Below are positions 1 to 64,000 of a DNA stretch of 64,000 nucleotides, piece by piece. Where the stretch lies: IMG/VR virus record IMGVR_UViG_3300040771_000130, positions 38,195-102,194 of that record. One strand, given 5' to 3'. The stretch's first letter is position 1, and each line of letters begins with the position of its first letter. A program made the position numbers and the translations under genes. The notes beneath the pieces were generated by a model. That model searched no databases and was not told the DNA's origin. It saw nothing but the letters and a program-made list of their open reading frames with translations. Source of the DNA: a virus. Taxonomy: Duplodnaviria; Heunggongvirae; Uroviricota; Caudoviricetes; Crassvirales.

Positions 1-677
1 AAACCAGGGTTACCTTCTTTTACTAAATCATAGCTGCTGTAATTAGGATTAATAAATTTATCTTTATTTTTTAAATACAATTCATAAAAACTAATACATG
101 GTTGTTTCATCATTGAGTCAGCAGTAATGAAAGGTTTATTACTTTTAAGAATATCTATAATAGGTTTAGGTTCTAATAAATTAACATTAAAATAACATCT
201 AATCAATAATGTATAAACACTTACTAATGGTGTTGATTTAACCCAAAATTTAGAACATTTAATAATTAAAGTTTCTTCATCTAATTCTATAGAGGTTTTA
301 ATTTTAATACCTAAATCAAGTTCTATTCTATTTAAAAAATCTTGAAGATTTTTATAGTTTTCAATTAGTCTTTTTTGAAGTTCGTCAAATTTATCATAAT
401 TACTACCAGATTTTTTATGTAATGTTTTTACACCAAAATAAACTATATTTTTGTTATGAAAACAATTTAATAATTTATGGTCGTAACCATATATTTTACC
501 AATTTCTTTTTTAGTAGATTCTACATAAGCAAAATCATTTAAATAATCTCTACAAGCTGTAAATGGTAAAAAGGTTTCAAATTTACTACCTTTTTTATTT
601 AAGATAGTAAATCCTACACCAAAATCTCTACCTTCAGCAAGCGTAGATCTTTTTTGTAATTCTTTAATTTTTTTCAT
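1..677 (-). CDS. hypothetical protein (partial; N-terminal part, gene continues beyond window start)
   Basis: Open minus-strand frame from ATG at 677..675 (MKKIKELQKRSTLAEGRDFG...) running off window start. It lies 13 nt downstream of the upstream gene's stop at 690, consistent with the compact minus-strand array. No recognisable motif. Confidence 0.5.
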   Translation of the reverse strand, partial: MKKIKELQKRSTLAEGRDFGVGFTILNKKGSKFETFLPFTACRDYLNDFAYVESTKKEIGKIYGYDHKLLNCFHNKNIVYFGVKTLHKKSGSNYDKFDELQKRLIENYKNLQDFLNRIELDLGIKIKTSIELDEETLIIKCSKFWVKSTPLVSVYTLLIRCYFNVNLLEPKPIIDILKSNKPFITADSMMKQPCISFYELYLKNKDKFINPNYSSYDLVKEGNPG

Positions 678-689
678 ATATATTTATGA

Positions 690-1049
690 TTATTTCCACC
701 AAACTAATTTTACCCACCATTTATCTTGATAATCTCTTTCTTGCTTTAATAAATCTAAAGTTTTTTCCAACTCTTTCTTTCTATTAATAATTTCAATAAA
801 TTTATCACTATATAATAATACAGATTTAGCTACAATTTCTTTAATTTCATTTTCGTAACGACTGTATTCAATATCCATACATCTTCTCCAACTGTGATTT
901 TCAAAAATATAATTTTGAATTGTAACAGAAAAATTATTTAAAGTTCTTTCTATTTGTTGAATGTCTATTCTTAAATTAGATTTTTCACATTCTTTTTCAG
1001 TTTTATGAAATTTATTGTTTTTATCTAAAAATCCACATATTTTTTCCAT
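690..1049 (-). CDS. hypothetical protein
   Basis: 119-aa ORF in the tightly packed minus-strand array (2-nt gap to the helicase gene). Predicted coiled-coil; no motif recognised. Confidence 0.5.
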   Translation of the reverse strand: MEKICGFLDKNNKFHKTEKECEKSNLRIDIQQIERTLNNFSVTIQNYIFENHSWRRCMDIEYSRYENEIKEIVAKSVLLYSDKFIEIINRKKELEKTLDLLKQERDYQDKWWVKLVWWK

Positions 1050-1050
1050 T

Positions 1051-2136
1051 TTATATATATTTGTAATTTACTCTACTTGGATTAATAGATTTTAAACTTT
1101 TTATTAACCATTTCATTTGAAATTCTTCTGTACTACAAAATATGTGTACAACAGATTCTTTACCTTCTTCAAATAATAGACTTCTACCACATCTTTGCTC
1201 TAATGTTTCAGAGTTAGAGTTAATATCTGTAATTAATATAGTGTCTAGACCTTCATATGTCACTCCTGTTCCACCTTTTTTAATAAGACATAAACTATTA
1301 CTACGGTACTCCTGAAAGTCCTTTAAAACATCGTTATTTTTACTTTTAGAATTAAACATTGAAATACCATAATTCATTCCAACTTTTTCATCTGCTGTAA
1401 ACAATATGAAACGTTTATCTTTATTATCTTCAATCCATTGTTTAACAACTCTTATTAATGATTGACAACTGTTTATCATTTTCATTCTAAACAAAGCTGC
1501 TACCATTTTATCTTGACCAAAAGATTCATCTACTTTTTTAGACATTCTTTTACATTCTTTAAAATCTGTAGAATACCATTTTTTTAAACCACCAAACTGT
1601 ACAGATTTAGCATTGTCTAATTCAAATAAATGTACTTCTACTTTAAATTTATTTACAATACCGTCTTTAATTGCATCATCGGTACTATAATTTACAATTT
1701 GTTGTAAACCTGTAGTAAATTGTAAATTTGATAAAGTATCTTCACTATATGTACCAGACGCCAATATAACTTTATCGTTATTTTTAGTAATTTTAGCTAC
1801 AATTGGTAATATATTATCAGGTGGAATAGCATGTGCTTCATCAAATACTATAAAATCATATTTATTATCTTGAATTTTATGTAAAGATTTAAAATTACAA
1901 TATTCAATTTTAGGATAATAATCTAGTTTTTGGCATTCTTGAATCCAACTATGCATTATATCAACTTGTGGAGTACTTACTAATACATTAATATCTAAAT
2001 CATTATTAGACATTTCTCTAATTGCAGTAAGTAATTGTCTAGTTTTACCACTACGAACAGACGCTAATACAATTCCTCTAAATAATGCGTTTTTAATTTT
2101 GTCAATTATTACTCTTTGAATTTCATTCTTTGTCAT
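1051..2136 (-). CDS. superfamily-2 DEAD/DEAH-box helicase
   Basis: Walker A-like 'SVRSGKTRQ', DEAH box 'FDEAHAI', motif III 'ASGT' and motif VI 'QRCGRS' in canonical SF2 order. Confidence 0.7.
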   Translation of the reverse strand: MTKNEIQRVIIDKIKNALFRGIVLASVRSGKTRQLLTAIREMSNNDLDINVLVSTPQVDIMHSWIQECQKLDYYPKIEYCNFKSLHKIQDNKYDFIVFDEAHAIPPDNILPIVAKITKNNDKVILASGTYSEDTLSNLQFTTGLQQIVNYSTDDAIKDGIVNKFKVEVHLFELDNAKSVQFGGLKKWYSTDFKECKRMSKKVDESFGQDKMVAALFRMKMINSCQSLIRVVKQWIEDNKDKRFILFTADEKVGMNYGISMFNSKSKNNDVLKDFQEYRSNSLCLIKKGGTGVTYEGLDTILITDINSNSETLEQRCGRSLLFEEGKESVVHIFCSTEEFQMKWLIKSLKSINPSRVNYKYI

Positions 2137-2332
2137 TTAATTTTCTTTCTCTGTTTATAATATAAACATCCATTTCAGATTTAGTTCCTTTATATCCTGT
2201 AACAGGATGATAAAATGATTCTTCTTTTTCTTTATAATCTTCACGCCAATTTATATCATTATTTTCTGAATCTGTATTATCTTTACTAAAAGCTATCAAA
2301 AATACAAAAAATAATATAATTAGTATTTCCAT
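2123..2332 (-). CDS. small hypothetical protein with N-terminal hydrophobic anchor
   Basis: 69-aa ORF; N-terminus 'MEILIILFFVFLIAF' is signal/anchor-like. It overlaps the helicase start by 14 nt (translational coupling). Confidence 0.4.
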   Translation of the reverse strand: MEILIILFFVFLIAFSKDNTDSENNDINWREDYKEKEESFYHPVTGYKGTKSEMDVYIINRERKLNDKE

Positions 2333-2333
2333 T

Positions 2334-2801
2334 TCATTTAATAATTTTAATTAAAGCTTGTTTTAATGTATCACGATATTTATTTAAATCTTCTTTAGAT
2401 ATTTTACTACCTCTGTTTCCAGCAATATTTAATATTACAGAACTATCTTTAGTTAATTGTTTTAAATCATTAACATAATTAACAATTTTTTCAAAAGTAG
2501 GATTAATAATAAATGGGCAAAAGAATTCTGTAGAATATTTAATTAATAATTTTGAACCTAAAGAATTTGTATTTCCAAATAAAATACTACCTGAAGCAGA
2601 TTTTATGTTTTTTTTAGTTCTTTCAGGATAATTTACAGTTTCCATTTCAATTAATCCAAATTCTTTTAAACTAAAATCAGAGCCATTTTCTGTTTTATAA
2701 TCTTTTACAATATATCCACCAGTTTTAATTTCTAATTCTCTAGCAACTTCTAAAGCCGTTCTATCGATTCCAGTTTGACCTCCTGATATAATTTTTATCA
2801 T
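2334..2801 (-). CDS. SLOG-fold protein (YpsA/MoCo-carrier-like, 'GGQTGIDR' family)
   Basis: N-terminal 'IISGGQTGIDRTALEVA' matches the conserved GGQTG[VI]DRAAL signature of the circularly permuted YpsA/molybdenum-cofactor-carrier SLOG family; size (~155 aa) fits. Confidence 0.55.
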   Translation of the reverse strand: MIKIISGGQTGIDRTALEVARELEIKTGGYIVKDYKTENGSDFSLKEFGLIEMETVNYPERTKKNIKSASGSILFGNTNSLGSKLLIKYSTEFFCPFIINPTFEKIVNYVNDLKQLTKDSSVILNIAGNRGSKISKEDLNKYRDTLKQALIKIIK

Positions 2802-2823
2802 AATTTTACTTATTAAAATAAAG

Positions 2824-2891
2824 AGATGGTTTAAGGAATCGAACCTTAATTCTCAGCTAGGCTTGGCGTATTACCATTCAGACCAACCATC
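2824..2891 (-). tRNA. tRNA-like element (non-canonical; anticodon arm not foldable)
   Basis: Minus strand has a 7-bp acceptor stem GATGGTT/AACCATC and a perfect T-arm TAAGG-TTCGATT-CCTTA (GGTTCGATTCC motif). The D-region has the conserved AA..GG..AA loop but a mismatched stem. No 5-bp anticodon stem could be drawn; total ~67 nt. Confidence 0.45.
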
Positions 2892-3105
2892 TCTATTATT
2901 AAAAATACCTTACAGTTTCACTATAAAATTTGTGGTCACTAATCCACATTATACGTTTAAATTAAGGTTTAATTCTGTTACCAGAATACAGCACATGTAT
3001 TACCTTAGCCGACAAGTGTTTTTAACTTATTTTACTTTGAGTCTCTCAAGCATTCTGAGGTATTTTAATTTGTGCTACTACAATGCTTTTTTCACACTTT
3101 GTTAA

Positions 3106-3276
3106 TTAATCTTTATAATCTTCAGGATATAATTCACTCATTTCATCGTGAGCATAATCAAAACCTTCCCAATTATCAACTCCTGCATTTTCTAAACAAA
3201 TTAACCAACTTAATTTCTTTATCATTGAGATATATTCTGATTTTTTGATAGTAATAGTTTCTTCCATTATTGACAT
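3106..3276 (-). CDS. small hypothetical protein (56 aa)
   Basis: Continuous minus-strand frame MSIMEETITIKKSEYISMIKKLSWLICLENAGVDNWEGFDYAHDEMSELYPEDYKD. It overlaps the nrdA stop by 10 nt and is below the ORF-track size cutoff. Confidence 0.25.
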   Translation of the reverse strand: MSIMEETITIKKSEYISMIKKLSWLICLENAGVDNWEGFDYAHDEMSELYPEDYKD

Positions 3277-4889
3277 GTGTTACACTCATTAATTTCCCTT
3301 GCAAACGATTGTGCTGCATTTTGACTAAACTGATAATAAAGTGTTTTAACACCTTCTTGCCAAGCATAAATATATAATTTATTAATTTCCTTAGTTTCTA
3401 CAGAAGGATGTATTGTTAAATTTACACTTTGAGATTGGTCAATAAATTGTTGTCTTTGAGCTGCTTGTAATACAATTTCTTTTGGTGAAATTTCAATAAA
3501 TGATTTAAAAACTTCTTTAGTTGGGAAATCTAGATGTTGAACAGAACCATCATTTTTAAGAATAGATTCCCATATAGAAGGTGTATCTAATTCGTATTTT
3601 TGAAGTTCCGCAATCAATGCTGGGTTTTTATAAACAGTTTTAATTTTAGCTAAATCTTTAATAAAATAATTAGATTTAATTGGTTCAATTCCCATTGAAA
3701 CTTGACCTAAAATAAAACTACTAGATTTTGTAGGTGCAATTGCTAACAATGTAGTATTTGCAAAACCTTCACGTAAAGATGTAATACCTAAATAATCGTG
3801 ACACCATTTAGAAGCATTATCACTTCTTTCGTTTAAAGTTTTAAATATTTTGTAATTAGCTTGCTTAGCTTCTAAACTTTCAAACTCAATAAGTTTTGAC
3901 TGTAAATAACTATGATAACCTAATACACCTAAACCAATAGCTCTATGATCTTTAGCAAATCTCCAAGCACGTTTCATTCCTGGTAATGTTTCAGATTTAG
4001 TAACAAAATCTGTCATTACAGCATTTAAAAATGTAACATATGTTTCAATAGCATCAGTTTTTTCAATTTCATCCCAATAAAGTAAATTAATTGAACCTAA
4101 ACAACATACAAATGAATTATATGTATCGTTAGGTAATGCTATTTCAGAACATAAATTACTATGTGTAATTTCTAATCCTAATTTGTTATACGGACTGTTT
4201 CTATTTACAGTATCTTTAAACATTAAATACGGAAATCCAAATTCACTTCTTCTTTGAATAACTTTTGCCCAAGTAACTCTTTTTTGAGAATTACCAGCAA
4301 TCATTTCTTCCATGAATTTATCAGTAATAGTTACACCATACTGTAAATTTTGAATAGGATTACCTTCAACACCAATGTCTAAAAATTCATTAATATCTGG
4401 ATGTTCAATAGGTAAATAAACGGCACAAGAACCTCTACGAGTTTCTGATTGTTTAAATACATCAACAATACTATCATAAATTTTAGCATAATGAACAGGT
4501 CCATCAGCATAACCACCAATAGATATTTTACTACCTCTTGGTCTAATATTTCCTAAATAGGCAGATGTTCCACCACCATATTTAGACATCATTCCGATTT
4601 CTCTACCTGCATTTAAAATACTATCTGAAGAATCATCTATGTTTGTTCCAAAACACGAAATAGCTAAACCTTTTTCTTTACCAAAATTAACCCATACTGG
4701 TGTTGATAATGAATAATAACCTTTTTTCATGTAAGATTCAAACTTAAAAGCAAAATCTTTAATTCCTAGTATTTTTTCCGCATGATTTGCAATTTCTTTT
4801 ATCCTTTGCTCAGGACTAACTCCTTCATTTAAATAACCTCTAGATAAGAATGTTCTAGAGTCATTGTTCAACCATTTGTAATCACTCAT
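3267..4889 (-). CDS. nrdA: ribonucleotide reductase class I large (alpha) subunit, short form without ATP-cone
   Basis: Active-site 'SNLCSEI' (NxCxE) motif, glycine-rich 'KYGGGTS', C-terminal Tyr-Tyr 'LYYQF' radical-transfer pair and terminal 'CNTCQ' Cys pair. ATGA-coupled to the beta-subunit gene. At 540 aa it lacks the N-terminal allosteric cone. Confidence 0.8.
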   Translation of the reverse strand: MSDYKWLNNDSRTFLSRGYLNEGVSPEQRIKEIANHAEKILGIKDFAFKFESYMKKGYYSLSTPVWVNFGKEKGLAISCFGTNIDDSSDSILNAGREIGMMSKYGGGTSAYLGNIRPRGSKISIGGYADGPVHYAKIYDSIVDVFKQSETRRGSCAVYLPIEHPDINEFLDIGVEGNPIQNLQYGVTITDKFMEEMIAGNSQKRVTWAKVIQRRSEFGFPYLMFKDTVNRNSPYNKLGLEITHSNLCSEIALPNDTYNSFVCCLGSINLLYWDEIEKTDAIETYVTFLNAVMTDFVTKSETLPGMKRAWRFAKDHRAIGLGVLGYHSYLQSKLIEFESLEAKQANYKIFKTLNERSDNASKWCHDYLGITSLREGFANTTLLAIAPTKSSSFILGQVSMGIEPIKSNYFIKDLAKIKTVYKNPALIAELQKYELDTPSIWESILKNDGSVQHLDFPTKEVFKSFIEISPKEIVLQAAQRQQFIDQSQSVNLTIHPSVETKEINKLYIYAWQEGVKTLYYQFSQNAAQSFAREINECNTCQ

Positions 4890-5863
4890 TAAAATAAATC
4901 GTTTTCTGTTATACTTTTGCTTTTTTTGTTGTAATCAATAGATTTTTTATAGAAAAAATCACCTTCTTTTGTAGAACTTATTTCAATATCAAACCATAAA
5001 GTTGGTTCAAGTAGTTCTATATTAATTTCAAAAGCGTTTTTCAAATCTATTTTATTTAAAGAATTATTAAATCTATTTTTAATAAATTCTTTAATTTGAT
5101 TTTTTGATAAGAATGGTAATTCACCTTTCTCAAATATCCAATCTAATATGTCACATTCTGCAGCGTAAGCTTTATGACATGCTGAATATATTAAATCTTC
5201 AAATTCTTTATCAAACCATTCAGGAAACTCATGTTTAATAATATTAATTATCTCAACACCAAAATTACCATGACAATCTTCTTCTTTACTTGTAGATTCT
5301 ACAACATTTGAAATACCTTTAAATAAATTTTTGTCTTTATTAAAAGACATCATTATTAAAAATTGACTAAATAGTGATACATGTTCTATAAATAATGAAA
5401 ATAGTAATACACTTTTTGTATACATTTTATTATCTACACTTCTAGAACCGTTTAAATACTTTTCTAAATATTTAATTCTATTTTGTATTGCGGGTACTTC
5501 AATAATATGTTTAAAATCTTCTTCAAGATTAAGTATTGTTAGTAATTTAGCATAAGCTTCTGAATGTCTACATTCACTTTCAGCAAAAGTCATTCCAACA
5601 TCAGCAATTTCTGAAATAGGCATTCGTTTATACATATCTGCCCAAAACGTTTTAACACTTACTTCAATTTGAGCAATAGCAAGCATTGTTTTTTTGATAA
5701 TATCTTTTTCTACATCAGTTGTTTTTGTGTAGAAATCTGAAATATCTGTTGTAAAATTATATTCTGAAGCTAGCCAATACGAATGTCTAATTGCATCACG
5801 ATATTTAATTAGTTCAGGGTATTCATACGGTATTAAATTTATTCTTTTATCGAATATACTCAT
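4889..5863 (-). CDS. nrdB: ribonucleotide reductase class I small (beta) subunit
   Basis: Di-iron ligand helices 'AESECRHSEAY' (ExxH) and 'FSLFIEHVSLFSQF' (ExxH) typical of R2/NrdB-NrdF; lies immediately upstream of nrdA. Confidence 0.8.
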   Translation of the reverse strand: MSIFDKRINLIPYEYPELIKYRDAIRHSYWLASEYNFTTDISDFYTKTTDVEKDIIKKTMLAIAQIEVSVKTFWADMYKRMPISEIADVGMTFAESECRHSEAYAKLLTILNLEEDFKHIIEVPAIQNRIKYLEKYLNGSRSVDNKMYTKSVLLFSLFIEHVSLFSQFLIMMSFNKDKNLFKGISNVVESTSKEEDCHGNFGVEIINIIKHEFPEWFDKEFEDLIYSACHKAYAAECDILDWIFEKGELPFLSKNQIKEFIKNRFNNSLNKIDLKNAFEINIELLEPTLWFDIEISSTKEGDFFYKKSIDYNKKSKSITENDLF

Positions 5864-5883
5864 TTATTGTTTTGATTTATTAT

Positions 5884-6450
5884 TTATCTCCATACTGTCC
5901 CTCTAACTTCTGTTAGTATTAGTACTTCATTATGAGGATCTACATAAGTTCCTAATTCTTGGTTATCTGGTATAATAACTCCTAATTCTTTTTGTAAACT
6001 CTCTTTTAATTTTTGATCTTTGTATAATATTTGTTTTACTTTTAATAGAAAGTTCACACCTGCTGGATTTCCAGAATATACTTCTGCCCAAAATCTTAAT
6101 ATTAATTTTTTAGCATCATCTCCAAATTTGGAATATTGACTACTAAGCAAATAATTATATTCATTAAGATATTCTTCAGGAAATTTAAATACATAAACAG
6201 CTTTATCATTTATATCTATACATTTTACAAACAATTCATTATTTGTAAGTTTATGTTCATATTTAGTAAATTCAGGATTTTTAAAATCAAATTTATGTAA
6301 TATAAATATACAGTTTTCATACTCATTGTTTTCATCAAACAAGTAAGTATTTAATAGATTTGGTAAAAATTTTATGTTTAAATCTAGTATTTCTGACATT
6401 AGCGGTAATAAATACGATTTTGATTTATTGTAGTGAGGTTTATTTATCAT
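5884..6450 (-). CDS. hypothetical protein (start uncertain)
   Basis: 200-aa ORF in the track (5884..6486). The first Met would overlap the upstream endonuclease gene by 47 nt; internal Met at 6450 ('MINKPHY') or ~6399 is more plausible. No motif. Confidence 0.4.
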   Translation of the reverse strand: MINKPHYNKSKSYLLPLMSEILDLNIKFLPNLLNTYLFDENNEYENCIFILHKFDFKNPEFTKYEHKLTNNELFVKCIDINDKAVYVFKFPEEYLNEYNYLLSSQYSKFGDDAKKLILRFWAEVYSGNPAGVNFLLKVKQILYKDQKLKESLQKELGVIIPDNQELGTYVDPHNEVLILTEVRGTVWR

Positions 6451-7159
6451 AATAAAGTTTAAAATTAGATTTATTCTTAACCTCATTTCGTAACCAACTC
6501 CCTAAAGTTTGATATTTAATACTAAATATTTCAGAAACTTCTTTAATAGAATTGTAAATAATTCCACTTTTTGTATCAATTACTTTTTTTTGTAATTTAT
6601 AATTAGGAATTCCTAATTTAGCAATTCTCATTTTTTTTATTGCTTCTTGAGATTTTGGTTTATTGACATTACCTTTACTAATATTATTTCTCCATTCTTC
6701 TGAAATTTTTCTACCTTTTCTAGAATTTGACATTTTTTTACGAGTTTCTTCTGAAGCAACTTTACCTATGTTTTTAAAACCCATAGACTGACGAACTTTT
6801 TCTGAGTGAACTCTACCTGTATTTGCCAAACTTATTTTATTTTTAGTTTCTTGAGATAATTCTCCAGAACTATATGTAGATTGTACTAATGTACAATTCA
6901 AACCATCAGTTACAACATTATAAAAATCTTGATAATATCTTTCTTTATCGTTTAATAATAAAGTATCACATTCTTCTAATATTTCAAATTTGTGATTTTC
7001 TATTCCATATTTATTAAAAGATCGATTTAATTTTATTTGTAATTTACTTTTTTTTATATTTTTATATTCTTTGAATCGTCTAGTAATATCTACAGCTTGT
7101 CCTATATAAATTCGTCCAGGCGGACTTTCTATTTTGTATATACCTGTAATTTTACTCAT
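6440..7159 (-). CDS. GIY-YIG homing endonuclease with NUMOD3 DNA-binding repeats
   Basis: N-terminal 'GIYKIESPPGRIYIGQAVDITRRFKEYKN' is a textbook GIY-(10)-YIG...R...E module. It is followed by three NUMOD3-like repeats ('ETKNKISLANTG', 'EETRKKMSNSRKG', 'EEWRNNISKGN'). Free-standing, beside nrd genes as in T4-like phages. Confidence 0.8.
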   Translation of the reverse strand: MSKITGIYKIESPPGRIYIGQAVDITRRFKEYKNIKKSKLQIKLNRSFNKYGIENHKFEILEECDTLLLNDKERYYQDFYNVVTDGLNCTLVQSTYSSGELSQETKNKISLANTGRVHSEKVRQSMGFKNIGKVASEETRKKMSNSRKGRKISEEWRNNISKGNVNKPKSQEAIKKMRIAKLGIPNYKLQKKVIDTKSGIIYNSIKEVSEIFSIKYQTLGSWLRNEVKNKSNFKLYYDK

Positions 7160-7163
7160 TAAC

Positions 7164-8198
7164 TTAATTAACTTCTATAAAGTCATCATTTAACATTAAA
7201 CTTCCGTTATTTTCATAAACTTCTTGACTAAAATCATAAAGTTTATTTTTCCAGTGGTAATAAATTAAGTCTAAATTTTCATTTAAACCTGTATATTTAT
7301 AACCAGCTTTTGTTGTAAAACCATTAATTGCAGCATTATGCCATTTATCACTTATTTCAAATACGTGAGGAACTTTTTCACCTCTACCTATAAAAATAAA
7401 TTTAAACGGTGCTAATGCATAATCTTGTAATCCTAATTGTTTACAAATAGTATCGAATGCTCTTGTATAAACAGATTCTTGAAAATAGTAACAGTATTTA
7501 ATAAAACTTTTTGAAAAATCTTCAGCTTTAGAAGAACCTGTTTTAATATCTTCCATGTAAACAATCTTACTTTTGTGGTCAATTGACATTTTATCAATTA
7601 TTCCACGTAAAGTAAATCCTTTATAATTATATTCAAACTTAAATTGATAGTGGTTCTCAAAGTCATTATTAAACAAATGATGAGTGTGTTTATGATTCAG
7701 TAATAAATTCACACATTCTTTAGCATCATCGTTTTCTTTTTGAGTTACTACAATTTTATCTTTTGTTTGAATTTTAATATTAACATAATTCCAAAACTCG
7801 TCTTTATCAAAGTTAGCAATTAATTTATCTTCAACTTTAACATTACTCCAAAATCCATTATGTCTTACAATTTTTAATACTGTATTTTTATCAGGTACTG
7901 TGTCATAATTATCTATAATAATATCACACAACGTACCTAATGTTGCAGTTGGTTTATTATCATCGTAAACAACATATAATGATTTACATATATTATTACC
8001 TGTTACAGTATCTAATAATAAGTCATCTACTAATGAACCAAATTTTAGACCATCACTTTCTGGATTTGATGGTCTAATTAAAGCTTTTGGTCCATTTCTA
8101 TCAAAATCACTTATTCGTGAATATGATAATTTTAAATCTATAATTTCTTCATTATTTAGCAATTGATCTAACTTGCTCTCTTTCGTTTTCTCCTTCAT
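7164..8198 (-). CDS. putative PD-(D/E)XK-family nuclease
   Basis: C-terminal half contains 'GIIDKMSID...IVYMEDIKTG' resembling the D...(D/E)xK catalytic core of RecB/Cas4-like nucleases. Weak; no Cys cluster. Confidence 0.35.
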   Translation of the reverse strand: MKEKTKESKLDQLLNNEEIIDLKLSYSRISDFDRNGPKALIRPSNPESDGLKFGSLVDDLLLDTVTGNNICKSLYVVYDDNKPTATLGTLCDIIIDNYDTVPDKNTVLKIVRHNGFWSNVKVEDKLIANFDKDEFWNYVNIKIQTKDKIVVTQKENDDAKECVNLLLNHKHTHHLFNNDFENHYQFKFEYNYKGFTLRGIIDKMSIDHKSKIVYMEDIKTGSSKAEDFSKSFIKYCYYFQESVYTRAFDTICKQLGLQDYALAPFKFIFIGRGEKVPHVFEISDKWHNAAINGFTTKAGYKYTGLNENLDLIYYHWKNKLYDFSQEVYENNGSLMLNDDFIEVN

Positions 8199-8442
8199 TT
8201 ATAATTGTTAGCTCTATTACTAAATCAATTAGTTTGTTAGAATGTTTCAGTTGTAATTTTAAATCTTCATTATCTTCATCAAAGGCTAATGTCCATTCTA
8301 CATTTTCAATAACTTTATCTAAATATAATCTAGCTGAAGTATAATCTTCTAAAATTAAATACATTTGTAATTTAATACATTCTTTGTCGCTTAATGCAAA
8401 ACGGCATGACTCACTAATTTTTTGTAATAGGTTTTTTTTCAT
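8152..8442 (-). CDS. hypothetical protein
   Basis: 96-aa ORF, acidic/coiled-coil, in the minus-strand array. Confidence 0.45.
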   Translation of the reverse strand: MKKNLLQKISESCRFALSDKECIKLQMYLILEDYTSARLYLDKVIENVEWTLAFDEDNEDLKLQLKHSNKLIDLVIELTIINEGENEREQVRSIAK

Positions 8443-8451
8443 TTTATTAAA

Positions 8452-8892
8452 TTAAGTTATTTTTATCCATACTCCTGGATTTTCTTTATCTACACTATAA
8501 AACTTATTGTCTATTTTTAAAGCAAAAGGTATAACACAATCCATATTGTCATCAACAATAATATCGTGTGCTGTTAATAAATCTAAACTTACTTGAACAA
8601 TATTGTGAAAATCAAATTTCCTTTTACTATCTCTTACAAAATGAAATCCTATTTCTAGTGGTAATTTTTTACCTTTAATTTGTTTAGCAAAATCTTCTCT
8701 TAATTGCTCAATTAAATTAGGTTTATTTACATAACTTTTAACTAATTTTTTACCTGATGAATACGTTTGTATTCCTAAATTGTTTAAATATGCTTTTGTT
8801 GTTTTACTTGCAAAACTTCCTTTACTTGTATTTATACGTGAATTTTTTGAACTCGGTACGTTATAAGGGATAAAAATAAGATTGTCATTCAT
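8452..8892 (-). CDS. hypothetical protein
   Basis: 146-aa ORF. Upstream region has a TATATTTG (TAnnTTTG, Bacteroidetes -7-like) box ~23 nt before the ATG. Confidence 0.5.
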   Translation of the reverse strand: MNDNLIFIPYNVPSSKNSRINTSKGSFASKTTKAYLNNLGIQTYSSGKKLVKSYVNKPNLIEQLREDFAKQIKGKKLPLEIGFHFVRDSKRKFDFHNIVQVSLDLLTAHDIIVDDNMDCVIPFALKIDNKFYSVDKENPGVWIKIT

Positions 8893-8970
8893 AATTATGT
8901 ATATTTGTTAATTGCAAATATAATAAAAATAAATGACAAATCCTATTAAAACAATATTTATTTTATATAA

Positions 8971-9648
8971 TTACCATAAATTATAGTTTTTTATAATTAA
9001 CGTGTCATAAAGATATTCATTACAATCAAGAAAGATATCAGAGTTATTACTTAGTTTAGCATCTGTATTTACAATAATTTTATTATTATCTTTATCAATA
9101 TATTTACATAAATCTAAATGGTCATCTGTTAAAAATAAATAAACAATATTTTTTTTATTATTAATTTCTTTAATAACACATCTAATAAAGTTTTTCCAAA
9201 CATCAGTATAATCTTTATTTTCTTCAACACACATTGACACATTTAAAAATAAGAACCCGTTTTCAGAATAATCATATAAAGAATTATCAAAATCTGATAA
9301 TTTCATTTGATTACCGTAAACACTACTTAAAATACAATCTCTAAATTCTCTTAATTCTATAGGTATGTCAGAGTTTAAGGTGGAGGTTGTTAAAATACCT
9401 CTACCTACACCTGACGATCTTAAATCTTTTACAGGCTTATTGTCAATTATTACAACTTGTAAGTCATCGTAACTACAATCTTTAAAAGGTTGAAACAATC
9501 TTTGTTGTTTTGGATATACTGATTTACCTGATAAATAAACTTGATTTATAAAATTTTCAAGATGTGTAAAATATTCACTTTCATAAAAATCGTAAAGAAT
9601 AGTCGCCCAGTCTAAACCTAATTCTTTTTCTATTTTAAATACACTCAT
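8971..9648 (-). CDS. hypothetical protein
   Basis: 225-aa ORF overlapping the downstream end of the amidoligase gene by 14 nt (coupled). Confidence 0.5.
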   Translation of the reverse strand: MSVFKIEKELGLDWATILYDFYESEYFTHLENFINQVYLSGKSVYPKQQRLFQPFKDCSYDDLQVVIIDNKPVKDLRSSGVGRGILTTSTLNSDIPIELREFRDCILSSVYGNQMKLSDFDNSLYDYSENGFLFLNVSMCVEENKDYTDVWKNFIRCVIKEINNKKNIVYLFLTDDHLDLCKYIDKDNNKIIVNTDAKLSNNSDIFLDCNEYLYDTLIIKNYNLW

Positions 9649-11371
9649 CTTTTTTTTCTTTAATTTCTAAATCAGCTTTTAATGAAGTTGGAGTATAGTA
9701 GTAAGGATCTGAAAAAGTTGAATAATTTTTTAATGAACTTAATGAATCTAACAATTCTTTAGTTATAAATTTAGTATTTTTTACAACATACTGATTTTTT
9801 TTTAAACCATTATTTTCTCTTGGTTTAAGAGGTTGATAATTAATTTTTAATTTTGAAAAATCAATATCTTTTTCCCAAGATATACTATGATCTGTTCTAA
9901 TTTTACTTTCAGTACCTAAAATATTACCATTTAAAGTTTGATATTGAATATTTTCTTTTCTATTGTAAACATAATCTGTAATATAATCTTGAAATAAATC
10001 TAAATCTTGAATTTTATTTTTATAAGTATAAACTTGATTACGTAAAATATCGACTAAAGATAAGTTATTTAAATATCCAGGATTTTGTAAAATATTATCT
10101 TGATTTTTTACTACAAAATTTACAACTAACGCGTTCATCAAAACAAACGGAATTATTTTGTTAGATTCATACGTAGGTGTGTGTATTCTAAATTCAATAG
10201 TTTGTTTATTACCAAACAATAAAGGTATCATATTATATAACAAATATCTTGGTTTTATTAACCATTTTTGATTACAATTTGGATCTGCAGGGTGTGACAC
10301 AACATTATCAAGGTTGTTACCTATTGCTTCAAAACGGTGACCCATTGATAAGTACTCGTAAATAACACCAAAATTGTAATCAATATTAGAACTATCGATA
10401 ACTCTGTCTAATTTTGAGAGTATTTCAAAAGTAGGTAATGGTGCCGAATAGTTTTTATTTTTAATGTTGTAGTTATACTTTTTATATAATGGAAACATTG
10501 CAAACACTTCATCTTGAATCATCATTCCTACCTTAAAAAAAGCAAGCATAAATTCCTTTGTTCTAGGTAAGTTACCTAAGTGTAAATGCATCGAACAAGT
10601 TTTATCATCATATTCTGTACGTTTTTTTAAAACATTAGTAATATCACATATTGCTTGCAAACCTTTTTCACCACCCATTGGTACAGTAACATATTCAATA
10701 CCTGATATAGAACCATCTCGTAATGGAATTAAACCATATTGACTTAGAGTTTTTTTAGAAACAAAACCTTTGGTTGTCTCAAATTCTAAACCAAATGTTA
10801 AATCTTCTAAAATAGGAGCATAACTTTTAATTGATGAAGAGATTATTGGATTGTAATTTAAGTTATAACTTTCCAAATAGCTATCTAGAATTCCTTTTGA
10901 GTCATATGGAAGACTAGTTTTATAACCTTGACTTGGTACAATTATTTTTGAAAATTCTAAAGCTGGTAATTTTGAAATATGGTAATAATTACCATTTGAA
11001 AATCTTTCACGATATACTTTACTATTGTTAAAAATATTATTATCAAATATTAAATATTTTTTTCCATATTTATTTATAACTACAGAATGTATTTCTGAAT
11101 TATTAAAATATCCAAAAATTAATTCATCATCAACAACTTCTACAACTCCTTCAACAATATTAAAATCAAGATGTACATATTTATTTACGCTATGGTTAAA
11201 CACTATTAATTTTGTTTCTTCTCTGTAGTATTTGTCACCAATTAAATAACAATCTCCAGAATTTTTAATTTCTGGATTACCAATCTTATAATATTCTTTA
11301 TTGAATTTTTTACATTGAGAAATAGGTAATTCTTCTCCTTTTATTGTAATTACTTTTTTTTGAGCACTCAT
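9635..11371 (-). CDS. amidoligase_2-domain (glutamine-synthetase-like COOH-NH2 ligase) protein with N-terminal extension
   Basis: Central region has the three hallmark blocks of the 'putative amidoligase enzyme' family: 'LTFGLEFETT' (GvElE), 'LRDGSISGIEYVTVPM' (DGS..G.E.vSpp) and 'CSMHLHLGN' (HvHvG). The ~190-aa N-terminal domain is unassigned. Confidence 0.55.
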   Translation of the reverse strand: MSAQKKVITIKGEELPISQCKKFNKEYYKIGNPEIKNSGDCYLIGDKYYREETKLIVFNHSVNKYVHLDFNIVEGVVEVVDDELIFGYFNNSEIHSVVINKYGKKYLIFDNNIFNNSKVYRERFSNGNYYHISKLPALEFSKIIVPSQGYKTSLPYDSKGILDSYLESYNLNYNPIISSSIKSYAPILEDLTFGLEFETTKGFVSKKTLSQYGLIPLRDGSISGIEYVTVPMGGEKGLQAICDITNVLKKRTEYDDKTCSMHLHLGNLPRTKEFMLAFFKVGMMIQDEVFAMFPLYKKYNYNIKNKNYSAPLPTFEILSKLDRVIDSSNIDYNFGVIYEYLSMGHRFEAIGNNLDNVVSHPADPNCNQKWLIKPRYLLYNMIPLLFGNKQTIEFRIHTPTYESNKIIPFVLMNALVVNFVVKNQDNILQNPGYLNNLSLVDILRNQVYTYKNKIQDLDLFQDYITDYVYNRKENIQYQTLNGNILGTESKIRTDHSISWEKDIDFSKLKINYQPLKPRENNGLKKNQYVVKNTKFITKELLDSLSSLKNYSTFSDPYYYTPTSLKADLEIKEKKDECI

Positions 11372-11374
11372 ATT

Positions 11375-13285
11375 TTATTTTTTAACAGGTTTTTCAATAA
11401 AATCTTTTAATGTGTGATTTATCAAACTTAGTGTATTTAAAGCACTTTTTATATCTTCATTACTTGCCCAATCAGCAAATTCCAAAATAGTTCCATCTAT
11501 ATCTTCAGCATGTTTTTCAAAAGATTCAGCAATTAATTCTTTTACAAATATTTCGTCAGCTTCTAAATCTGTAATTTTACTTTCTAATTTTTCAGAATCT
11601 ACTATATCTTTTTCAATTTTTGAAATAGCTTCAACTGAACTATCAAACAAAACTTTATTAAATTTAGAATTAATTTTAGCTTCTGGTAAAATAATGACAG
11701 ATGTTTCTGATTTTACAGGTTGTAAATCTTCTCTTTTAGACCATTTAACTAATATTCCGTTATTAAAAGAATATGTTTTTTCAAAACCAAGTTCTGTAAA
11801 TGTACCAGTATATCTTTTACCATCTAACATTGCAATACTAGGTGTGTTTTCAGTTGCTAGGTTTATTACAGGATGTTTAGACATATGTGATAATGCTTCA
11901 AAATCAACATATTTAATACCATATTTTAAGTTGTTTTTAAGATTTAAAGCCATTGAATAATCTGCAAAATTTTTTAATAAAACCCCATCTACAAAATAAT
12001 AAAATGGAACTGTTGATAGATCTTCATCAAATATAATGTCACCAACTTGTGCAGATAAATTATAAATAAAATAACCTGTATCGTAGTTAAAAGTTAAACC
12101 TTTAAAACCATTAAACATACTTTGAGCTCCAGCTGTTGCTAACGATACAAATTTAAAACCATAGTTTTTAATATATACAAATACTCCTGAAATTAAAGCA
12201 CCTCTACTCCAGTATCTTAAACTTTTATTGTAAACTTTATCTTTATAAAATGAAATTGGGTTAACAGTTAAATCATTGTGTAAATTAGTTAATACAGAAA
12301 CTGTTGGGGAAGTGTTAACTGAAGGTTTTGTATCATATATATCATAATAATCATCAGAAAAAGTTTTTTTATAATTTTGACTATATACAATTGCTTCGTT
12401 TTGACCTGCGTTCCTCCGACTTATCTTATGTTTTTCAGCATTTGCAAAATCACCATCAGTAATAATATATACTGTGTTATAGTCAATTTGTGTTTTATCT
12501 TTAGCTGTAGCACCTAAAACCATTAATCCATTTTTTAGTGATGAAAAAAACATGCTGTTTTCATTTTTACAATAAACATTCATAGGTCTCTCTTCTGTTT
12601 CAATAGAAACTGTTGTACCTTGAGTATGTTTAGATGCTCCAGACCATAAATATAATTTGTTTGGTTCATCAATCCATGTCCAAGCTAGAGCTGCTGCTCC
12701 AACATATTCACTTAAAACTTTAAAATTTTTAGTCTTGTAAAGTATTTCACCTAATATTTCACTATCAATTTTAGTTCTTGTTATTTCATATGGATGACCA
12801 CTAGGATAGTGTTCAGTATATGTAACTTTAGTTTCAATACCATATTTTTTAGCTAAATCTTCATGATTTCTTAAAGTACCATTATGACAAAATATCATAC
12901 CGTAACTATCATTAGCTTTATTAGCACCAAATCCAAATGGATGAGCATTATGTTCATTTATTGCCATACCTTGACTAGGTTGTCTTGTATGACCAATCAT
13001 AATAGGTGTCTGTATAGGTTTAATTTCTCTATCAACAATAAAATCTGTATATAGTTTGTCAAAACCGATACCATATTGTACATCACCATCCCAAGATAAA
13101 CCACAAGACATTTTACCACGTTCAATATTATAAATTCCTAAAATATGAACACCATTAACATCTAAGTTTTCAGGTGTATTTGTGGCTTGACCAAAAATAC
13201 CACAGTTTAAAGAATTAGATTTGTAACCAAATATAAAATTACTAATGTATTGTAATAATGTTAATATTAAAATTATTTTTACCAT
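11375..13285 (-). CDS. class-II (Ntn-type) glutamine amidotransferase domain protein
   Basis: A hydrophobic leader is followed by 'NCGIFG', the N-terminal nucleophile Cys signature (CGI[FV]G) of GAT-II/Ntn amidotransferases (PurF/AsnB/GlmS type). Remainder (~600 aa) unassigned. Confidence 0.55.
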   Translation of the reverse strand: MVKIILILTLLQYISNFIFGYKSNSLNCGIFGQATNTPENLDVNGVHILGIYNIERGKMSCGLSWDGDVQYGIGFDKLYTDFIVDREIKPIQTPIMIGHTRQPSQGMAINEHNAHPFGFGANKANDSYGMIFCHNGTLRNHEDLAKKYGIETKVTYTEHYPSGHPYEITRTKIDSEILGEILYKTKNFKVLSEYVGAAALAWTWIDEPNKLYLWSGASKHTQGTTVSIETEERPMNVYCKNENSMFFSSLKNGLMVLGATAKDKTQIDYNTVYIITDGDFANAEKHKISRRNAGQNEAIVYSQNYKKTFSDDYYDIYDTKPSVNTSPTVSVLTNLHNDLTVNPISFYKDKVYNKSLRYWSRGALISGVFVYIKNYGFKFVSLATAGAQSMFNGFKGLTFNYDTGYFIYNLSAQVGDIIFDEDLSTVPFYYFVDGVLLKNFADYSMALNLKNNLKYGIKYVDFEALSHMSKHPVINLATENTPSIAMLDGKRYTGTFTELGFEKTYSFNNGILVKWSKREDLQPVKSETSVIILPEAKINSKFNKVLFDSSVEAISKIEKDIVDSEKLESKITDLEADEIFVKELIAESFEKHAEDIDGTILEFADWASNEDIKSALNTLSLINHTLKDFIEKPVKK

Positions 13286-13292
13286 TTTTTTA

Positions 13293-14105
13293 TTATTTAT
13301 TTAAAATTTTTACTTGTGAATTAGTTATTACTTTAATTTTGTTAAGTAATTCTTGAGCCAATTGTTTATTGTTAGTATTAATTGCTTCTACAATATAATC
13401 ACCTAATTCTTTAACTTCATCAATTTTGTTTGTATTTAACAAATCAATTGCTTTTAATGTAGTATTCCAAGCCCATTTTAATGATTCATCAGATCTAATC
13501 CAAAAGTTTGAAAGACTACGATATTCAATACCATAATCTCTAAATCTAAAACAACCTGCTTTACCATAAAGTTTTTTACGTTCTGTATCAGGATCTAACA
13601 ATATAGATTCTAGTCCTATAGTCGCATCCATAGCTTTAACCATGTCAATTTGTTGTTCTTGTGTAGGATTATCCCAACCAATACTAATATGACCCCCACA
13701 CACTCTTAAATTAGTAGTGCTCAAATCTGCAGGTGTGTTCATACCTTCTTTCCATACATCAAAATCTGGTTCACAACCTGCAAGCCGCGCAATATCATTG
13801 TCTAACTCAGATTCATCTAATGTAGCAGAAGCATTTATTGCTAATGTACAACCCATTCCAGAAACTAGTACTTCTAAATAATCTTTTACAAAATTATTAT
13901 GAAATACCCAATCACTTACATTCAAACAGGGTGGAATATTGTATTCAATAGCAACATTGTCTTCTTGAATAAAGTGACCATCATCTGAAATCGGTTGGGG
14001 TTCCGATTTAGAACCCCCTATTTTACCAATTGCTGAAATAATTTTACCGTCTTTTTGTAGAAATAATTCTGGATCTGTACCTAAGCTAATATTTTGAATT
14101 TTCAT
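13293..14105 (-). CDS. second amidoligase-like (GCS2/glutamine-synthetase-like) protein
   Basis: N-terminal 'SLGTDPELFL' (GvE.E-like) and a later 'CGGHISIGW' (H.H.G-like) block in the same order as carboxylate-amine ligases. Weaker match than 9635..11371. Confidence 0.35.
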   Translation of the reverse strand: MKIQNISLGTDPELFLQKDGKIISAIGKIGGSKSEPQPISDDGHFIQEDNVAIEYNIPPCLNVSDWVFHNNFVKDYLEVLVSGMGCTLAINASATLDESELDNDIARLAGCEPDFDVWKEGMNTPADLSTTNLRVCGGHISIGWDNPTQEQQIDMVKAMDATIGLESILLDPDTERKKLYGKAGCFRFRDYGIEYRSLSNFWIRSDESLKWAWNTTLKAIDLLNTNKIDEVKELGDYIVEAINTNNKQLAQELLNKIKVITNSQVKILNK

Positions 14106-14111
14106 ATATTT

Positions 14112-14960
14112 TTATTTATTTTTTAAATATCTACTAATTAAATTTAAACACATCATAGACGTATTTTTTTCACAATAACTCCATTCAGGATGTCCTTGAA
14201 TACATAAAGCCTTTGTATTTTTATAATACACTATTTCAGGTTCAAGAAAATCAATTGGTAAATCAACTTCTTCATTATCACCGTTTAAATATGTAGTACT
14301 TTGAAAAAATTCTGAATGAGCAATTAATTCATAGTCATTTTTAGGTAAATTAAATGGAAATAACATTTGATGATGTGAGGAAGTCATTACATATTTACTG
14401 CCTGTACTGTTTATAATAATACTATGATCTCTACCATGACCTTCAACGTGTTGAATTAGTTTACCACCACTTAATGCTGTAAGCATTTGGGAACCTCGAC
14501 ATATTCCTAAGAATAACACTTTACCATAAAAATAGTCATATACTTCACTTTCAATAGTGTCTCTATAACCATTTATACTAGTATATTTACCAACTTTTTC
14601 ATTATAAAATTCGGGACTAATATCTTCACCACCTGTAAATAAAACTAAATCTATTTTTACCTCAGTTGGTAATTCTCTAAAATTGTGAACTGTAACTTCA
14701 AATTTATTTTCTAAAAATTTAACATATTCTAAAGATGAACTTCTATCAGCAATTATTATATTTAATTTTTCTTTAATAATTACAAATGATTCATCTAAAT
14801 ATTGAAACACTGTATTTATTTTATCTTCCATCAAGTCACCTTCAATTTCATCATACATTTTAGCGGTTATACAGCCATTTAAAAGTGATTTTACTATTGA
14901 TCTATTACTGTCTTTAGTTATACTGTAATTGTTTAGTATTTCTATTAATTTTGGATTCAT
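14112..14960 (-). CDS. peptidase C26 / class-I glutamine amidotransferase-like gamma-glutamyl hydrolase
   Basis: Catalytic nucleophile elbow 'LGICRGSQMLTALSGGKLIQH' matches the G-x-C-x-G-x-Q motif of the C26/PuuD family; downstream His also present. Confidence 0.6.
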   Translation of the reverse strand: MNPKLIEILNNYSITKDSNRSIVKSLLNGCITAKMYDEIEGDLMEDKINTVFQYLDESFVIIKEKLNIIIADRSSSLEYVKFLENKFEVTVHNFRELPTEVKIDLVLFTGGEDISPEFYNEKVGKYTSINGYRDTIESEVYDYFYGKVLFLGICRGSQMLTALSGGKLIQHVEGHGRDHSIIINSTGSKYVMTSSHHQMLFPFNLPKNDYELIAHSEFFQSTTYLNGDNEEVDLPIDFLEPEIVYYKNTKALCIQGHPEWSYCEKNTSMMCLNLISRYLKNK

Positions 14961-15823
14961 TTGTTATTGTTTTTATCAATTAATAATTGTGGTAAAATTT
15001 CTGCATATTTTTTACCTGTAATTTCACCAAAACTTGGTGCAGAACAGCTTTCAAAAATAATCCATTCAGGATTTTCTCTTTCAACACCGTCTTTAGCTCC
15101 CTGAACACCTACGTCAAATGCGCAAATGTCTAAACCTAAGGCATCTTTAGCTTTAATACAGTCTGCAACAATGTCATCCCAATTTCTAGGTTTTTTAAAA
15201 GACGGGTTTTCTTCTAATATCCAATTACAAACATCATCGTGACGTTGCCAAGTATTTTCTGGAGCATCATTTCTAACTAATTTTCTACAAGAATAAAAAC
15301 AACCAAATTTAGTTACGTGTAATCTATATTCTCTAGTCATTTTTACAAACTGTTCAAATATATAACTATTAAGATTTTTATTTGGTAACCAAGCTTCCAA
15401 TTCTTCTTTATTATTAAATTTAGTATTACCAGTACCTCTTGAACCAAAATGAGATTTAGCTACAATGGGATATAAAAATTTAGATAGAGGATCATTACTA
15501 GGCTCTTCATTATTAAATTTACAACTTAATAAAATACCTTTAAATTCTACATCTTCTCCATAATATAAAGTCCACCAATCAGCAGTTTTAACACTAGCTT
15601 GAGTAAACCTCTCTTTCATTAGCAATTTAGAAGCAGAATTTTTAACAGCTTGTATTGTATTAATTTCAACTCTATCATCCGATTCTGTTGACGATCCAAG
15701 TCTTATAACAGATCTAAACGGTAATAAAGGTAATGTTTTATTATTAGCTCTCAACACTGAGTGCGAAGGATGACGTGATAAAATCAGGGGTCTAAATAAC
15801 TTATATTTTTTTAATTTATTCAT
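14957..15823 (-). CDS. ATP-grasp ligase (RimK-like)
   Basis: ATP-grasp landmarks in order: flexible loop 'IVAKSHFGSRGTGN', 'EYRLHV', 'GLDICAFDV' and 'ESCSAPSFGEI' (E.N..P-like Mg/ATP site). Confidence 0.5.
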   Translation of the reverse strand: MNKLKKYKLFRPLILSRHPSHSVLRANNKTLPLLPFRSVIRLGSSTESDDRVEINTIQAVKNSASKLLMKERFTQASVKTADWWTLYYGEDVEFKGILLSCKFNNEEPSNDPLSKFLYPIVAKSHFGSRGTGNTKFNNKEELEAWLPNKNLNSYIFEQFVKMTREYRLHVTKFGCFYSCRKLVRNDAPENTWQRHDDVCNWILEENPSFKKPRNWDDIVADCIKAKDALGLDICAFDVGVQGAKDGVERENPEWIIFESCSAPSFGEITGKKYAEILPQLLIDKNNNK

Positions 15824-16511
15824 TGTTTAAATTTAATAAATGGTTAATTAAAAATATTGAAGCGGGATCTCTACTGTCTTCAACGTGATGTTGTGTCATG
15901 TGACATGGATAAAATGGAAATGTAGTAGCCATTTCAATTTCAAAATCTTTATCGTGTTTTGCAAGAATTGTAACCATGTGAGGTTTAGTTTCTTCATTTA
16001 TAGTTTGATGATGCCTACTGTTAATTTTGTATTCACCTGGTTTATGTTGTGTAATTTCAGAAAATCCTGGAACAATTTCTTGGTTTTCAAATGTAATACC
16101 ATGCATTAGTTTACCACCATCATGTGAAGGATTTGTTTCATGCGACATATGTTGATTAAGTTTACCACCTAATGTAACATACATTGATTGCATACCACGG
16201 CAAGTACAAAAGATTGGAATATTTGCAGCCATATATTTAGGTAACAAAATTCTGTCAAATCTTTCTTTTTGCATACAAGGTGTACCTGTAAATATATGAG
16301 TATCTTCTTCAGGTGTTAAATATCTATAAGGATCTACATCTTGACCACCTGGCATTACTAACAAATCTACATCTCTTACGTGATTTTCAAATGGTGAAAT
16401 TAAAGATACTTCTCCAAATTGTTGCCAAAAGAATAAATATGATTTAGAAATTCCAAAACTATTTTCACCCGTGAAATGTCCAACTATTGCTATTTTTTTT
16501 ATATTATTCAT
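15816..16511 (-). CDS. peptidase C26 / GATase1-like gamma-glutamyl hydrolase (paralog)
   Basis: 'FCTCRGMQSMYVTLGGKLNQHM' shares the same Cys-elbow motif as 14112..14960; several conserved His. Confidence 0.55.
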   Translation of the reverse strand: MNNIKKIAIVGHFTGENSFGISKSYLFFWQQFGEVSLISPFENHVRDVDLLVMPGGQDVDPYRYLTPEEDTHIFTGTPCMQKERFDRILLPKYMAANIPIFCTCRGMQSMYVTLGGKLNQHMSHETNPSHDGGKLMHGITFENQEIVPGFSEITQHKPGEYKINSRHHQTINEETKPHMVTILAKHDKDFEIEMATTFPFYPCHMTQHHVEDSRDPASIFLINHLLNLNNE

Positions 16512-16525
16512 TATTTTTATTTATT

Positions 16526-17524
16526 TTATAAATTGTTAAAAAACCAAGCTCTAGATTTATTTGCAATTAAACTTGCTACTTTTTTCCACTCAATTTGATT
16601 TTTAATTAACACGTCAGATTCTTCTTTTAATATATCATTACAAATGTATTTTAAAAATTCACATGTTAATTTTTGATTAACTTCTACATTATTATCTTTA
16701 ATATTTTGTAAAGCTTGATTTAATCTATTTTCTGTTACTGAATATTCTACAAATTCATTTAAAGAATTTAATTCTTCTTCATTTACAGAGTTTAGAACTT
16801 TAACTTTTGAAACAGAATGTTTCTCACCTTTAGATTTAAATTTTAAATCTGGATAATCTATTGAAGTAAATACAATTCCTTCACCAATTCCAGAAATATT
16901 AAAATATTTACCTACAGGACATTCTTCTTCAACTTTAATAGTTAAATCGATTAATTTATTTTGAATTAATTCTGGATTTTCAAAATCAATTTCAACATTA
17001 TAAGTTGGAAATTGTTCAATAATATAAACATTTTGTTTATTAAATAATTCTGAATTAAAATTTAAATTTTCTAAATTAATCCATTTATCATCAATTTTAA
17101 TTCCAAAAATTACAAATATTTTAGGTAATTCTGTTAAAGCAACTCCTTTTTGAATATTACTTCCACACCATTCTCCATAAATAGCAATATATTCTTTAAA
17201 TTTAAATTTATCAAATATTTCACTAAAATCAACGTTACTCATATTTAACATAAATCCAGCATTATCTTGCTGTAAAGATAATTCTCTTTCTCTGGATTGA
17301 TAAATAATGAAGTTATTAATATATTTTACTATTCCAGCATTTGTACCATGTAATTTAACAGTTCCTTTAAATTGTAATTTTGGATAATTTGTTAAATGTT
17401 GATAAATTGGATTTCCTTGCTCATCATTTCCTTGATAATCATGATCAATTTTAACTTTTTTAATAATATTTCTATATTGTTCTATACTTGGATATTTTTT
17501 CATATTTTTAATTATTTGTAGCAC
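16526..17524 (-). CDS. RNA ligase, Rnl2-like (T4 gp24.1 family)
   Basis: Nucleotidyltransferase motif I 'KLHGTNAG' (KxHGxN as in T4 Rnl2 'KIHGTN'), motif IV 'EGIVF' and motif V 'KFKSKGEK' in correct order and spacing. Confidence 0.65.
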   Translation of the reverse strand: MLQIIKNMKKYPSIEQYRNIIKKVKIDHDYQGNDEQGNPIYQHLTNYPKLQFKGTVKLHGTNAGIVKYINNFIIYQSRERELSLQQDNAGFMLNMSNVDFSEIFDKFKFKEYIAIYGEWCGSNIQKGVALTELPKIFVIFGIKIDDKWINLENLNFNSELFNKQNVYIIEQFPTYNVEIDFENPELIQNKLIDLTIKVEEECPVGKYFNISGIGEGIVFTSIDYPDLKFKSKGEKHSVSKVKVLNSVNEEELNSLNEFVEYSVTENRLNQALQNIKDNNVEVNQKLTCEFLKYICNDILKEESDVLIKNQIEWKKVASLIANKSRAWFFNNL

Positions 17525-17918
17525 TTAAATAAAATTTTTCTGTATTCTTAAAATCTACCCAGTCACCTGATTCAACAATAGAATCTTTTAACAATTCATT
17601 TACATAAATATATGTAAAAGCTTTACCCCAAGGTGTATCAATTTCAATTCTATCATAAAATGTAGGTTTTCTATCAGCACTATAACCTTCTAAAGTATTT
17701 AAATTATTTAATACGTTTTCAGTTACTTCATAAACTTCCATTACAACAGAAGTGTTACCGTTTAATTTTAATCCTGGATACGCACTTAAACTATGTAATG
17801 TATATTCTGGTTCTGTTGAAAATATACCTTTATAATCTGAATTAGATAAATAGTAATTATGATTACCCATTGTTTTACGAAGACTGCCATATACAGCCAC
17901 TAAATATTTTTTACGCAT
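17508..17918 (-). CDS. gamma-glutamyl cyclotransferase (GGCT/AIG2-like)
   Basis: N-terminal 'YLVAVYGSLRK' is the YGSL/YGTL signature of the GGCT/AIG2 fold; size 136 aa fits. Confidence 0.6.
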   Translation of the reverse strand: MRKKYLVAVYGSLRKTMGNHNYYLSNSDYKGIFSTEPEYTLHSLSAYPGLKLNGNTSVVMEVYEVTENVLNNLNTLEGYSADRKPTFYDRIEIDTPWGKAFTYIYVNELLKDSIVESGDWVDFKNTEKFYLSATNN

Positions 17919-17919
17919 A

Positions 17920-18351
17920 TTATTTTATTAATTTTAATCCTTCTTGTAGTCCTTCTTCTAAAACTTTTTCGTAAGACTCATCTGTAAGGTTTCCTTTTGT
18001 GTTTATGTATCTTGAAAACTTATCCCTTGATAGAGACCAACCTTTGGTAGGAGGATACAGTACTGTATAGGAGTATTTTGCATTTACCTCGGTATGTGTA
18101 GTTACAAAAACTTTAATGTTATGAATTTCTCTTAACCATTTTTGAAGCAGGGTTTGAGTTGGTCGTGAATAAAATTTAACAGTTGAATTTTTTCCAAAGT
18201 TGTTAAAATCAAATTCACTTAATGATTTGCTATATTGTTTTATTTCTGTTTTACAAGAAATTGTAGTAGCTATTGAGCAAGATACTTCGCAGTCAAACTC
18301 TTTTTCTTTAGCTAATTTAGCTGTTTCAAATGTTATTAATTGTTCTTTCAT
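17920..18351 (-). CDS. hypothetical protein
   Basis: 143-aa ORF between the two GGCT-like genes; Cys-containing N-terminus; no motif. Confidence 0.5.
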   Translation of the reverse strand: MKEQLITFETAKLAKEKEFDCEVSCSIATTISCKTEIKQYSKSLSEFDFNNFGKNSTVKFYSRPTQTLLQKWLREIHNIKVFVTTHTEVNAKYSYTVLYPPTKGWSLSRDKFSRYINTKGNLTDESYEKVLEEGLQEGLKLIK

Positions 18352-18353
18352 TT

Positions 18354-18845
18354 TTAAACTTTTAAACTGTTAATATGCTCAATCCAATCACCATCAATTA
18401 TTAATTCTTTTGAATCTTGTTCAGTAATTGATATATAAAGTGTAATATTACCAAATGGTGAAACTAAAGTTTTTTTTGTATATTCTTGAGGATAATCTTC
18501 AAATTCTGCATAATAACAGTATTCTTTTTCAATTTTAATTAAAGAAGATTCATTAACTTCCCACACTTCAATTTTAATGGAAGAATTACCATTTTCTTGA
18601 ATAACACAATTGTTATCATTTTCTACATAATACATGTTATAAATAGGTTCTGTTGAAAATGTACCTATTAATTTACATGTAGGTTCTGGTAACAAACTAT
18701 TTAATATGCCATCTTTTCTAAAATGATCGTAAATACCTACTAAATGTTTTTTTTCCATTTTTGATTGTTTTGTTAATTCTCTGCGTTCTTTTTTTAACTC
18801 CGCTTTTGTTTTATAACCTGGAGATCTTTTATTAGTTTTTCTCAT
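18354..18845 (-). CDS. GGCT/AIG2-like paralog (catalytic motif degenerate) with basic N-terminal tail
   Basis: Aligns with 17508..17918: 'HLVGIYDHFRKDG' versus 'YLVAVYGSLRKTM', and C-terminal 'DGDWIEH' versus 'SGDWVDF'. YGSL is replaced by YDHF. Confidence 0.45.
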   Translation of the reverse strand: MRKTNKRSPGYKTKAELKKERRELTKQSKMEKKHLVGIYDHFRKDGILNSLLPEPTCKLIGTFSTEPIYNMYYVENDNNCVIQENGNSSIKIEVWEVNESSLIKIEKEYCYYAEFEDYPQEYTKKTLVSPFGNITLYISITEQDSKELIIDGDWIEHINSLKV

Positions 18846-18857
18846 TTATAATTATTT

Positions 18858-19883
18858 TTAAAAAGGTAATAATGTTTCACGAAATAGTATTTCATTTGCG
18901 ATTTCTTTACCAAAATTCTTTACTAGATCTGAAAAGTCTTTAGATTCATATTTACTTGGTATAAAACTATCAACTAATCCAAATTCTGTAGCAAATTTAT
19001 CTGCAAATATTCTACCCCAATTAGGGTTTTTATCAAAATCATTATCATATAATAATTCAATATCTGTGAACCTTGATTTTAATTGTTCAAATATATGTCT
19101 TTTTGGCAAAACATTTTCAGATTGCATTGCAATAGCTGGTAATTTAGCAACTTCATATAAACACATTACATCTTTTAAAGATTTAGTTATAATTAAAGTT
19201 TCACCTTTCTCAGGCAATTGTGTCCAACCTTGCCATACTGAATTATTGTGATTGTTAATCCATTTGTAATTTTCATTAAATGGTTGATATATTTTATAAG
19301 TTTCAATACCGTCTTTCATTTCAATAAAGCAATATGTGTATTTATCTGCAGGGAAACATTTGTCACCTATAAATATAAAACTTATTGGTTGTACATTAAA
19401 AAATTCTAAGGTTTGTTTACCAATACCGTATTGTCTCCAAAATAATACATCGTGTGATTGCCATTCTCTAGCTTTTTTACCAAGATAATAACCTGTATAT
19501 TTAGACAACATATCATCTTTGACAATTCTAACTTTATCTTTATCACTAGCACTTTTAGGATATATTTTACAAACATAGTCATCTTGAAGATTAAAATCAT
19601 TTGCTACTTTACTTAAAGCTTCAAAATATGTCAAACCATCACGTAGTCTTAAAAATTGTATAAAATCACCTTTTCCAAGCTTAAAATCATTAAAACATAC
19701 TTCATTACCTTCTCCAACAAAAAATCCAAATGAAGGGTTCTTTTCACGTCTTAAAGGAGATAATATTAACTTACCTAGACTAACTTCATCTTCTATATAA
19801 TGCTGAAATATTTCTAATTCATTAAAGTATTTTAATATTTCAGATTTAGATATTAATTGTTTTTCTTTATTTAAATCAAACAT
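18858..19883 (-). CDS. putative primase-like TOPRIM-domain protein
   Basis: C-terminal 'LIITKSLKDVMCLYEVA...IAMQSENV...LLYDNDFDKNPNWGR' resembles the TOPRIM E...DxD arrangement (Glu replaced by Lys). No zinc finger seen; assignment tentative. Confidence 0.3.
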   Translation of the reverse strand: MFDLNKEKQLISKSEILKYFNELEIFQHYIEDEVSLGKLILSPLRREKNPSFGFFVGEGNEVCFNDFKLGKGDFIQFLRLRDGLTYFEALSKVANDFNLQDDYVCKIYPKSASDKDKVRIVKDDMLSKYTGYYLGKKAREWQSHDVLFWRQYGIGKQTLEFFNVQPISFIFIGDKCFPADKYTYCFIEMKDGIETYKIYQPFNENYKWINNHNNSVWQGWTQLPEKGETLIITKSLKDVMCLYEVAKLPAIAMQSENVLPKRHIFEQLKSRFTDIELLYDNDFDKNPNWGRIFADKFATEFGLVDSFIPSKYESKDFSDLVKNFGKEIANEILFRETLLPF

Positions 19884-19884
19884 T

Positions 19885-20079
19885 TTATTCGTTAATTAAA
19901 GTTAATGTTTTTTTAACTGTTTTATTTTTATAAACAGAACATTGAAAATTATTAGTTTGACCTTTACAAAATATATGTGTACAATTTTTAACTAACATTG
20001 ATTCAGTAAAATCTTCTGGCTTTTCACAAACATTACAATATTCTTGAATTTCTTCTTTTATTATTTTATTTGATTCCAT
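19885..20079 (-). CDS. small zinc-ribbon protein
   Basis: 64 aa with 'CNVC...(x16)...CTHIFC' spacing of a treble-clef/zinc ribbon. Confidence 0.45.
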   Translation of the reverse strand: MESNKIIKEEIQEYCNVCEKPEDFTESMLVKNCTHIFCKGQTNNFQCSVYKNKTVKKTLTLINE

Positions 20080-20104
20080 AATTTTTTAATTTTAGTTAAT
20101 ATTG

Positions 20105-20173
20105 AGGTTGAGGTGGGAATCGAACCCACCACTAACTCCATTACAGAGCCTGTTAACCTACTTCCACTCAACC
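20105..20173 (-). tRNA. tRNA-like element (short D-region; possible anticodon TAA)
   Basis: Minus strand has a 7-bp acceptor stem GGTTGAG/CTCAACC and a T-arm GTGGG-TTCGATT-CCCAC. The only foldable anticodon stem (GGCTC/GAGTT, two G-U pairs) gives loop TGTAATG. The D-arm is not canonical; ~69 nt. Confidence 0.45.
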
Positions 20174-20200
20174 ACCAGAGATTAAATCCCTAATTTATTA

Positions 20201-20761
20201 TTACCAAATATCAGCACTTGGTTTAGTTTCTGTACCTGGATTATCTGCTTTTGGAGCATCTGCTTCAGGGCGTTCTAAAACATCTGTATTTGTAGGTTTC
20301 AATCTATCAAATTTAACATCTTGTTTTTGAATGAAATTAAACATTCTAAGTCCAAGATATTTAGAAGGTTTAGCTGTGTAACCGTAAGTTACAAATACAT
20401 CTACTTTTTTACCTTCAGAGTTTTCTTTAATGACTTTGAACAATGTATTCATTGCGTCCATATATCCATTTACTGCAGGATATACAAAGTCTTCAGGTAC
20501 TAATGCTTCAGCAATAGATTTAACCCTTTGATAAGTCATATTTTGACGCTTTTCATCGTCTTCAGTACTAAAGTAAAAACCTTGGTTAATTCCAGGAGCA
20601 CCAGATTCATCGGTAACTACAATTTTATAATCTGGGTAACTATCTGGTTCGTCAACTTTTCTTTTTTCAACTGTTACACTAACATTTTCAACTTTTCCTG
20701 CATTTCCGTTATTAAACACTGCACTAGTTGTCACTTTCTCATTTAAATTGAATGTACTCAT
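20201..20761 (-). CDS. hypothetical protein
   Basis: 186-aa ORF upstream of a terminator-bounded leader. Its position next to the Sak4-like gene would suit an SSB but no OB-fold signature is recognisable. Confidence 0.5.
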   Translation of the reverse strand: MSTFNLNEKVTTSAVFNNGNAGKVENVSVTVEKRKVDEPDSYPDYKIVVTDESGAPGINQGFYFSTEDDEKRQNMTYQRVKSIAEALVPEDFVYPAVNGYMDAMNTLFKVIKENSEGKKVDVFVTYGYTAKPSKYLGLRMFNFIQKQDVKFDRLKPTNTDVLERPEADAPKADNPGTETKPSADIW

Positions 20762-20796
20762 CTTTATTTTATTTTTGGCTTATATAATTATTATTG

Positions 20797-20834
20797 TTTA
20801 AAAAATAAGGGGTTTATACCGCAAGTACCCTTCC
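20797..20834 (-). terminator. intrinsic terminator hairpin (minus strand)
   Basis: On the minus strand an AAGGG(G)T/ACCCCTT stem (one bulge) with a 13-nt loop is followed by a U6 tract. It lies ~120 nt downstream of the Sak4-like stop. Confidence 0.4.
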
Positions 20835-20954
20835 AATTACTGACTTGCTAACCAACGATTTAGATGACCTCCACGCCAACATATAATGTCTGTAATTCAT
20901 CGGCTTCGATACCTATCATTTGCAACTGAATCAGTCTGTGATGTTTTAATATTT

Positions 20955-21716
20955 TTATATAAAAATCTTACTCCAATCAACAGTTAGTTTACCTGTTTCA
21001 TCAGACTCAACCACTGTAATTTTTTGGTTTTTTAAATGTTCACTACGACTTCCACAAATAAGTGAATCTGAAGGTTGAAAATTAACAATAGTTTTATTAT
21101 CTTCACGATAGGCATAACCAATTGCATCAACTTGTGAACAGAGAATTGCTGCAGATTTACCTATCAAGTCCAATCCTCTTTCAGTCATTTCTTTACCTTC
21201 TTTTTCTACAAACTTATCTTTTAAATGTCCTAGAATAATTAATGTTTCAAAACATTCTTCCAATTCTTCTAAAACTAACCATAATGCTTTACGAGTATAT
21301 TGGTAACCTGCACCATTTGGTAGCGTTGTAACGTCATCCCCTTGCCAGTTACGACCTTGTGGAGTTTGTTGATACAGTTTATTAGCTAACAATAAAACGT
21401 GATCTTCTAAAGCAGTAACTGTGTCAATAGCACCATATTTGTAAATAAATTTTCCAGCTTTTGCGTTTTCTTCTTTTATTTTGGAAATGACTTGTTTTAA
21501 CGCAGATATTGGAGAAGTATTATTCTTTTTTGCAACATCAAGGACATTGATTTTCATTGCACTAACAAATTCAGAACCGTCTTCTAAATCGATAAGTAGA
21601 CAATTATCTAATCCACTAATCATTTCTGTTTTACCTACTTTAGGTTTACTAAACAATATTAATTTTTTAGGATTTACTCTTGTTGCTTTAATTTTTGAAC
21701 TAGGTAGTTCTATCAT
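20955..21716 (-). CDS. Sak4-like (AAA_24) RecA-fold ATPase, putative recombination/annealing protein
   Basis: N-terminal Walker A 'LFSKPKVGKTEM' after a short leader; ~250 aa size and layout are typical of phage AAA_24/Sak4 proteins. Confidence 0.5.
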   Translation of the reverse strand: MIELPSSKIKATRVNPKKLILFSKPKVGKTEMISGLDNCLLIDLEDGSEFVSAMKINVLDVAKKNNTSPISALKQVISKIKEENAKAGKFIYKYGAIDTVTALEDHVLLLANKLYQQTPQGRNWQGDDVTTLPNGAGYQYTRKALWLVLEELEECFETLIILGHLKDKFVEKEGKEMTERGLDLIGKSAAILCSQVDAIGYAYREDNKTIVNFQPSDSLICGSRSEHLKNQKITVVESDETGKLTVDWSKIFI

Positions 21717-21764
21717 ATTTAATTTATTTAAATTTATTAATTTTTTTATTAATAAAGATATAAA

Positions 21765-21806
21765 TTATTTTTAGATATTTTTTACTATTTTTAGATATTT
21801 TTTAAT
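21765..21806. repeat. tandem ~21-bp direct repeat (x2) in promoter region
   Basis: 'tatttttagatattttttac' occurs twice head-to-tail immediately upstream (minus sense) of the Sak4-like gene. Confidence 0.6.
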
Positions 21807-22374
21807 TTATATCTTCTATTTTACTTTGCAAAAAACTTTGCATTACGACACCTTTGTATTTTAATAACATTTCTTTAGTTTTAGGTACTATATCAGGGTA
21901 TACAAAACTGTGACTACCATAATTCCAACTATTTCCAGTTAATACATTATTTTTAACACAAGTCATCATAAATTCTAGATAATCTAAACCTCTTGTTTTG
22001 GGTTTACAAATATCTGTAAAAAAATTTTCATTGTTAAAACTACCATTTTTATACCATAATATTCTAATAAAGTTTAATAACAATAAATTTGAATAATGAT
22101 TATCTAATAATTTATATTTGATATAAATCTTATCTTCAATTAATACAAACTTGCAAAGTGTTATTTTATTTACTAAATAAACAATTCGTTTACGTTGAAT
22201 ATCTGTAATTTTAGGTTGAATATATTTATCAATATATATGTCTTTTTTAGTTTTAACATCTATGTCTAATTCAGACATTCTTGATTTAATTAACCCTGCC
22301 CAACAAGCTTCGATTGGATTATTAATTAATTTTCCATTTTTAAGATGGTATATATAACAGCTATAATCTCTCAT
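21802..22374 (-). CDS. hypothetical protein
   Basis: 190-aa ORF. Upstream (22381..22400) carries a tandem 10-bp 'tactattttt' x2 repeat. Confidence 0.5.
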   Translation of the reverse strand: MRDYSCYIYHLKNGKLINNPIEACWAGLIKSRMSELDIDVKTKKDIYIDKYIQPKITDIQRKRIVYLVNKITLCKFVLIEDKIYIKYKLLDNHYSNLLLLNFIRILWYKNGSFNNENFFTDICKPKTRGLDYLEFMMTCVKNNVLTGNSWNYGSHSFVYPDIVPKTKEMLLKYKGVVMQSFLQSKIEDIN

Positions 22375-22382
22375 TTTTTTTA

Positions 22383-23495
22383 CTATTTTTTACTATTTTT
22401 TATAAATTCATATACTTGTTTTATTGCATCATTATTGTTTGGTAATGGAAGTTCGCGAAAATAATTTACGGCACCGTCAAAATATAATGGACATATTGTA
22501 CCTGCACCACCATCACGAGAAATAATAATTTCTATAAATCTAATATTATCTTTAAATTGAGTAATATCATAACCTAAATATTCTGGTATTTCGTGTTTAA
22601 ATGGACTAAATATACCAATCATCATATTACAATCACGAGCAATTAATTTGTTATCACCAAGATTTGCAACAGAAGGTCTTAATGCACCAGCTTTTTTGTG
22701 TTCAATATTTTCACCAGCAATTGCTTGTTGAATAACTACTACAGGTATATAATTAAATCTATTTCTAAGTTTAATTAAATAGTCTGAAGACAGTAAAGAT
22801 ATACTTTCATGTAAAGATAGTTGAGTTCCGTTAAGTTTTTGTGGACTAATTAATCCAATATGATCTACAATTACCATTACATATTCTTCTGGATCATTTG
22901 CATCATATCTGTCTTCAACTTTAGTTACTTCACCCTTTATTACAATTTCACGATAATGAATAGTACCATTAGCTACAGCATATTTACGAACTAAATCGTA
23001 AATACCTGTTGCGTGACGAATATCGTCGACAAATTCTACAATTTCTTCAATTTTATCAAAATACTTTTGATATTTAGATATTGTTTCTAAAACTTCTAAA
23101 GTTAAGACTTTTTTAGCGTGTGTAGATTTTAAATCTGTTGGTGCAATTCTTAAACCTTCTTTAATAAATAGTATATTTGCAAAACAAGCTAACATTTTTT
23201 CTTCTTTAGAAAGTTCTAATGTAAAGTAAAATATTTTTAATCGTATATCAAGATCACCATCAACTATTTGTTTAATTGTATTAAACACAAATAACCAATC
23301 TGTAAGTTGTGTTTTACCAGCTTTACTCTGGGCAGTAACTTGGTAATATTTACCTTGTTCAATTCCTGGAGAATTTTCTTCAAATCTTGGTAAATTCCAA
23401 GGTATGCAGTTTACTTTACCAGATAATATTCGATTTCTTTTGTTTACAATATTTTCATATACTCTAGAAAATAAAGAAGGTTTTTTTTCATCCAT
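22383..23495 (-). CDS. DnaB-family replicative DNA helicase (RecA-like C-terminal domain)
   Basis: Walker A 'QSKAGKTQL'; C-terminal 'VVVIQQAIAGENIEHKKAGALRPSVANLGDNKLIARDCNMMIGIF' matches the DnaB 'SQLnR..E.R...rP.lsDLr.S..iEqdAD.v' block. Confidence 0.6.
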   Translation of the reverse strand: MDEKKPSLFSRVYENIVNKRNRILSGKVNCIPWNLPRFEENSPGIEQGKYYQVTAQSKAGKTQLTDWLFVFNTIKQIVDGDLDIRLKIFYFTLELSKEEKMLACFANILFIKEGLRIAPTDLKSTHAKKVLTLEVLETISKYQKYFDKIEEIVEFVDDIRHATGIYDLVRKYAVANGTIHYREIVIKGEVTKVEDRYDANDPEEYVMVIVDHIGLISPQKLNGTQLSLHESISLLSSDYLIKLRNRFNYIPVVVIQQAIAGENIEHKKAGALRPSVANLGDNKLIARDCNMMIGIFSPFKHEIPEYLGYDITQFKDNIRFIEIIISRDGGAGTICPLYFDGAVNYFRELPLPNNNDAIKQVYEFIKNSKK

Positions 23496-23497
23496 TA

Positions 23498-23977
23498 TTA
23501 TAATTTAATATTTTCTTCTGTTAAACCCATTAATTTAATAATACCCATAAAAGAATAAATGTCATTTTTACCAATATCATTTATTTTTTGATAAGATTTA
23601 TTATAGCTTCCACAATATTTAACATTATTACTTCTACTTAAACCATATTGAAAAATCCATTTATCAGCATCATCACATAATAATATAACAGTTTTGTCAT
23701 TTTCATCTAAAAATCTTTTAATAGTTTTAGCCACATGTTTATCTGAAACTTTAAAATATGTTTTACTAATTAAAACTATATCTTGAAAACTTCTATACTT
23801 ACCTGACATACACTGTAATGAAGTATATTGTGAATCAAAATATGTAGCACTTTTTAAACAACCTTTTGTCCATATATTAATATCATCTAATTTTAATATT
23901 CTTTTTAAAAAAGTATATAACGTATCGGTAGGTTTTCGAGATTCATCTTTTACATAAATTTTTATTATTTCTTTCAT
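23498..23977 (-). CDS. hypothetical protein
   Basis: 159-aa ORF, ATGA-coupled to the upstream gene. Confidence 0.5.
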   Translation of the reverse strand: MKEIIKIYVKDESRKPTDTLYTFLKRILKLDDINIWTKGCLKSATYFDSQYTSLQCMSGKYRSFQDIVLISKTYFKVSDKHVAKTIKRFLDENDKTVILLCDDADKWIFQYGLSRSNNVKYCGSYNKSYQKINDIGKNDIYSFMGIIKLMGLTEENIKL

Positions 23978-24750
23978 TACAAATTAGATTTATAAAATCC
24001 CCAAACTTTAATTTCATTATTACTGTTTGGATTTAGTTCAGGTTCACTTTTAAAATCAGACATTTCATCAAATATCTCAAATGTTTCTTCGTCAATATAT
24101 TCGTTATTCGTAACATTTGTAGACATTAAATAAATTCCAGCATTATAACCGTTATTTAATTTATGTCTCATGTAATTTTTAAAATGAGCAATAATTAATG
24201 CTTTATGTAACAATGGTAAATCTTCTTCAGAATCAACTTCTAAGTTTTCAACAATGTTGTTGATAACATTTACTTGTGAACCAATGTTCATAAGGTTTTT
24301 TACACCACAACTAAAACTATCTGAATTTCTTAAAATATTTAATGAATTATTAATAACAATTTCTTCATTATCAAATCCAATAAATTTTGTAATAGCATCA
24401 ATATGTGTGATACTATCAATTAAATCTTGTTCAGTTCTAGCAATTACTTCAGGTTCTGGTTCAGGAATAACTTCTTCTTCTTCAACGACTTCTTCAAATA
24501 AATCTTTGTAATATCTTACAGTTTTATTATTGTCATTAACAATTTTTACAGTTTCACCTTCGTCAATAACGATTGGATATTCTTTATTTAACGTTAAATT
24601 ATAATTTTTTGGGTTTGTACAAACTAATTTTTCCATTTTTACTTTAATTTTATTGTTTTTAAATATTTTATTATTGGCATTATTCCAATATAATTCTTCA
24701 TCTTCATCATATTCATTCCAAAATGTTTCATCAAAATTATAATCAAACAT
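23977..24750 (-). CDS. hypothetical acidic protein
   Basis: 257 aa with an extremely acidic stretch 'EEVVEEEEVIPEPEPEV' and an acidic C-terminus. Confidence 0.5.
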   Translation of the reverse strand: MFDYNFDETFWNEYDEDEELYWNNANNKIFKNNKIKVKMEKLVCTNPKNYNLTLNKEYPIVIDEGETVKIVNDNNKTVRYYKDLFEEVVEEEEVIPEPEPEVIARTEQDLIDSITHIDAITKFIGFDNEEIVINNSLNILRNSDSFSCGVKNLMNIGSQVNVINNIVENLEVDSEEDLPLLHKALIIAHFKNYMRHKLNNGYNAGIYLMSTNVTNNEYIDEETFEIFDEMSDFKSEPELNPNSNNEIKVWGFYKSNL

Positions 24751-25178
24751 TACATATTATTTTTAATTTCATCGTAGTCAGCTAGACTATAACCGTCAAC
24801 ACCTTTTTTATTGTAGTGATTTTTTACACTGTAATTAGTAATCCATTGTGCAGAAGTATTTAGGACATATTTTACAACTACTTTTTGAATTTTATCACAC
24901 CATACTAAAACAACTGATTGATCTTCTTGAATAATTTCAAATAAGATTTTAACCATTGCTTTCATAGAAGTAGCAGGAAATCTAGATTTAGTTAGTTCCC
25001 ACAATTCTGTAATACTACGACTAGCACCGTCTACGTTTTCACCTTTACCGTCACATTGAATAATAGTAAATTCTGGATTTTCATAAGACGATATTTTTTT
25101 ACCCATTAAAAACTTTTTAATAAAACTTTTACGAGTTCTAGTTTTAGGAACGTCTGATTCTTTTACGTATATTGCCAT
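24750..25178 (-). CDS. hypothetical protein, 'MAIYV' family paralog A
   Basis: 142 aa. Shares N-terminus 'MAIYV' and a 'QC.KGK...S..E..E.......S.K...K.L' pattern with ORF 32573..32980. Confidence 0.5.
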   Translation of the reverse strand: MAIYVKESDVPKTRTRKSFIKKFLMGKKISSYENPEFTIIQCDGKGENVDGASRSITELWELTKSRFPATSMKAMVKILFEIIQEDQSVVLVWCDKIQKVVVKYVLNTSAQWITNYSVKNHYNKKGVDGYSLADYDEIKNNM

Positions 25179-25190
25179 TTTTCATTATTT

Positions 25191-25400
25191 TTATTGTTTT
25201 AATTTATTAAGTTTTTCCCATAAAATTTCAGAACCTTTAAAAGGTGTATCTGTATATTTAATGTCAAATAAATATTCATAAAAGAATATTATTGACATTA
25301 ACGATAATACTATTGTAAAACATTCAATAATACCTAAAATAATTACAATTATGTAAAATGGTATTAATATTATTCTTAATAAAAATTTAAGTATTACCAT
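25191..25400 (-). CDS. small membrane protein
   Basis: 69 aa with two strongly hydrophobic segments. Confidence 0.45.
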   Translation of the reverse strand: MVILKFLLRIILIPFYIIVIILGIIECFTIVLSLMSIIFFYEYLFDIKYTDTPFKGSEILWEKLNKLKQ

Positions 25401-25401
25401 T

Positions 25402-25572
25402 ATTTTTTAATTTTTTCTTCATACACTTCCATTAATTTATTTCTAAGTTTATCATTATCAAGTTTACCTTTAGTCATAAATTCTAATTTATTAACTTTTA
25501 TTCTATCAATTAAAGGTATCACAATATGGTATTGTGTATGATAACAAGTTTTTTCAAATTCTTCAAATGTTA
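25402..25572 (-). CDS. small hypothetical protein (56 aa)
   Basis: Continuous minus-strand frame MITFEEFEKTCYHTQYHIVIPLIDRIKVNKLEFMTKGKLDNDKLRNKLMEVYEEKIKK. It exactly fills the gap between flanking genes and is below the track cutoff. Confidence 0.3.
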
Positions 25573-25809
25573 TCATTTTGTATTATTTAAACCATTTAAG
25601 AAAATTTTACCAATTTCTGTAGGTTTAAATCTTCTTTCATCACTAGGAAAACCTTTAAATATAGTATTTACTAATGGTGTCCAATTACTATTCCAAACAG
25701 ATCCAGCATACATTTCTTCTAATTTATTATAAATTATAAGACAATTTTCAGCATCTTCTTTATATTCAGTTTTTAATTGTTTTTGTAATCTATCATATAA
25801 TTTTCCCAT
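25573..25809 (-). CDS. hypothetical protein
   Basis: 78-aa ORF in array. Confidence 0.45.
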   Translation of the reverse strand: MGKLYDRLQKQLKTEYKEDAENCLIIYNKLEEMYAGSVWNSNWTPLVNTIFKGFPSDERRFKPTEIGKIFLNGLNNTK

Positions 25810-25821
25810 TATTATTTATTT

Positions 25822-26436
25822 TTAAATTAATTTTGTAGTCCAATCAGTATTATCAATTTCTTTTTCCTCTATAAAAGCAGATAATCTAGAATCTTCTTCT
25901 TTACCATTATCTTTTTTATAAATAAAATAGTGAGCAGCTTGAAGATATTGATAATCATTTACAGATTTTATATAAATTCTAGCTGCTTTAAGAATATCTT
26001 CTTTAGAATAACTAGGATTTTCTTTCATCCATCTAATCATCTTTTCTTTACAAGCCATTGGCGAACCCATAGAACCTACTTTAAGACCTTTCCATAGATT
26101 TCTGTATTCTTCTATAAATTGATCAATTTCACTGTTAATAACGCGACTAGATTGTTTGGATGTTTTCTTTTCTTTATAATTGGAAATACTATTTTCTATA
26201 GATACAAAATTTAATAGTAACTTAGCTTTTTCACGAACAATCGTAATAGTTCCTTCAATATCAACAACTAGTTTAACAAATTGTTTATCTTGTAAACAAT
26301 GTAAAATATCTAATTCTACAACTTCTAAACCTACATCAACTTCAAGTAAATGTAAAAGAGTTATAAATTCTACAACTGAAAGATTTTGTTCTTTTAAAAA
26401 ATTTAAGTCTAATATAAAAGCTTCCATATTATTCAC
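25822..26436 (-). CDS. hypothetical protein
   Basis: 204-aa ORF; no confident motif. Confidence 0.5.
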   Translation of the reverse strand: MNNMEAFILDLNFLKEQNLSVVEFITLLHLLEVDVGLEVVELDILHCLQDKQFVKLVVDIEGTITIVREKAKLLLNFVSIENSISNYKEKKTSKQSSRVINSEIDQFIEEYRNLWKGLKVGSMGSPMACKEKMIRWMKENPSYSKEDILKAARIYIKSVNDYQYLQAAHYFIYKKDNGKEEDSRLSAFIEEKEIDNTDWTTKLI

Positions 26437-26581
26437 TTCCTTTTTTAATTAAGTAATACCATAACCAAATAATTCTGGGTCTGATAAATTCATACAAAAT
26501 TAATATTAATATATATTTCATCTTTTAGTTTTATTTAAATTAATTAATATCATAAATATAATTAATAATATTAAACCTATA

Positions 26582-26773
26582 TTACCAATCATCGTTAGTT
26601 TCTAATAAATCTTCATTTAAAGAAAGTAGATAATCTTCTTCTAAAACATCAGATATTGTACCAGTAGCATTACATAATGTACAGTCTTGATATTCAAATC
26701 CTTTTTTACCATTAGTTTTAGGAACCATCACATTTGTGGCTCCCATACATTTTGGACATAATTTATCATCCAT
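26582..26773 (-). CDS. small zinc-ribbon protein
   Basis: 63 aa with 'CPKC...(x21)...CTLC' four-Cys ribbon and an acidic tail. ATGA-coupled to prs. Confidence 0.45.
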   Translation of the reverse strand: MDDKLCPKCMGATNVMVPKTNGKKGFEYQDCTLCNATGTISDVLEEDYLLSLNEDLLETNDDW

Positions 26774-27693
26774 TAAAATACATTTAATTGTTTAACATTA
26801 GATTTTTGATCATATTCTATATCACAAATATCACGGTAACTATTAGTACAATAAATACCATCAAAATATTTATTTAATTCATCAAAACCTTTAGAAAAGA
26901 TTCCGTGAGTTACAATAAGATAGATTTTACCAGTATAAATTTGCTTTAACTTTTTTGCAATATTTAAAAATGTTGCACCACCATCGCAAATATCATCAAT
27001 AATAATTATATCTTTATCTAATAGTTGTGTTGAAATTGGAATTTCCACTTTACTTAATTTACCATTTTCATCTCTAGATTTACTACAAGTAATAATATCT
27101 CCTTTATAACCAATTTGTTCAGCTATTTTAAAGATTTTTTTATTTGCACCAGCATCTGGAGATATTAGAATAAAGTTATCCCATTTTACATTTTCATCAC
27201 CATATAGTGTACTAATTGTATCATCAACCAGTAGTGTATTATCGAGTTTTTTAAAATTATTTAAACAAGCTTCTAATACATCACTATGTGGATCAATTAC
27301 TGTTACAGATTCAAAATTTAAACTATTAATAATAGGACAAATCACATCTTTAAGATAATTATTAGAACCTTCTTCAAATTTTCTATCACTCCTACTTCCT
27401 AAAAAATATGGTGTATATAAATGAATTTCTTTAATCCCTAATTCACGTAATGATTTAGTTGCACAAATAATTAATTCTAAATCTTTAAAATTGTTCAATC
27501 TAGCTTTAATTTGCACAATATTTTTACTTTCAGCATTCCAACTTTGATAATCGTAACCCTCCATTCTACTTGTTCCAGTATTATGAAAAGTTCTTTTTAA
27601 TGGAATTTTAACTTGTTGTTGACCATCAGGAAATTTAGAAACCTCAAACTTAATATCTGAAGTTTCATTATTTGTTAAGTTTAATATTTTCAT
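26773..27693 (-). CDS. prs: ribose-phosphate pyrophosphokinase (PRPP synthetase)
   Basis: PRPP-binding loop 'IIIDDICDGGATF' and a second PRTase-type block 'ILISPDAGANKK'; ~306 aa as for Prs. Confidence 0.65.
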   Translation of the reverse strand: MKILNLTNNETSDIKFEVSKFPDGQQQVKIPLKRTFHNTGTSRMEGYDYQSWNAESKNIVQIKARLNNFKDLELIICATKSLRELGIKEIHLYTPYFLGSRSDRKFEEGSNNYLKDVICPIINSLNFESVTVIDPHSDVLEACLNNFKKLDNTLLVDDTISTLYGDENVKWDNFILISPDAGANKKIFKIAEQIGYKGDIITCSKSRDENGKLSKVEIPISTQLLDKDIIIIDDICDGGATFLNIAKKLKQIYTGKIYLIVTHGIFSKGFDELNKYFDGIYCTNSYRDICDIEYDQKSNVKQLNVF

Positions 27694-29258
27694 TATAATG
27701 TATTATTTAAACGTTCACGAATTTCATCTAAAGTAGTTTCTTTTACAAGTTTACCATCTTTAAATACTGTTGTAAGTAACCCTAATTTTTCTTGTTCATA
27801 ACAACATTGATCTTCAACATACAATTGATTGTGTTTAGAATATACTTGTAATAAACCTTTTTTAGATTTTTTAGTACCATCATCAGTAATTGGATCTTTA
27901 AAGATTTCTCTAGCTTCAGTAACTACAATTTCTTTACCTGTAGCAGGATTAATACTTTTTCTAGTTAATTCACCATAAGTCGCTTTCATTGCAAATCCAA
28001 AAGTATCTCTTGTATTGTATTGATAGGTAAATGACCCAATTCCAAATACTATATTTGTACTTGCAAATCCTTTAGCTTTAAGTCTTTCACATATTTGAAT
28101 AGCTCTTTCTGCAGTGATAGAATCACCATAAATAGCTCCAATATGGGAATCTAATACTTTATAACCCTGTTCGTTGATAGTACCACCAAAAGTATCCCAA
28201 AGTAATTCTATTACTCCTTTAAATTCTTCTTTAATTCTATTATAACCAACACCTCTAGATTCAACGTCTTTACAACATTCTTCATAAGAAGAATATTCTA
28301 AATTCCATTCATGTCCACAAATAATATCTACAGGATCACCACTATCAGGTCTAATTACTAATTTACCATCTCTAGCTAATATTTCAGATTTAAGTTGTGG
28401 TAAATATTCAGTACAAACTTTCCATAAATCCCATGTATCAGATACTACTGATAATATACCTTCTGGATATAGATTTAATAATCTTTGAAAAGTTTCTATT
28501 TCTGATTCTTTAGTACCCATACACATAACACTATGTTCAGTAGCAGGCACACTTGCACCAATAAGACCAGTAGCGTTATAGGATGACTCCAATTGATAGA
28601 TTGCAGGAATTGTATCAGTTCCAGTAAAGAAAAGTAAATGACCCATTGCACTAATAGTAGCAGATTCAATACTAGACATCCCACGCATAGAAAAGTCGTG
28701 AGCTTGCCATTGAACCTCTTCAGTATTACCTGTAGTTTCAATAGCATATTTATTAAGAATTTTTTTATATTCATAAGCAAGTGTTGCTGAAGTTATAGGT
28801 TGCCATAACGTTGCACTAATTAATGTTTCAAGATAGTTTACTAACCAACCAAAATCAGGATGTGTGTTAGTAATTGTTAACATTGGAACACCAATGGAAC
28901 ACAAAGTACCTTCGTCTAAAGCTTTAATTTCAATAGGTAGATAACCTAAATTCCATAAATCTTCAATATGTTTAGTATCTACATTACAATGACGTTTGTA
29001 TTCATCAATAATACCAATTTTACTACTACCTAGTTTATTTGCTTCTTCAGTAGTTTTAGGTTTTTCAAAAAATTCTTTATTAAATTTGTCAATAAGATAT
29101 TCTTTAATAAAATGTTGTAAACCAAAAGTAACTACTTTTTCAATTCCAGGTATTCTAGATTTACGGGGTGTAAAATTAGAATATAGTTTAGTCATACCTT
29201 CAGGATACATTTTAGTATGATGAATTTTGTAACTATCTACATATAATAATGGATTCAT
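27693..29258 (-). CDS. nadV: nicotinamide phosphoribosyltransferase (NAMPT/NadV)
   Basis: N-terminal 'LLYVDSYKIHHTKMYPEG' matches the NAMPT 'ATDSYKVTHYKQYP' start; ~520 aa; co-located with prs (supplies PRPP). Confidence 0.6.
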   Translation of the reverse strand: MNPLLYVDSYKIHHTKMYPEGMTKLYSNFTPRKSRIPGIEKVVTFGLQHFIKEYLIDKFNKEFFEKPKTTEEANKLGSSKIGIIDEYKRHCNVDTKHIEDLWNLGYLPIEIKALDEGTLCSIGVPMLTITNTHPDFGWLVNYLETLISATLWQPITSATLAYEYKKILNKYAIETTGNTEEVQWQAHDFSMRGMSSIESATISAMGHLLFFTGTDTIPAIYQLESSYNATGLIGASVPATEHSVMCMGTKESEIETFQRLLNLYPEGILSVVSDTWDLWKVCTEYLPQLKSEILARDGKLVIRPDSGDPVDIICGHEWNLEYSSYEECCKDVESRGVGYNRIKEEFKGVIELLWDTFGGTINEQGYKVLDSHIGAIYGDSITAERAIQICERLKAKGFASTNIVFGIGSFTYQYNTRDTFGFAMKATYGELTRKSINPATGKEIVVTEAREIFKDPITDDGTKKSKKGLLQVYSKHNQLYVEDQCCYEQEKLGLLTTVFKDGKLVKETTLDEIRERLNNTL

Positions 29259-29276
29259 AATTTTTTAATAATTTTG

Positions 29277-29468
29277 TTAATAATAATTTATTTTTTCTGA
29301 TTCGATCTCCCAATTTTCTTGGTTAATTTCTAAATAGTCCATTACCTGATGAATAGTTACATCCATTTTTAAATCTTCTTGAATTTTTTCAGATATTAAT
29401 ATTGGATTAGTAATTTGATGTTGTTCCATCACAAGATCTATTGCAAAAACGTATTCTGGTTTAATCAT
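29277..29468 (-). CDS. hypothetical protein
   Basis: 63-aa acidic ORF, 3 nt upstream of the polymerase stop. Confidence 0.4.
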   Translation of the reverse strand: MIKPEYVFAIDLVMEQHQITNPILISEKIQEDLKMDVTIHQVMDYLEINQENWEIESEKINYY

Positions 29469-29470
29469 AA

Positions 29471-31501
29471 TTAATTAAGTTTATCAATAATACTATAGCA
29501 TTCTTTAATATAGTAGTCATAATTTAAATCATATTCATGTTCTTTATACTTATTAAATAATGTACATTTATAACCAGATTCTAAATTTTCATCTCTATTT
29601 TCAGCATCAACTTTAACATCTTCAATAACATCAAATATATTCATTTGATTTGAATCAAATTTTAATTTGTATTTATCAGTTTCAGTTAAATGATGTTTTT
29701 CAAGAGGTGGTAATTTCTTGATTAATTCTACACCTGTATTAGATACATAATATCTATTCATTTTAGACAACGGTTCTTCAATTAATTCGTGACCTTTCCA
29801 ATAGCGTTGAACTAATGTGTTTTGACCTTTCATTTTAGCACCCAAACAGAAGTCGTAAATACCATAATTTTCACATATAAGATTGTTCATTTTATTTGTG
29901 TAATGATTTCTACCATTATTACTTAAATGGTTTTTAACGGTAAATTCTGGTTTATTACCATTTATAAAGTATTCAGCTAATGCAATTGGAACAATTCTTT
30001 TAGAATGGTTTTTATGATAATCTCTATCGATTTCAAAACAACCTTTAAATTTAATATTATCATCAGAAATAATATTAATATAATTATTAACATCTCTGGC
30101 TATAATTTTTTTACAAACTTGAATTTCTAATGGTATATTAACTATTTTTTCAACTTGTTTACAAGCTTTAGATAAATTATCATAATCAGATCTATGAATT
30201 TTATACATCGCACCATCAGTGTTTTCAAAAATAATAGTTGGTTCTATTTTACAAGATTCAAATACTTTTTCTGTTAACAATGTCAGCATTAATTGACCGT
30301 TAATACAAATAGCTAATTGCCATTTAGGATCATATAAAAATGCATATTTATCTTTAGATAAACCATAACTACCGTTAAGAATAATTTTTAATACATAATT
30401 ACGAGGATCTTTTTTATCATAAAGTTTTCTATCTTTATAAAAACCTTCATAAATTCTACTAAAAATTGGTTCTGGAATATGTTCTGGATGTAATTTATTT
30501 CTAAATGAAATGTGAGGATAATATGATGCAAAATCTACATCTACTAATATATAATCATCATCTGATTCATATATACCAGCTTTACCAAATGAATGTAATC
30601 CACCTTCAGCGTATTCTCTAACAACATTTTTATAATTTTTACTAAAAGATATAGAATACTTTTTAGCTTCCTCTTTAGACATATTAGAAGTATCAATCCA
30701 AGTGTAAGATTTAAATTTATTTAAAATTTCTTGATTTAATGGATCTTCAAATCTCAAATAATCAAATATTATGTTTTTAATATTTACTTGAGATCTTTCA
30801 GTTCTTAATTTAGATAAAGTTTTAACATCTATATTCATTTCTTTAGATAAATATTTACCAAAGATTTCTTTAGACATTCTAATTTCAGAAGCGTTAATTA
30901 AATTCATACCTTCTAATTGAGTATAGAACTTTCTAATATCAATATGTTTAGAACTTATATTATAAAATTTTTCAGTAGCTTCAATATCGTTTTTACAATA
31001 ACTAATAATTTCATCCATTTGATCAAATGTTAAAATTGTACCAGGTTTGTATGGTAAATCTTCAACATTAGGTAATCTCATAGCAAATTCAAGCCATTTA
31101 AGCGATGTACTTTTATTTTTGTTATCATAGTGCCAAATACGATATAAATCCAATTGAGGTATCTTAATTTGATTATCCCATATTGCAGAATATTTAGTAT
31201 TAATAATAATTTCAACTTCTTTATAAATTTCTTGAGCAGTTAAAAGTTTATTTGATTTTAATATAGTATTATGTAATACTGGATAATCAAAATTAAGATT
31301 GTTAAATCCTATTAAACCTTTAACTTGCTCATTAAGAAATTTTTTTAAATCAATTTGATCTGTTTTTCTATCACTTATTTCAAAGTAATGATATCTTTCT
31401 GTAACAATACATTTGAATACTGCTAAAAAGAAATTAGGATAGGTTTCTAAATCAAATATAAATAATTTTTTTTCCATATATAAAGTATTAGTGAGACACA
31501 C
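29471..31501 (-). CDS. DNA polymerase, family B, with 3'-5' exonuclease domain
   Basis: Exo I 'FDLETY', Exo 'YCKNDI' (YxxxD), Pol motif A 'DFASYYPHI' (DxxSLYPS), motif B 'KIILNGSYG' (KxxxNSxYG) and motif C-like 'ENTDGAMY'. Confidence 0.75.
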   Translation of the reverse strand: MCLTNTLYMEKKLFIFDLETYPNFFLAVFKCIVTERYHYFEISDRKTDQIDLKKFLNEQVKGLIGFNNLNFDYPVLHNTILKSNKLLTAQEIYKEVEIIINTKYSAIWDNQIKIPQLDLYRIWHYDNKNKSTSLKWLEFAMRLPNVEDLPYKPGTILTFDQMDEIISYCKNDIEATEKFYNISSKHIDIRKFYTQLEGMNLINASEIRMSKEIFGKYLSKEMNIDVKTLSKLRTERSQVNIKNIIFDYLRFEDPLNQEILNKFKSYTWIDTSNMSKEEAKKYSISFSKNYKNVVREYAEGGLHSFGKAGIYESDDDYILVDVDFASYYPHISFRNKLHPEHIPEPIFSRIYEGFYKDRKLYDKKDPRNYVLKIILNGSYGLSKDKYAFLYDPKWQLAICINGQLMLTLLTEKVFESCKIEPTIIFENTDGAMYKIHRSDYDNLSKACKQVEKIVNIPLEIQVCKKIIARDVNNYINIISDDNIKFKGCFEIDRDYHKNHSKRIVPIALAEYFINGNKPEFTVKNHLSNNGRNHYTNKMNNLICENYGIYDFCLGAKMKGQNTLVQRYWKGHELIEEPLSKMNRYYVSNTGVELIKKLPPLEKHHLTETDKYKLKFDSNQMNIFDVIEDVKVDAENRDENLESGYKCTLFNKYKEHEYDLNYDYYIKECYSIIDKLN

Positions 31502-31592
31502 TTTTAATACAAATGTTGGAAAGTAATAATAATTAGGCTAAGAACTATTGTCTTAATTAAGCTACACTAAGCACCTAATTATTAAAATTATT

Positions 31593-32405
31593 TTATTGTT
31601 GTTTTAACAGAGTAACTGGTGTGTTACCATATAACGGTGTTTTACCATCCCATTTTTCAATAAACTGTTCCTGAAGCAATTGTGATGTAATACCTGAACT
31701 TCTAATTTTGTTTTGTTCAGCTTTTAACAATTCTAGTTCATTACGTTTACGTTGTTCAATAATTTGTTGATCTAATACAGAAACATTAGTGTTTACTTCA
31801 TTTCTACTATCAATCTTAGCTTTAACTTTCTTAGAAAAGTCTAAATTTAAACTAAAACTAATAAGATTTAATCCTGATTTTTCAAGTTCTTTTTTAACTA
31901 TTGTTTGAACATATTGTTCAAATTTAAGAGAACCACCATTAGACATTAATGAATCTGTAGTATATGCTTTTGACGCTTCTTTAATTATATCATAAATTCT
32001 TGGTTCAATTACATTATCTTCTAATGCTAACATAAATGAATTACCTGAACCTAATCTCGCATTTTGAAATACAACATCTACAACTCTATCAGATATTACT
32101 TTATAAGAATATACTGGTTTAGAAGTAAATGCAGTATTATCTGCAGCTTTAATATTTAAAGTCTTTTCTGAATCATCATCATTAGTAAATTTACCACGTT
32201 GTTCCCATGCTGGAACTTGGAATAATTCTGATCCTGGTGAAAATACAGTACTTACTCTACCTTTTACCTCAGAATAATCTGATTTACCAGATTTACCATA
32301 ATTTTCCATTAGTACGCCATAATAATTTGGAGCAACTCTTTCACAAGATGTTAACATTATTACAGCTAATAACAACATTCCTGAAATTTTCAAAATTTTT
32401 TTCAT
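31593..32405 (-). CDS. lipoprotein, possibly SPFH/band-7-like
   Basis: Signal peptide with lipobox 'MLTSC' and a C-terminal Gln/Glu-rich coiled coil. The central region loosely resembles SPFH domains (weak). Confidence 0.4.
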   Translation of the reverse strand: MKKILKISGMLLLAVIMLTSCERVAPNYYGVLMENYGKSGKSDYSEVKGRVSTVFSPGSELFQVPAWEQRGKFTNDDDSEKTLNIKAADNTAFTSKPVYSYKVISDRVVDVVFQNARLGSGNSFMLALEDNVIEPRIYDIIKEASKAYTTDSLMSNGGSLKFEQYVQTIVKKELEKSGLNLISFSLNLDFSKKVKAKIDSRNEVNTNVSVLDQQIIEQRKRNELELLKAEQNKIRSSGITSQLLQEQFIEKWDGKTPLYGNTPVTLLKQQ

Positions 32406-32572
32406 TTAATTAATTTTTAATTTGTTTAATAATTATTTTTATTGAGATATAAATCATTAATAATACGCAAACTATCCCAATCCACGCATTGATATGGTTA
32501 AATAACCATATTCCTGTGTAAAATCCCATTAATAATAATGTGATTTTTAAAATCCATTTTTTCATATAATAT

Positions 32573-32980
32573 TTAACTGTTTGCTATTTCATTTAATTGA
32601 TCTGGCGAATATAAAGATATACCTTTAATTCCACCACAACCATTACCAGGAAAGGGTGTAAATAAAGTAGTTGTTTTAACAATTTGAAAACAATGTAGAG
32701 AATGAAAAGTATATTCTTTATTGTCTTCATCTTTTATAATTTTTGTGTTGTATAAAGATTTGATCAATTTTTTAATACTTAAACTAGGATAATACGTTTG
32801 TAAAATTTCTAATATTTCATCAATTGATCTATATTTACCTTTTTTACATTGAACAACAGTACATTCTTTATCAGAATAAGTTTCAACAGAAGTAAGATAG
32901 CTACCATTATGGTAAGAATAAAGTAAAGTTATAAATTCTTTTACACTTCTAGATCTTTTAAAATTTACATATATCGCCAT
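32573..32980 (-). CDS. hypothetical protein, 'MAIYV' family paralog B
   Basis: 135 aa; shares N-terminus and motif pattern with 24750..25178. Confidence 0.5.
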   Translation of the reverse strand: MAIYVNFKRSRSVKEFITLLYSYHNGSYLTSVETYSDKECTVVQCKKGKYRSIDEILEILQTYYPSLSIKKLIKSLYNTKIIKDEDNKEYTFHSLHCFQIVKTTTLFTPFPGNGCGGIKGISLYSPDQLNEIANS

Positions 32981-33792
32981 TATTTTAATTTTTGTTTTAC
33001 TAATTCTTGAATTCTACGATTTTGTGCAGAAAATGATGTTGTATCTGTAATAGGTTTATCAGCAGATATATAAATATTAGCAACATCTTTCAATGATAAG
33101 CAAGGTTTATTCATAAAAATATATTTTTCAGCTTTTTCTTTTGATTTATAAAAAATATAATCACTTTTTTGAGATGTTGAACAAATTGTAGGTGAAGATA
33201 ATTTTACATCTTTTAAATTTTTTAAATCTATATAATAGACATCTTCATCATTTTCAAAAATATCAACACCATCTTCAGTTGTGAATAATGGTTGAATTAA
33301 TTTTAAACATTGATCTAATTCATTACTCCATATATTTTTAGAATTTTCTAAATAAATTATATTATTAATTAATTTAATTTCTAATAACATATTAATAGGA
33401 TATGTTGAACTTTTACATTTTTTATTAAAATTAACTTTATCACCAATAGTAAATATTTCACCATCGCTTAGACGTTTGACTGAATAAATATTATAGTAAT
33501 TAGGTATTAGATTATTACCAACTGTAATTTGTGATGAAGCAGAGTTATATGTTCCGTTATTAGTTATATTGTAAATATTTGAAGTTTCTTTACCTTGATA
33601 TGATAATATTTCATAATCTTTTTCAACAACAAGTTGCCAAAATTCTGGATGATTTTCTGGTTGAATCCAATTAGAATTTACATAATAACCATTATCAAGC
33701 TGCGGAGCTATAATATGTCCTAGTTTATGACTTCCTGGATAAGTTTTTATAAGTTTGTATTTCATAATACTTAGTTTACAATTGTTGCCCAT
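32980..33792 (-). CDS. hypothetical protein
   Basis: 270-aa ORF, ATGA-coupled. Confidence 0.5.
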   Translation of the reverse strand: MGNNCKLSIMKYKLIKTYPGSHKLGHIIAPQLDNGYYVNSNWIQPENHPEFWQLVVEKDYEILSYQGKETSNIYNITNNGTYNSASSQITVGNNLIPNYYNIYSVKRLSDGEIFTIGDKVNFNKKCKSSTYPINMLLEIKLINNIIYLENSKNIWSNELDQCLKLIQPLFTTEDGVDIFENDEDVYYIDLKNLKDVKLSSPTICSTSQKSDYIFYKSKEKAEKYIFMNKPCLSLKDVANIYISADKPITDTTSFSAQNRRIQELVKQKLK

Positions 33793-35186
33793 TTGTCTTG
33801 TCTTTCACAATATATAGAATAAGCACCAGCATCAGCATAGATATTTACAGTAGTATCGCTATTTGAAGTTTCATAAAAATCAGTTGTTTTTATAATACTT
33901 GATCTACCCAACAAACTTCTAATTTTAGTCCCAACAGGATACAATCTTTTAGCTTTTTCTAATAATGTTTCTTCTTTAACTTCAATAGTTTTATTTAAAA
34001 CATATTTTTTAAATTGCTCTAAAGTTATTTCTGTGTAACCTATTTTAATTTCAGGATATGTTGTACAATCATGAAAACTTGGAAAATGTGCATAATTAAC
34101 AGATAATTCTATTTTACTATAAGAATTAACACTGTGTGTATTACAATAATCTACAAATAAATCATCATCTGATTTTAAACACCACTTTTCATGTAATACA
34201 AAATCAATTTTAGGTTCAATATAATGTTCAATACTGTTAATGTCAAACTTAGAAGTTTCATTTAATATTGCAATTATTTGAGTTCTATTTTCATTATATT
34301 CAAATTTTGTAATATCATAAATTACATTTGATAGTGATTTAACTTTATCACCAATAAAGAATTGACTACCTTCATTATTCTCAACTTTAGTAATAGTTTC
34401 AATTGTTTCAATTACTTTAAATTGTGGTAATGGTTCGATAGTTTCTTTAATAACAGTTTCTTTTAAAACATATTGTTTAAATTGTTCAAATGTAATTTCA
34501 GTAAAAACAAAATTTGAAGAAATGTTATGATTGTTATAAGACAGTTTTCTACTTTCAGTCATATTCCACGACCAATTTTTAAAGTCATCAAAATCATTTT
34601 TATTATGATTAAGATAATAAATATATTGATTAATTAAAAATCCTGCACCTATTTTAGGTAATTTATTTATTAATTCTAAACAATTGCCGTCAGTTATTTT
34701 TATACACCATTTCTCAGGTAATACAAATTCAGGATCTTTAGTTATAAATTGAGCATCATAAGCTTCTTTTGTTGATGATTTAAATCGATCTTGTAGATTT
34801 TTATAAGTAATAAGGGTTTTGTGCCAACTTAAATTAAATAATTCATTTGCTTCATTATGGTTTGAAGTTTTATAAATTGTATTTACTTTTGCTAAACCAT
34901 ATTCTGCAATACATTCAACATATTCAGGAATAAATGTTTTCATAGCTTTATTATATTTTATGAATTTATCTTGTTCAATACACAGATTTAACCAATGTTT
35001 TTCTTCAGGTGTTGCATTTCTTATAACACTATAATTGTTTTGAACAGGTGTTTTAGAGAAATGTTTACCATCCATTGAAATCCAAAATTTAATATACAAT
35101 TTTTCATTTCTTATTTTATTTATAAAATTGTCACCAAAAACATAAATTTCATTTTCAATTAAATCTTCTTTTTTTATAGTTTTCAT
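33771..35186 (-). CDS. hypothetical protein with internal tandem domain duplication
   Basis: 471 aa. 'FVLPEKWCIKITDGN...FTEITFEQFKQYVLKETVIKE' is repeated as 'FVLHEKWCLKSDDD...YTEITLEQFKKYVLNKTIEVKE' about 185 aa later. Confidence 0.5.
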   Translation of the reverse strand: MKTIKKEDLIENEIYVFGDNFINKIRNEKLYIKFWISMDGKHFSKTPVQNNYSVIRNATPEEKHWLNLCIEQDKFIKYNKAMKTFIPEYVECIAEYGLAKVNTIYKTSNHNEANELFNLSWHKTLITYKNLQDRFKSSTKEAYDAQFITKDPEFVLPEKWCIKITDGNCLELINKLPKIGAGFLINQYIYYLNHNKNDFDDFKNWSWNMTESRKLSYNNHNISSNFVFTEITFEQFKQYVLKETVIKETIEPLPQFKVIETIETITKVENNEGSQFFIGDKVKSLSNVIYDITKFEYNENRTQIIAILNETSKFDINSIEHYIEPKIDFVLHEKWCLKSDDDLFVDYCNTHSVNSYSKIELSVNYAHFPSFHDCTTYPEIKIGYTEITLEQFKKYVLNKTIEVKEETLLEKAKRLYPVGTKIRSLLGRSSIIKTTDFYETSNSDTTVNIYADAGAYSIYCERQDKWATIVN

Positions 35187-35387
35187 AATATTTGTTAATT
35201 AGTTATTATTTGTTATTTTATTATTCATAATATTTATTAATTGATTAAAATAAAATGTGAGTTTATCAGCCGCTGCTCCACCGTTACAATTCCTCTAGGA
35301 CTATTTAAAGTATTCAAATTGCACTGAGATGACTCACATTTTAAAAAACTAACTAAAAAAAACTAAACATTATGAAAATTTAGTTTG

Positions 35388-35446
35388 TGGAGGATTGGGG
35401 ATTCGAACCCCTGTTTTCAAATCTGTTACCTAACAGACTATCCTCC
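35388..35446 (-). tRNA. tRNA-like minihelix element lacking an anticodon arm (~58 nt)
   Basis: Minus strand has acceptor GGAGGAT/ATCCTCC, a canonical D-arm TCTG-TTAGGTAA-CAGA and a T-arm GGGG-TTCGAAT-CCCC. Only 10 nt (TTTGAAAACA) separate the D- and T-arms. Confidence 0.4.
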
Positions 35447-35462
35447 ATTTATTTTTAATTAA

Positions 35463-35690
35463 TTACAACCATTTAGGTGGTTTTTCTGGTAATGCTGGAC
35501 ATTTATGTATTAATAACATTATCCATATTACGATTGATAACGGTGTAAAAAAACTAAAAAATAAGTTTACTCGTACATCCTCCCATTCCCAAGTATTATC
35601 TTTGTTATATTTTACAACAATATATTTGTTAATATAATAACAAATTATTACGATTGCTAAATATATTAGTATTCCAATTAATGTTTCCAT
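35463..35690 (-). CDS. small membrane protein (2 TM)
   Basis: 75 aa with two hydrophobic helices. Confidence 0.45.
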   Translation of the reverse strand: METLIGILIYLAIVIICYYINKYIVVKYNKDNTWEWEDVRVNLFFSFFTPLSIVIWIMLLIHKCPALPEKPPKWL

Positions 35691-35700
35691 AATAATGTTT

Positions 35701-35898
35701 TTAAAAAATTAATTCTGATTTTATTAAACAATTAAATCCAATTATTAAAAGTATTGCAATAATTAATACTGTTGTAAGCATTGTTACTGTTTCATAGTAA
35801 TTGTTTTTAATAATTTTTCTATAAATTATTATACTTACAATAGGTGTAAGTATAGCTAAAAATATCAATAATGATCCTGCAAATAAATAAGTTTCCAT
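35701..35898 (-). CDS. small membrane protein (2 TM; holin-like topology)
   Basis: 65 aa with two hydrophobic helices and a charged C-terminus. Confidence 0.4.
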   Translation of the reverse strand: METYLFAGSLLIFLAILTPIVSIIIYRKIIKNNYYETVTMLTTVLIIAILLIIGFNCLIKSELIF

Positions 35899-35905
35899 AA
35901 TTATA

Positions 35906-36577
35906 TTATTTAAGTTGAATAGCTAGTTTAGCAATTGTTTTTAATGCGCCGAATTCTGGATTTATAAAGCCAGTTAACATATCTGGAAAGTAATAAATAC
36001 TTCCTATTGATAATAATACACAAACTGTTAAATGAAACCCTTTAAACCAACTATTGTTTTGATTTTCAATAGGTATTAAAATATCTTCTTTTCCAATAGG
36101 ACCATCAATGTATCTTTTTGATCTAATATCATTCTGATAACCATTTCTACCTTCATAATAGCTATCAAATTGAGCATTTGGTATTTTATCAATAATATCT
36201 TTTTCACCTTTAACAAAATTTTTTTCTGTTAATTTAACATTTAAATTACGTTTATAAAATAAACACCAATTAAACATAGAAGATAATGTTAATATTAGAA
36301 ATCCAATAGACCATACTAATTGTTGTTTTACTAATATGTTCCAAACATTATTAGTGGTTGTCTTAAACGATTCGGCTAATGAACTAATAGCTTTCTCAAC
36401 TTTAGGAGATAAAGCTTTAGCGTCATTATAAACTGTTTTAGTAAGTAATTTACCATCATTGTAAACAGTAGATACTCCTTCTTCAGAATTATCTAATATT
36501 TTATCAACTTGTTTTGATTGTGCAAAAGTCAGAGTCATTGACATGATTGCTACGAATAATAAGAATTTTGTTTTCAT
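35906..36577 (-). CDS. secreted/membrane-anchored protein
   Basis: N-terminal signal peptide 'MKTKFLLFVAIMSMTLTFAQS' plus internal and C-terminal hydrophobic segments. Confidence 0.5.
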   Translation of the reverse strand: MKTKFLLFVAIMSMTLTFAQSKQVDKILDNSEEGVSTVYNDGKLLTKTVYNDAKALSPKVEKAISSLAESFKTTTNNVWNILVKQQLVWSIGFLILTLSSMFNWCLFYKRNLNVKLTEKNFVKGEKDIIDKIPNAQFDSYYEGRNGYQNDIRSKRYIDGPIGKEDILIPIENQNNSWFKGFHLTVCVLLSIGSIYYFPDMLTGFINPEFGALKTIAKLAIQLK

Positions 36578-36691
36578 TTTTAATTATTTTTAGTTATTTT
36601 TTAAAGAGTTGTTTAAATCTATTCTGTTCCAAAGATGTGTTAATATAATTTGACCATTAGGAAATTGTAAACTATACATTGTTTTCATAAT

Positions 36692-36943
36692 TTATAGATT
36701 AAATTGGGGAATATCAGGCTGGTTTTCAGACCAAATCTTAATAATAGAATTTCTAAATTTGGTTATTTTATTTAATTCAGATTCTGAAACACCATTATCT
36801 AAATATACATATGTTATCATATTATTAAAACTTTTAATATAAAATAAATATGAATAATCATCACCTGAAACTCCTAATTCAATTTCTGTAATTTTACAAA
36901 TATTTTTAGTATCTATAATATCACCATTTATTGCTATTTTCAT
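36692..36943 (-). CDS. hypothetical protein
   Basis: 83-aa ORF. Confidence 0.45.
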   Translation of the reverse strand: MKIAINGDIIDTKNICKITEIELGVSGDDYSYLFYIKSFNNMITYVYLDNGVSESELNKITKFRNSIIKIWSENQPDIPQFNL

Positions 36944-36945
36944 AA

Positions 36946-37155
36946 TTAATTCATATTAAAACCACTTTTTTTATTCCATTTGTACAATAATGTATTCTGA
37001 ACACGTTTAGGATAATAACAACCAGTTATTAACCATTTAATTGGTCTGTAAATTACTAATACAAACACAATAGTTGGTATTAATAATATTACAGATAATT
37101 TCCATAAAAATTTAATCATTTCCTTGAATTTTAATATCATAAGTAACCAGTTCAA
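36946..37155 (-). CDS. small membrane protein
   Basis: 69 aa; central TM 'VILLIPTIVFVLVIY'. Confidence 0.4.
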   Translation of the reverse strand: MNWLLMILKFKEMIKFLWKLSVILLIPTIVFVLVIYRPIKWLITGCYYPKRVQNTLLYKWNKKSGFNMN

Positions 37156-37272
37156 TTTTTATAATTTTACTACAATCTGGTTTATTTAATAATTTTTCAC
37201 ATTCAGAAATTGATTCTGCTACAACAAAATCAATATTATTATTTTGTCTTTGATATCTATACAAATTCATAA

Positions 37273-37539
37273 TTATGTTTTTAAATTATTTAATATTTTC
37301 ATACCAATATGTTGTGGTTGTTGTAAAACAACAGTTGGTTTAGTTTTATTTTTATTACAAATATATTTAATATATATCATTTCTAAATAATTTTTGTAAG
37401 GTTTTGATAAATTCTTTAGTTTATTAATTCTATTAAATTCATCTTGATGTACCTGTAACATCTTTGGTTGTTCATTGTTGATATCTTGTATCATTTGAAA
37501 TGAACTCGGAATAAGATATCCTATTGTATTTGTTGTCAT
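37273..37539 (-). CDS. hypothetical protein
   Basis: 88-aa ORF. Confidence 0.45.
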   Translation of the reverse strand: MTTNTIGYLIPSSFQMIQDINNEQPKMLQVHQDEFNRINKLKNLSKPYKNYLEMIYIKYICNKNKTKPTVVLQQPQHIGMKILNNLKT

Positions 37540-37568
37540 AATTTGTTAGTTTTAGTTTGTTTTTATTT

Positions 37569-37799
37569 AATTAAATCACCTAAGTAGTGGCGTTAATATA
37601 TTTTATTATTTCTTAATTTTGTATCTAGTTACATTACTGTCGTGTCCATATAATAATATAATAAAGATTAACTTCTACAAATTTTGTTATTATAATGATA
37701 TTAAAGAACTACATTATTACTTATAAATAAGCTTCTTGAACTGTCTGTTTAATTAGAATAACTCATTCCTAGCCATTTTAAGGATTAGGTGATTTAATT
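37569..37799. repeat. 16-bp perfect inverted repeats (AATTAAATCACCTAA / TTAGGTGATTTAATT) bracketing a ~200-bp AT-rich ORF-free spacer
   Basis: Left arm 37569..37583 and right arm 37785..37799 are exact reverse complements. Everything between the two flanking minus-strand genes lies inside the repeats. Confidence 0.6.
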
Positions 37800-37810
37800 T
37801 AGTTTATTAT

Positions 37811-38122
37811 TTATTCACAAAGTTTGATATATTTTTCAATTTTGTTTTTTGAATTTGATAATTTTCCAAACATAATTCCAGAATTACCATTAACTAAACC
37901 TTTAACTGTTAAAGCGTCATCTTTTAATGTATCTTTAACTTTGGTAATATAATTTGATACAGCAGTATCTTTATTACTTTTACTTAACTCTAATAATTGA
38001 TTATATCTCTTAATATGTATAATTTCAAGTTTTAGAATAGCTTCAAGAGAGTCATCTTTAGAATCAATTCCATCACAAGATATTGACAATAATATTACTG
38101 ATAACAACAATAACTTTTTCAT
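37811..38122 (-). CDS. small lipoprotein
   Basis: Signal peptide with lipobox 'LSISC' then a 'DGIDSKDD' linker. Confidence 0.5.
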   Translation of the reverse strand: MKKLLLLSVILLSISCDGIDSKDDSLEAILKLEIIHIKRYNQLLELSKSNKDTAVSNYITKVKDTLKDDALTVKGLVNGNSGIMFGKLSNSKNKIEKYIKLCE

Positions 38123-38123
38123 A

Positions 38124-38513
38124 TTATGTTAATTGAACATTAGCAATATTCATTCTAACTCTTTTGTTTTTTGACAAAGCATCCACAAATTGTTTTTGGA
38201 AATCAAATAAAGATTTATTAAACCCATCTAAATTAGATTTTTTAAACTCTTTGTAATCTCTTTTAGCAATTTTCTTTTCATTTTTAGTAAAATGAATTTC
38301 TTTTTCAACAATTATAGTTTCATCTGTATCAGAATCAACGGTGTAAGATATTGCACATTTATCCCAAGCAGTTTCTTGAAATATTTTGTGTAATTGTGAT
38401 TCATTTCTTCTACGACCTTTAATGTCAAAGAAAGCATCTTTTGTAATTGGTTGAGCAACTTTAGTACCGTTTTGTAATGTGTAAGTAACTGTTGTAAATT
38501 TTTCTGTGTTCAT
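38124..38513 (-). CDS. hypothetical protein
   Basis: 129-aa ORF, 1-nt spacing to the upstream gene. Confidence 0.5.
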   Translation of the reverse strand: MNTEKFTTVTYTLQNGTKVAQPITKDAFFDIKGRRRNESQLHKIFQETAWDKCAISYTVDSDTDETIIVEKEIHFTKNEKKIAKRDYKEFKKSNLDGFNKSLFDFQKQFVDALSKNKRVRMNIANVQLT

Positions 38514-38536
38514 AATGTTAAATTTTAATTAGTTAT

Positions 38537-38722
38537 TTAAATATTTGTTATTTTATTATAAATTGTTAATGTAGTTTCAATACAATCTACATGCGATTTG
38601 TTTTTTAATTCTATTGTACACTTTTTAAATGATAAATTTTCTGGCTTAATACTAGATATTTCATCAATGTTAATAATTGCATCACCATTAGGTGTTTTTA
38701 TTAATATTATATTTATCATAAT
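38537..38722 (-). CDS. small hypothetical protein (start moved to internal Met)
   Basis: The track ORF (38537..38800) would begin inside a terminator hairpin; the internal ATG at 38722 (MINIILIKTPNG...) is the more plausible start. Confidence 0.35.
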   Translation of the reverse strand: MMINIILIKTPNGDAIINIDEISSIKPENLSFKKCTIELKNKSHVDCIETTLTIYNKITNI

Positions 38723-38757
38723 GTTAATATTTAATTGTTTTAATTTGTTTTTAATAA

Positions 38758-38795
38758 AAACCACTAATACTAGACATATATTAGTGGTTTGTTTT
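38758..38795 (-). terminator. intrinsic terminator hairpin (strand-symmetric)
   Basis: CCACTAATA-(9 nt)-TATTAGTGG, a 9-bp perfect stem, flanked by T-runs on both strands. Confidence 0.5.
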
Positions 38796-38861
38796 TTCAC
38801 ACAACGAAGACTTATTATAGTGTGACTTTCTGCTAGGGTTTTTACCCACGTCCGTAGTTTA

Positions 38862-39000
38862 TTTTTTAATTGTATAATTTAATGTAATATAACATACTAA
38901 TCATTATACTCAATGTTAATAAAACAGTTGTTATAAATATATAATTAGGATGTTTTATTTCTGAATTTGAAATTATAAATTTTTCTATTTTATTTCTCAT
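38862..39000 (-). CDS. small membrane protein (46 aa)
   Basis: Minus-strand frame MRNKIEKFIISNSEIKHPNYIFITTVLLTLSIMISMLYYIKLYN starts 2 nt after the stop of 39003..39668 and ends before the terminator. Confidence 0.25.
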
Positions 39001-39002
39001 AA

Positions 39003-39668
39003 TTATAAATTTTTTTCAATCCATTTATTAAGACTTTTATCGTCAATTTTATTTATTGTATTGTCTGGATATTTTGTAACATAAATATCATAATTTTGAG
39101 CATATATTGATGCTTTTATTAAATTAATAACTTCTTCACGATTCCAACTATCTTTTAATTTCTTAATTGTAATAGTATTGTCTTTAGGATTTATTTTTAA
39201 TCTATTTAATATTTCAGGTTTAATCATCATAGGATTACCATAAAGATTTCCTTTAGTATAATTTTTATACTCGATTAATACATTAGCAATAACTTCACCT
39301 TTATTATAAGATTCAATATATTTTTCAATAAATTGTTGTGATGGTTGAGGAAATGCCGCAAATGTACCAATACCAACAACTTTTTTTAATGAAGTATCTG
39401 TTGTAGCTATGATTTTTTTATCTGTACTTTTATACAATTCTAAATTACCATCAGATATAAATAATATATTATGAACAGTATCTAAACACCAATCACCTTT
39501 TTTTATTTCATTATCTGAAATAATATACAAATGATGATTTGTAAACATTGATAATGTATCATGTTTATTACTGTTACATACTAAATTATTAGTTTTTTTT
39601 GACAAACTAATGTTAGATAATACATTTGTTGGTAACATTATTACCTGAGCTCTTTTAAACTGTTCCAT
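39003..39668 (-). CDS. hypothetical protein
   Basis: 221-aa ORF. Confidence 0.5.
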   Translation of the reverse strand: MEQFKRAQVIMLPTNVLSNISLSKKTNNLVCNSNKHDTLSMFTNHHLYIISDNEIKKGDWCLDTVHNILFISDGNLELYKSTDKKIIATTDTSLKKVVGIGTFAAFPQPSQQFIEKYIESYNKGEVIANVLIEYKNYTKGNLYGNPMMIKPEILNRLKINPKDNTITIKKLKDSWNREEVINLIKASIYAQNYDIYVTKYPDNTINKIDDKSLNKWIEKNL

Positions 39669-39927
39669 GACATTTGTTTTTAAGATTATACCATTTTTTA
39701 AATTCTTGAAAATTACAAGATATTAACCAACCATTATAAATAAATGGTTTATTATTACCCTTATAGTTTCTACTGTTTTCTTTTGAAAAATCTTTTAACC
39801 AATTCATATCTTTAGCAAAATCTAAAAATAATATGTTTAAATCTTTTTCTTTACTATATTGATAGTTTTGTTTATCTAGCCAATTTTTAACACCAACATA
39901 ACTTCTAAGTTTATCTACAACATTCAT
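39655..39927 (-). CDS. hypothetical protein
   Basis: 90-aa ORF overlapping the downstream gene by 14 nt. Confidence 0.45.
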   Translation of the reverse strand: MNVVDKLRSYVGVKNWLDKQNYQYSKEKDLNILFLDFAKDMNWLKDFSKENSRNYKGNNKPFIYNGWLISCNFQEFKKWYNLKNKCHGTV

Positions 39928-40365
39928 TTAATTAAGATTAAATTCATAACCAATCATAGCACTATTCGTACTATCATAAGAAAATACAAAGTTTCTATAT
40001 TGTATTTGAGCACCAACAGATCTGTAAATATTCTGAGCTTCTTTAACATTGTTAATGTTTTGGTCAAAATATGTAGCACCTAATTTACCTGTAACAGTAA
40101 AATCATCAATTGTAGCACCTATTAATAAAAATAATGATGGTGATACTTTTGTATTAGCTGTGTGAACTGTAAATGGTTTTGGGTCCATTCTAGTAGCTCT
40201 ATCAGCTATTTCTTTAGAATCTGTAATTGATGTAGCTACACCAAAATTAAAATTACCTTTTGTTTTGAAATTTAATTCAAATGATTTATAACCTACTAAT
40301 GTGGTTATACTTTGTTGACTAAATCCTATTATAGGAAATAGTAATAATATTAATAACTTTTTCAT
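39928..40365 (-). CDS. small outer-membrane beta-barrel protein (OmpX/Lom-like size class)
   Basis: Signal peptide 'MKKLLILLLFPIIGFSQQ' (Bacteroidetes style). The mature ~125 aa part has alternating hydrophobic/aromatic beta-strand periodicity and a terminal 'YEFNLN'. Confidence 0.45.
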   Translation of the reverse strand: MKKLLILLLFPIIGFSQQSITTLVGYKSFELNFKTKGNFNFGVATSITDSKEIADRATRMDPKPFTVHTANTKVSPSLFLLIGATIDDFTVTGKLGATYFDQNINNVKEAQNIYRSVGAQIQYRNFVFSYDSTNSAMIGYEFNLN

Positions 40366-40935
40366 AATTAGTTTGTTTTAGTTTTGTTTTGTTTTATACC
40401 CTCTGTATTCAGTCGTAAAAATAGTAATCATATAGTATAAGCTTATTGTTTAATGGAATTTAATCCAGCTATTTCAGAGATTGTAAATTGTATGGTACAT
40501 ACTAGCATCTCTACATCTATTTTTACAACTGCTAACCCTTGGGAAGTTAGAATGATACATTATTATGCTAGTTACACAACCATATCTAGCAGACATCATT
40601 TACGTTGAACCATGTTTTAACATTGTGTTTATACTCAAAGGGCTGATGACTATATTTTAAAAAATCACTTGTCCATATCTAGTGGAATATTATTAGATAG
40701 TTAAAAACTCATCTAGGCTAATGTTAAGATTTAATACCGTCTAACGGAACATTAGTTATTTACGTTTTGCTAAATCAATATCTTTACATATTAAACACAA
40801 CTGCTAGTACAGTTTAATAATCTATAAATACATTTTCAACATCAACATTGTTTATTAACAAAGTGTACTACAGTATTTATTTAAAGGAATATAGATTATT
40901 GTTTATTTTCAAGCAAGCGATCTTAATTATTTAAT

Positions 40936-41406
40936 TTAACGTTTAGACGATTTGTTAGGACGTGATGAACTATTTGAATAAGAGTTTCTATTATTACGAC
41001 TTGTAAAATAATTATTTCTTGAAGGTTTTTTATTAGTATTATTATAAGAATTTCTATTTTGATTAGAATTTTTATTAATACTATTTCTTTTAGCAATTTG
41101 ATAACGTCTTACTTGTTCTTGACGTTGACGTTTTAAATACTTTTGTCGTTTAATGTAATCATATTTTTTGTTAAGATATTGATTACGTTGTGTAACAGAC
41201 ATTGTTTGACCGTTTCTATTGTAATAGTTATGGTTAGTTGAATTGTAATAACCACCACCATTATCTATATATGGTTGATTATCATTCCAATCATTACTAT
41301 ATTGAGAATATGGAATTTGTTGATTAATTGGTTGTGTACGATTTGTACATGAAGCAATTGAGGCAATTGCAAATGCTAAAAGTATTACTCTTGATTTTGA
41401 TTTCAT
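40936..41406 (-). CDS. low-complexity N/Y/R/S-rich lipoprotein
   Basis: Lipobox 'IASC' after the signal peptide; the mature part is dominated by N, Y, R, S, Q repeats. Confidence 0.45.
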   Translation of the reverse strand: MKSKSRVILLAFAIASIASCTNRTQPINQQIPYSQYSNDWNDNQPYIDNGGGYYNSTNHNYYNRNGQTMSVTQRNQYLNKKYDYIKRQKYLKRQRQEQVRRYQIAKRNSINKNSNQNRNSYNNTNKKPSRNNYFTSRNNRNSYSNSSSRPNKSSKR

Positions 41407-41422
41407 AACAATTTAATTTTGG

Positions 41423-41557
41423 TTATTTATTGGTTTTTCTGTTTTTGACATTACTTAGATCTTTACCAGTTTTATTGTAATAAATTCTTTTTTCTATTAA
41501 AGAACCTATTATAATACCTATTAACAAAGTAAAGAACGATGTTATTATTGTTTCCAT
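41423..41557 (-). CDS. small membrane peptide (44 aa)
   Basis: Frame METIITSFFTLLIGIIIGSLIEKRIYYNKTGKDLSNVKNRKTNK, a single TM with a basic tail, directly downstream of 40936..41406's upstream region. Confidence 0.25.
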   Translation of the reverse strand: METIITSFFTLLIGIIIGSLIEKRIYYNKTGKDLSNVKNRKTNK

Positions 41558-41567
41558 AATATATAAT

Positions 41568-41747
41568 TTATTCAAATAATATTACAGTAATAACATATAT
41601 TACAAATAATACATAACCATATGCTACGGCAATACCTGATTTGCCACTACTGTTTGGAGTTTTTACAATCCAATTGTGAAATGTGTGACTAATAATTAAT
41701 GTGAATAATAGTATTGTTAACACTATTGATGTGATTGAAATTGTCAT
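41568..41747 (-). CDS. small membrane protein (59 aa)
   Basis: Frame MTISITSIVLTILLFTLIISHTFHNWIVKTPNSSGKSGIAVAYGYVLFVIYVITVILFE with two TM segments; just under the track cutoff. Confidence 0.3.
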   Translation of the reverse strand: MTISITSIVLTILLFTLIISHTFHNWIVKTPNSSGKSGIAVAYGYVLFVIYVITVILFE

Positions 41748-42591
41748 AATGTAAATTGTTTAGTTAATTAGTTAATATTTTGTAATAAATTGTGTGTGAT
41801 AGTATGTAGAATAACTTAATTTAATTAGTTATAATATGTTTGTAAACGCTATAGATTTTATAACGGAATGAATATTTGTGTGTGTGAGTTTAGTGTAATA
41901 TGATGGGATTATTAATTAGTAAGTATTCACCATCTCAACAAATACGCCACTTCACAAAGGTTTTAATAAAATAATAGTAGTTAACTGTCTTACGCATCTA
42001 GACGATTTCCTTACGAATAAAGAATATGTGGATTTGAACCACTATTTTTTAACTACTATCATAATTAAATATTTACTCACTAAATATTAGCACCCTCTTT
42101 CTCATACAAACTTCTCTGCCGCAGCTTTACATTTAAGTTAGATTGGTTAAACAAGAGTAGGGTCACGTAGTTAACCTCATTCGAAATAATCCTGACGAAC
42201 TAAATCAACATAATCTACTTGCTGAGGACTCATTTGTGTTGGATAGAATGAATTTTCCTTAGACTACCTCTTATTTCAAGTATTACTTTCTCAAGGTAAC
42301 AACACATCTACCATTACTGATAGTATCTTTATGATGTGATTTAACGTGTATCATTCATCAATGGATCAATGTTTAGCCAATTTAATTGTAATTAAAGTTT
42401 TAACAGTAAACATGTTTCTTAAACACATATCAATCGTTATTCGATACTTATTTATTTACTATTATTAAACTTTTAATTAAAACTTATTATAACTAATTAT
42501 ATGATTTACTCTAATCGTAGATTATTTCAAAGATTTAAACAATCAAACGCCACAATGGCTAATTAATCATTACACATAATTAGTTATTCTA

Positions 42592-42624
42592 AGTCAAAAA
42601 AATATAAGGACTCCGAAGAGTCCC
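42592..42624 (-). terminator. strong intrinsic terminator (minus strand)
   Basis: GGACTC-TTCG-GAGTCC, a 6-bp GC-rich stem with a tetraloop, is followed on the minus strand by a U-rich tract (UUAUAUUUUUUU), immediately 3' of the 42631 stop. Confidence 0.7.
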
Positions 42625-42630
42625 TATAGA

Positions 42631-43008
42631 TTACGGTTGTGCATTAACAGTCACATCATCGAATACAAGACCAAAGTCTTCTTCAGTAGCGTTGTTACCA
42701 CCTGCAACAAGGTGAGATGTTCTGATGTACATTTTACCGTCATCACCTTTAGATACGGTAGATAGGAATTCTTCACCAACTTGCATACCGTGATTAAACG
42801 ATTTAGCAAAGATTTGTGTAGTAATACCTTTTTTCAATTCACCATTAGCATTGATGAAATCAATAGTACCTAAGTAATAAGTATTCTCCATACCTGATGC
42901 ATTGGTATAAGTTTGTGGAGATGTAGTATTAATAGCTACTAATTTAGCTGGAAAATTGTACTCAGTTTTACCTGTAACAGGATTTACGATTGCTTTGAAA
43001 TTTGACAT
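42631..43008 (-). CDS. hypothetical protein; first gene of the leftward (early) arm
   Basis: 125-aa ORF with GC content visibly above the genome background (non-AT codons such as ACC, GGT, GAC), sitting between the divergent promoter region and a strong terminator. Confidence 0.6.
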   Translation of the reverse strand: MSNFKAIVNPVTGKTEYNFPAKLVAINTTSPQTYTNASGMENTYYLGTIDFINANGELKKGITTQIFAKSFNHGMQVGEEFLSTVSKGDDGKMYIRTSHLVAGGNNATEEDFGLVFDDVTVNAQP

Positions 43009-43564
43009 AACGTTTAGTATTTAGATTATAGGAATATACACCCGAGTATACTCCCAAAATTTGAAAAGAGTGGGGTGTGAATTATATCTTATTTAACATA
43101 CTCGATAAAAAATAATTTTACAAAAAAATTTTCCGTAAAAAAAATTACACTACTATATACATAAACGCTATAGGTAAATAACATTTTATTAAAAATAATT
43201 GATAAAACATTAGGAATTTACAAATAAATGTTGTATCTTTGTAGTATTACAAAATAAAACTACATACTCTATTATGAAAGAGGCTCTGCTGGACACCCTA
43301 AATTGGCACCAGTATCTGAGGGTTTAATAGAGATTGATTCCTAATCGCTCCCAACCATTCAAGTTTATAGATTGATTTAACAAATAGTGTTACGAACTAA
43401 AAATGCTTTCTTAAAAGTAGTTAAATCTGGGTTAGACGCACTGTCTATAATACAAGAAGAAGTTAAAATAAACGGTTTATACGAAATATATCAATTCGTA
43501 TATAGGGGATCTTATATCTAAGAGTTAGATATTAAATATGTAGATTAATTATAATTTATATATA

Positions 43565-44140
43565 ATGGTCTATTTTATTTCTGATGGTACCTATACCAAA
43601 ATAGGAAAAAGTAATAATCCTCATAGTAGGATTAAGGATTTACAAACAAGTAATCCTAATGAGTTAAAATTTGTTTACATATTTGATTGTAAAGATTATT
43701 GGGAGAAAAAGTTACATACACTTTTAAAACATTATAATTGTAAAGCTAAAAATGAATGGTTTGATTTACGTATGTGTAATTTAGAAGAACATATTAAAAT
43801 ATTAAACTGCTCTACACTACAAGATTTAAATTTAGCAAAGTTTAAAGCAACTCAACTAAATAATCAATTTTATAAAGGAGATGTTCATACAGGTGAATCT
43901 AGAAAAAATAAAATTGATAATTTATATGGAGCTAAGAATAAAGATAAACATAGAAAACTAAGATTACAATTAATTGATGAAATTAAATCACACCTATTCA
44001 AATTAAAAAATAAAATAATATCTTATGATTATTATGTTAAGAAATATGGGTTTACTAAAAATGAAATATCTTTTTTTATGAAAGGGTGTAAATTAAGTAA
44101 AGCTATTTACGAACACAACAAAAAAGTATATAAGGATTAA
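43565..44140 (+). CDS. T5orf172 (Mug113-type, GIY-YIG-like) domain protein
   Basis: N-terminal 'MVYFISDGTYTKIGKSNNPHSRIKDLQTSNP' fits the T5orf172 pattern (vY.i....yiKIGit.n...Rl..lq...p). Confidence 0.5.
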   Translation: MVYFISDGTYTKIGKSNNPHSRIKDLQTSNPNELKFVYIFDCKDYWEKKLHTLLKHYNCKAKNEWFDLRMCNLEEHIKILNCSTLQDLNLAKFKATQLNNQFYKGDVHTGESRKNKIDNLYGAKNKDKHRKLRLQLIDEIKSHLFKLKNKIISYDYYVKKYGFTKNEISFFMKGCKLSKAIYEHNKKVYKD

Positions 44141-44285
44141 ATATATAACCCACTATTTCTTAGTATTTAGTGGGTTTTTTTATGTTTAAAAATTTATTTA
44201 AAACTTTTTTAAAAATAATTCACTTTTTATTAGGAATTGTCATTTATATTTACTATCTTTGTATAGAATTTAAAAATAAGATAAA

Positions 44286-44570
44286 ATGTTTATAAATATA
44301 CAAGAAAAATACAACGAAATCCAACAACATATCATAACTAATCAAAAAGATATTTTTAACCTATATAACTATTATACTAAGTTATGGAAAGGTGACAGAT
44401 TAAATGATGTAAATGTAGGGTTATTTTTAGGAGATGGTAATATACCTACAGCACAAATATTTGTTAGAAATAAGACAGGTTATATTAAGTCTCATGTACA
44501 GTTTAATAGATCTGGAGATACTATTACTAATGTTAAAACTTTAAACACAACTTTTAATGAATTAGATTAA
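44286..44570 (+). CDS. hypothetical protein
   Basis: 94-aa ORF on the rightward arm. Confidence 0.45.
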   Translation: MFINIQEKYNEIQQHIITNQKDIFNLYNYYTKLWKGDRLNDVNVGLFLGDGNIPTAQIFVRNKTGYIKSHVQFNRSGDTITNVKTLNTTFNELD

Positions 44571-44661
44571 TAAAAATGAATTTGATTTAAATAAAGAACT
44601 TGATAATTTAAAAATATTAAAATTTAGAAGAAGCAATAATTTTGTAAAACATATTATAATA

Positions 44662-44805
44662 ATGGAAGAAATTAATAAAAAAAATAATCCTAAATATTTA
44701 GAATACTGGAGAAATATATTTCCAGATAAAACTGATTTAGAATTAGAAGAATATAAAACTAGATGGAGTAATGAAAATCCTAAATATTTAAAATTTAAAA
44801 ATTTA
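44662..44805 (+). CDS. small hypothetical protein (47 aa) with 'NPKYL' repeat
   Basis: Plus-strand frame MEEINKKNNPKYLEYWRNIFPDKTDLELEEYKTRWSNENPKYLKFKNL. The opposing 84-aa minus ORF is low-complexity and judged spurious. Confidence 0.3.
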
Positions 44806-44810
44806 TAATA

Positions 44811-45053
44811 ATGCACACCTACAGTAAAAACGGATATAGAAAAGCAAATGTTTTAGATAAACTTAAAACTAAAAAACAAGTTAAAACATTTTATACTAAA
44901 TTAAGACAGATTAATGAATTATCTGATTATCTTAAAACATTAGAAGAACCTGTTACAGAAAATAATATTGATTCTATTGTACCAGAGTTAATTGGTAGAG
45001 ATTTAGATTCAATGGAGAAAAGTTTAATACTTAGTAGATTAAGTAATGAGTAA
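44811..45053 (+). CDS. hypothetical protein
   Basis: 80 aa; starts 3 nt after the previous stop. Confidence 0.45.
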   Translation: MHTYSKNGYRKANVLDKLKTKKQVKTFYTKLRQINELSDYLKTLEEPVTENNIDSIVPELIGRDLDSMEKSLILSRLSNE

Positions 45054-45252
45054 AGAAATATTTAAATATGGTCATCATGTTACAAAAGAAATGATTGACG
45101 AAGTTTTAAATGACATATATAAATCTAAAGTTAATAGAGAAAGAGAATTTAAATTTCGTGTATTTTTTAATAATCAAAAACAAGCTGATGATTGGATGAA
45201 AATGTTTAATAATCTTTTAAAAGAAGAAATTAAAAATAAATATAATGAGTAA
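45046..45252 (+). CDS. hypothetical protein
   Basis: 68 aa; 8-nt overlap with the upstream gene. Confidence 0.45.
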   Translation: MSKEIFKYGHHVTKEMIDEVLNDIYKSKVNREREFKFRVFFNNQKQADDWMKMFNNLLKEEIKNKYNE

Positions 45253-45526
45253 AGAAATAACACTAAATAATATTTATAACTTTATAGAAGGTAATACAAG
45301 GTTATTTACACATAGTTTACAACCTAAACACATTAAACAACAAATAGCATATAGAATGTTATTATGTGAAGATGATTGTGCTAAAAATGGAGAATGTGTT
45401 AAATGTGGTTGTGATTATCCTGGAAGAGTATATTCAACTGAATCATGTAATCCTGAACGTTTTCCTAATCTAATGAGTGGTTTAGAATGGGAAGAATTTA
45501 AATTTAAAAATAATATAAATGATTAA
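45245..45526 (+). CDS. Cys-rich small protein
   Basis: 93 aa with 'CEDDCAKNGECVKCGCDYPGR' and a further Cys (seven Cys in 30 residues). Confidence 0.45.
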   Translation: MSKEITLNNIYNFIEGNTRLFTHSLQPKHIKQQIAYRMLLCEDDCAKNGECVKCGCDYPGRVYSTESCNPERFPNLMSGLEWEEFKFKNNIND

Positions 45527-45722
45527 AGAATATACAATATATGAAAAAGATTTAAAAACAGCATTAGATCATTTAGATACTTTTCAAACTAAAATGGAAT
45601 TGTTTACAGGTAAGTATCCTAGATTCTCTTACACTGTAAATGTTAATAAACAAGAAAATGGTTGGTTAGTACTATTAAATATTAAAACTAAAGATGAACA
45701 AAGAAATACTCAAACATTTTAA
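45519..45722 (+). CDS. hypothetical protein
   Basis: 67-aa ORF. Confidence 0.4.
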   Translation: MIKEYTIYEKDLKTALDHLDTFQTKMELFTGKYPRFSYTVNVNKQENGWLVLLNIKTKDEQRNTQTF

Positions 45723-46020
45723 CTCACAGTATAAGCATGTTGAGTACTACAATAAGATGACACCATTTCCGTTTTATGATACGGAATGGCAACAAAATAT
45801 AAAAGATAAAATAAATGAAATTATGGATAGTAAAAAAGACTACGACAAAGAACCAGTCTTTGCTTGTAAACACTGTGGTACATTAGTTGTACCTAATCAA
45901 TATGAAGTAGATGATGACGGTAATGAAATATGTCAACGATGTAATTCAGTAAATGAAGTTGTTGAATATAAAGATATATTTGAATACAATAAAGAACAAA
46001 AAATTAAACCTAAATATTAA
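45694..46020 (+). CDS. zinc-ribbon protein
   Basis: 108 aa with 'CKHCGT...(x17)...CQRCN'. Confidence 0.45.
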   Translation: MNKEILKHFNSQYKHVEYYNKMTPFPFYDTEWQQNIKDKINEIMDSKKDYDKEPVFACKHCGTLVVPNQYEVDDDGNEICQRCNSVNEVVEYKDIFEYNKEQKIKPKY

Positions 46021-46022
46021 TT

Positions 46023-46214
46023 ATGACAAAAGGAGAAGAAATTATTGGAAAATTCAACAGTGAAAATAGAACAGATGTTGACAATATTAAAGGAAAAGCA
46101 ATTGAGTTGATAAATTTAATTGATGCGTTAGGGAAAGATTCAAGAAGAAAATCTACTGCAATAACGGATATTGAAAAAGCTACAATGATGGCAGTTAAAT
46201 CTTTATTTATTTAA
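46023..46214 (+). CDS. hypothetical protein
   Basis: 63-aa ORF. Confidence 0.4.
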   Translation: MTKGEEIIGKFNSENRTDVDNIKGKAIELINLIDALGKDSRRKSTAITDIEKATMMAVKSLFI

Positions 46215-46215
46215 A

Positions 46216-46596
46216 ATGGATAATGTTAAAAACGCAACTATAAATGTAAAAGTTAAGAATTTTTTTTTAAGATATATTGAGTTTTTACAACCTTTTCATA
46301 AACTTCAGAAACAACAATATACTGTAGTAGCTTTGTTACTATACTATCATTATCAATTTTCTAAAGAGATTACTAATAATAAAATACTATGGAAAACAGT
46401 ATTTGATTACGATACTAAAATTTTAATTACAGATGAATTAGGTATTACTACACAAGGTTTAGAGAATATTTATACTAAACTTAGAAAAGCTAAAGTTATA
46501 ATTGACAACGAAATATCGTCAGTGTATATTCCTAAAATAGATAAAAAAAGTAAAACGTTTACTATTAATATTAATTTTAAAATTGTAGATGGATAA
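46216..46596 (+). CDS. hypothetical protein
   Basis: 126-aa ORF. Confidence 0.45.
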   Translation: MDNVKNATINVKVKNFFLRYIEFLQPFHKLQKQQYTVVALLLYYHYQFSKEITNNKILWKTVFDYDTKILITDELGITTQGLENIYTKLRKAKVIIDNEISSVYIPKIDKKSKTFTININFKIVDG

Positions 46597-46888
46597 AATT
46601 CAAGAAAAGAAAGTAAATGATATTATTCACACAATAGGTTTAAATAATAATCTTAGAGATTGTGAAGTAAAAGAAATGGTTGAGTCGCAGTTTAGATTTA
46701 TGTATGAAAGAATAAAAGAAATGAGTCTAGACAATATGACTGAAGAAGAAATTGATAAATGTAAAACAAACTTCTTTTTCAAGTATTTAGGTAAAGTACA
46801 TACTTCTGGAGAAATTGTAGTTAGACATAAAAATAAATTAAATAAAATTAAAGAAGAAAAGAATGAAAGAAAGATTGACGGGATATGA
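46589..46888 (+). CDS. hypothetical protein
   Basis: 99-aa ORF. Confidence 0.45.
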   Translation: MDKIQEKKVNDIIHTIGLNNNLRDCEVKEMVESQFRFMYERIKEMSLDNMTEEEIDKCKTNFFFKYLGKVHTSGEIVVRHKNKLNKIKEEKNERKIDGI

Positions 46889-47243
46889 TGTGTTAGAAAT
46901 TAGTAAAGAATGGGTAGAACAACCAATGTTTAATAAAGTAATTATTACTTTAAATGTTGAATTAAGTTTAGATAGTTTAGACTTATCTGAAAGTGCAATG
47001 GATAAATTCCAATACATTATAGCTAAAGGACCAAATTGTCATAACATTGAAGTAGGAGATAAGGTTAGAATTGACCTTGATAAAATGGCTGAAAAAATTA
47101 TTAATCCTAATAATCAACACGAACAACTAACTTCTATAAAATTAGATCCTATTGAATTTGATGGTAAAGTATTTGCAATTATTGAAGATAGATTAATTAA
47201 AACTAGATTTAAAAACTCTAAAGATTTACAAACAAACGAATAA
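46863..47243 (+). CDS. hypothetical protein
   Basis: 126-aa ORF. Confidence 0.45.
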   Translation: MKERLTGYDVLEISKEWVEQPMFNKVIITLNVELSLDSLDLSESAMDKFQYIIAKGPNCHNIEVGDKVRIDLDKMAEKIINPNNQHEQLTSIKLDPIEFDGKVFAIIEDRLIKTRFKNSKDLQTNE

Positions 47244-47245
47244 AC

Positions 47246-47422
47246 ATGGAAACAAAACAATCATTACAAGTTATTGAACAAGCATTAAACATTGCAAACA
47301 GTAAAGGTGTATTTAAATTAGAAGAGTCTGCTACAGTATTTGCAGCTTACTCAACATTAAAACAATTTATAGAAACACCTACACTAGAAGATGTAAAAGA
47401 CGCTGTTGTTAAAAAAAAATAA
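47246..47422 (+). CDS. small hypothetical protein (58 aa)
   Basis: Frame METKQSLQVIEQALNIANSKGVFKLEESATVFAAYSTLKQFIETPTLEDVKDAVVKKK, followed 7 nt later by a terminator hairpin. Confidence 0.35.
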   Translation: METKQSLQVIEQALNIANSKGVFKLEESATVFAAYSTLKQFIETPTLEDVKDAVVKKK

Positions 47423-47428
47423 ATTATT

Positions 47429-47460
47429 AAACCCGACATGAGAAATCTAGTCGGGTTTTC
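47429..47460 (+). terminator. intrinsic terminator
   Basis: AAACCCGAC-(12 nt)-GTCGGGTTT, a 9-bp stem, then a short TTTTC tract; it ends the run of small early-type genes. Confidence 0.5.
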
Positions 47461-47484
47461 TAGGTATAAAACAAAACGTAAAAT

Positions 47485-48051
47485 ATGAATGGATTTTTAT
47501 TAAAAGATGGAATATTAACCGTAGAAGACCAGCTATGGGGATTGTTATCATTTAAAAAAATATTAAAACGAGATAAAAGTCGTAATAAAGATTTAGCATT
47601 AAAAGAAATGTTATTTGTATATTATTATGCAGATATTAAATCTAATTATTTAATTATATCAGATTTAAAAGATAGAATAAAAGAAATTAAACATGATGTA
47701 GATTTACCAGAAGATTGGAAATTAGATGATGTAATACAAGAAGCTATTGAATTTTATGAGAAAAGAAGTCTAACTGTAATAGGTAAACTTTATAAAGATG
47801 CACTAACTTCTGTTCATGAAATGAGTGAATATCTTAGAAGTACTAAAAAGCTATTAGAAGAAAGAAGTAATAACGGTGGTACAGTAACTACATTACCAAT
47901 GATTACATCAGCTCAAGAAAAACTACCTAAGATTATGCAAAACTTAAAAATTGCTGAAAAAGAAGTATTAAAAGAAAGAGTTGAAATGGAAGGTAAAATG
48001 AAAGGTAAACAAGCGATGGGTCTTTTTGAAGCTGGAATTGAATTTGAATAA
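47485..48051 (+). CDS. hypothetical protein
   Basis: 188 aa, coiled-coil/charged C-terminus, first gene after the terminator. Confidence 0.5.
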   Translation: MNGFLLKDGILTVEDQLWGLLSFKKILKRDKSRNKDLALKEMLFVYYYADIKSNYLIISDLKDRIKEIKHDVDLPEDWKLDDVIQEAIEFYEKRSLTVIGKLYKDALTSVHEMSEYLRSTKKLLEERSNNGGTVTTLPMITSAQEKLPKIMQNLKIAEKEVLKERVEMEGKMKGKQAMGLFEAGIEFE

Positions 48052-48614
48052 TGAGAAAAACAAATAATAAAATTGTGTATAGACACATAAGATTAGATAC
48101 AAATAAAGTATTTTATATTGGAATGGGTTCTTTAAAAAGAGCTTACACTAAAGATTCTTCTAAAAGAAATATAATTTGGAATAGAATTGTAAATAAAACT
48201 AAATATAATGTTGAAATACTTGCACAAAATTTATCTTGGGAAAATGCTTGCGAATTAGAAGAATTTTTAATATCTTTATATGGAAGAATTGATTTAAAAA
48301 CTGGAACATTGTGTAATTTAACAAATGGTGGTGATGGTTCAAAAGGTTGTACTCCTTCAAAAGAAACTAAAAATAAAATTAGTAATTTTCATAAAAATAA
48401 AATTGTATCTAAAGAAAGTAGAAATAAAATGAAAAAAGCAAAAGAAGGTAAATTTTTATTATCAAATAATCCAAATTCTAAAAAAATTATAAATCTAAAA
48501 ACTGGTGAAATATTTAATACTGCTAAAGAAGCTGCATTAAGTATTAACAAAATATATGGTTCATTTACTTGGGCGTTAAGAAATACAAAAAAATTTAATT
48601 TTAGATATTTATAA
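48051..48614 (+). CDS. GIY-YIG homing endonuclease with NUMOD3-like repeats
   Basis: 'KIVYRHIRLDTNKVFYIGMGSLKRAYTKD' (GIY...YIG...R) plus repeats 'SKETKNKISNFHKNK' and 'SKESRNKMKKAKEG'. ATGA-coupled to the upstream gene. Confidence 0.65.
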   Translation: MRKTNNKIVYRHIRLDTNKVFYIGMGSLKRAYTKDSSKRNIIWNRIVNKTKYNVEILAQNLSWENACELEEFLISLYGRIDLKTGTLCNLTNGGDGSKGCTPSKETKNKISNFHKNKIVSKESRNKMKKAKEGKFLLSNNPNSKKIINLKTGEIFNTAKEAALSINKIYGSFTWALRNTKKFNFRYL

Positions 48615-48616
48615 TT

Positions 48617-50098
48617 ATGAAAGAAATACATTTTGGAATAGACGCTAAAGATTTAATTATTGAAGGTATAAACGAATTAAATAAAGCTGTGTCAGCTACT
48701 ATGGGTCCAATGGGAAAAACAGTAATCATACCTAATAAAAATAAGTATGGTGAATACATTGTAACTAAAGACGGTATATCAGTAGCAGAACAAATTAGAT
48801 TTAAAAATCCATTAAAAAATATAGGTGCTGAACTTATTAAACAAGCTGCTAAAAAAACAGTAGAAGATGCTGGAGACGGTACTACTACATCAACTGTATT
48901 AGCTACAGCATTTGTTAATAATCTAAAAGATTTTAATACTGTAGATATTAACAAAGCTTTTGATGAAATCATACCTAAAGTTATAGAACAACTAAAACTA
49001 AATTCAAGACAATTAAAACATGAAGACATTAAATACGTTGCTAGCATATCTGCTAATAACGATTTACAAATTGGTGATATTATTCAACAGGCTTATAACC
49101 ATTCTGATATAGTTAAAATTGAAGAAAGTACTAATATTACAGATGTATTAGAAACACTTCCAGGAATGTTAATTCCAGTAAGTTACTTTTCTAAACATTT
49201 TATTACAAACCAATCTAAAGGTGTTTGTGAATTTGAAAATGTTAATACTTTAATTATTGACGGTAAACTTGAAAAGTTAGAAAACTTTAGAGCATGTTTA
49301 GAAGTAACACAAGATCTATCTAAATCTTTATTAATAATTGCTGAAGATATTCATGAACAAGCTCTTAGAAAGCTGGAAAGTCTTGTATTGACTAACGGGT
49401 TTAAAATATGTGTTATTAAAGCTCCTGGGTTCTCTAAACATCGTAAAGAATTATTAGATGATTTATGTGACTTTACTAATAGTACACTAATTAAAGATTT
49501 ATCTAAATCTTATGATACAACTGTTCTTGGTAAATTACAATCTTGTAAAATATCTAAAAACAATAGTGTATTAGTTAAAGATGAATCTATTGACATCTCT
49601 AAAAAGATAGAAAGTTTAAATAGCTTTTATACTAATATCGATTTAGAAGAGTATGATAAAGATTTACTTAAACAAAGAATAGAATATCTTAAAGGTAAAA
49701 TATCTATTATTAAAGTTGGTGGTAAATCTGAATTAGAAGTAAAAGAACGATACGATAGATATGACGATGCTGTTAAAGCTGTGGCTTGTGCATTAGAAGA
49801 AGGAATTGTTGAAGGTGCAGGTGTGGCTTTATCTAAAATTGAAAATAAATTTAGACAAATGTATGGGTCTAAAGGTGTATATGATGAAATTTTAAAATCA
49901 TTAAATGCACCATATGATAAAATTACTGAAACTACAATTGTAATAAAATTTTATTCTGAATCAATGAGTATGTTTAATCAAAATATCATAGACCCTCTCA
50001 AAGTAACTAGATGTGCATTAGAAAATGCAGTGTCTGTTGCTAAAATTATACTAAGCACTGAAGCTGTGGTATTAAATCAAGAAGAATGGATGAAATAA
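48617..50098 (+). CDS. GroEL-like (Hsp60/Cpn60 family) chaperonin, short form
   Basis: 'AVSATMGPMGKTVII' (GroEL 'VKVTLGPKGRNVVL'), 'TKDGISVAEQI' (TKDGVSVAREI) and ATP-site 'GDGTTTSTVLATAF' (GDGTTTATVLAQA) in order. At 493 aa it has no Gly-Gly-Met tail. Confidence 0.7.
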   Translation: MKEIHFGIDAKDLIIEGINELNKAVSATMGPMGKTVIIPNKNKYGEYIVTKDGISVAEQIRFKNPLKNIGAELIKQAAKKTVEDAGDGTTTSTVLATAFVNNLKDFNTVDINKAFDEIIPKVIEQLKLNSRQLKHEDIKYVASISANNDLQIGDIIQQAYNHSDIVKIEESTNITDVLETLPGMLIPVSYFSKHFITNQSKGVCEFENVNTLIIDGKLEKLENFRACLEVTQDLSKSLLIIAEDIHEQALRKLESLVLTNGFKICVIKAPGFSKHRKELLDDLCDFTNSTLIKDLSKSYDTTVLGKLQSCKISKNNSVLVKDESIDISKKIESLNSFYTNIDLEEYDKDLLKQRIEYLKGKISIIKVGGKSELEVKERYDRYDDAVKAVACALEEGIVEGAGVALSKIENKFRQMYGSKGVYDEILKSLNAPYDKITETTIVIKFYSESMSMFNQNIIDPLKVTRCALENAVSVAKIILSTEAVVLNQEEWMK

Positions 50099-52359
50099 GT
50101 AATCTTTATAAAATGAATTCTTATCAAACACCATTGACTGAAGATATTAAAAATTCAGTTCCTCGTGAAATTTGGTTAGAATTAATAGACTTTTTATCTT
50201 CTGTAGAATTTATTAAACGATTAGTAGCTACAGAAGATATTCGAGGCTATGCTAAAGAAAAACCTAGAGAAACTAAATTTTATAATGATGGTAGAGTTGA
50301 TGTAGATTTAACTAATCCTCATATCTTAGAAGATATGGATTATTTTAGAGAGCGAGCTTTATTTTATGAAAAACATGGTAAGTATACCCATCTTACACCT
50401 AATCCAAATCCTAAATCAGAATATGGTTTATTTTGGAAAGAAGAACTACGTAGATGGAAATATGGTTTAGTTAGACCTAGTGATGGTGAATGGATTCCAG
50501 GACAATTATATTTCTATTGGAATTATTCACCAATTTGGTTAGTTGAAGTTGTTAAGACTGAAAATACAGGTAGAAAACAAAAAGGTGAACGTGTACGTAA
50601 ATTTGCTAAACCTTGGTTAGGTGATTATCTATTTTATCACTACATGCAACAAGCTAGAGATGGTGGTACACATGGTAAACTGTTAAAAACTCGTGGAGTT
50701 GGATTTAGTTTTAAAATGGGTGCAATATCACCATGCAACATGTTTGTGTATCCTGGATCAGGAAATCCTAATTTTCATTTAGCATCTGAGAAAACTTTCC
50801 TTGCTGGTGATAAAGGTATATGGGGTAAAGTTGTAGATACATTAGATTGGATTGCAGAATCTACACCGTTACCTAGAATGAGAACTGTAGATAGAGCTGG
50901 TAGTACATTAGAAATACAATTAGGTTTTAAAGATGAATACGGTGTACGTAAGGGATTATTATCTTCAGTTCATGGTATATCATTAAAAGATAATCCTGAT
51001 AAAGCTAGGGGTATACGTGGACCTCTAATTCATTATGAAGAAGACGGTTTGTTTCCAAATCTTGAAAAAGCTTGGAACGTAAACTTAAAAGCAGTAGAAG
51101 ATGGTGATGTAGGTTTTGGATTTATGTTGGCAGGTGGAACTGGTGGAGTTGAAGGTGGATCTTTTGAAGGTTCTGAAAAGTTATTTTACAATCCTTCAGC
51201 TTATGAAATTTATGGGGTTAAAAATGTATTTGATAAAAACTCTAATGGAGATACACTTTGTGGATTCTTTTGGGGTGGTTATTTAAATAGAAATGGTTGT
51301 TACGATGAAGAATGTGGTGAACCAGATATTATTAAAGCTTTACTACAGATTCTAACAAATAGATATAAAATTAAATATAACTCTCAAGATCCAAACGCTA
51401 TTACACAAAAGAAAGCTGAGGAACCTATCACCCCACAAGAAGCTATTATGCGTACTGAAGGAACAGTGTTTCCTGTATCAGATCTTAAAGATTATTTAGA
51501 ATCTGTAATGGTTAGAAAAGAATCTTTTTTAGCAGAACATTATGTTGGAGAATTAGTTAGAGGTAGTGATGGTAAGCTTAAATGGAGATTAAATAATGAT
51601 AAATTTCCATTACGAAGTTATGATAAAGATACAGCTAATCGTGAAGGATGTTTAGAAATATTTGAAATGCCTTCAGAAAACGCAAATGGTGAAATAGCTC
51701 ACGGTAGATACATTGCTGGAATTGACCCTATTGATGCAGATTCTGGAACATCTCTATTTTCTATACAAGTAATGGATTTATTTACAGATAGAATTGTAGC
51801 AGAGTTTTCAGGAAGACCTAGATTGGCTGAAGAAGCATATGAAATATCATTACGATTATTAGAGTTTTATAATGCAGTAGCTAATTATGAAAAAAACTTA
51901 AAAGGTTTATTTAGTTACTTTGATAAAAAGAATGCATTGTTTAGACTATGTGATACACCTCAAATTCTTAAAGACATGCAAATGACTAAAGATATGGGAT
52001 ATGGTAATACGTCTAAAGGTACACAAGCTAATGCTGAAGTAAATAAATGGGGTAGAAAATTACAAGCTGATTGGATGAATACACCTGTAGAAGATGAAGA
52101 AAATCCTGGTAAATTAAAACTACATACATTACGAGGTTTAGCATATATTGAAGAATGTATTAAATGGAATTCGGATGGTAACTTTGATAGAGTGTCTGCA
52201 GGTGGTATGTTATTTATACTTCGAGAAGATAGATATAAACGTACTCAATCTGCAATAGCTAGTAAAGATAAACAAATTGAAACTTTAGCAAATGATAAAT
52301 TTTTTAATAGAAATTTTAATCAACCAAACGCTATGAACAAAACTCAAATACACTATTAA
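50086..52359 (+). CDS. terL: terminase large subunit
   Basis: Lambda-gpA-type P-loop 'KTRGVGFS' (KSARVGYS). C-terminal RNase-H-like nuclease motif 'HGRYIAGIDPIDADSGTSLFSIQVMD'. Position immediately upstream of portal-sized and scaffold-like genes. Confidence 0.6.
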   Translation: MDEISNLYKMNSYQTPLTEDIKNSVPREIWLELIDFLSSVEFIKRLVATEDIRGYAKEKPRETKFYNDGRVDVDLTNPHILEDMDYFRERALFYEKHGKYTHLTPNPNPKSEYGLFWKEELRRWKYGLVRPSDGEWIPGQLYFYWNYSPIWLVEVVKTENTGRKQKGERVRKFAKPWLGDYLFYHYMQQARDGGTHGKLLKTRGVGFSFKMGAISPCNMFVYPGSGNPNFHLASEKTFLAGDKGIWGKVVDTLDWIAESTPLPRMRTVDRAGSTLEIQLGFKDEYGVRKGLLSSVHGISLKDNPDKARGIRGPLIHYEEDGLFPNLEKAWNVNLKAVEDGDVGFGFMLAGGTGGVEGGSFEGSEKLFYNPSAYEIYGVKNVFDKNSNGDTLCGFFWGGYLNRNGCYDEECGEPDIIKALLQILTNRYKIKYNSQDPNAITQKKAEEPITPQEAIMRTEGTVFPVSDLKDYLESVMVRKESFLAEHYVGELVRGSDGKLKWRLNNDKFPLRSYDKDTANREGCLEIFEMPSENANGEIAHGRYIAGIDPIDADSGTSLFSIQVMDLFTDRIVAEFSGRPRLAEEAYEISLRLLEFYNAVANYEKNLKGLFSYFDKKNALFRLCDTPQILKDMQMTKDMGYGNTSKGTQANAEVNKWGRKLQADWMNTPVEDEENPGKLKLHTLRGLAYIEECIKWNSDGNFDRVSAGGMLFILREDRYKRTQSAIASKDKQIETLANDKFFNRNFNQPNAMNKTQIHY

Positions 52360-52427
52360 TATGTTAAAATTTATTTTGAATTTAATATAAAATGTTGTAT
52401 ATTGTAAAGTTAAATAAATTTAGATAA

Positions 52428-54827
52428 ATGGAAGGACGTAATTTAAGAATGCAACAGCCTCGTCAAAGGCTACCATATAGTAAAAAAAATAAAGAATGGC
52501 GTAAGGACAATCTTGACTTTTCAGATAAATATTCTTTTTATCACGATGATAGTGTAAGACGTAGTTTTAAAAATAAAGTTATTAATTATAATCTTTATAA
52601 TGGAATTTTAGATATGCAAGATTTAACAGAAGTTATTAATCCGCATCATTTAGAAGCTAGCTACGTACCTCAACAAATTCCACATATTCCTATTATTGTA
52701 CCTAAGATTGATTTATTAGTTGGTGAAGAAATTAAACGTAGATTTGATTGGTCTGTTATAGTTACTAATCCTGATGCAATCACCAAGAAAGAAGAAGATA
52801 AGAAAAAGTTTCTTTTTGAAAAGCTTGGTAAGATGTTAGAAGAAAATTATCAGGAAGATGAATTAAAGCAAAAAATGGAAGAGCTTGGTAAGTACATGAA
52901 ATATACTTGGCAAGACTTGCGTGAAAAAATGGCTAATCAAATTCTTAAACATTACTGGCAAGAATTAAATTTTGCACAAAAGTTTACGGAAGGCTTTAAA
53001 GATGCGTTACTTGTTGCAGAAGAAATATATCTTGTAGATATATCACATGGTGAACCTATTTTTGAAAAGCTAAATCCATTAAAAGTTCATGCTGTTAAAA
53101 CGGGTAACTCAAATAGATTTGAAGATGCTGACATGATTATCATGGAAGATCATAAATCTCCAAATCAATTAGTAGATGAATATTATGATGAATTAAAACC
53201 TGACGAAATAGATTATTTATTAGAATATTCTACACGTTCAAGTAAAGGTACGTATTCTGAAGATCACGACAATCATGTATTATTTAGAGATAGAACAGAT
53301 TCTGCAGGATTATTTGAAAGTATGTCACAAGTTGCAGAACTTAACGGACATTATTTTAATAATAATTACACTGATGAAAATGGTAATATTAGAGAATTAA
53401 AAGTTCGTTGGAAATCTTTAAGAAGAATAAAACGAGTAAAGTTTTATGATGAATATGGTGAAGAACAATTTAGGTTTGAATCTGAAGAATATAAAATAGA
53501 TAAAGTTTTTGGTGAAGAATCTGTTGACTTTTGGGTATCTGAAGGTTGGGAAGGTGTTAAACTAGGTAAAGATATTTATCTTAAGATGCGACCTTTACAA
53601 GTTCAATATGTAAAAGCTAACAACCCATCAAGAGGTCATTTAGGTATTATTGGTCAAATATACAATACAAATCAAGGTAAAGCTGTATCTTTAGTAGACA
53701 GAGCTAAAAACTTTCAGTATATGTATGATGCAATGTTTGATAGACTTAATAAAGCTATATCTACAAATTATGGTAAAATACTAGAACTTGATTTAGCAAA
53801 AGTACCAGCTAACTGGGAAATTGAAAAATGGATGCATTTTGCAGTAGTAAATAAGATTGCTGTAGTAGATTCATTTAAAGAAGGTCAACATGGTCAATCT
53901 ACAGGTAAACTAGCAGGTAATATGAATACTGTTGGTGGTAGAGCTATTGATATGGAAACAGGTGCTTACATCCAACAACACATTCAACTATTAGAATTTA
54001 TTAAAATGGAAATGGGTGAACTTTGTGGTGTTTCAAGACAGCGTGAAGGACAAATTTCAAATAGAGAAACTGTAGGTGGTGTAGAGCGTTCTGTTAATCA
54101 ATCTAGTCATATTACTGAATATTGGTACATGATGCATGAATCTGTTAAAATTAGAGTGTTAGAAGCATTTTTAGAAACAGCCAAAATAGCATTAAAAGAT
54201 GTTGAAAATAAAAAAGTTCAATATATTTTAGATGACCAAACTATTGAAGTTTTAAATATGGAAGGTGAAACATTTGCTGAATCTGATTATGGATTATTAG
54301 TATCTAGTACACCTAAAATAATGGAATTAGAACAAGCCATTAAACAATATGCTCAAGCATTTATTCAGAATGGTGGTTCAATGACTACGATTATGGATAT
54401 CTACTTTAGCCCATCATTAATGGACATGAGACGTAAGTTAGAAATGGCTGAAGAGCAAATGCAACAAAACCAATCTCAACAAGCACAAGAAGCTAATAAA
54501 ACTCAGCAAGAAGCTAATGCAGCAATGGTTGAATTAGAAAATAGAAAGCTTGAACTTGAAGATTTAAAAAATCAAAGAGATAATGATACTAAACGTTATA
54601 TTGCTGAATTAGGTAATGACGTTGACAAAGATGGTATTGTAGATAATGATGGTATTTCAGACCCTTTAGAATCTGATAAGTTTGCGTTAGATGTAGAATC
54701 TAAACGAAGCGAGTATCTTTTAAAAATTAAAGCATTAGAAAACGATATGGTAAAACATAATGATAATGTAGAATTAAAAAAAGAATCTAATCAAATTTCT
54801 AAAATTAAGAAAAAATCAACTACATAA
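52428..54827 (+). CDS. putative portal protein
   Basis: 799 aa, directly downstream of terL, with a Gln/Glu-rich coiled-coil C-terminal tail. Assignment is by position and size. Confidence 0.45.
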   Translation: MEGRNLRMQQPRQRLPYSKKNKEWRKDNLDFSDKYSFYHDDSVRRSFKNKVINYNLYNGILDMQDLTEVINPHHLEASYVPQQIPHIPIIVPKIDLLVGEEIKRRFDWSVIVTNPDAITKKEEDKKKFLFEKLGKMLEENYQEDELKQKMEELGKYMKYTWQDLREKMANQILKHYWQELNFAQKFTEGFKDALLVAEEIYLVDISHGEPIFEKLNPLKVHAVKTGNSNRFEDADMIIMEDHKSPNQLVDEYYDELKPDEIDYLLEYSTRSSKGTYSEDHDNHVLFRDRTDSAGLFESMSQVAELNGHYFNNNYTDENGNIRELKVRWKSLRRIKRVKFYDEYGEEQFRFESEEYKIDKVFGEESVDFWVSEGWEGVKLGKDIYLKMRPLQVQYVKANNPSRGHLGIIGQIYNTNQGKAVSLVDRAKNFQYMYDAMFDRLNKAISTNYGKILELDLAKVPANWEIEKWMHFAVVNKIAVVDSFKEGQHGQSTGKLAGNMNTVGGRAIDMETGAYIQQHIQLLEFIKMEMGELCGVSRQREGQISNRETVGGVERSVNQSSHITEYWYMMHESVKIRVLEAFLETAKIALKDVENKKVQYILDDQTIEVLNMEGETFAESDYGLLVSSTPKIMELEQAIKQYAQAFIQNGGSMTTIMDIYFSPSLMDMRRKLEMAEEQMQQNQSQQAQEANKTQQEANAAMVELENRKLELEDLKNQRDNDTKRYIAELGNDVDKDGIVDNDGISDPLESDKFALDVESKRSEYLLKIKALENDMVKHNDNVELKKESNQISKIKKKSTT

Positions 54828-54942
54828 AAGCTATGGGTGGAATTTAAACAACTAATAATTTTACAGTTATTAGTTGTTTTCATCTATAAAAAAGACTATC
54901 TTTGCACACTTACAATAAAACACTAACACAATACACAATCGA

Positions 54943-56025
54943 ATGGAAGACGATAATGAATTAGGTATGGGTTTATTTGATGGAAATCAAGAATTAAATT
55001 TTAATTTTGCATTACCAGAAGATACTTATACAGACGAAGAAGAAATTGATAATGATATAGATGTAGAAGATACTACATTAAATGATAATGACCACGTTGA
55101 GGACGATAGTTCAGAGGAAGTAGACGAGGAAGATGTTGAAGATGAAGGTGGTGATGGTGATGAGTCTTCTTCCAACTTATATTCTTCTTTAGCCGCTTTT
55201 GTTCACGAACAAGGTTTGCTACCTTCTCTAGACATCGATTTAAAAGATATTAAATCTGCTGATGATTTTGCTGAAGTATTTAATAAAGAATTAAATATTC
55301 AAGCAGAATTAAGATTAAATGATTATTTAGCAAATTTAGATTTAGAAAAAATTGGAACTGCCAAAAAAGAAATTAATGATTTAAATACTATTGATTCTGC
55401 AACATTGCAAGAAGACATTGATTTAGCTAAACGTATTATTTATAACGATTATATTAATCAAGGTTTAGATGAAAAAAAGGCAACTAGAATGTTAAATCGT
55501 TTAATCGATTTAGGTGAAGATGCAATTTTAGAAGATGCTGAAGAATCATTACAAAGTTTAAAAGAATTTAAAAATCGTGAAATTGAAAGAGAAACTCAAT
55601 CTTATAAAGAACGATTAGAAACTGAGAAAGCCGAACAATTAAAATTAGATGAACAAATGAAAAAAACCATTTATGAATCTAAAAATTTAATTAATGGTTT
55701 AAATGCCAATAAAGCTTTACAAGATAAAGTTTATAAATCAATTAATGATATTGTTGGTAAATCTCCAGACGGTGTTTTTGAAAACAAGTTTATGAAAGAG
55801 CGTAGAGAAAATCCTTTAGAATTTGAAATTAGAATGTATCACTTTTATGAACTTACTAATGGTTTTAAAGACTTTGCTAAACTATCAACAAATGCTAAAT
55901 CAAGTGCTGTAAAAGATTTAGAACAAATTGCACGTAAAACAAAATTAAAAGATAACGGTGTTCCATTATGGGCACAAGATAGTAATACATATAGTAACAC
56001 TGTTGGACACGTATTAAATCTATAA
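54943..56025 (+). CDS. putative scaffolding protein
   Basis: 360 aa. N-terminal third is extremely acidic ('DEEEIDNDIDVED...EEVDEEDVEDEGGDGDE'), the rest is coiled-coil-like; it sits between the portal and capsid candidates. Confidence 0.45.
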   Translation: MEDDNELGMGLFDGNQELNFNFALPEDTYTDEEEIDNDIDVEDTTLNDNDHVEDDSSEEVDEEDVEDEGGDGDESSSNLYSSLAAFVHEQGLLPSLDIDLKDIKSADDFAEVFNKELNIQAELRLNDYLANLDLEKIGTAKKEINDLNTIDSATLQEDIDLAKRIIYNDYINQGLDEKKATRMLNRLIDLGEDAILEDAEESLQSLKEFKNREIERETQSYKERLETEKAEQLKLDEQMKKTIYESKNLINGLNANKALQDKVYKSINDIVGKSPDGVFENKFMKERRENPLEFEIRMYHFYELTNGFKDFAKLSTNAKSSAVKDLEQIARKTKLKDNGVPLWAQDSNTYSNTVGHVLNL

Positions 56026-56098
56026 TAAAACTGGATATTTAAAAGTTACGTTAAATATCTGCAATTAACAAGTAACTATAAAAAACAAATAAATAAAT

Positions 56099-57610
56099 AT
56101 GAGTGTAGGGAAATTTGTGATGACAAAATCACAAGCATGGAGTGGTTTAACATTAAAAAATCACATCTCTCAATTGTTCGGTTCTCAACCACAATTAATT
56201 TCACCGTTGACAACTGTATTGTTGCAAAATTCAGGAATGAAAAACTTAGACACAACTTTGTCTAAATTCCCTGAAAAAATTATAGCCACTGCAGATGATT
56301 TTGTGTGGAAAGTTGTTGGTTCTGATGAACGTAGCATTGCTTTAGTTGAAGCTAGGTATGCAGGAGCAGTTGTAACTGATGCTACAGTAGGTGTAGGTGC
56401 AGGTAGAGCAACTTTTGAATTAGTATTCGCTGAAAAATGGTTTACTAAAATGCATTTGATTGCAGGTCATAGACCAGATACATATCAAATGAGAATTATT
56501 GAAGATCCTTATGAAGAAGGTTCAAATTACGTTTATACTTGTGAAGTATGGGGTGGTCAAGAATCATTACTAGGTATTCCAGGAGATGAATTTTTACCAG
56601 GAAATAGATTTAGTATTGAAGGTGCTCCAGTAGAAGATGAACTTTCTATTCAAGGTGCAGGTATTCAATTTACTTCTCCTTATTTAATGAGAAATTCTGT
56701 TACTTCTATTCGTATGGAACATAAAGTTTCAGGTGCAATGATTGATTGTAAAATTCAACCAGTATATCATGCGGGTATTGAAACAAGAGACCCTAACACT
56801 GGAAAAGTACATAGTTCTACAACTTGGATGCAGGAAGTTTACTGGCAATTTGAAAAAGCTTTATCCAGAATTAAATCTCGTACTATCATGTTTGGTAAAA
56901 CAAACCGTGATGAAAATGGACGTTTCTTAAACAAGGGTAATGCTAATATTGAAATTAAAGCTGGTTCTGGTATTCGTGAACAAATGGAAGTATCTAACAC
57001 AACTTATTATAATAGATTTTCTATCCGTATGTTGGAAGATTTACTTTCTGAGTTATCTGAAGGTAAATTAGATTTTAGTGAAAGAAAATTCATGTTGCGC
57101 ACAGGTGAAAGAGGAGCTGCTCAATTTCATAGAGCTATCACTGAAATTGCTTCAGGATGGGCTACTCTGGGATTTGATAATACTAATACTAATACTATTA
57201 GTAAAACTAGTTCTCAATTTCATTCTAACGCTTATTCTGCAGGATTCCAATTTACAGAATATCGTGCTCCTAATAACATTCATGTAATGTTAGAAGTTGA
57301 CCCAATGTATGATGATAAAGTTCGTAACAAGATTATGCACCCAGATGGTGGTGTAGCTGAATCTTACAGATATGATATTCTTTATATTGGTTCTATGGAA
57401 GAACCTAATATCCAAAAAGTAAAAGTTAGAGGTTCTGATGAATTACGTGGATATATGGCAGGTATTAGAGATCCTTATACAGGTCGTAGAGGTGGAACAA
57501 TGCAATTAATGGAAGATTCTGCAACAATGACTGCTCTTGTAGAAGGAGTAGGTTCATTAGTAAAAGATTCATCTAGAACTGCATCTATGATTCCATCAAT
57601 ATTAAACTAA
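56099..57610 (+). CDS. putative major capsid protein
   Basis: 503 aa, follows the scaffold-like gene, Gly-rich with balanced composition, terminated by a strong hairpin terminator. No direct motif. Confidence 0.4.
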   Translation: MSVGKFVMTKSQAWSGLTLKNHISQLFGSQPQLISPLTTVLLQNSGMKNLDTTLSKFPEKIIATADDFVWKVVGSDERSIALVEARYAGAVVTDATVGVGAGRATFELVFAEKWFTKMHLIAGHRPDTYQMRIIEDPYEEGSNYVYTCEVWGGQESLLGIPGDEFLPGNRFSIEGAPVEDELSIQGAGIQFTSPYLMRNSVTSIRMEHKVSGAMIDCKIQPVYHAGIETRDPNTGKVHSSTTWMQEVYWQFEKALSRIKSRTIMFGKTNRDENGRFLNKGNANIEIKAGSGIREQMEVSNTTYYNRFSIRMLEDLLSELSEGKLDFSERKFMLRTGERGAAQFHRAITEIASGWATLGFDNTNTNTISKTSSQFHSNAYSAGFQFTEYRAPNNIHVMLEVDPMYDDKVRNKIMHPDGGVAESYRYDILYIGSMEEPNIQKVKVRGSDELRGYMAGIRDPYTGRRGGTMQLMEDSATMTALVEGVGSLVKDSSRTASMIPSILN

Positions 57611-57666
57611 TCAAGTCAATTACAATAGTATTGTAATTACTGACACATAAGTGTTTAAATATAAAT

Positions 57667-57696
57667 AGGGGAATGTAAAAGTTCCCCTTTTTTTTA
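57667..57696 (+). terminator. intrinsic terminator
   Basis: AGGGGAA-(8 nt)-TTCCCCT followed by T8. Confidence 0.7.
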
Positions 57697-57740
57697 ATAA
57701 TTAATAAAAATCTTTCGGAAGAAGACAAATAAATAGAAGA

Positions 57741-58607
57741 ATGGAAAAAACAATTGAAAGTAATTTTACATTACCAACAGAAATAATCACTGTTAAATAT
57801 ATTCACAGAAATAAAGGTTTAGCTGCAAACGTAGATAAAAATCACGTTATATCAGGAGGTCTATTATCTAAAGCAGTTCGTAAATTTTGTACACCTCTTA
57901 TGAGAAATGGTTCAATTGCAAATATTTTAAGTACTGATGAAAAAGAATATTTAGAAGGTATTACAGGTTTAAATTTATCAGTATATGGTGATTTTTGGAA
58001 TACATTTAGAGTATCGTTACACAAAGAAGATGCTAATAATAGATTTGATTTAAGTAATCCAATGGATTTTATTTCAATCAAAATTTTACAATCTTTAAAA
58101 AATGAAATATCTCCAGATTGGGCAAGTCGTAATACTAAACAAACATATCAATTTGCAATTTGTGGAGAAAATGAAGAAATGTTAGAATCTAAAGGTAAAT
58201 TTGATGCTAAAAAAGATGCGTTTAAACTGTATGGTAAAATTGAAGATGATAAAGAGAAATTACTTAGTATCCTTAAATTACTTACAAATAAACCTATTTC
58301 AACTGAATCTAAACTAGACTGGTTACAAACTAAAGTTGAAGAGATTGTAGATTTAAACCCTTCTCAATTCCTTAGTGTAATAAATGATAAATCACTTTAT
58401 ACTAAAATGTTAATTAATACAGGTATTGAAAAAGATGTTATAGTTAAAAAATCAAATAAGTATTCAACTAAAGATGGGTTAGATCTTTGTAATCCTGGAG
58501 AAATAGCAACTTTTGATAATGCCGTAGCATATTTAGATAATGTTAAAAATCAAGAAGTACGAAGCTTAATTGAAGCTAAAATTAATAAAATTGATAAAAT
58601 TAAATAA
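57741..58607 (+). CDS. hypothetical structural-module protein
   Basis: 288-aa ORF in the structural operon. Confidence 0.5.
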   Translation: MEKTIESNFTLPTEIITVKYIHRNKGLAANVDKNHVISGGLLSKAVRKFCTPLMRNGSIANILSTDEKEYLEGITGLNLSVYGDFWNTFRVSLHKEDANNRFDLSNPMDFISIKILQSLKNEISPDWASRNTKQTYQFAICGENEEMLESKGKFDAKKDAFKLYGKIEDDKEKLLSILKLLTNKPISTESKLDWLQTKVEEIVDLNPSQFLSVINDKSLYTKMLINTGIEKDVIVKKSNKYSTKDGLDLCNPGEIATFDNAVAYLDNVKNQEVRSLIEAKINKIDKIK

Positions 58608-58609
58608 TT

Positions 58610-59356
58610 ATGACTAATCAAGAATTCCGAAATCAATTTGACATATCGTATAATGCAATAGCGTCCATGAGTTCTCCAGGAATTGACGATTATGAATTAA
58701 GTGTTTATTTGACTAAAGCTCAATTAGAAATTATTAAAAATTATTACGATCCTTTAAGTAATCGTAAACAAAAAGGCTTTGAAGCTACTGAAAAAAGACG
58801 TAGAGATTTAAATCAATTAGTAAAAGATTACAAAACAAATACTGTTATATCTAATTCTTCTAACATTAATTCTGAATCAAAGTTTTATGTTGTACCAAAT
58901 GATTTATTTTTAATAGTTAATGAAAAAGCTAAAATAAATTCTCAAGATTGTTATAATAATAAAGTTTTAAATATTAAACCTATTACATACGACGAGTACA
59001 ATATTCAGATTGATAATCCTTTTGAAAAACCTGATAATAAAACAGCTTTTAGATTAGATATTTCAAATGTAAATAATGCTAAAGTTGTTGAGATAGTTTC
59101 ACCATATAATGTTTTTGGAACTTTAGAATATCAAATTAGATATATTAAATACCCAAAACCTATTATTATTACAAATTTAAATACAGAATTTCCTTCTGAT
59201 AATTTAACAATTGATGGTATTTTTGTAGAAACACCTTGTGAGTTAAACGATGAAATATGTAGAGAAATTTTAGATAGAGCTGTAGTATTAGCAACTGCTG
59301 ATTACAAACCTCAAAATTTACAAGTAAAGGCTCAAATGAGTCAAATGAATGAATAA
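58610..59356 (+). CDS. hypothetical structural-module protein
   Basis: 248-aa ORF, 2-nt spacing to the upstream gene. Confidence 0.5.
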   Translation: MTNQEFRNQFDISYNAIASMSSPGIDDYELSVYLTKAQLEIIKNYYDPLSNRKQKGFEATEKRRRDLNQLVKDYKTNTVISNSSNINSESKFYVVPNDLFLIVNEKAKINSQDCYNNKVLNIKPITYDEYNIQIDNPFEKPDNKTAFRLDISNVNNAKVVEIVSPYNVFGTLEYQIRYIKYPKPIIITNLNTEFPSDNLTIDGIFVETPCELNDEICREILDRAVVLATADYKPQNLQVKAQMSQMNE

Positions 59357-59386
59357 ATATTATTATAAATTAAAACAAATTAAAAA

Positions 59387-60394
59387 ATGATTACACCAAA
59401 TCAAGTAGGCGAAATTATGATTGGAAATGCAGTTGCTACAGAAACAACTGTTGCAACATTTATTACTTCTGCATCAGACAAAGAATTAAAAGTTTTGTCT
59501 AAAGATGGAACTAACGTAGCTGCAAAAAAACCATTTTATGTTTTGCAAAAAGCTGATGGTATTCCTGGAGGTTTTGAATTTTCAGATAAAGTAGATCCTA
59601 AATATGTAGAAAAAGTTACACTTGCTACATATGCTGCTGAAGTATTAGGTTCTTACAAAGTAGACGGTTTTAACACTGCGGGTGTTGTAACTGCTAAAAG
59701 AACTTATGAAGTTGAGGTTAGATTGGAAGATCAGTTATCTCCTGAAAACTTTACACTTATTCAAGGTTATTATGTAACTGGACAAGTTCTTGGTTCTGAT
59801 ACAGCAACTACTGTACGTGATGGAGTTTTACTTTCATTAAACAAAAACTTAGCTAATCGTGGTGGTAAAGAATTTACTGCTGTAGTAGATGGTACAGGAA
59901 TTTTGATTACTGAAAAAGCTCAAAAAAACAGAGTAGGTCGTGATGAAGGACGTAAATTAAAATTTTCTGTAATTGGTAAAGTTTTTGAAAATGTACCAAC
60001 AAATGGAAATAACACTAATTTAGGTTTATTAACAACTGCTAAAGTTGCTATCGCATTCCCTGGAAATGGAACAGGTAAAGATGTAACTAACTTTGAATAC
60101 GCTCTTAAAGGATTTAAATATGATCCATCTAGAGAGTATGGTTTTCCAGCAAACTTTGGTAACTTAACACCAACATATGCTTCAAATGCAGGGTTCTACA
60201 ACTTAATTCACATTGTACATTACACACCTCGAACAGAAACTTCTGTAGAGCGTCAATACAAAGTGTTAACTATTGCTGTAGATAAAGTAGCTAATACATT
60301 AGCTAACAACGCAAATACAAATACTATTTTAACTTCTATTAGAACTGCAGTTGACACTTTTGCAACTGTGCCAGCTAATTTACCAGTAGTATAA
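59387..60394 (+). CDS. putative major structural protein (tail tube/major tail or second capsid component)
   Basis: 335 aa, Ala/Gly/Thr/Val-rich, unbiased composition typical of abundant virion proteins. Followed by a strong terminator. Confidence 0.35.
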   Translation: MITPNQVGEIMIGNAVATETTVATFITSASDKELKVLSKDGTNVAAKKPFYVLQKADGIPGGFEFSDKVDPKYVEKVTLATYAAEVLGSYKVDGFNTAGVVTAKRTYEVEVRLEDQLSPENFTLIQGYYVTGQVLGSDTATTVRDGVLLSLNKNLANRGGKEFTAVVDGTGILITEKAQKNRVGRDEGRKLKFSVIGKVFENVPTNGNNTNLGLLTTAKVAIAFPGNGTGKDVTNFEYALKGFKYDPSREYGFPANFGNLTPTYASNAGFYNLIHIVHYTPRTETSVERQYKVLTIAVDKVANTLANNANTNTILTSIRTAVDTFATVPANLPVV

Positions 60395-60414
60395 TAAAAT
60401 CATAACTTAACATA

Positions 60415-60462
60415 AAGACTGATTGCAAACATTAATTTGTACGCAGTCAGTCTTTTTTTTTA
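60415..60462 (+). terminator. intrinsic terminator
   Basis: AAGACTGATTGC-(16 nt)-GCAGTCAGTCTT, a 12-bp stem with one G-U pair, then T9. Confidence 0.65.
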
Positions 60463-60473
60463 TAACAAAATAT

Positions 60474-61043
60474 ATGACAACTAAAATAAACAACTTTGAA
60501 ATTATAAATGACGGAAAACAATTACTTATTAACATTGAGGCACCTTCTCAAAGTTCTGTTACATCATTATTGTTATGGAATATAGATACTTTTAAAAATT
60601 TTGATTTAGCTTATGATTTAACTTATAAATTAGAACAAGTAGATAATATTGAATCAATTCTAATAAACGCAGAAGAACTACAACTTACAAGTTTTACAGA
60701 TATTTATTTTTTAGAGTTTGAAATAAATCAAACTGAAAATGATTGTATTAACGGTTATTTAGGAATTACGTATAATTTACAACCATATTATAAATGTATG
60801 TTAAACTTTTTATTAGAAGCTCAAAAAAATTCTAATAACGATAACGTAGATATTTATGAAAATAATTTAACAATTACTACAAATTTATTAATTAATTCTA
60901 TTGAAAAATCTTTAGAAGTTGGATATTATATAGAGGCTATCGACATGCTTAAAAAGTTAAAGAAAATATGCAATATTTCAAACTGTAAAAATTGTCAAAA
61001 AATAATATGTAATTCTTGTAGTAACTTAATAATACCTACTTAA
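60474..61043 (+). CDS. hypothetical protein (start placed after terminator)
   Basis: The track ORF starts at 60423 inside the terminator stem; the Met at 60474 (MTTKINNFEI...) is more plausible. C-terminus Cys-rich ('CNISNCKNCQKIICNSCSN'). Confidence 0.45.
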   Translation: MTTKINNFEIINDGKQLLINIEAPSQSSVTSLLLWNIDTFKNFDLAYDLTYKLEQVDNIESILINAEELQLTSFTDIYFLEFEINQTENDCINGYLGITYNLQPYYKCMLNFLLEAQKNSNNDNVDIYENNLTITTNLLINSIEKSLEVGYYIEAIDMLKKLKKICNISNCKNCQKIICNSCSNLIIPT

Positions 61044-61047
61044 TAAT

Positions 61048-61707
61048 ATGCAATCAATAAATAATAAAGCTCATTATGCAACATTGATAAGTTCTTTAAA
61101 TAAAGATTATTTAAATGTTAAATTAGGTAAAACGTTAAAACCAAATAATTTATATACGCTAGATATTGTATATAATTTATTAAATTTAAATAATTTAGAA
61201 CTTTCGAAAGAAGAAAATACAAAACTGACAAATATATATAGTAATTTAATAAACTATGCTAAAAATATATGTGTTAGTAATGTAAAATTTAATTGTGAAT
61301 TAAATACTAAAAAAATTACAATTCAATCAAATGAAGGTGATTGTGTTAATGTACCATCAACAACTTTAATAGGTAAATTATATTATTGGCAAGAAAACAC
61401 ACCTTTAACAGGTATTAATGAAATTGCACCATTAACATATAATAATGGTTACTTTGACAACAAAGCTTCAGATAGTTATTTAAACTTTGCAACTATTGGA
61501 AAAACAATTGGGTACGGTTCTTTTGGTAAAATTTGTTTTTATGCTACAAAATCTAACAATCAAATTTTTACTATATCAGATATATTAAATAATAATGTTA
61601 CTGATGTTTTTGATATTCTTTATTTACAAAATTCAAATGCTACATTATTTGTATCTAAAGATCCATATAGTGTAAGTAACATATTTTTTAAAATTACAAA
61701 ACAATAA
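61048..61707 (+). CDS. hypothetical structural-module protein
   Basis: 219-aa ORF. Confidence 0.5.
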   Translation: MQSINNKAHYATLISSLNKDYLNVKLGKTLKPNNLYTLDIVYNLLNLNNLELSKEENTKLTNIYSNLINYAKNICVSNVKFNCELNTKKITIQSNEGDCVNVPSTTLIGKLYYWQENTPLTGINEIAPLTYNNGYFDNKASDSYLNFATIGKTIGYGSFGKICFYATKSNNQIFTISDILNNNVTDVFDILYLQNSNATLFVSKDPYSVSNIFFKITKQ

Positions 61708-61724
61708 TAAACAAAATATAAAAT

Positions 61725-64000
61725 ATGGCAAATCAATATTTTGCAGATATACCTAAAGGACTTAGTGTACCAAAGCAAGTTAGAGTTGATTATAAAACAA
61801 ATATTCAAAACGAAAACACTCTTAAAAATTTAGGAGTTAATAATAACTTAGCTTTTACATATTATGAAGGTTTAGAAATATATTGTAAAGAAGAAAAAAC
61901 TAAATATGTTTGGAGAGAAGTTGTTGGAATTGAAATAGGTCTACTACCAATAAATTTTACATATCCGACATATCCTGCAATTGATGGTATTGATTATTCT
62001 GGAAAATCATTTAACTTTTTTTTAGTAAATGAAAATTCAACTCCTGCAGATGGTTCTGAAACAAAATTAATTGCTGGAAACAATGTGACAATTAGTGGAC
62101 AGGGAACAGTTGTTACACCTTATACGATTTCTGCAAATTTTGAAAGTGAACCTACATTTATTGAATCAGGTACTAATATTAATATTACAGGTACAGGTTT
62201 AGAATCCGATCCCTATATAATTAATTCTATAGTTAACGATTTAGGTTTGGTTAAACAGATTAATAATAGAATTATAGCACCTAATCAATCTTTGTCTTTA
62301 ATAAATTCTGATACTACGGGTAAAGCTTTAGTGACAAAAGAATATGTTGATAATATTACAATTCCTGTTGTAGATGGTTCTGAAACTAAAATTACAGAAG
62401 GTGATAATATTTTAATTACAGGTAATGGGACAACATCAAATCCTTATGTAATAAATTCTGTTGCTCAAGAAAATACAGTATTTATAAATTCTACAGATCA
62501 AATTAATGTTGTTGGAAATGGTACTTTAGAAAATCCGTATACATTTTTTAATTTAGGTTTAGATTTAAAAGCAAATTTAGAATCTCCTATATTTACAGGT
62601 ACTGTTACATCACCATTAATTATTGGCAATCTAACAGGTAATGCTGACACAGCTACTAAATTAGAAACACCTATTACAATCAATAGTGTGTCATTTGATG
62701 GTTCTACAAGTATCACCATTACAGATGATAGTAGAGAACCTAGAATTAATAAACAAAATAGTTTACTAGCAGATGGTACAGGAAATAAATTTGTTACAGT
62801 AGATGCAGTAAATAATGGTTTAAATACTAAGCAACCTTTGCTAATTTCTGGAACAAATATAAAAACAATAAACGGGAATAGTTTATTAGGTTCAGGTAAT
62901 GTAGAAGTTATAACTGACATTAGCAGTAAAGAAAACACCGCAAACAAACAAAATAGTCTAGCAGTTGACGGAACGGGGGTTAAATTTCCAACAGTTGACG
63001 CCGTTAATAGCGGTTTAGATATTAAAATAAATGGTAGTGGGACAACAAACTTTATACCAAAGTTTACAGGTAGTGGCACGGTTGGAAATAGTAGGATATT
63101 TGACGATGGCACAAATATAGGTATAGGCACAGATATCCCTAGTTCATCATTCTCTTTTAAAAATCAAGTTACATTTGACGACACAGGGGTTATTAAATGG
63201 GGGTTGAATGGAGATATAGGTATACTAAGTTGGGACACAGGACGAGCAATTGTAAGAGCATTAGACGGTAAAACGTTAACTTTAGGTACGGGATCACCAT
63301 CGGCAAGAGACGCTATAGTTATAGGTTTAACGGGTAATTCAATGTTTAAAACTACATCGGATAATGGCGTAGATGTAGGGCAGTTTAACGGAACTATATC
63401 AGCAAGTCCAGCCACGTTATCAAATCAAGTAGTTGTTAAGTCTCAATTGGATGCTATATCTATCCCTCAATTAGAAAGTAACGCTACTGATTTAACGGTT
63501 TGGAATAATGGGAAAGGGGATATTAGTACGAATACAAGTTTTGGCGATGGTTCATTAAAAAGTAATACGACAGGTCAAGGAAATACAAGTTATGGTCAAA
63601 ATTCTTTAAGCTTAGTTACTACAAGTAATAACAATACTTCTTTTGGTAGAACATCATTACAAAATAACACCGCAAGTAATAATACCGCAATAGGTAATCA
63701 ATCTTTAGCATCTGTTACAACAGGTGCGAGTAACACTGCATTAGGTAATTCAGCAGGACTTTTGATAGGCAATAATTCAGCTAATACAACAAGTGGTACA
63801 TCTGTTTTTTTAGGAGACAATACTAGGCCTTTAAATAACGGAGAAACAAACCAAATTGTTATTGGTCAAGGGGCAATAGGGGCAGGATCAAACACAGCTA
63901 CTTTAGGAAACTCGAGTATAACGCAAACAATTTTAAGAGGAACGGTTAGTGCAGGAAATGGAACCGCTTTAAATCATTTAGTTACAAAGGCTCAAACACT
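61725..64000 (+). CDS. tail fibre / receptor-binding protein (partial; continues past window end)
   Basis: Frame is open from the ATG at 61725 to the window end (checked codon by codon). It has ~40-aa periodic 'I(T/S)GNGT..NPY.INS' repeats, duplicated 'ADGTGNKFVTVDAVNNGL'/'VDGTGVKFPTVDAVNSGL' blocks and a terminal run of 'NTA(I/L)GN.SL...TTG..NTALG' repeats typical of fibre shafts preceding an S74-type chaperone. Minus-strand ORFs 62498..63130 and 63164..63415 are antisense artefacts. Confidence 0.6.
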   Translation, partial: MANQYFADIPKGLSVPKQVRVDYKTNIQNENTLKNLGVNNNLAFTYYEGLEIYCKEEKTKYVWREVVGIEIGLLPINFTYPTYPAIDGIDYSGKSFNFFLVNENSTPADGSETKLIAGNNVTISGQGTVVTPYTISANFESEPTFIESGTNINITGTGLESDPYIINSIVNDLGLVKQINNRIIAPNQSLSLINSDTTGKALVTKEYVDNITIPVVDGSETKITEGDNILITGNGTTSNPYVINSVAQENTVFINSTDQINVVGNGTLENPYTFFNLGLDLKANLESPIFTGTVTSPLIIGNLTGNADTATKLETPITINSVSFDGSTSITITDDSREPRINKQNSLLADGTGNKFVTVDAVNNGLNTKQPLLISGTNIKTINGNSLLGSGNVEVITDISSKENTANKQNSLAVDGTGVKFPTVDAVNSGLDIKINGSGTTNFIPKFTGSGTVGNSRIFDDGTNIGIGTDIPSSSFSFKNQVTFDDTGVIKWGLNGDIGILSWDTGRAIVRALDGKTLTLGTGSPSARDAIVIGLTGNSMFKTTSDNGVDVGQFNGTISASPATLSNQVVVKSQLDAISIPQLESNATDLTVWNNGKGDISTNTSFGDGSLKSNTTGQGNTSYGQNSLSLVTTSNNNTSFGRTSLQNNTASNNTAIGNQSLASVTTGASNTALGNSAGLLIGNNSANTTSGTSVFLGDNTRPLNNGETNQIVIGQGAIGAGSNTATLGNSSITQTILRGTVSAGNGTALNHLVTKAQT

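What the first reader, a model, noticed from the sequence alone, without database searches (positions are those of the whole stretch)
41760..42600. ~0.85 kb ORF-free, GC-elevated region with a tRNA T-arm-like relic just downstream of the strong early terminator
No ORF of 60 aa or more on either strand, yet the base composition is visibly richer in G/C than flanking coding DNA (for example 'ctgccgcagctttac...gggtcacgtag...gctgaggactc'). It contains GT-rich microrepeats (gtgtgtgtgag, ttagttaattagttaat) and a minus-strand 'AGTGGTTCAAATCCACA' stem-loop identical in form to a tRNA T-arm (42030..42050). Non-coding and GC-rich in a 28% GC phage argues for structured RNA (large ncRNA, ribozyme relic, decayed tRNA cluster) or a replication origin / packaging site.
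Basis: seen in the sequence. Interest (0 to 1): 0.55.

Follow-up and report, generated by a model that had tools for sequence, protein, structure and literature searches.

The report
Conserved structured phage RNA gene
The ORF-free stretch holds a 292-base gene for a pseudoknotted non-coding RNA that recurs in at least 159 uncultivated phage contigs, matches no Rfam family, and has a homologue reported as an abundant RNA of unknown function in the crAss-like phage phi14:2.

Summary
The region has no long ORF, but only its centre is GC-rich: window 42087-42378 is 0.349 GC against 0.262 for the window. That 292-nt core, read on the minus strand, is an intact member of a conserved structured RNA family. 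I recovered 63 distinct full-length copies (249-501 nt), and 159 IMG/VR loci are positive with a profile. Among 185,579 species genomes only 3 MAG contigs hold it, and among 50,697 phage records only Cellulophaga phage phi14:2. Compensatory changes support the fold: 27 of 53 pairs change on both sides, and 0 of 500 shuffles reach that. The fold has a GNRA-capped hairpin and two invariant candidate pseudoknots. No Rfam 15 family matches. Copies are co-oriented with phage tRNA or tmRNA genes and often abut them. The phi14:2 copy lies in an intergenic region reported as highly transcribed, early and persistent, with unknown function. It is a T-loop hairpin in a 92-nt cloverleaf-like accessory domain (41971-42062) homologous to one helix of other family members, not a decayed tRNA. 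ARAGORN's tRNA-Ser call is a false positive. Origin, packaging-site and pseudogene readings are unsupported. The function is unknown, and the closest analogues by genomic setting are ROOL and GOLLD.

The parts
42087..42378 (-). Core ncRNA gene, 292 nt. RNA 5' end GGCUAAACAUUG at 42378; 3' end GAGGGUGCUAA at 42087. Full-length member of the conserved phage RNA family.
   Evidence: nhmmer profile of alignment A1 matches positions 1-293 with E=3.4e-51, and it is the only copy in the window. All invariant blocks are present. GC is 0.349.
42363..42378 (-). H1: 5' hairpin with the near-invariant loop UAAACAUUGA.
   Evidence: The loop is UAAACAUUGA in 120 copies and UGAACAUCGA in 5. That is an A-U to G-C double change inside the loop.
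42332..42360 (-). H2: UGAUG (42360-42356) pairs with CAUCA (42336-42332) and encloses a variable hairpin. The commonest form in other members is UGUAAAU/AUUUACA.
   Evidence: All 7 pairs of this helix change on both sides in A1. The register in the window copy was read by hand from the sequence.
42308..42323 (-). H3: CUAUC/GGUAG hairpin capped by a GNRA tetraloop (A-GUAA-U, loop at 42317-42314).
   Evidence: 5 of 5 pairs change on both sides and 98% of cells are paired. Loop variants in the family are GUAA, GAGA, GUGA and GAAA.
42235..42306 (-). H4 (UGUGUUG/CAACACA) encloses H5 (UUAC/GUAA, 42299-42283, loop CUUGAGAAA) and a variable hairpin H6.
   Evidence: In H4, 6 of 7 pairs change on both sides, for example ACGUGAG/CUCACGU in five aligned members (L106, L136, L147, L163, L172). 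In H5, 3 of 4 pairs change on both sides, with UUCC/GGAA, UUGC/GCAA, UCAC/GUGA and CAAC/GUUG.
42223..42231 (-). Invariant single-stranded GAGU-CCUCA. Candidate pseudoknot PK1 pairs the H5 loop UGAGA (42293-42289) with UCUCA (42227-42223). Candidate PK2 pairs GAGU (42231-42228) with ACUC (42158-42155).
   Evidence: Complementarity is 97-100% across 30 sequences but there is no variation, so covariation neither supports nor refutes it. The window copy reads CCUCA, which gives one A.C mismatch in PK1.
42167..42218 (-). H7: GUAG(A)UUA/UAACUAC stem with a variable apex that contains a GUUC T-loop-like motif.
   Evidence: The closing stem covaries across 63 copies, for example GUGCUUCG/AGAAGUAC and GUGAUUAU/AUAAUCAC. 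Apex sequences are listed.
42092..42163 (-). H8: ACCCU (42163-42159) pairs with AGGGU (42096-42092). It encloses an internal loop and a variable stem. The RNA then ends GCUAA.
   Evidence: 98.7% of cells are paired. One member has a compensatory C-G to U-A change (L087).
42063..42086 (-). AT-rich linker that forms a small hairpin (AUAUUUA-GUGAG-UAAAUAU). ARAGORN mis-read it as an anticodon arm.
41971..42062 (-). Stand-alone cloverleaf-like accessory domain. A 14-bp closing stem (42062-42049 with 41984-41971) carries three arms. Arm 1 is the T-loop hairpin GUGG-UUCAAAU-CCAC (42042-42028). Arm 2 is a 7-bp stem capped by a UUCG loop. Arm 3 is GUCU/AGAC with a 9-nt loop. A U-rich tract follows.
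   Evidence: MFE is -23.0 kcal/mol, z=-3.85, and 0 of 200 shuffles fold as well. The same fold occupies helix H7 of L003 and L014. An 81-nt block (41977-42057) is 92.6% identical to L003, with a C-G to U-A compensatory change in arm 2. The inverted repeat is I20.
42018..42114 (-). ARAGORN 'tRNA-Ser(tga)' call. Judged a false positive that overlaps the RNA 3' end, the linker and the T-loop hairpin.
   Evidence: Rfam tRNA scores 18.1 bits against a gathering score of 29. The acceptor stem has two U.U and two G.U pairs, position 33 is G, and the 'D-arm' is the family's conserved GAAAGAGGGUGCUAA.
42603..42628 (-). Intrinsic terminator of the upstream 125-aa gene (42631-43008). It marks the upstream limit of the non-coding region.
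   Evidence: It is conserved in L001.
42379..42602 (-). AT-rich spacer (GC 0.196), presumed to hold the RNA's promoter. It contains two inverted copies of a 22-nt motif (42573-42594 and 42482-42503) that also occur in L001.
   Evidence: I6; I1 in L001. No promoter has been mapped, so the promoter role is inferred.
41819..41841 (.). Third copy of the motif. It forms a 23-nt inverted repeat (21/23) with 42480-42502. Together the two arms bracket the segment that differs between this phage and its closest relatives.
   Evidence: I2. The match exceeds the best value in all 200 dinucleotide shuffles. Homology to L001 breaks at 42481 and 41853.
41748..41970 (-). Downstream spacer (GC 0.239). Its last ~110 nt (41741-41853) are the conserved leader or promoter region of the next gene (41568-41747).
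   Evidence: 79% identity to L001 and L002 over 116 nt.

Best explanation
Window 42378->42087 (minus strand) is the gene for a stable, trans-acting structured non-coding RNA of a phage-restricted family, which I call here the phi14:2 lncRNA family.

The fold has eight helices. H3 is capped by a GNRA tetraloop. H5 sits inside H4, and its loop can pair with an invariant downstream strand to form an H-type pseudoknot. A second candidate pseudoknot pairs GAGU with ACUC. H7 usually carries a T-loop-like apex. The RNA ends in a long bipartite helix H8 followed by GCUAA.

In this phage a 92-nt cloverleaf-like H7-type module (41971-42062) follows the core after a 24-nt linker.

The gene sits at the head of the leftward replication and early arm. 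That is the same relative place as in the crAss-like phage phi14:2, where the homologous interval is transcribed early, very strongly and persistently.

Shown here: family membership, the conserved secondary structure, the coding strand, restriction to phages, clustering with tRNA and tmRNA genes, and presence/absence among close relatives.

Inferred from adjacency: the RNA is cut out of a longer transcript by the tRNA-processing enzymes RNase P and RNase Z or E wherever a tRNA or tmRNA abuts it. In this phage, which has no tRNA, the cloverleaf plus U-tract may act as the 3' end or processing signal.

Function is a guess, at about 0.25. The invariant single-stranded blocks and the compact pseudoknotted core may bind a conserved host component of the translation or RNA-processing apparatus. 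Alternatively the RNA may self-assemble, as ROOL and GOLLD do. Either way it would act during host takeover. It is not a cis-regulator, an origin or a tRNA.
For: Family and conservation:
- The motifs CAAATGAGTNCTCAGCAAG and ACGTGACCCTACTCT occur in 100 and in at least 119 IMG/VR contigs, 46-119 nt apart. The mode is 68 nt, which is also the window's spacing.
- There are 63 distinct full-length copies.
- 159 viral loci are positive with nhmmer, and the window scores E=3.4e-51 over the full length.

Structure:
- 53 proposed pairs are 91.8% paired, against 36-49% when one partner is slid by 1-3 columns.
- 27 pairs change on both sides, and 0 of 500 shuffles reach any of the five measures.
- RNAalifold finds H3 and H4 independently.
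- H1 and H7 covary in the wider set.

Strand:
- Core helices hold 32 G.U cells against 9 A.C cells.
- Every ARAGORN-called tRNA or tmRNA within 3 kb is on the same strand.
- The phi14:2 transcripts run in the same direction as its copy.

Not coding: the median longest stop-free stretch is 52 codons, and insert lengths vary freely.

Phage-restricted:
- Only 3 of 64 15-mer hits in 185,579 species genomes are real copies. All 3 are MAG contigs (118.6 kb, 100.1 kb and 5.7 kb).
- Only phi14:2 matches among 50,697 phage records.

Expression of a homologue: the phi14:2 copy is NC_021806 2913-3359, starting 9 nt after g004. The g004-g005 and g005-g006 intergenic regions are reported as transcribed above most genes, early and persistently, with 'functions ... 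remain to be determined' (bioRxiv 10.1101/2020.03.07.982082).

RNA-gene clustering:
- 25 of the other 62 distinct copies have an ARAGORN tRNA or tmRNA within 3 kb.
- Motif scans find a tmRNA 5' end within 400 nt downstream in 8 copies, seven of them 42-91 nt after the 3' end. A type-II-like tRNA starts 4-40 nt after the 3' end in 4 copies. A tRNA T-arm ends 14-19 nt before the 5' end in 5 copies.

Synteny: the window has a replication arm on the minus strand and a structural arm on the plus strand. Its DNA polymerase gene is 72.8% identical in DNA to that of phi14:2.
Against: - There are no expression data for this phage, and no promoter or 3' end is mapped.
- The window copy's minimum free energy is no better than shuffles (z=+0.86). 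Support for the fold rests on covariation, not on stability.
- Both pseudoknots are invariant and so untested.
- The window copy has one mismatch in PK1 and a bulged A in H7.
- The closest relatives L001 and L002 lack the RNA at the syntenic site, so it is dispensable.
- No conserved protein partner lies nearby. The best neighbouring family occurs in 11 of 63 loci.
- The assignment of the phi14:2 transcript to this RNA rests on coordinates, because the paper's tables were not available.
- The function is unknown.
Confidence: 0.85

Rival explanations
1. A decayed or unusual tRNA gene: the tRNA-Ser(UGA) called at 42018-42114, or a relic of a tRNA cluster.
For: ARAGORN calls it and calls nothing in 60 dinucleotide shuffles of the window. 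The T-loop hairpin is a good match to the consensus. Family members sit in tRNA clusters.
Against: Rfam tRNA scores 18.1 bits against a gathering score of 29, with E=1.6. The acceptor stem has two U.U and two G.U pairs, position 33 is G rather than U, and the T stem has only 4 pairs. The 'D-arm' is the family's conserved 3' end, which pairs with ACCCU in H8. The sequence 3' of the 'acceptor' is conserved with L003 and folds with the T-hairpin into a different, more stable cloverleaf that has a compensatory change.
Confidence: 0.05
2. A long structured cis-acting leader, of riboswitch or attenuator type, that controls the downstream small genes (41747 leftward).
For: It is on the same strand as the next genes and upstream of them. 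In several loci a coding gene starts 20-40 nt after the RNA's 3' end.
Against: What lies downstream varies: tRNA, tmRNA, intrinsic terminators, a second RNA copy, or unrelated genes. The window has 340 nt and a separately conserved promoter-like region between the RNA and the next gene. The phi14:2 RNA persists while other early transcripts fall.
Confidence: 0.05
3. A selfish or mobile RNA-encoding cassette, such as a degenerate intron-like ribozyme or a recombination cassette, maintained by its own spread and not by any service to the phage.
For: Presence/absence among close relatives, with L001 retaining both flanks. A 23-nt inverted repeat sits at the cassette borders. Tandem copies exist in L039 and L107. 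The 81-nt cloverleaf block is 92.6% identical between unrelated contigs and sits at a different position in each.
Against: No conserved flanking 'exon' or target sequence is seen. No associated recombinase, reverse transcriptase or homing endonuclease is seen. No Rfam group I, group II or other ribozyme model matches at E<=10. Very strong, persistent expression in phi14:2 and near-invariant single-stranded blocks suggest a function in trans.
Confidence: 0.07
4. A replication origin or packaging site.
For: The cumulative GC-skew minimum lies nearby at 40846, close to a divergent strand switch. The spacers are AT-rich.
Against: The skew minimum is a flat plateau from 40.0 to 43.5 kb that follows the coding-strand switch. 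There are no iterons or tandem arrays beyond trivial AT-rich repeats. The conserved element shows strand-specific base-pair covariation with G.U pairs, which a DNA site would not. The element occurs in many unrelated genomic contexts.
Confidence: 0.02
5. A recently pseudogenised protein-coding gene.
For: None beyond the absence of ORFs.
Against: No relative has an ORF here. The small ORFs once annotated over the phi14:2 copy were removed from RefSeq. Inserts of arbitrary length and compensatory pair changes are the opposite of codon-type conservation.
Confidence: 0.01

Closest known systems
The 'long non-coding RNA' of the g004-g005 intergenic region of Cellulophaga phage phi14:2 (Drobysheva et al., bioRxiv 10.1101/2020.03.07.982082)
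   Same: It is a homologue. The phi14:2 copy (NC_021806 2913-3359) contains every conserved block, and the conserved blocks aligned by blastn are 93% identical to a typical family member. It occupies the same place at the head of the early and replication arm. It was reported as transcribed above most genes, early and persistently.
   Different: The paper reports only transcription of an intergenic region. I found no description of a structure, boundaries, a family or a function in the library searched. The phi14:2 copy is 447 nt with larger peripheral inserts and is followed by a tmRNA, which this window lacks.
ROOL (Rfam RF03087) and GOLLD (RF01998) large phage RNAs
   Same: The genomic setting is the same: encoded by phages, often beside tRNA islands, highly structured with pseudoknots, no known protein partner and unknown function (PMC12286853). 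Peripheral tRNA-like or T-loop modules recall the tRNAs embedded in GOLLD linkers.
   Different: No Rfam model matches at all, at E<=10 on the window region and on a typical member and at gathering on the whole window and four other loci. This RNA is shorter: 249-501 nt, against roughly 580 nt for ROOL (my recollection) and over 800 nt for many GOLLD members. Its hosts appear to be Bacteroidota-type phages. Formation of a multimeric cage has not been tested.
tRNA and tRNA-like structures (Rfam RF00005)
   Same: A T-loop hairpin GUGG-UUCAAAU-CCAC sits within a four-way junction. ARAGORN is triggered by it.
   Different: It fails the acceptor, U33, D-arm and score criteria. The arm order is T-like arm first. 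The domain is homologous to helix H7 of the RNA family.
Phage T4 stable RNAs C and D in the T4 tRNA gene cluster (from my own knowledge, not tested here)
   Same: They are stable phage RNAs of unknown function, co-transcribed with and processed alongside phage tRNAs.
   Different: They are much smaller (~140 nt) and I know of no sequence or structural relationship. This is an analogy of setting only.

Membership tests
phi14:2-type phage structured RNA family (defined here) | Conserved blocks in order: UAAACAUUGA; ACAUAAAGAUAC; CCUUGAGAAAGG; CAAAUGAGUUCUCAGCAAGUAG; ACUACGUGACCCUACUCU; GAGGGUGCUAA | tested here: met
   All blocks are present at 42378-42087 on the minus strand. The full-length profile match has E=3.4e-51. 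There are single substitutions in three of the blocks (UCAUAAAGAUAC, GAGUCCUCAG and GUAGAUUA), and the H5 closing pair beside the CCUUGAGAAAG loop is A-U instead of C-G.
phi14:2-type phage structured RNA family (defined here) | Helices H1-H5, H7 and H8 can form, and H3 carries a GNRA cap | tested here: met
   The helices map to window coordinates. H2 forms as UGAUG/CAUCA, a compensated variant. H3 has a GUAA loop. H7 has one bulged A.
phi14:2-type phage structured RNA family (defined here) | Transcribed as a discrete stable RNA | not testable with these tools
   The only evidence is the phi14:2 homologue's interval, which is reported as highly transcribed.
tRNA (RF00005 / ARAGORN) | Covariance-model score at or above the gathering score of 29 bits | tested here: not met
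   18.1 bits, E=1.6. There is no match at gathering threshold in the whole window.
tRNA (RF00005 / ARAGORN) | 7-bp acceptor stem, U33, D-arm with conserved G18/G19, 5-bp T stem with T-loop | tested here: not met
   The acceptor has 2 U.U and 2 G.U pairs. Position 33 is G. The 'D-arm' is the family's 3' end. The T stem has 4 bp. Only the T-loop fits.
tmRNA (RF00023) | tRNA-like domain plus tag reading frame, detected by ARAGORN or Rfam | tested here: not met
   None is found in the window. tmRNAs are present beside the RNA in other loci.
ROOL (RF03087) / GOLLD (RF01998) | Match to the family covariance model | tested here: not met
   There is no hit at E<=10 on the window region or on a typical member, and none at gathering on the whole window or on four other loci.
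ROOL (RF03087) / GOLLD (RF01998) | Phage-encoded and near tRNA islands | tested here: met
   for the family. The window itself has no tRNA gene.
ROOL (RF03087) / GOLLD (RF01998) | Homo-oligomeric RNA-only cage | not testable with these tools
   This needs native gels or cryo-EM.
Group I intron, RNase P RNA, and other large ribozymes in Rfam | Match to the family covariance model; for introns, conserved flanking exons | tested here: not met
   No hit at E<=10. Flanks are unrelated between loci.
Replication origin / packaging site | Iterons or clustered repeats, a sharp skew inflection, and conservation at the DNA level only | tested here: not met
   No iterons. The skew plateau spans 3.5 kb. 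Conservation follows RNA base pairing.

The most novel reading that the evidence does not exclude
This may be a new class of large phage-specific functional RNA. It would be either a ribozyme or an RNA-only or RNP machine that acts on the host's translation or tRNA/tmRNA-processing apparatus during takeover. It is unrelated in sequence and fold to ROOL, GOLLD, RNase P and introns. It is common in uncultivated phages, with Cellulophaga phage phi14:2 as a ready culturable model.
Probability: 0.3. Interest if true: 0.9.

Novelty: new variant of a known kind. Interest (0 to 1): 0.78.

Why it matters
Large, highly conserved structured RNAs without a known function are rare, and past examples have turned out to be ribozymes, riboswitches or striking RNA-only assemblies.

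This family has several features that make it worth study:
- It has near-invariant 15-20-nt blocks across at least 159 phage contigs.
- Its fold is pseudoknotted, GNRA-capped and supported by covariation.
- It matches no Rfam family.
- It sits among phage tRNA and tmRNA genes.
- Its homologue in phi14:2, which can be grown in the laboratory on its host Cellulophaga baltica, lies in one of the most strongly transcribed intervals of that phage.

That combination makes the unexplained 'lncRNA' of phi14:2 directly testable, because its boundaries, structure and mutational targets are now defined. It adds a third candidate to the ROOL/GOLLD type of phage RNA. It also warns annotators that ARAGORN tRNA calls and small ORFs in such regions are artefacts.

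Tried and rejected
- Rfam at gathering on the whole window and on four homologous loci, and at E<=10 on the region and on a typical member, gave only sub-threshold chance hits. The one relevant hit was tRNA at 18 bits.
- blastn of the region against 50,697 phage records gave nothing for the 1.8-kb region and only phi14:2 for the RNA. A 46-nt consensus block found nothing.
- Pfam and PHROGs on flanking small proteins show orphans, so they give no functional lead.
- Clustering of neighbouring proteins over 63 loci found no conserved partner.
- A genome-wide 15-mer scan gave 64 hits, of which 61 are chance matches in unrelated taxa.
- Single-sequence folding of the core is not more stable than shuffles and does not recover the consensus fold. 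It was discarded in favour of covariation.
- I first read the window as a 'permuted' version of the L003 RNA. I rejected this once 50 loci showed that the window has the common spacing and that L003 carries an enlarged H7.
- nhmmer on the 350 nt downstream of the core found no second copy. Only a 13-nt identity at 41951-41963 (E~0.05) hints at a relic.
- I considered the purine-rich 3' end AGAAAGAGGGUG as a Shine-Dalgarno mimic. This rests on my own recollection of the 16S rRNA 3' tail. I did not pursue it because AGGGU is base-paired in H8 with one compensatory change.
- Supplements that might list this RNA were not available (Fremin et al. 2023 csRNA tables; Drobysheva et al. tables). A 2026 preprint on ncRNA mining was listed but is not held.
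- I did not build a covariance model, because a ~290-position model would probably exceed the calibration limit.
Full report
**1. The observation**

The interval between the 59-aa ORF that ends at 41747 and the 125-aa gene at 42631-43008 (both minus strand) holds one ORF of 30 aa or more. It is a 40-aa plus-strand ORF at 42346-42468.

The 125-aa gene is followed by a strong intrinsic terminator at 42628-42603, with an 11-bp stem, a UUCG loop and a U7 tail.

The claimed GC elevation is real only locally:

| Segment | GC |
|---|---|
| Whole window | 0.262 |
| Finding, 41760-42600 | 0.270 |
| Core, 42087-42378 | 0.349 (top 3.7% of 292-nt windows) |
| Upstream spacer | 0.196 |
| Downstream spacer | 0.239 |

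The two microrepeats exist, at 41878-41888 and 41760-41776. The T-arm-like hairpin exists on the minus strand at 42028-42042.

**2. Genomic setting**

- Genes from 690 to 43008 run leftward and include ribonucleotide reductase and DNA polymerase.
- Genes from 43565 onward run rightward and include terminase, portal and major head protein.
- The only nucleotide match among 50,697 phage records is the DNA polymerase gene of the crAss-like Cellulophaga phage phi14:2, at 72.8%.
- The non-coding region therefore lies at the head of the leftward replication and early arm, one gene away from the divergent switch.

**3. What the region contains**

ARAGORN calls one tRNA-Ser(UGA) at 42018-42114 on the minus strand. 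Rfam finds nothing at gathering threshold in the whole window. At E<=10 it finds only an 18-bit tRNA hit, against a gathering score of 29.

Relatives were found through the flanking 125-aa protein (L001 and L002, 82% identity) and through an exact 25-mer (L003). L003 is an unrelated contig that shares several short blocks with the window.

Two of those blocks were scanned across IMG/VR. CAAATGAGTNCTCAGCAAG occurs in 100 contigs. Fifty loci hold both motifs, 46-119 nt apart. The commonest spacing is 68 nt, which is exactly the window's spacing.

Reading the loci showed one common architecture:

5'-AGGUUAAACAUUGAAUACCUUUGUAAAU-[variable]-AUUUACAUAAAGAUACUAUCAGUAAUGGUAGAUGUGUUGUUCCCUUGAGAAAGGAAU-[variable]-ACAACACAAAUGAGUUCUCAGCAAGUAGUUAA-[variable]-UUAACUACGUGACCCUACUCUUAUA-[variable]-UAUAAGAAAGAGGGUGCUAA-3'

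Sixty-three distinct full-length copies of 249-501 nt were extracted. The window's copy is 292 nt, from 42378 to 42087 on the minus strand. A profile built from 30 of them matches the window once, over its full length, at E=3.4e-51. It matches 159 of the IMG/VR loci fetched for the two motifs.

**4. It is a structured RNA**

I tested a 53-pair structure on the 30-sequence alignment A1:

| Measure | Result |
|---|---|
| Cells forming standard pairs | 91.8% |
| Same, with 3' partners slid 1-3 columns | 36-49% |
| Pairs with changes on both sides | 27 of 53 |
| Shuffles reaching any of the five measures | 0 of 500 |

Examples of compensatory change:
- H4 alternates between GUGUUG/CAACAC and CGUGAG/CUCACG.
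- H5 takes the forms UUCC/GGAA, UUGC/GCAA, UCAC/GUGA and CAAC/GUUG.
- H3 takes the forms CUAUC/GGUAG, ACAUA/UAUGU and CCAGU/ACUGG.

RNAalifold recovers H3 and H4 on its own. In the wider set the H1 loop shows an A-U to G-C double change (120 against 5 copies). The H7 closing stem also covaries.

H3 is always capped by a GNRA tetraloop: GUAA, GAGA, GUGA or GAAA. Two candidate pseudoknots are perfectly complementary but never vary, so they remain untested. One pairs the H5 loop UGAGA with UCUCA. The other pairs GAGU with ACUC.

Three lines of evidence fix the strand:
- Core helices hold 32 G.U cells against 9 A.C cells.
- Every ARAGORN-called tRNA and tmRNA within 3 kb is on the same strand.
- The phi14:2 transcripts run in the same direction as its copy.

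There is no conserved reading frame. Single-sequence folding of the window copy is not unusually stable (z=+0.86), so the support is evolutionary and not thermodynamic.

**5. Distribution and context**

- A 15-mer scan of one genome from each of 185,579 bacterial and archaeal species gave 64 hits. Only three carry the other motifs, and all three are MAG contigs (118.6 kb, 100.1 kb and 5.7 kb).
- Among deposited phage genomes only phi14:2 has the RNA.
- No protein family recurs nearby. The best occurs in 11 of 63 loci.
- RNA genes do recur. Twenty-five of the other 62 distinct copies have an ARAGORN tRNA or tmRNA within 3 kb.
- Motif scans find a tmRNA 5' end within 400 nt downstream in eight copies, seven of them 42-91 nt after the 3' end. 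A type-II-like tRNA starts 4-40 nt after the 3' end in four copies. A tRNA T-arm ends 14-19 nt before the 5' end in five copies.
- L039 carries a second, divergent copy 3 nt after the first.

This adjacency is the basis for my inference that the ends are made by tRNA-processing enzymes.

**6. Evidence of expression in a homologue**

The phi14:2 copy is NC_021806 2913-3359. It starts 9 nt after g004, and a tmRNA lies at 4031-4500. RefSeq has removed the small ORFs once annotated over this 1.7-kb interval.

Drobysheva et al. report two long intergenic regions, the g004-g005 and g005-g006 junctions. They state that these are transcribed above most protein-coding genes. Transcription is rightward, runs from the earliest time point and does not decline. 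[quoted passage not shown]

By coordinates, the first of these intervals contains this RNA and the second probably contains the tmRNA. This is my inference, because the paper's tables were not available.

**7. The 'T-arm'**

The 81-nt block at 41977-42057 is 92.6% identical to part of L003. In L003 and L014 the same sequence type forms the enlarged apex of helix H7.

In the window it stands alone, 24 nt after the core's 3' end. It is closed by a 14-bp stem (41971-41984 with 42049-42062) and has three arms:
- Arm 1 is the T-loop hairpin.
- Arm 2 is a 7-bp stem capped by a UUCG loop.
- Arm 3 is a 4-bp stem with a 9-nt loop.

The fold has an MFE of -23 kcal/mol and z=-3.85. Arm 2 differs from L003 by a compensatory C-G to U-A change.

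T-loop-like GUUCA motifs are common at H7 apices, and T-arm-like hairpins occur in other peripheral positions in L046 and L070.

ARAGORN's tRNA-Ser is triggered by this real T-loop, since it made no call in 60 shuffles. But it has a poor acceptor stem and G33, and it uses the family's conserved 3' end as its D-arm. I reject it as a tRNA.

I cannot decide whether the stand-alone cloverleaf is a 3' extension or processing signal of the RNA, or a relic of a second copy. A 13-nt identity to family positions 13-25 at 41951-41963 (E~0.05) hints at the second.

**8. Presence and absence among relatives**

L001 and L002 are homologous to the window up to 42481 and again from 41853. Between those points they hold about 400 nt of different non-coding DNA and no copy of the RNA.

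That DNA matches the region just upstream of the RNA in L091 and the region just downstream of the RNA in L115. So the RNA itself is absent between flanks that are retained.

A 23-nt inverted repeat (21/23) sits at the window's cassette borders, at 42480-42502 and 41819-41841. It exceeds the best value in all 200 shuffles. A third copy of the motif lies at 42573-42594, and the upstream pair is conserved in L001. The RNA is therefore an accessory, exchangeable gene.

**9. Rivals**

- An origin or packaging site is unsupported. The GC-skew minimum is a 3.5-kb plateau at the strand switch, and there are no iterons.
- A cis-acting leader is unlikely, because what lies downstream varies from locus to locus.
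- A pseudogene is excluded.
- A selfish mobile cassette is not excluded. However, no enzyme, target site or ribozyme model supports it.

**10. Comparison with known systems and novelty**

No Rfam 15 family matches. Literature searches found no description of this family. They found only the phi14:2 transcription remark and a large catalogue of short candidate phage RNAs (mean length 67 nt) whose tables I could not read.

By setting, the closest analogues are ROOL and GOLLD. Both are phage-encoded, sit beside tRNA islands, are pseudoknotted and have unknown function (PMC12286853). Membership fails the model test.

I rate this RNA as a new class within the known kind of large phage structured RNAs. 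The function is unknown. My best guess, at about 0.25, is a trans-acting RNA that binds a conserved host translation or RNA-processing component, or that self-assembles during host takeover.

Noticed in passing
L001 6520-6925 (same in L002); window 41854-42480: The closest relatives lack the RNA at the syntenic site. Their ~400-nt replacement matches the upstream flank of the RNA in L091 and the downstream flank in L115. The ~200-nt downstream-flank element is 80% conserved between L001 and L115 and may be another non-coding element.
   Followed up: partly
window 42573-42594, 42480-42503, 41819-41841: Three copies of a ~22-nt AT-rich motif (core ATAACTAATTAT) lie in alternating orientation around the RNA cassette. 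The outer inverted pair matches 21/23, above all 200 shuffles, and the upstream hairpin pair is conserved in L001. They could be promoters or operators, an RNase III-type bracketing stem, or recombination sites.
   Followed up: partly
window 42631-43008 (-): An orphan 125-aa gene is the first gene of the leftward arm. It is unusually GC-rich (0.349), has an acidic C-terminal tail (EEDFGLVFDD) and is followed by the strong terminator. It has no Pfam or PHROG match and is 82% identical in L001 and L002.
   Followed up: partly
L003 560-665 (-); downstream of the RNA in L005, L082, L100, L133, L134: A recurrent type-II-like tRNA gene begins AGTCAGGTGGCGGAA and has a long or odd anticodon-arm region. 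ARAGORN called none in L003 or L100 and mis-typed or placed calls elsewhere in the others. These may be unusual tRNAs, for example intron-containing or with an expanded loop.
   Followed up: no
L173 3413-3884 (NC_021806 4031-4500); L003 1-126; L006, L014, L087, L095, L099, L117: Phage-encoded tmRNA genes lie directly downstream of the RNA in several phages. The phi14:2 tmRNA scores 46 bits, one bit under Rfam's gathering score of 47, and is not annotated in RefSeq.
   Followed up: partly
L041, L058, L117, L172, L030 (just upstream of the RNA); L003 ~690-730 (-): A recurrent small hairpin-like element, AGCTAAGCTGTGTAAAGC...GAAGCTA, lies immediately upstream of the RNA or of the neighbouring tRNA in several loci.
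   Followed up: no
L039 ~4366 onward; L107 5-19 and 309-323: Tandem copies of the RNA exist. In L039 a divergent second copy starts 3 nt after the first, with different H3 and H4 sequences, which suggests subfamilies.
   Followed up: no
window 41951-41963 (-): A 13-nt stretch, AAACCTTTGTGAA, is identical to positions 13-25 of typical family members and lies just after the cloverleaf. It may be a relic of a second copy or may be chance (E~0.05).
   Followed up: partly
window 43565-44140 (+) and 48617-50098 (+): The first gene of the rightward arm encodes a T5orf172/MUG113-domain protein, a domain found in homing-endonuclease-like proteins. A GroEL-like chaperonin gene lies just upstream of the terminase gene.
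   Followed up: no
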